A stretch of 11,534 nucleotides of DNA from Candidatus Iainarchaeum sp. (lineage in GTDB: Archaea; Iainarchaeota; Iainarchaeia; Iainarchaeales; JAZDFD01). Of this stretch, positions 1-11,534 are shown piece by piece (within the stretch, counting starts at the first letter, position 1; every line of letters begins with the position of its first letter). Under the pieces are notes generated by a model that was not told the origin of the DNA, made no database searches, and saw nothing but the letters and a program-made list of their open reading frames with translations. A program made the translations under genes and the position numbers. The DNA lies in the NCBI GenBank assembly GCA_043808155.1, contig JAZDFD010000002.1:1-11534 (forward strand), in the 5' to 3' direction.

Positions 1-178
1 ATAATAAGTCAAACACAGAATAGATGATTAAATGAAAAAACCAAAAATTCTTATCGGGCTTCTTCTACCATGAATTTCGTTCCCAAAAGAAGTCTTTTAT
101 CTCAAGCAAAAAAATATGAGACAAACCAAAAAATAGGTTCATAATAAAAGCTTCTTCCAAACCTTTAATAATTATAGT

Positions 179-298
179 TTGCTTGACATAGAGCAGCTAT
201 GCAAAGATGAGCTAAATTTCGGTTATTTTTGGTTTGGGGGAATAGTTCTTTTATTTAGTGTTTTTTTAACCTTGTTAATGTGGCTCATCAAAGTTTAA
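179..298 (+). CDS. possible small single-pass membrane protein (39 aa, TTG start)
   Basis: Manual translation MLDIEQLCKDELNFGYFWFGGIVLLFSVFLTLLMWLIKV*, with one clean hydrophobic helix. Not listed in the ORF track; no homolog recognised. Confidence 0.3.
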   Translation: MLDIEQLCKDELNFGYFWFGGIVLLFSVFLTLLMWLIKV

Positions 299-324
299 TA
301 AGGATTAATGCGTTTAGTTTTTGT

Positions 325-792
325 ATGAGTAGCTGGGCTAAAAACCTGTGGGATTTGGTTTTACTGCTATCACTAATATTCATTATTGTAGCGCTAGTGG
401 TAGAATTTTTTTTCCACGTGGATGAAAAAACTTTGAAATTGATTCATAATATTGATGTTCTTGCCCTGTCCTTTCTCTTTGTGGAACTGGCATATGATTT
501 TTACAGAGCAGAGGATAAGAAAAAGTTTGTTACAAAAGAGTGGTTGTTAATACTGAGTTTTTTGCCTTTTGGAACAATTTTTAGGATTGGAAGAATCTTT
601 AAAGCCTCGCGCGTTGTAACGTTTTTATCGAGTGCCGGGACAAGGATAGTGAGATTGCTCAGGTTAGAGAGTGTGGGGTTGAAAACAGCTCAATCAACGG
701 TTCATATTTCGAGAGCTTCTAGAATAATGAGGCCAATAGCACAGATCCTCAGAAAAAAAGACGAAAAATTAAGTGAGTTAAGGAAAAGATGA
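325..792 (+). CDS. ion-transport-family membrane protein, voltage-sensor (S1-S4)-like domain without a pore
   Basis: Hydrophobic helices with S2-like D...F..E, S3-like 'EWLLILSFLPF' and S4-like 'FRIGRIFKASRVV' (basic residue every third position). No GYG filter or S5-S6. ATG 325 preferred over GTG 280. Confidence 0.7.
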   Translation: MSSWAKNLWDLVLLLSLIFIIVALVVEFFFHVDEKTLKLIHNIDVLALSFLFVELAYDFYRAEDKKKFVTKEWLLILSFLPFGTIFRIGRIFKASRVVTFLSSAGTRIVRLLRLESVGLKTAQSTVHISRASRIMRPIAQILRKKDEKLSELRKR

Positions 793-798
793 ATTTAC

Positions 799-806
799 TT
801 TTTTTT
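799..806 (+). terminator. oligo-T archaeal terminator candidate
   Basis: T8 tract 6 nt after the TGA stop at 790-792. Confidence 0.4.
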
Positions 807-926
807 GAATTTTAACAATAGTCTAATAGTGGGTAAATCTCCAAAAGAGACGCAAAACCGTTGATTTTAATACATCGTCACTATCGAATACTGGGACTTA
901 ACAATTAGCATACCCACTGTCTAACA

Positions 927-2279
927 TCAAGGTTTATTAGCAGTATATTTCTTAACTAAAAAGAATGCCAAAACAAACCCTACAATAATCACAACAAGGA
1001 GGGCAATTATCTCAAAACCAAAAATAGGAAATTCTCCCTGAGGTTTTTGATTCTCAGTGTCTTTATTAGTAGAGTCTATAGACTCTGTCTCGCATTTTTG
1101 AAACAATAAAGGTTTGTTAGTGCCAGTTCCACAAGAACTCAAATCAGTGCATGTTCTTGACTGACGTCCATTCTCGCAAATACTCCACTCATCGCACTCC
1201 CATTCTTCAGTGCATGACACACAGTCCTGAGTTTCAATTGGTTTGTTGGTTTCAGTTCCGCAATCAGCTAAGTCCTTGCAGGTTCTTGACTGCGTTTCGC
1301 TGACACAAATACTCCAATCATCACAAGTCCATTCTTCAGTACAGGACTCAACACATGACTGCATCAAAGAAGGTTTGTTGTTTTCAGTTCCGCAAGAACT
1401 TAAATCAGTGCAGTCCCTAACCTGTTCGCCACTAATACAAGTTCCCCAATCAGTACAGTACCAATCTTCAGTGCAAATTTCTGACTCACATGATTGAAAT
1501 TCACTTTCAGCTGGCTTAAAAACAGTTGTTCCGCAGGCACTTGACTCAGTGCAGGTTTTTGTTCTGCTCTGTAAATTATCAATGCATTCACTCCAAGAAC
1601 TCCAGTCAGTGCAATACCAGTCTTCAGTGCAGAACTCGGGATCGCCTGCGACATCGGGGCTCAAATAAGTATCTTTTAACACAGCAACATTTGAAGTCAT
1701 ACCTACAAAAATTGTATCCACTTTAGTGCTGAAAATGTCGTCATATTCATAAATCTCACCTTCATCTATAATTCCGTCATCTACTTGACTACCGTCCTTA
1801 CTTAAAATAAGCCATGCTTTTTTAGGAGACGTTTCCAGATCAACTAACATCAAAGATATACTATAGCCTCCACAAACGTCCCATGTTTTACCTTCAATCA
1901 GTGTCTTTTTGTCAACAAAAAGTGAGTTAGAGCTTATGTTTGTATCATTCAGGCGAACAACTGTTGAATCCATTCCAGCAAATATTGTGCTAATTTTTGT
2001 GCTGAAAATTTCTTCATAAGTATACGTACCGCCTTCAGGCACAACTTCTTCATCTAATTGAACATTATCCTTGCTGAAAACAAGCCATACTGTTTTTGGG
2101 GAGTCTAAAGCATTAATTGCCATTACAGACAAACTGTAACCATAACAAAGCCCCCATGTTTCTTCTTCCGCCAAAATTGTTCCGCCTGGTCCAAGGGACA
2201 CTTTTGTTGCAGAAACCGCAGAAGCACATAACAAAATAACCAAAAATAAGAGAACGTAAATCAAAAGGTGTTTGTTCAT
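927..2279 (-). CDS. surface protein: signal peptide, 2x S-layer (Methanosarcinales-type) domains, 4x Cys/Trp TSP1-like repeats, C-terminal TM anchor
   Basis: Start moved to ATG 2279 (MNKHLLIY..., AAGGAG upstream). Duplicated domain 'GYS.S...D/N...SPK..WL..SKD....D.....EG..Y.Y..IFSTK..TIF.GM.S.V..L.DT'. Four 'CTE.W.C..W..C.....Q.R.C.....CGT...KP' repeats. Hydrophobic C-terminus followed by KK. Confidence 0.8.
   Translation of the reverse strand: MNKHLLIYVLLFLVILLCASAVSATKVSLGPGGTILAEEETWGLCYGYSLSVMAINALDSPKTVWLVFSKDNVQLDEEVVPEGGTYTYEEIFSTKISTIFAGMDSTVVRLNDTNISSNSLFVDKKTLIEGKTWDVCGGYSISLMLVDLETSPKKAWLILSKDGSQVDDGIIDEGEIYEYDDIFSTKVDTIFVGMTSNVAVLKDTYLSPDVAGDPEFCTEDWYCTDWSSWSECIDNLQSRTKTCTESSACGTTVFKPAESEFQSCESEICTEDWYCTDWGTCISGEQVRDCTDLSSCGTENNKPSLMQSCVESCTEEWTCDDWSICVSETQSRTCKDLADCGTETNKPIETQDCVSCTEEWECDEWSICENGRQSRTCTDLSSCGTGTNKPLLFQKCETESIDSTNKDTENQKPQGEFPIFGFEIIALLVVIIVGFVLAFFLVKKYTANKP
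1092..1631 (-). repeat. four intragenic tandem Cys-rich TSP1-like repeats (~43-52 aa each)
   Basis: Repeat-start Cys codons at 1631, 1475, 1343 and 1214; similarity visible at protein and DNA level. Confidence 0.85.
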
Positions 2280-2354
2280 GTCAAACAATAACACTCCTTT
2301 ATTTATAAATATTATGTACAAGTAAAAAATGCATTCTTCTGGGCACAAAACCAT

Positions 2355-2364
2355 AAACTTTTAA
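2355..2364 (+). promoter_or_regulatory. TATA-like promoter element of box C/D sRNA copy 1
   Basis: AAACTTTTAA, with TTTTAA starting 35 nt before box C. The identical 10-mer lies at nearly the same distance before copy 2 although the flanks differ. Confidence 0.65.
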
Positions 2365-2387
2365 CTAATCAGTATCACACAAGGTAT

Positions 2388-2457
2388 TAGGCGATGAAGA
2401 AGTTAACACCTAATGATGTCTTCGGGCAGATGATTATACAACTCAACGCTGAGCCTA
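2388..2457 (+). ncRNA. archaeal box C/D guide sRNA, copy 1
   Basis: Terminal stem TAGGC/GCCTA; box C ATGAAGA 2394-2400; 12-nt guide AGTTAACACCTA; D' ATGA 2413-2416; TGTC-TTCG-GGCA hairpin; C' ATGATTA 2430-2436; 12-nt guide TACAACTCAACG; box D CTGA 2449-2452. Confidence 0.85.
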
Positions 2458-2458
2458 T

Positions 2459-2545
2459 ACACGATTTCGATCGCGTGTCCCGAGTTAATTACAGTGGCAT
2501 TGAGCAAAACGAAATGCCACGCGGAGTGCCCGTACGCAATCGGGC
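2459..2545. repeat. GC-rich hairpin cluster downstream of sRNA copy 1, partly repeated at 5376-5433
   Basis: ACACGAT-TTCG-ATCGCGT + GTCCCGAGTTA (2459-2487); GTGGCATT-11nt-AATGCCAC (2494-2520); GCCCG-8nt-CGGGC (2528-2545). Confidence 0.75.
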
Positions 2546-2563
2546 CAACTCAACGCTGAGCCT
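2546..2563 (+). repeat. exact 18-bp direct repeat of the sRNA 3' end (2439-2456)
   Basis: CAACTCAACGCTGAGCCT at 2439-2456 and 2546-2563; a one-mismatch copy lies at 5358-5375. Confidence 0.9.
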
Positions 2564-2597
2564 GTTTACAAGTTCAAAGTGAAATTAGAAGAAATAG

Positions 2598-4517
2598 CTA
2601 TTTTCTTAATAATTTGCTGTTCTGAAAATATTTAATTGAATTAAATTTATTCTTTATTTTTTGAATAACTTTTGGGAATGGTATAAATCCTTTTTTCTTC
2701 CACCGCAGGAAATAAAGTATTACTCCTGAAAGGAACATAGAAATACTAAACAGAATTATTGTAGTAAGCAATATTAATAGTAGAGCAAAGCCTTCAAAAC
2801 CAGTATCAGTAATGTTAAGTGGTGAAATTGCAGATCCCGTTATTAAAGATTGGGAATCAGAAGCAGTTACATTTATTGTTTTTGAAGCAGTTCCTTTGTT
2901 GTTATACTCATCGGTTGTTTCAAAGTTTAAAATCCATTCTCCTTCTGGAGAGGAATTGTCTGTTTGATAGTTAAGAATGTAAAATCCTTCTTCATTACTT
3001 TTTCCAGTCAGGTTAGAAAGCTCAATATTTTCAGATAAAATACTCAAAATAACTGGCGCTTCAGTAGGTGTTGAACTTCTTTTTACAGTGCCGCTAATTT
3101 CAATAGTTTCTCCCAGAGCATAACTATCCTTATCTGTTAAAACTTCCAAATTAAGCACGGGGTCTACAATTATTTTTGTATTTGCTCCTTGTTGTGTGAC
3201 TGCAACTTTTGCCTCAACTGTAAATGTGTGTTCTTCTGCTTTGATACCTGTACCAATAAAAAAACTATTTCCATAAATTGAATCTCCCTCTGCACTGTCA
3301 TTATGTAAACCATCATCATACAAATTCTCTGTTCCAAAAAATCCTGTTGCTCTTACCCAGTCAACATCAGATGCAGAAAGGACAGAAGAATCTGCAGTAA
3401 TTTCAACTTTAACAATTAGAATTTCGCCTCTTGGAAATCTTGCACTGTCTTCCGGGCTGTAAAAATTAAAAGAAATTATTGCTGGATTTGGGCAATCTGT
3501 TCTGCAAGTGGTAAAATTTTCATTTTTATTTTCTTCACACAATGAATTCCCGCAGCAGTTATCACCGCAATCTACTACTTCAGGATGTAACTCTGAAAGT
3601 TCACTGCAGCTGCTTGTATCAAAACGTAAACAATCATAAAAACAAAAAAGATTACCGCTTCTGTAACCCTGACTTATGCATGTTTCACCGCCAAAATCAG
3701 TGCCATCGCATAATTCATCTGAATCTTTAATACCGTTGCCGCAGTCAGTAGCCTGGCTTGTACAGTTACTTGTGTCGAAAACTGAGCAGTCGCCCTGGCA
3801 TGTTAAGGTTCCAACATCAAAACCTTGACTCGTGCATGTTTCTTCATCCAAATCTGTTCCGTCACATGTTTCTCCAGTTTCTTTTGTGTTGTTACCGCAG
3901 ACAGTACATCCGCTTGAGTCAAAAGCTGAACAATCCCATTGACATGATAAAGTTCCTGCTGTAAAACCCTGGATTATGCAGGTTTCACTATCTAAATCTG
4001 TACCATCACAAACTTCAGTTCCTTCTTTTATGTTATCGCCGCAAACAATACCTAGATTCCAACTGCAACCACTCTGAGCTTCGCATGTTCCTTGTATTAA
4101 ATAATCAGCACAATCTGTGCATGTTCCAGAGCAAGCTCCGGGGTTCCATGCACAGCCACCAGAAGTGCATAAACTTTCATTAGCATTATAAGTTGGGCAG
4201 GGACTAGGAGTGCCTAAACATTTTCCAGAGGACGCATTCCAAAAACACCCGTGGTTTTCGCAATCTATTGAAGTAAGGAACGTGGAACAAGAATTTGGAT
4301 CGCCTGTACAGGAGCTTGTAGTCCAACTGCAGTCTTCCTGAACTGCGCATGTCCCTTGTATTGGGAATGCTGAACAAGCAGTACAGGTTCCTTCGCAGGT
4401 TTCCACGCCAGCTAAACTTATAAATGCGCTTGTGGGGATGTCTCCTTCAAATATAAAAAAGCCCAGTAACAAAATAAAGAGTACTGAAAAAACCAATATT
4501 AAGTGCCTATTATTCAT
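2598..4517 (-). CDS. large Cys-rich membrane-anchored surface protein with choice-of-anchor-X-like and Ig/MG2-like domains
   Basis: N-terminal hydrophobic helix; four C.G...C...C...C.W repeats; three 'CG.......E.CDGTD...ETC..QG...G.L.C..DC..FD.S.C' repeats (3606-4043); 'LYDDGLHNDSAEGDSIY'; 'TDKDSYALGETIEISGTV'; C-terminal TM plus basic tail; GGAGA RBS. Confidence 0.8.
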   Translation of the reverse strand: MNNRHLILVFSVLFILLLGFFIFEGDIPTSAFISLAGVETCEGTCTACSAFPIQGTCAVQEDCSWTTSSCTGDPNSCSTFLTSIDCENHGCFWNASSGKCLGTPSPCPTYNANESLCTSGGCAWNPGACSGTCTDCADYLIQGTCEAQSGCSWNLGIVCGDNIKEGTEVCDGTDLDSETCIIQGFTAGTLSCQWDCSAFDSSGCTVCGNNTKETGETCDGTDLDEETCTSQGFDVGTLTCQGDCSVFDTSNCTSQATDCGNGIKDSDELCDGTDFGGETCISQGYRSGNLFCFYDCLRFDTSSCSELSELHPEVVDCGDNCCGNSLCEENKNENFTTCRTDCPNPAIISFNFYSPEDSARFPRGEILIVKVEITADSSVLSASDVDWVRATGFFGTENLYDDGLHNDSAEGDSIYGNSFFIGTGIKAEEHTFTVEAKVAVTQQGANTKIIVDPVLNLEVLTDKDSYALGETIEISGTVKRSSTPTEAPVILSILSENIELSNLTGKSNEEGFYILNYQTDNSSPEGEWILNFETTDEYNNKGTASKTINVTASDSQSLITGSAISPLNITDTGFEGFALLLILLTTIILFSISMFLSGVILYFLRWKKKGFIPFPKVIQKIKNKFNSIKYFQNSKLLRK

Positions 4518-4551
4518 TATATCTCCATAAAATTTAATAGAGCTAAACTAA

Positions 4552-4559
4552 TATAAAAA
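4552..4559 (-). promoter_or_regulatory. TATA box candidate for the 2598-4517 gene
   Basis: Minus strand reads AAGC-TTTTTATA, about 35 nt upstream of ATG 4517. Confidence 0.4.
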
Positions 4560-4666
4560 GCTTGATTCAATATAGGGTAGCGAAAAGTTAGAATGTTGGC
4601 TATGCAACAACTTGTAGGATTGTAAAAAGCAAGGCTATTTAATTTCTCTGGTATTTAATTTGTTTA

Positions 4667-4888
4667 ATGAACAGAACACAGCTTTTTGGAGTAGTGCTTG
4701 TAATAATTGGATTGCTTTTGCTCATAGTTTTTCCAATTATTGGAATCTTTGCAGGGGAGTTTTTAATCCCGCTTTCGGTCGTTGGAGGATGGATTATTGC
4801 ACTAATTGGAGCATTGATTGTAATTGTTTCACTAGTATTTGAAAGATTGAATGACATAAAAAAAGAAAAGTTTGACAAAAGTTTTTGA
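4667..4888 (+). CDS. small two-TM membrane protein (73 aa), probably co-transcribed with the YbjQ-family gene
   Basis: Two hydrophobic helices and a charged C-terminal tail; the stop codon overlaps the GAGGTGA RBS of the next gene. Confidence 0.7.
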   Translation: MNRTQLFGVVLVIIGLLLLIVFPIIGIFAGEFLIPLSVVGGWIIALIGALIVIVSLVFERLNDIKKEKFDKSF

Positions 4889-4898
4889 GGTGAAAAAA

Positions 4899-5213
4899 AT
4901 GATTATCGTGAACACGGATTTCATTCAAGGAAAAGAAATAGTTGAAACCCTGGGAATTGTAAGGGGAAACACTATCAGAGCAAAACATGTTGGAAAAGAT
5001 ATTGTAGCTGGCTTAAGACAGCTTGTTGGCGGCGAATTAAAAGAGTACACCGAAATGCTCACAGAGGCAAGAAAAGAAGCAATGCAAAGAATGGTTGAAG
5101 ATGCAAAAGCCCTTGGAGCAGACGGAATAATTAACGTAAGATACACAACCTCGCAAGTAATGGCTTCAGCAGCAGAAATACTTGTCTACGGAACAGCAGT
5201 AAAACTAAGATAA
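4899..5213 (+). CDS. YbjQ/UPF0145 family putative heavy-metal-binding protein
   Basis: Family signature 'LGIVRG...HVGKDIVAGLRQLVGGELKEYTEMLTEARKEAMQRM...GADGIINVR...YGTAV'. ATG 4899 follows RBS GAGGTGA at 4887-4893. Confidence 0.93.
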   Translation: MIIVNTDFIQGKEIVETLGIVRGNTIRAKHVGKDIVAGLRQLVGGELKEYTEMLTEARKEAMQRMVEDAKALGADGIINVRYTTSQVMASAAEILVYGTAVKLR

Positions 5214-5249
5214 AGACACAAACTAATTTTACCAAAAAACAGCACTAGC

Positions 5250-5259
5250 AAACTTTTAA
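5250..5259 (+). promoter_or_regulatory. TATA-like promoter element of box C/D sRNA copy 2
   Basis: AAACTTTTAA, with TTTTAA starting 36 nt before box C; same motif as 2355-2364. Confidence 0.65.
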
Positions 5260-5284
5260 ACTCATATCCAATCATCTTATTTTC

Positions 5285-5375
5285 AGGCAATGATGATGTT
5301 AACACCTACCGAATCTTTTTGGTCAAGCTTTTTGCTTGCAAAAAGGTTGTGACGAAACAACTCAACACTGAGCCT
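5285..5375 (+). ncRNA. archaeal box C/D guide sRNA, copy 2 (extended D'-C' hairpin)
   Basis: Terminal stem AGGC/GCCT; box C ATGATGA 5290-5296; guide TGTTAACACCTA; D' CCGA 5309-5312; 36-nt internal region with a hairpin; C' GTGACGA 5349-5355; guide AACAACTCAACA; box D CTGA 5368-5371. Confidence 0.85.
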
Positions 5376-5433
5376 ACACGGTTTCGACCGTGTGTCCCGA
5401 GTTATGTGTGGGTTTTCGTAAACTCAAACCCAC
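5376..5433. repeat. hairpin module downstream of sRNA copy 2
   Basis: Perfect ACACGGT-TTCG-ACCGTGT + GTCCCGAGTTA (5376-5404), then GTGGGTTT-10nt-AAACCCAC (5408-5433). Confidence 0.75.
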
Positions 5434-5443
5434 GATAATAAAA

Positions 5444-7615
5444 TCATTTTAATTTTATTCTTTTAAGAAGAAGAGAATTAGTTACAACTGAAACACTACT
5501 TAGTGCCATTGCTCCGCCTGCAATCATTGGTGACAGGAGAATTCCAAAAGGATAATATAAAAGTCCTGCTGCGATTGGGATGCCTAATGTGTTGTAGACA
5601 AGAGCCCAAAAAAGATTTTGTTTGATTTTGTTTATTGTTTTTTTGCCAAGAATGATTGCTGAAACAACATCCATTGGATTGCTTTTCATTAAAACTACGT
5701 TGCCTGCTTCTATTGCAATATCTGAACCTTGTGACATTGCAATTCCCAAATCTGCCTGTGCTAATGCAGGTGCATCATTAATACCATCGCCGACCATTGC
5801 AACAACTTTTCCTTCTTTTTGTAGTTTTTTAACATATTCTGATTTTTGGTTTGGGAGAACCTCAGCAAACACATTTTCAATTCCCAATGTTTTTGCTATT
5901 GCGTCTGCAGTTCTTTTATTATCTCCTGTAATCATCCAGACACCAATATTCATTTCTTTTAATTTAGAAACTGCATTTTTGCTTGTTTCTTTTATTGTGT
6001 CAGCAACTGCAATTCCGCCTAAAATTTTAGTTTTAGAGAAAACTAACATTACAGTTTTCCCTTCTGATTCTAATTTTGAGAGTTGGGAAGCGATACTGTC
6101 TAAATTGTGGAGTTCTTTTGCATAGTTTACACTCCCTAAGAAATATTCTTTAGATTTGATTTTGCCTTGAATTCCTTTTCCAGGAATTGCTTTGAAAGCA
6201 TCAACTTTTGAAAGCGAGAGTTTTTTTGATTCCGCACCTGAAACAATTGCATCTGCTAAAGGATGTTCTGAATTCTTTTCAAGTGAAGCTGAAATTGAAA
6301 GCAGTTCATTTTCTTTTATTTCTGAAACTGAAAATACATTTGTTAGTTTTGGTTTTCCGACTGTTAAAGTGCCAGTTTTATCAAAGATTACTGCGTTTAT
6401 TTTATGGCTCAATTCAAGTGCTTCTGCATTTTTTATTAAAATTCCATTCTCTGCTCCCTTTCCAGTACCAACCATTATTGCTGTGGGCGTAGCTAAGCCT
6501 AAAGCACAGGGACAGGCAATAACCAATACAGAGACTGCAGCAACTAATGCAAAAGCAAAGCCTTCAGGAAATACAAAAAGCCATGCTAAAAAAGTAAGCA
6601 GTGCAATAACAAGTATTGCTGGAACAAAAACAGAGCTGATTTTATCTGCAAATCTTTGAATATCTGCTTTTGAGCCCTGGGCTTCTTCAACAAGTTTTAT
6701 TATTTGTGCAAGAACTGTTTCAGTTCCGACTTTTGTTGCTCTGAATTTTATAAATCCCTGTTTGTTCATAGTGCCTGCAAAAACTTTGTCATTAATTTTC
6801 TTTTCAACTGCAATACTTTCTCCAGTAAGCATACTTTCATCAATTGAAGTGTTTCCTGAAATAATAAGTCCGTCTGTGGGAATTTGAGCACCAGGTTTTA
6901 CAATTATGATGTCATTTTCTCTAATTTCAGAAGCATTTATTGTAAGCTCTTTTCCGTTTCTTTCAACTAAAGCTGTCTTTGGTGAAAGATTCATTAATTT
7001 TCTTATTGCTTCACTTGTTCTGCCTTTTGCAACTGCCTCTAAATACTTACCAACTAGAACTAATGTAATAAGTATTGCTGCTGTTTCAAAATATTGTTCC
7101 TGTAAAAAACCAAGTAAAGCAACTACACTGTAGAAATACGCGGCACTTGTACCTAACGCAATTAAAGTATCCATTGACGCGCTTTTATTTCTTAACGCAC
7201 TCCATGCACCCTGATAAAATCTTCTTCCCGCAATGAATTGGACTGGTGTTGCGAGAATAAACATAATCCAGAGTCTGTAGGGAAAATCCATAATAAACAT
7301 TCCTAAAATAAAAACAGGGAGTGTTAATATTGCACTGAAAAGCAAGGTTTTTTTCAAAGAAGAAATTTCTCCTTCCCTGAGTTTTCTTTCTCTTTCCAAA
7401 TCAAATCCAATACTTGCTTTATAACCTAATTTAGTTATGATTTCAGTTATTTTTTCTAATGTGACTTTTTTCTCATCAAATTCAACAAAAGCTTTTCCAG
7501 CAGCAAAATTAACATTGCTTTTTGCTATCCCTTCAGTTTCTGAAAGTTTTTTCTGAACTAATGTAGAACACGATGCGCAGTGCATGCCTTCAATAATTAA
7601 TTCAGATTTTATCAT
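5444..7615 (-). CDS. copA: Cu(I)-translocating P1B-1 type ATPase
   Basis: N-terminal GMHCASC HMA domain; TGES, CPC, DKTGT, SEHPL and GDGINDAP motifs; YN and MALSS transmembrane signatures of P1B-1; AGGTGA RBS. Confidence 0.95.
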   Translation of the reverse strand: MIKSELIIEGMHCASCSTLVQKKLSETEGIAKSNVNFAAGKAFVEFDEKKVTLEKITEIITKLGYKASIGFDLERERKLREGEISSLKKTLLFSAILTLPVFILGMFIMDFPYRLWIMFILATPVQFIAGRRFYQGAWSALRNKSASMDTLIALGTSAAYFYSVVALLGFLQEQYFETAAILITLVLVGKYLEAVAKGRTSEAIRKLMNLSPKTALVERNGKELTINASEIRENDIIIVKPGAQIPTDGLIISGNTSIDESMLTGESIAVEKKINDKVFAGTMNKQGFIKFRATKVGTETVLAQIIKLVEEAQGSKADIQRFADKISSVFVPAILVIALLTFLAWLFVFPEGFAFALVAAVSVLVIACPCALGLATPTAIMVGTGKGAENGILIKNAEALELSHKINAVIFDKTGTLTVGKPKLTNVFSVSEIKENELLSISASLEKNSEHPLADAIVSGAESKKLSLSKVDAFKAIPGKGIQGKIKSKEYFLGSVNYAKELHNLDSIASQLSKLESEGKTVMLVFSKTKILGGIAVADTIKETSKNAVSKLKEMNIGVWMITGDNKRTADAIAKTLGIENVFAEVLPNQKSEYVKKLQKEGKVVAMVGDGINDAPALAQADLGIAMSQGSDIAIEAGNVVLMKSNPMDVVSAIILGKKTINKIKQNLFWALVYNTLGIPIAAGLLYYPFGILLSPMIAGGAMALSSVSVVTNSLLLKRIKLK

Positions 7616-7624
7616 ACGTTCACC

Positions 7625-7651
7625 TATTACAATTCACTTATTACAATTCAC
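7625..7651. repeat. 13-bp tandem repeat upstream of copA
   Basis: TATTACAATTCAC at 7625-7637 and 7639-7651. Confidence 0.8.
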
Positions 7652-7676
7652 GTAGTATAATGGACTATATTACTAA

Positions 7677-8123
7677 TCATATGAATTTATTTCTTCCTTT
7701 TTCCAGATCAGAGTTCTTTATGACAAGATTGTCTCCAATTACTGAACTTGGAAGATAACCTGGCCAGCATCCGCTACCTTTTTTGTTTTCAGTTCCAAGA
7801 CTGTCAATAGAGTACTTGTTACCGCAGTTATTACAGACCATAACATCTCCGCTTTGACTATAACCTTTTTTTGCACCATAACAAACATCACATGCATCAA
7901 ATGCAGTCTTAATACTGCCATCACTTGCTTTTACAGCAAAGAACCTTATTGTAGTGCCGCTTGATTCATATTCAAACCATTTTGCAGTTGTTGTTATTTC
8001 TGAGACAGGAATTGAAATTGAATCACTTTCTGCCTGCGTTGCTGTTACTAATCCAGTGGAATTATCTGAAACACAGCCTGATAAAATAAGAAATCCCAAA
8101 ATACACATTAAAATTTTTTTCAT
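7677..8123 (-). CDS. DUF2318 (FtrD-like Fe-S/Cys-rich) lipoprotein
   Basis: Lipobox-like LSGC; 'AFDACDVC...GY.Q.GD.MVCNNCG...GCWP..L' matches DUF2318; GGAGGA RBS. Confidence 0.85.
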   Translation of the reverse strand: MKKILMCILGFLILSGCVSDNSTGLVTATQAESDSISIPVSEITTTAKWFEYESSGTTIRFFAVKASDGSIKTAFDACDVCYGAKKGYSQSGDVMVCNNCGNKYSIDSLGTENKKGSGCWPGYLPSSVIGDNLVIKNSDLEKGRNKFI

Positions 8124-8137
8124 TTTTTATTCCTCCG

Positions 8138-9178
8138 TTATTTAGCACTGCAGCCGCATGTTGGTAAACCGCATGAACCTGTGCCACCACAGCTACCATC
8201 ACAGCTTGCAGATGAATTAACATTATCATTTGACTGCGCAAGACTTGTTGTTTCACGTACTTTATTTTCTGCTAATGATGCTTTCTCTGTTCGAGAATTT
8301 TCTGATTCAAAAGTTACTGTTGCAGGATATACATCAAAAACATCCAATGCAAGAATTTCGGTTTTAGAAGTTTGTGATGAATCAAATGCAACATCAAAAT
8401 AATTTGGACTTTTGTATCTCACGCCAGTAACGCCCTTAATTGATTTTAGTTCTCCGGAAATTAATGGTGCGTGCCCTGGGCAGGGAATATCCACTTGTAA
8501 TGTAAGCATTGAACCAGTAGTAGGTTCGGGTACCTGCAAATTCACGTTATCATTAGCTACATCTGTTAATACAACATTTCCAGTTATTGCAATTCCCGTA
8601 GTATTAGCAAATGAACCAGTGTCTAAATTTGCAAGCACTGGAAAGATCATGAAAAATAAAATCAGATTTATTCCAACTGTTGAACCATACATTGCGGTTA
8701 GATATTTTTTCTTTTTCTTTATTCCTTTTAATGAAAGCAAACCATTTTTTTTAAGATAGAATGCGGATGAAAGAGTTGCGAATCCAATTGAAAGTAAAAT
8801 AAGAATGTGAAAGAACCAAGGATTCATTAAAAGTGGTTTGAAAAATTCAACTGCTACTGTGACACCTAATACAGATGCAACAATGAAACCAATGCATCCA
8901 ATATGCGGGACTAAACCATAGATTATTCCTTCCCTGATTGTATTTGGTTTTAGGGAGGATTTAGAGGAGCCCTCGGGGGGGTATCCTAATCCCTTAAGCT
9001 CCTCTTCAATCTTTTCTTTAGAAATCTGATCAGAATCAAAACTCACTTGTACAGTGTCGTCTTCTAAACTTACTTTTGTTTCTTCAACACCTTCTAATTT
9101 TGAAAGTGCATCTTCAATTAGTTTTGCACAGCTTCCGCAGTGCATTCCTGTTACCTTGATTTTAAGCTCGGTTCTCAT
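8138..9178 (-). CDS. heavy-metal-associated (HMA) multi-domain membrane protein with Cys-rich tail
   Basis: Start moved to ATG 9178 (GGTGA RBS at 9183-9187). N-terminal GMHCGSC HMA; about 3 TM helices beginning 'PHIGC'; second HMA-like fold with CPGH; tail CDGSCGGTGSCGLPTCGC. Confidence 0.85.
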   Translation of the reverse strand: MRTELKIKVTGMHCGSCAKLIEDALSKLEGVEETKVSLEDDTVQVSFDSDQISKEKIEEELKGLGYPPEGSSKSSLKPNTIREGIIYGLVPHIGCIGFIVASVLGVTVAVEFFKPLLMNPWFFHILILLSIGFATLSSAFYLKKNGLLSLKGIKKKKKYLTAMYGSTVGINLILFFMIFPVLANLDTGSFANTTGIAITGNVVLTDVANDNVNLQVPEPTTGSMLTLQVDIPCPGHAPLISGELKSIKGVTGVRYKSPNYFDVAFDSSQTSKTEILALDVFDVYPATVTFESENSRTEKASLAENKVRETTSLAQSNDNVNSSASCDGSCGGTGSCGLPTCGCSAK

Positions 9179-9228
9179 TGAATCACCAGCACTAATGCAA
9201 CTGAAACCATTAATAGCGATTGCTGAAA

Positions 9229-9292
9229 CCGTCAATAATAACGGGGATTCAGTTATGAACCCGTCAATAATAACTACAATTCAGTTATGAGC
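9229..9292. promoter_or_regulatory. 32-bp tandem repeat in a divergent promoter, operator candidate
   Basis: CCGTCAATAATAACggggATTCAGTTATGAaC / CCGTCAATAATAACtacaATTCAGTTATGAgC (27/32 identical). Each unit contains an ATAAC-N9-GTTAT inverted repeat. Confidence 0.6.
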
Positions 9293-9347
9293 CCACTCTA
9301 AACTTTCATTAAATTTAACTTTAAAAACTGTTAGTTTCAGAAGTAAT

Positions 9348-9863
9348 GTGATGGACCTGAAAATCGATTTGTCAAACAAAAGAACAATTGCAGGAATTAT
9401 TGTGTTAATTTGTGTACTGGGAATTGTTTTTTACGTCCCTGTAATACTTTCAGAAACAAATCCTAATGTTTGTTATATTGATGGTGTTTGCCAACATGAA
9501 CAGAGAGTTAACCTGCTTACTGAACTGACTCCCATTTTCATTCTTAGCGGTGTTGTAATTGGTGCAGTAGTTTTCTTCTTTATGACAACTAAACTTGAAA
9601 ATAAAGAAAAAGATTTGAAAAAAATAGCAGAGACACTTATTCAGTTTCTGAATAAAGAGGAAAAATTGGTTGTTCAGAAAATACTTGAAAATAACGGCAA
9701 AGTACTTCAGTCTGAAATTTCAAGAATTGAAGGCATTGGGAAACTCAAGAGTCACAGGATCTTGCAGAGACTCACTGACAGACATGTTATTGAAATAGAA
9801 AAGCACGGTAAAACCAACATAGTGAAATTATCAGAAAACATCAGAGATGTGCTTTTGAAATAA
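9348..9863 (+). CDS. membrane-anchored winged-helix DNA-binding protein (COG2512-like), putative transcriptional regulator
   Basis: Two TM helices flanking 'CYIDGVCQHE'. C-terminal 'LNKEEKLVVQKILENNGKVLQSEISRIEGIGKLKSHRILQRL...IEIEKHGKTNIVKL' is wHTH-like. Start GTG 9348 or ATG 9351. Confidence 0.8.
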   Translation: MMDLKIDLSNKRTIAGIIVLICVLGIVFYVPVILSETNPNVCYIDGVCQHEQRVNLLTELTPIFILSGVVIGAVVFFFMTTKLENKEKDLKKIAETLIQFLNKEEKLVVQKILENNGKVLQSEISRIEGIGKLKSHRILQRLTDRHVIEIEKHGKTNIVKLSENIRDVLLK

Positions 9864-9864
9864 A

Positions 9865-10506
9865 TCAATTTTCCATTAATTTTCTTATTTCAAGGATTGC
9901 TTTTTTTCTGTCGGGCTGGGAGAAAATTGCAGAACCAACAACAAAAACATTTGCACCTGCGGATTTTGCAGTTTTCAGAGTTTCTTTGTTAATCCCGCCA
10001 TCTACTTCAATATCTAATTCTGGTTTTAAGGTTCTGATTTTTTTTATTTTAGAAATGCATGACTCCATGAATTTTTGTCCACCGAATCCGGGTTCAACAC
10101 CCATTACAAGAACAAGGTCAAGTGAATCTAAAAGTGATTTGATTTCAGAAACAGGGGTTGCGGGTTTTATGGAAATACCTGCTTTGCAATTCAGGGAGTG
10201 AATCTTATCAATTAGTTTTTTTGGATTTTTTACTGCTTCAAAATGAAATGTGATTATTGATGCACCTGCTTTTGCATATGCTTCAATTTCTGCTTCGGGA
10301 TTTTCAATCATCAAGTGGCAGTCAAGCGGAAGTTTTGTTTTGATTTTGGAAACAAACTCTGAGCCAAAAGTTTTATTTGGAACAAACTTTCCATCCATTG
10401 CATCCAAATGAATCATTTCTGCAAATTTTTCAATTTCTGCAATCTCTGCATTTATTTTTTTAAAATCAGCATTAAGTATGCTTGGGGACAGTTTTAACTT
10501 TGGCAT
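9865..10506 (-). CDS. rpe: ribulose-phosphate 3-epimerase
   Basis: SPSIL, HLDAMDGKFVPN, DCHLM, VMGVEPGFGGQKF, EVDGGIN and VVGSAIF motifs. ATG 10506 preferred; GTG 10515 is an alternative. Confidence 0.96.
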   Translation of the reverse strand: MPKLKLSPSILNADFKKINAEIAEIEKFAEMIHLDAMDGKFVPNKTFGSEFVSKIKTKLPLDCHLMIENPEAEIEAYAKAGASIITFHFEAVKNPKKLIDKIHSLNCKAGISIKPATPVSEIKSLLDSLDLVLVMGVEPGFGGQKFMESCISKIKKIRTLKPELDIEVDGGINKETLKTAKSAGANVFVVGSAIFSQPDRKKAILEIRKLMEN

Positions 10507-10515
10507 AGAAAACAC

Positions 10516-11190
10516 TTAAATTTTTTGTTTTGATTTTGCTGCATCTTCTTCAAACTTTTTAATTCCTGCATTGGTTAATTCATGTTTTAACATGTCTTTC
10601 AGAATTTTTGGAGGAATTGTTGCAATGTGCGCACCCGCAAGTGCAGAAGCAGCAACATGTGAAATGCTTCTTATTGAAGCAGAAATGATTTCTGTTTTGA
10701 AATTATAAGTTTTATAAATTTCTGCAATTTCTCGGAGAACTTCAACCCCTGTGCCGTCACCATATTTATCATCTAGGCGCCCTATGAAAGGAGAAACATA
10801 TGCTGCACCGGCTTTTGCTGCTGCAAGTGCTTGGGTTGGTGAAAATACTAATGTGATGTTTACTTTTACTTTTTGTCTTGCAAGTTCGTGTGTTGCTTTT
10901 AATCCTTCGGTAGTCATTGGAATTTTAACTGTAATTGATTTGTGAATTTTTGAAAGTTTTAATGCTTCATCAACCATTGGTCCCGCTTTAGTTGAAAGAA
11001 CTTCTGCACTGATTGATGCATTCTTAATTCCAAACTCATCAAAAATTTTGCATATTTCATTTACAACTTCTTTAAAGTCTCGCCCGCTTTTTGCAATTAA
11101 AGACGGGTTAGTTGTTACTCCGTCAATTATTCCGTATGAAACAGCTTCCCGGATTTCATTAACATCTGCAGTATCTAAAAATATTTTCAA
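10516..11190 (-). CDS. tal: transaldolase (short TalC/FSA-like family)
   Basis: [13 protein letters not shown], Schiff-base VKIP, NITLVFS. Glu in 'SAEV' and Phe in 'SPFIGR' indicate transaldolase rather than FSA. TTG start with GGTGA RBS. Confidence 0.92.
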
Positions 11191-11247
11191 AACATCACCA
11201 AAAGAAATAAGAACTCAAAAGATTTAAAACATAGTGGCTGATGCCCT

Positions 11248-11534
11248 ATGCCGGAAATGCTTAATTTTTCAAGGGAAGAGAAGGAAAACCTGAAGAAATT
11301 CCTGCAAAAATTTCCAAAAAAGGAAACCAAAACCAAATATGAGGAAATGCGTGTGGGAATTGGAGACACGAGTGTCACGCTTTATAATACAGGGAAAATC
11401 GTGATTCAGGGGAAAGACTCTTCCAAAGTTAAAGAAATGATTCTTGATTTTATGGCTGAGAAAGATGAGGGCTTAGTTTTTGGAATTGATGAAACAGGGA
11501 GAGGGGAACGCGCAGGACCTTTTGTTATTGCAGG
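11248..11534 (+). CDS. type 2 ribonuclease H, RNase HIII-like (N-terminal TBP-like/DUF3378 domain), truncated by the window end
   Basis: Manual translation MPEMLNFSREEKENLKKFLQ...SVTLYNTGKIVIQGKD...VFGIDETGRGERAGPFVIA: the 'LY.TGK.V.QG' HIII N-domain motif plus the G.DE.GRG...GP catalytic motif. TTTAAAA at 11223-11229 is consistent with a leaderless start. Confidence 0.85.
   Translation, partial: MPEMLNFSREEKENLKKFLQKFPKKETKTKYEEMRVGIGDTSVTLYNTGKIVIQGKDSSKVKEMILDFMAEKDEGLVFGIDETGRGERAGPFVIA

Follow-up and report, generated by a model that had tools for sequence, protein, structure and literature searches.

Two paralogous box C/D guide RNA loci on a Candidatus Iainarchaeum contig: a conserved double-guide family with a predicted target in the 23S rRNA A-loop

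The stretch of a Candidatus Iainarchaeum sp. contig treated here—11,534 nucleotides, referred to as the window—carries two similar loci 2.9 kb apart, which raises the question of whether they are guide RNA genes, where in the ribosome they would be aimed and how the pair arose. Both loci very probably belong to one conserved box C/D double-guide family, a reading that takes mechanism, copy history and a mobile 3′ flank jointly. An earlier note on this DNA had described two paralogous, independently promoted box C/D guide sRNA genes with the order C–guide–D′–hairpin–C′–guide–D, exact 12-nt spacers and an AGGC/GCCT terminal stem. The full double-guide layout with these spacers and this stem is confirmed directly in the sequence of both copies, A and B, and each is preceded by a TATA-like element of its own. 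The elements below are read from the sequence, joined for copy A as a whole by sub-threshold Rfam matches and D′ guide pairing, for copy B as a whole by orthologs and for both promoters by family comparison.

2355..2364, + strand: TATA/BRE-like promoter element of sRNA A, AAACTTTTAA
2389..2456, + strand: sRNA copy A (box C/D, 68 nt)
2389-2392 / 2453-2456, + strand: terminal stem of A, AGGC / GCCT
2394-2400, + strand: box C of A, ATGAAGA
2401-2412, + strand: D′ guide of A, 12 nt, AGTTAACACCTA
2413-2416, + strand: box D′ of A, ATGA
2417-2429, + strand: UUCG mini-hairpin of A, 13 nt
2430-2436, + strand: box C′ of A, ATGATTA
2437-2448, + strand: D guide of A, 12 nt, TACAACTCAACG
2449-2452, + strand: box D of A, CTGA
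5250..5259, + strand: TATA/BRE-like promoter element of sRNA B, AAACTTTTAA
5285..5375, + strand: sRNA copy B (box C/D, 91 nt)
5285-5288 / 5372-5375, + strand: terminal stem of B, AGGC / GCCT
5290-5296, + strand: box C of B, ATGATGA
5297-5308, + strand: D′ guide of B, 12 nt, TGTTAACACCTA
5309-5312, + strand: box D′ of B, CCGA
5313-5348, + strand: internal hairpin of B, 36 nt
5349-5355, + strand: box C′ of B, GTGACGA
5356-5367, + strand: D guide of B, 12 nt, AACAACTCAACA
5368-5371, + strand: box D of B, CTGA

The spacing from AAACTTTTAA to AGGC is 24 nt at A and 25 nt at B, and in 20 of the 30 family members parsed a TATA-like word begins 33–35 nt 5′ of box C. As judged by repeat search, the common blocks of the two copies are 88%, 83% and 90% identical, and the likeness extends beyond the RNA into a hairpin (2458–2487 vs 5375–5404). 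Outside the functional blocks the copies are dissimilar: the spacers between TATA element and RNA differ, and the internal loops are unrelated. The two guides of A match those of B at 11/12 and 10/12 positions, and A is of full length with promoter word and terminal stem intact. Its boxes C (AUGAAGA), D′ (AUGA) and C′ (AUGAUUA) are off-consensus; the GA dinucleotides are retained in all C′/D′ boxes of A (AUGA, AUGAUUA) and B (CCGA, GUGACGA).

The family is found across much of the order. A 17-letter word from box C and the D′ guide, ATGAHGANGTTAACACC, is present in exact form in 75 of the 196 genomes of the order searched; the reversed word gives 0. A compensated word occurs in 24 of the 196, all additional to the 75 except one genome of family f27 (G097) that carries both; the other 23 belong to families f7, f30 and f31, which have 0 matches with the first word. 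Neither word is present in families f11 (0/38) and f3 (0/22). Copy B has orthologs at 86–93% identity in G005, G018, G028 and G031. Half-gene profiles built from 30 orthologs were run on the 1.08-Mb genome: the 3′ half recovers A and B only, plus an 18-nt duplicate, and the 5′ half recovers A, B and two related 5′ pieces. The named records in which this RNA occurs bear the label Diapherotrites or Iainarchaeum. For A and B every Rfam family stays below its gathering score, the best values being 17.2 bits for A (SNORD33, snoZ169) and 15.1 bits for B (snoR30) against thresholds of 40–65; 10 of the 12 sub-threshold matches of A are CD-box families, on the + strand at about 2384–2458. The RNA is, by its predicted features, one that works like a C/D sRNA and a member of no curated Rfam family.

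The 30 full members parsed were collected by a regular expression that imposes the 12-nt spacing, so that this spacing is independent evidence for the two copies of the window only. Box C is ATGATGA in 24 of them, ATGAAGA in three and ATGACGA in three; box D is CTGA in 28 and CCGA in two. The three inner pairs of the terminal stem are kept in 28, 30 and 30 of the 30, with G–C, A–T, T–A and G–T types. When the register is moved by +1, +2 or −1, the innermost scorable pair falls to 0 or 1/30; pair 2 at +1 (29/30) and pair 3 at −1 (28/30) still score high because the stem is GG/CC. The pairing positions of the C′/D′ boxes in a kink-turn are well established, and the pair of C′ position 6 with D′ position 1 is G–C in 27/30 and T–A in 2/30, namely copy A and L080. 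The odd T at C′ position 6 and A at D′ position 1 of copy A are, on this pattern, compensatory to each other. The D′–C′ spacer is a 9-nt mini-hairpin in 13/30 and may hold inserts of 34–84 nt.

Complementary rRNA targets, on which a guide function would depend, are found for both guides: the 23S A-loop for the D′ guide and the G2581 equivalent for the D guide. The D′ guide of A pairs at 11/12 positions with LSU 2591–2602, GAGGTGTTAACT, and that of B forms 10 pairs with the A-loop, all of them Watson–Crick in both copies. In a MAFFT alignment to E. coli K-12 rrlB, position 5 of the D′ guide lies opposite U2552 and position 5 of the D guide opposite G2581. Shuffled guides pair equally well in 9 of 1000 cases for the D′ guide of A, and 106 of 1000 attain the score of that of B. 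The D guide forms nine pairs—one G–U included—onto the G2581 equivalent, a number attained in 231/1000 and 165/1000 shuffles within the one genome and not significant there. Its predicted target is supported by conservation and covariation: among 12 sRNAs of 10 genomes having their own LSU segment, position 10 of the D guide reads C where the target has G (8/8) and T where it has A (4/4), and C/T swaps opposite GGG preserve pairing. For the D′ guide, three A-loop variants each have a complementary guide in the same genome: GGTGTTAAC accompanies GTTAACACC (G000 and others), GGGGTTAAC accompanies GTTAACCCC (G006, G030, G047) and GGGGTTTAC accompanies GTAAACCCC (G029). The targeted base is G rather than U in certain families of the order, and the guide changes accordingly.

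The proteins of a C/D particle, for which the earlier note had asked, are encoded in the genome. Fibrillarin (269.5 bits), Nop5 (206.6 bits) and L7Ae (96.1 bits) all score above the Pfam cut-offs, and the Nop5 and fibrillarin genes are neighbours on contig C1. Each RNA would be transcribed from its own TATA element, would form two kink-turns, a terminal one (C/D) and an internal one (C′/D′) that the hairpin closes, and would assemble with L7Ae, Nop5 and fibrillarin. Through pairing with the A-loop (helix 92 of 23S rRNA), the D′ guide would place a 2′-O-methyl group on LSU 2595, which corresponds to E. coli U2552; some 30 nt downstream the D guide would pair and aim at LSU 2624, the G2581 equivalent. 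A weak partial FtsJ-family match (25.8 bits, G000) means that a protein-only route to the same A-loop methylation may exist. The locus occurs in no RNA run; in the sequencing runs listed for it, it is found on DNA contigs with small shares.

The surroundings of the two genes bear on their history and contain the following features.

2439..2456, + strand: left 18-nt direct repeat CAACTCAACGCTGAGCCT, the 3′ end of sRNA A (repeat search)
2457..2545, no strand assigned: 89-nt hairpin-rich insert behind A (nhmmer, fold, flanking 18-nt duplication)
2546..2563, + strand: right 18-nt direct repeat, a displaced or duplicated 3′ end of sRNA A and no gene (repeat search, profiles)
2598..4517, − strand: gene of a 639-aa cysteine-rich protein between the two sRNA genes (ORF and domain search)
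4667..4888, + strand: small membrane protein gene, 73 aa (ORF; synteny)
4872..5213, + strand: YbjQ-family gene, 113 aa, conserved upstream neighbour of B (Pfam PF01906, E 4e-39)
5376..5445, − strand: one two-hairpin repeat unit, from the 3′ end of sRNA B to the stop of a P-type ATPase gene (nhmmer, E 2.7e-15)

The 73-aa membrane protein gene is syntenic in G017, G027 and partly G108, and ybjQ stands beside the sRNA in G017, G108 and G027 (81–93% identity by tblastn). The description of the region as accessory is not borne out, since synteny of these genes before B extends over four families. Variability is apparent for the 639-aa surface-protein gene alone; the protein features an N-terminal hydrophobic segment, a sub-threshold MG2-like domain and a C-terminal membrane anchor, and the gene is missing from the corresponding interval of G017. 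Copy B is, as gene order indicates, at the ancestral place behind the small membrane protein gene and ybjQ. Copy A would have arisen by an older local duplication, in direct orientation, and has become a diverged paralog.

The shared 3′ flank, which lies outside the RNA, is by all indications a lineage-specific mobile hairpin repeat. The insert behind A consists of an inverted partial unit (2460–2487) followed by a full unit (2488–2544) of a genome-wide two-hairpin repeat, which has 31 nhmmer matches in the genome at E<0.01, 8 seeds counted in. Behind B, the stop codon of the P-type ATPase gene lies beyond the repeat unit. Three copies of the repeat are flanked by direct repeats of 18, 17 and 15 nt, as against at most 12 nt at 1000 control sites. 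A metagenome contig of run X1 provides an empty site at B, lacking 5375–5445 with CATTT in place, and BLAST with a query that includes the unit behind B finds no copy in 60 relatives. Dispersed copies, non-coding character, target duplication and an empty site are all present, as in small mobile repeats of the MITE/REP kind; no reverse transcriptase gene was found in the 88%-complete genome. A 14–18-nt copy of the gene's own 3′ end behind a 61–89-nt hairpin insert occurs in 3/30 genes (A of the window, G017, G102). Insertion of the repeat would have taken place downstream of each gene, and the event at A would have duplicated the terminal 18 nt of the sRNA gene.

Whether copy A is a working gene is the point on which readings of the pair diverge most. 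That the loci are box-like motifs arisen by chance between genes, or a piece of a coding frame, has next to no probability: a 62-aa ORF (2394–2582) overlaps A and Rfam gives no match above threshold, but the order-wide conservation against a reversed control of zero and the covariation, in the stems and between guide and rRNA, contradict it. It is rather unlikely that A is a redundant relic nearing loss, with B alone at work and the guides of A kept by short time or gene conversion instead of selection. The non-consensus boxes C, D′ and C′ and the mobile insert abutting the 3′ end of A fit this reading; truncated 5′ copies in G017, G024 and at C12:1432–1455 of the studied genome indicate that decay of extra copies does occur, and the hairpins behind A and B are 90% identical though the insert at B is polymorphic, which fits recent exchange between the copies. 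Against it stand the completeness of A, the recurrence of its compensatory C′6/D′1 change in L080, the dissimilarity of A and B outside the functional blocks and the occurrence of ATGAAGA as the sole box C version in several single-match genomes (G022, G133, G034, G003, G068). Having retained both guides and a compensated internal kink-turn, copy A is probably still functional. The earlier claim that both copies are under selection has indirect support from the intact guides of both and from this compensation; no closely related genome carries both copies. Its companion claim, that redundant guides for the same target are unusual, does not hold, as 15 of the 75 word-carrying genomes have at least two matches and five carry pairs in direct orientation on one contig, 0.7–6.8 kb apart (G000, G017, G024, G027, G108). 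Extra copies of the sRNA gene are, to judge from these matches, ordinary in the order.

How such pairs form admits other accounts than the preferred local duplication of B. The two copies could be the duplicated target of one insertion that brackets about 2.8 kb, the sRNA gene being a hot spot for inserted DNA from 60–90-nt hairpin elements to kilobase segments with long direct gene duplications. This is unlikely, although all five same-contig pairs are direct with unrelated cargo genes, the upstream copy in G017 and G024 is a 5′ fragment and the downstream one complete, copies of 3′ ends lie behind hairpin inserts as described, and a contig start is no more than 250 nt away from at least 10 of 98 matches. 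The likeness of A and B is only about 88%, with unrelated loops and promoter spacers, so that a single event would have to be old. Moreover, the would-be cargo gene ybjQ is conserved upstream of the sRNA in four families, the insert of G017 is single-copy within its own genome, and ordinary tandem duplication accounts for direct pairs equally well. Equally doubtful is the wider proposal that the paralogs are footprints of an undescribed DPANN insertion process that targets structured RNA genes at their ends and copies the target wholly or in part. If true, this process would leave 14–18 nt duplicated for 60–90-nt hairpin elements and the whole promoter and gene for kilobase segments, and would create new methylation-guide paralogs while shuffling neighbouring genes. 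That A and B are attL and attR of an integrase-mediated island, which would use the sRNA gene as other islands use tRNA genes, is very improbable: direct repeats of an RNA gene do bracket variable genes, and a displaced 3′ fragment lies behind A, but the repeats are diverged, their lengths differ among genomes, and no integrase or recombinase family is found in the 10 ORFs of the window or in 10 cargo ORFs (G018, G024, G027, G108).

Box order, 12-nt guides, short terminal stem and own promoter are those of archaeal box C/D sRNAs (the Pyrococcus and Sulfolobus sR families in Rfam), as are methylation predicted opposite guide position 5 and a pair of targets that lie in one rRNA domain, about 30 nt from each other. 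The Rfam models sR44, sR49, sR39, sR3 and sR1 give weak full-length matches here, none at gathering score, and in contrast to the known sR families the guides here are specific to the A-loop sequence of the order, which is unusual. The typical archaeal spacer is a short kink-loop; here the D′–C′ spacer is usually the mini-hairpin and may contain a longer insert. In yeast, snR52 guides Um2921, the equivalent of U2552; this universally important position in helix 92 of the large-subunit rRNA is also that of the E. coli protein enzyme. This enzyme makes the 2′-O-methyl group of U2552, and its loss slows growth according to the available text of PMC7994747; unlike there, the mark here would be RNA-guided. 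For Pyrobaculum, the available part of PMC6009581 describes archaeal C/D sRNA genes duplicated over their full length (Pae sR113a/b, sR46a and an sR62 pseudogene about 2.5 kb away), together with a MITE-like sRNA element in P. calidifontis. As far as that account goes, both lineages have duplicates of full length whose 5′ flanks are unrelated and whose 3′ flanks resemble each other, a pseudogene copy at a distance of a few kb and sRNA genes linked to small repeat elements. On the same account, the present case differs in phylum, in its unrelated guides, in the frequency of extra matches across the order and in a repeat that is a hairpin element landing at the 3′ end of the sRNA with a long target duplication, and not the sRNA itself.

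The RNA family is, on comparative grounds, real and conserved in relatives, and duplications of this kind are already published for Pyrobaculum in the part of that paper available (PMC6009581). In a tiny DPANN archaeon, this guide RNA family would aim a methyl mark at a key loop of the large ribosomal RNA.

The genome that carries the window (G000) is a 1.08-Mb archaeal genome in 35 contigs with 35% G+C and an estimated completeness of 88%; the window is its entire contig C2 (11,534 nt). G000 features two sRNA genes on this contig, copy A and copy B:

The two sRNA loci of the window
2389–2456 (+), copy A: AGGC-G-ATGAAGA-[AGTTAACACCTA]-ATGA-[13-nt UUCG hairpin]-ATGATTA-[TACAACTCAACG]-CTGA-GCCT
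5285–5375 (+), copy B: AGGC-A-ATGATGA-[TGTTAACACCTA]-CCGA-[36-nt hairpin]-GTGACGA-[AACAACTCAACA]-CTGA-GCCT

Direct reading of the sequence agrees with the box C/D layout that the earlier note had claimed for both. Each of the four guide spacers measures exactly 12 nt, and the blocks common to A and B are 83–90% identical as judged by repeat search and BLAST. The promoter word AAACTTTTAA lies 24 and 25 nt upstream of AGGC in A and B, respectively, so that each locus has its own, and in 20 of 30 full-length family members, a TATA-like word begins 33–35 nt upstream of box C; the claim of two independently promoted paralogs is borne out. By their sequence, the two loci are true paralogs with separate promoters in a conserved family predicted to guide A-loop methylation. 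Genes for fibrillarin and Nop5, whose presence had been named beforehand as a check, are neighbors on contig C1, and G000 carries a gene for L7Ae as well. Rfam returned nothing above threshold for the whole window or for either locus. With the locus alone as input, CD-box families account for 10 of 12 sub-threshold matches to A and for 12 of 16 to B; those at A are all on the + strand and cover full models over approximately 2384–2458, and about half of those at B extend over the entire RNA. ARAGORN found no tRNA in the window. The runs listed as containing the stretch include no RNA run, and its share in the DNA runs is at most 0.16.

As for the complementary RNA target on which the earlier note had made its reading depend, rRNA sites are found for both the D′ and the D guides, numbered by alignment of the 23S rRNA of G000 with E. 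coli K-12 rrlB. Of the 12 positions of the D′ guide of A, 11 pair with LSU GAGGTGTTAACT, and guide position 5 faces LSU 2595, which corresponds to U2552 of the A-loop (helix 92). U2552 and/or G2553 is modified in every A-loop studied, as stated in a review (PMC7994747). The D guide has nine paired positions, one of them G–U, with AGTTGGGTTGAG, and its position 5 faces LSU 2624, corresponding to G2581. This target emerged only once G–U pairs were allowed: exact or one-mismatch complements of the D guide in the entire genome are scattered coding-region matches only. In a shuffle test confined to G000, the D′ guide of A is equalled by 9 of 1000 shuffles; the test gives no support for the D′ guide of B (106/1000) or the D guides (231 and 165/1000).

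The comparative evidence for the predicted targets is much stronger than this one-genome test. The covariation set consists of 12 sRNAs from 10 genomes, each with its own LSU segment. Throughout this set, both guides feature at least nine contiguous pairs including position 5, and the three guide pyrimidines facing GGG exchange C and T with pairing retained. At guide position 10, C faces an rRNA G (8/8) and T faces A (4/4). U2552 is replaced by G in 3 of 26 parsed LSU segments, and the families from which these come lack the first word searched, ATGAHGANGTTAACACC (box C and D′ guide), which was found in 75 of the 196 genomes searched from this order and, reversed, in none. The compensated word ATGAHGANGTWAACCCC, matching the A-loop variant, occurs in 24 of the 196 genomes (reversed control, 0), 23 of them in families f7, f30, and f31, where the first word gave no match; the remaining genome, G097 of family f27, carries both words. 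Within the same genomes, the A-loop GGGGTTAAC is paired with the guide GTTAACCCC (G006, G030, and G047) and the A-loop GGGGTTTAC with the guide GTAAACCCC (G029); the guide therefore tracks its target through three states, the modified base included. The A-loop of the order deviates from the near-universal sequence, and one variant turns the modified base from U to G. Tracking through this change argues that the predicted ribose methyl at position 2552, rather than the base, is the conserved thing.

Family f31 (loci L233–L238) retains the A-loop D′ guide with a very different D guide (TTGATAGGCGGG)—a guide replacement within the family. In the 23S rRNA of G000 (C26:84009–86983), the A-loop reads UGUUAA versus UGUUCG, and pairwise alignment shows the peptidyl-transferase ring region at LSU ~2490–2570 to differ strongly from that of E. 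coli, with GGGGGTAATTGAGTGG opposite E. coli GGGGATAACAGGCTGA and GCTACATCGCCGTCGTCTC opposite E. coli GGCACCTCGATGTCGGCTC.

The 30 full-length members were parsed from the returned loci; their 12-nt spacings were set by the search expression and hence are no independent evidence. The three inner pairs of the terminal stem are retained in 28/30, 30/30, and 30/30 as G–C, A–T, T–A, or G–T. When the stem register is slid, 0 or 1 of the 30 members retain the innermost scorable pair; the GG/CC composition of the stem keeps two slid pairs high. The D′–C′ spacer ranges from 3 to 84 nt and is a 9-nt mini-hairpin in 13/30. Families f11 (0/38) and f3 (0/22) carry neither the first nor the compensated word. 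Named records with the full RNA or the word are labelled Candidatus Diapherotrites and Candidatus Iainarchaeum. A pattern scan of the whole collection gave 3 full architectures among the 119 loci listed, the others being mostly bacterial chance matches. In a narrow literature search, no publication about C/D sRNAs of DPANN turned up.

The protein-coding surroundings of the two genes are as follows:

Further features of the window
927–2354 (−), S-layer-domain ORF, likely start ATG 2279 (MNKHLL..., signal-peptide-like) instead of 2354
4058–4127 and 4322–4391, 70-nt direct repeat of 71% identity inside a 639-aa ORF
4872–9235, metal-handling cluster around copy B, including ybjQ, described as putative heavy-metal-binding
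5444–7615 (−), P-type ATPase with HMA domain
7677–8123 (−), FtrD-like protein
8138–9235 (−), 365-aa HMA-domain protein

The S-layer-domain ORF probably starts at ATG 2279, closely upstream of which TTTATAAATA and AGGAGTG are seen on the − strand; with this start, its promoter and that of copy A would be divergent and ~50 nt apart. The 70-nt repeat reflects internal cysteine-rich repeats of the protein (CGxxxKExxExCDGTDLxxETC...).

Judged by its neighborhood, copy B is the syntenic copy. G017, G108, and G027 likewise have the 73-aa membrane protein gene and ybjQ upstream of an sRNA copy, with a few small ORFs intervening in G027, and the 36-nt internal hairpin of copy B is nearly letter-identical in the orthologs of G005, G018, G028, and G031. 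Copy A features three non-consensus boxes. Within the kink-turn, the sixth nucleotide of C′ pairs with the first of D′; this pair is T–A in copy A and at locus L080, and G–C in 27/30 members. The box C version ATGAAGA is the sole one in several single-match genomes. These compensated boxes and the recurrent ATGAAGA argue for copy A being a working RNA. No close relative holding both copies was found.

The copy B hairpin (5313–5348, core TTTTTGGTCAAGCTTTTTGCTTGCAAAAAGG) has near-identical counterparts in orthologs from four other families, and similar sequences occur outside sRNAs directly 3′ of a tRNA-Ala gene (L224) and at the intron position of a tRNA-like gene (L229). It was confirmed at three of four BLAST-matched sites in relatives, at which Rfam returned nothing, and may represent a second dispersed hairpin family. 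In G049 and G102, this position of the sRNA is taken up by inserts 76 and 84 nt long.

The earlier note had called redundant same-target guides unusual, a view that does not hold up. At least two matches to the first word are present in 15 of the 75 genomes; five same-contig pairs are all in direct orientation with 0.7–6.8 kb between copies; and Pyrobaculum offers a precedent, in which full-length C/D sRNA gene duplicates resemble each other in their 3′ flanks, the 5′ flanks being unrelated, and a pseudogene copy lies ~2.5 kb away (PMC6009581). The duplication pattern of A and B is ordinary for the group. The cargo between paired copies is unrelated (Fic, PLP enzyme, and GHMP kinase; ZnuA, ABC-3 permease, and U32 peptidase; transglutaminase), and in G018, a KaiC-like gene occupies a 3.1-kb contig with the sRNA at both contig ends. 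An integrase island was considered and rejected, a recombinase being absent from the 20 ORFs scanned in the window and the cargo of relatives. In G017 and G024, the upstream copy is just a 5′ fragment.

Two further pieces are seen in G000. The one at C12:1432–1455 (−) is an sRNA 5′ fragment (stem, box C, and GTTAATACCTA) without D′ box or 3′ half and looks like a decayed extra copy. The other, at C1:60283–60345 (+), is a third, related C/D-like RNA with a 5′ part similar to copy B and an ill-defined 3′ half; its D′ guide GATTAACACCTCT is followed by CTGA with a 13-nt spacer, a shift of the pairing by one that would place LSU 2594, immediately preceding U2552, opposite position 5. A palindrome, TTATTACTCA...TGAGTAATA, lies 3′ of this RNA, and a similar one lies behind the truncated copy of G024.

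The conserved block behind the sRNA gene is a mobile hairpin repeat outside the RNA. The hairpin directly 3′ of both RNAs is part of a ~65-nt two-hairpin unit with 31 nhmmer matches in G000 at E<0.01 (8 seeds counted), most of them intergenic or adjoining tRNA ends; BLAST of 60 relatives did not find the unit. Behind copy B, it occupies the whole stretch from the RNA to the stop codon of the ATPase gene. Contigs of four runs were compared with the window, uncovered parts being uninformative: in a related strain, represented by a contig of metagenome run X1 whose two parts show 1 and 14 differences, CATTT replaces 5375–5445, an empty site in which the skip is one joint. A leader–trailer processing stem was rejected as an account of the repeat since most copies stand singly between protein genes, the 60 relatives lack the unit, and the empty site exists; a retro-insertion origin was rejected as well, an RVT_1 match being absent from the 88%-complete genome.

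Flank duplications accompany the mobile repeat at three copies. An 89-nt composite of the unit behind copy A has the last 18 nt of the gene on both sides, repeated without a mismatch, and two further unit copies have flank repeats of 17 and 15 nt; the longest among 1000 control sites is 12 nt. In G017 and G102, the sRNA 3′ end is likewise copied behind a hairpin insert of 61–63 nt, which together with copy A makes 3/30 genes. Four partial copies of the G102 insert were found within G102, and no other copy of the G017 insert within G017. A single target-copying insertion process may underlie both the hairpin elements and the duplications at the sRNA gene.

G+C-rich leader modules, distinct from the two-hairpin unit, recur upstream of many tRNA genes of G000, e.g., tRNA-Val(tac), Asp, Arg(gcg), and Pro(cgg) (...GTGCTACCGAAGGTGCAC...AAGCTCGAGGATTGAGCCTCG, ...CTCGCCGGGCGTTCGGC). 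At C20 ~3956–4040 (−), a tRNA 3′ end, GGTTCGAGTCCCTCCGGGTCCG, lies directly 5′ of a repeat unit; ARAGORN called no tRNA there, and the site may represent a tRNA gene that is disrupted or contains an intron.

Annotation of these genomes should treat extra and truncated copies of the sRNA gene, and contigs that break at it, as normal. The family adds a well-supported predicted methylation guide for Diapherotrites/Iainarchaeota (DPANN), and its guide–target covariation is unusually clean.
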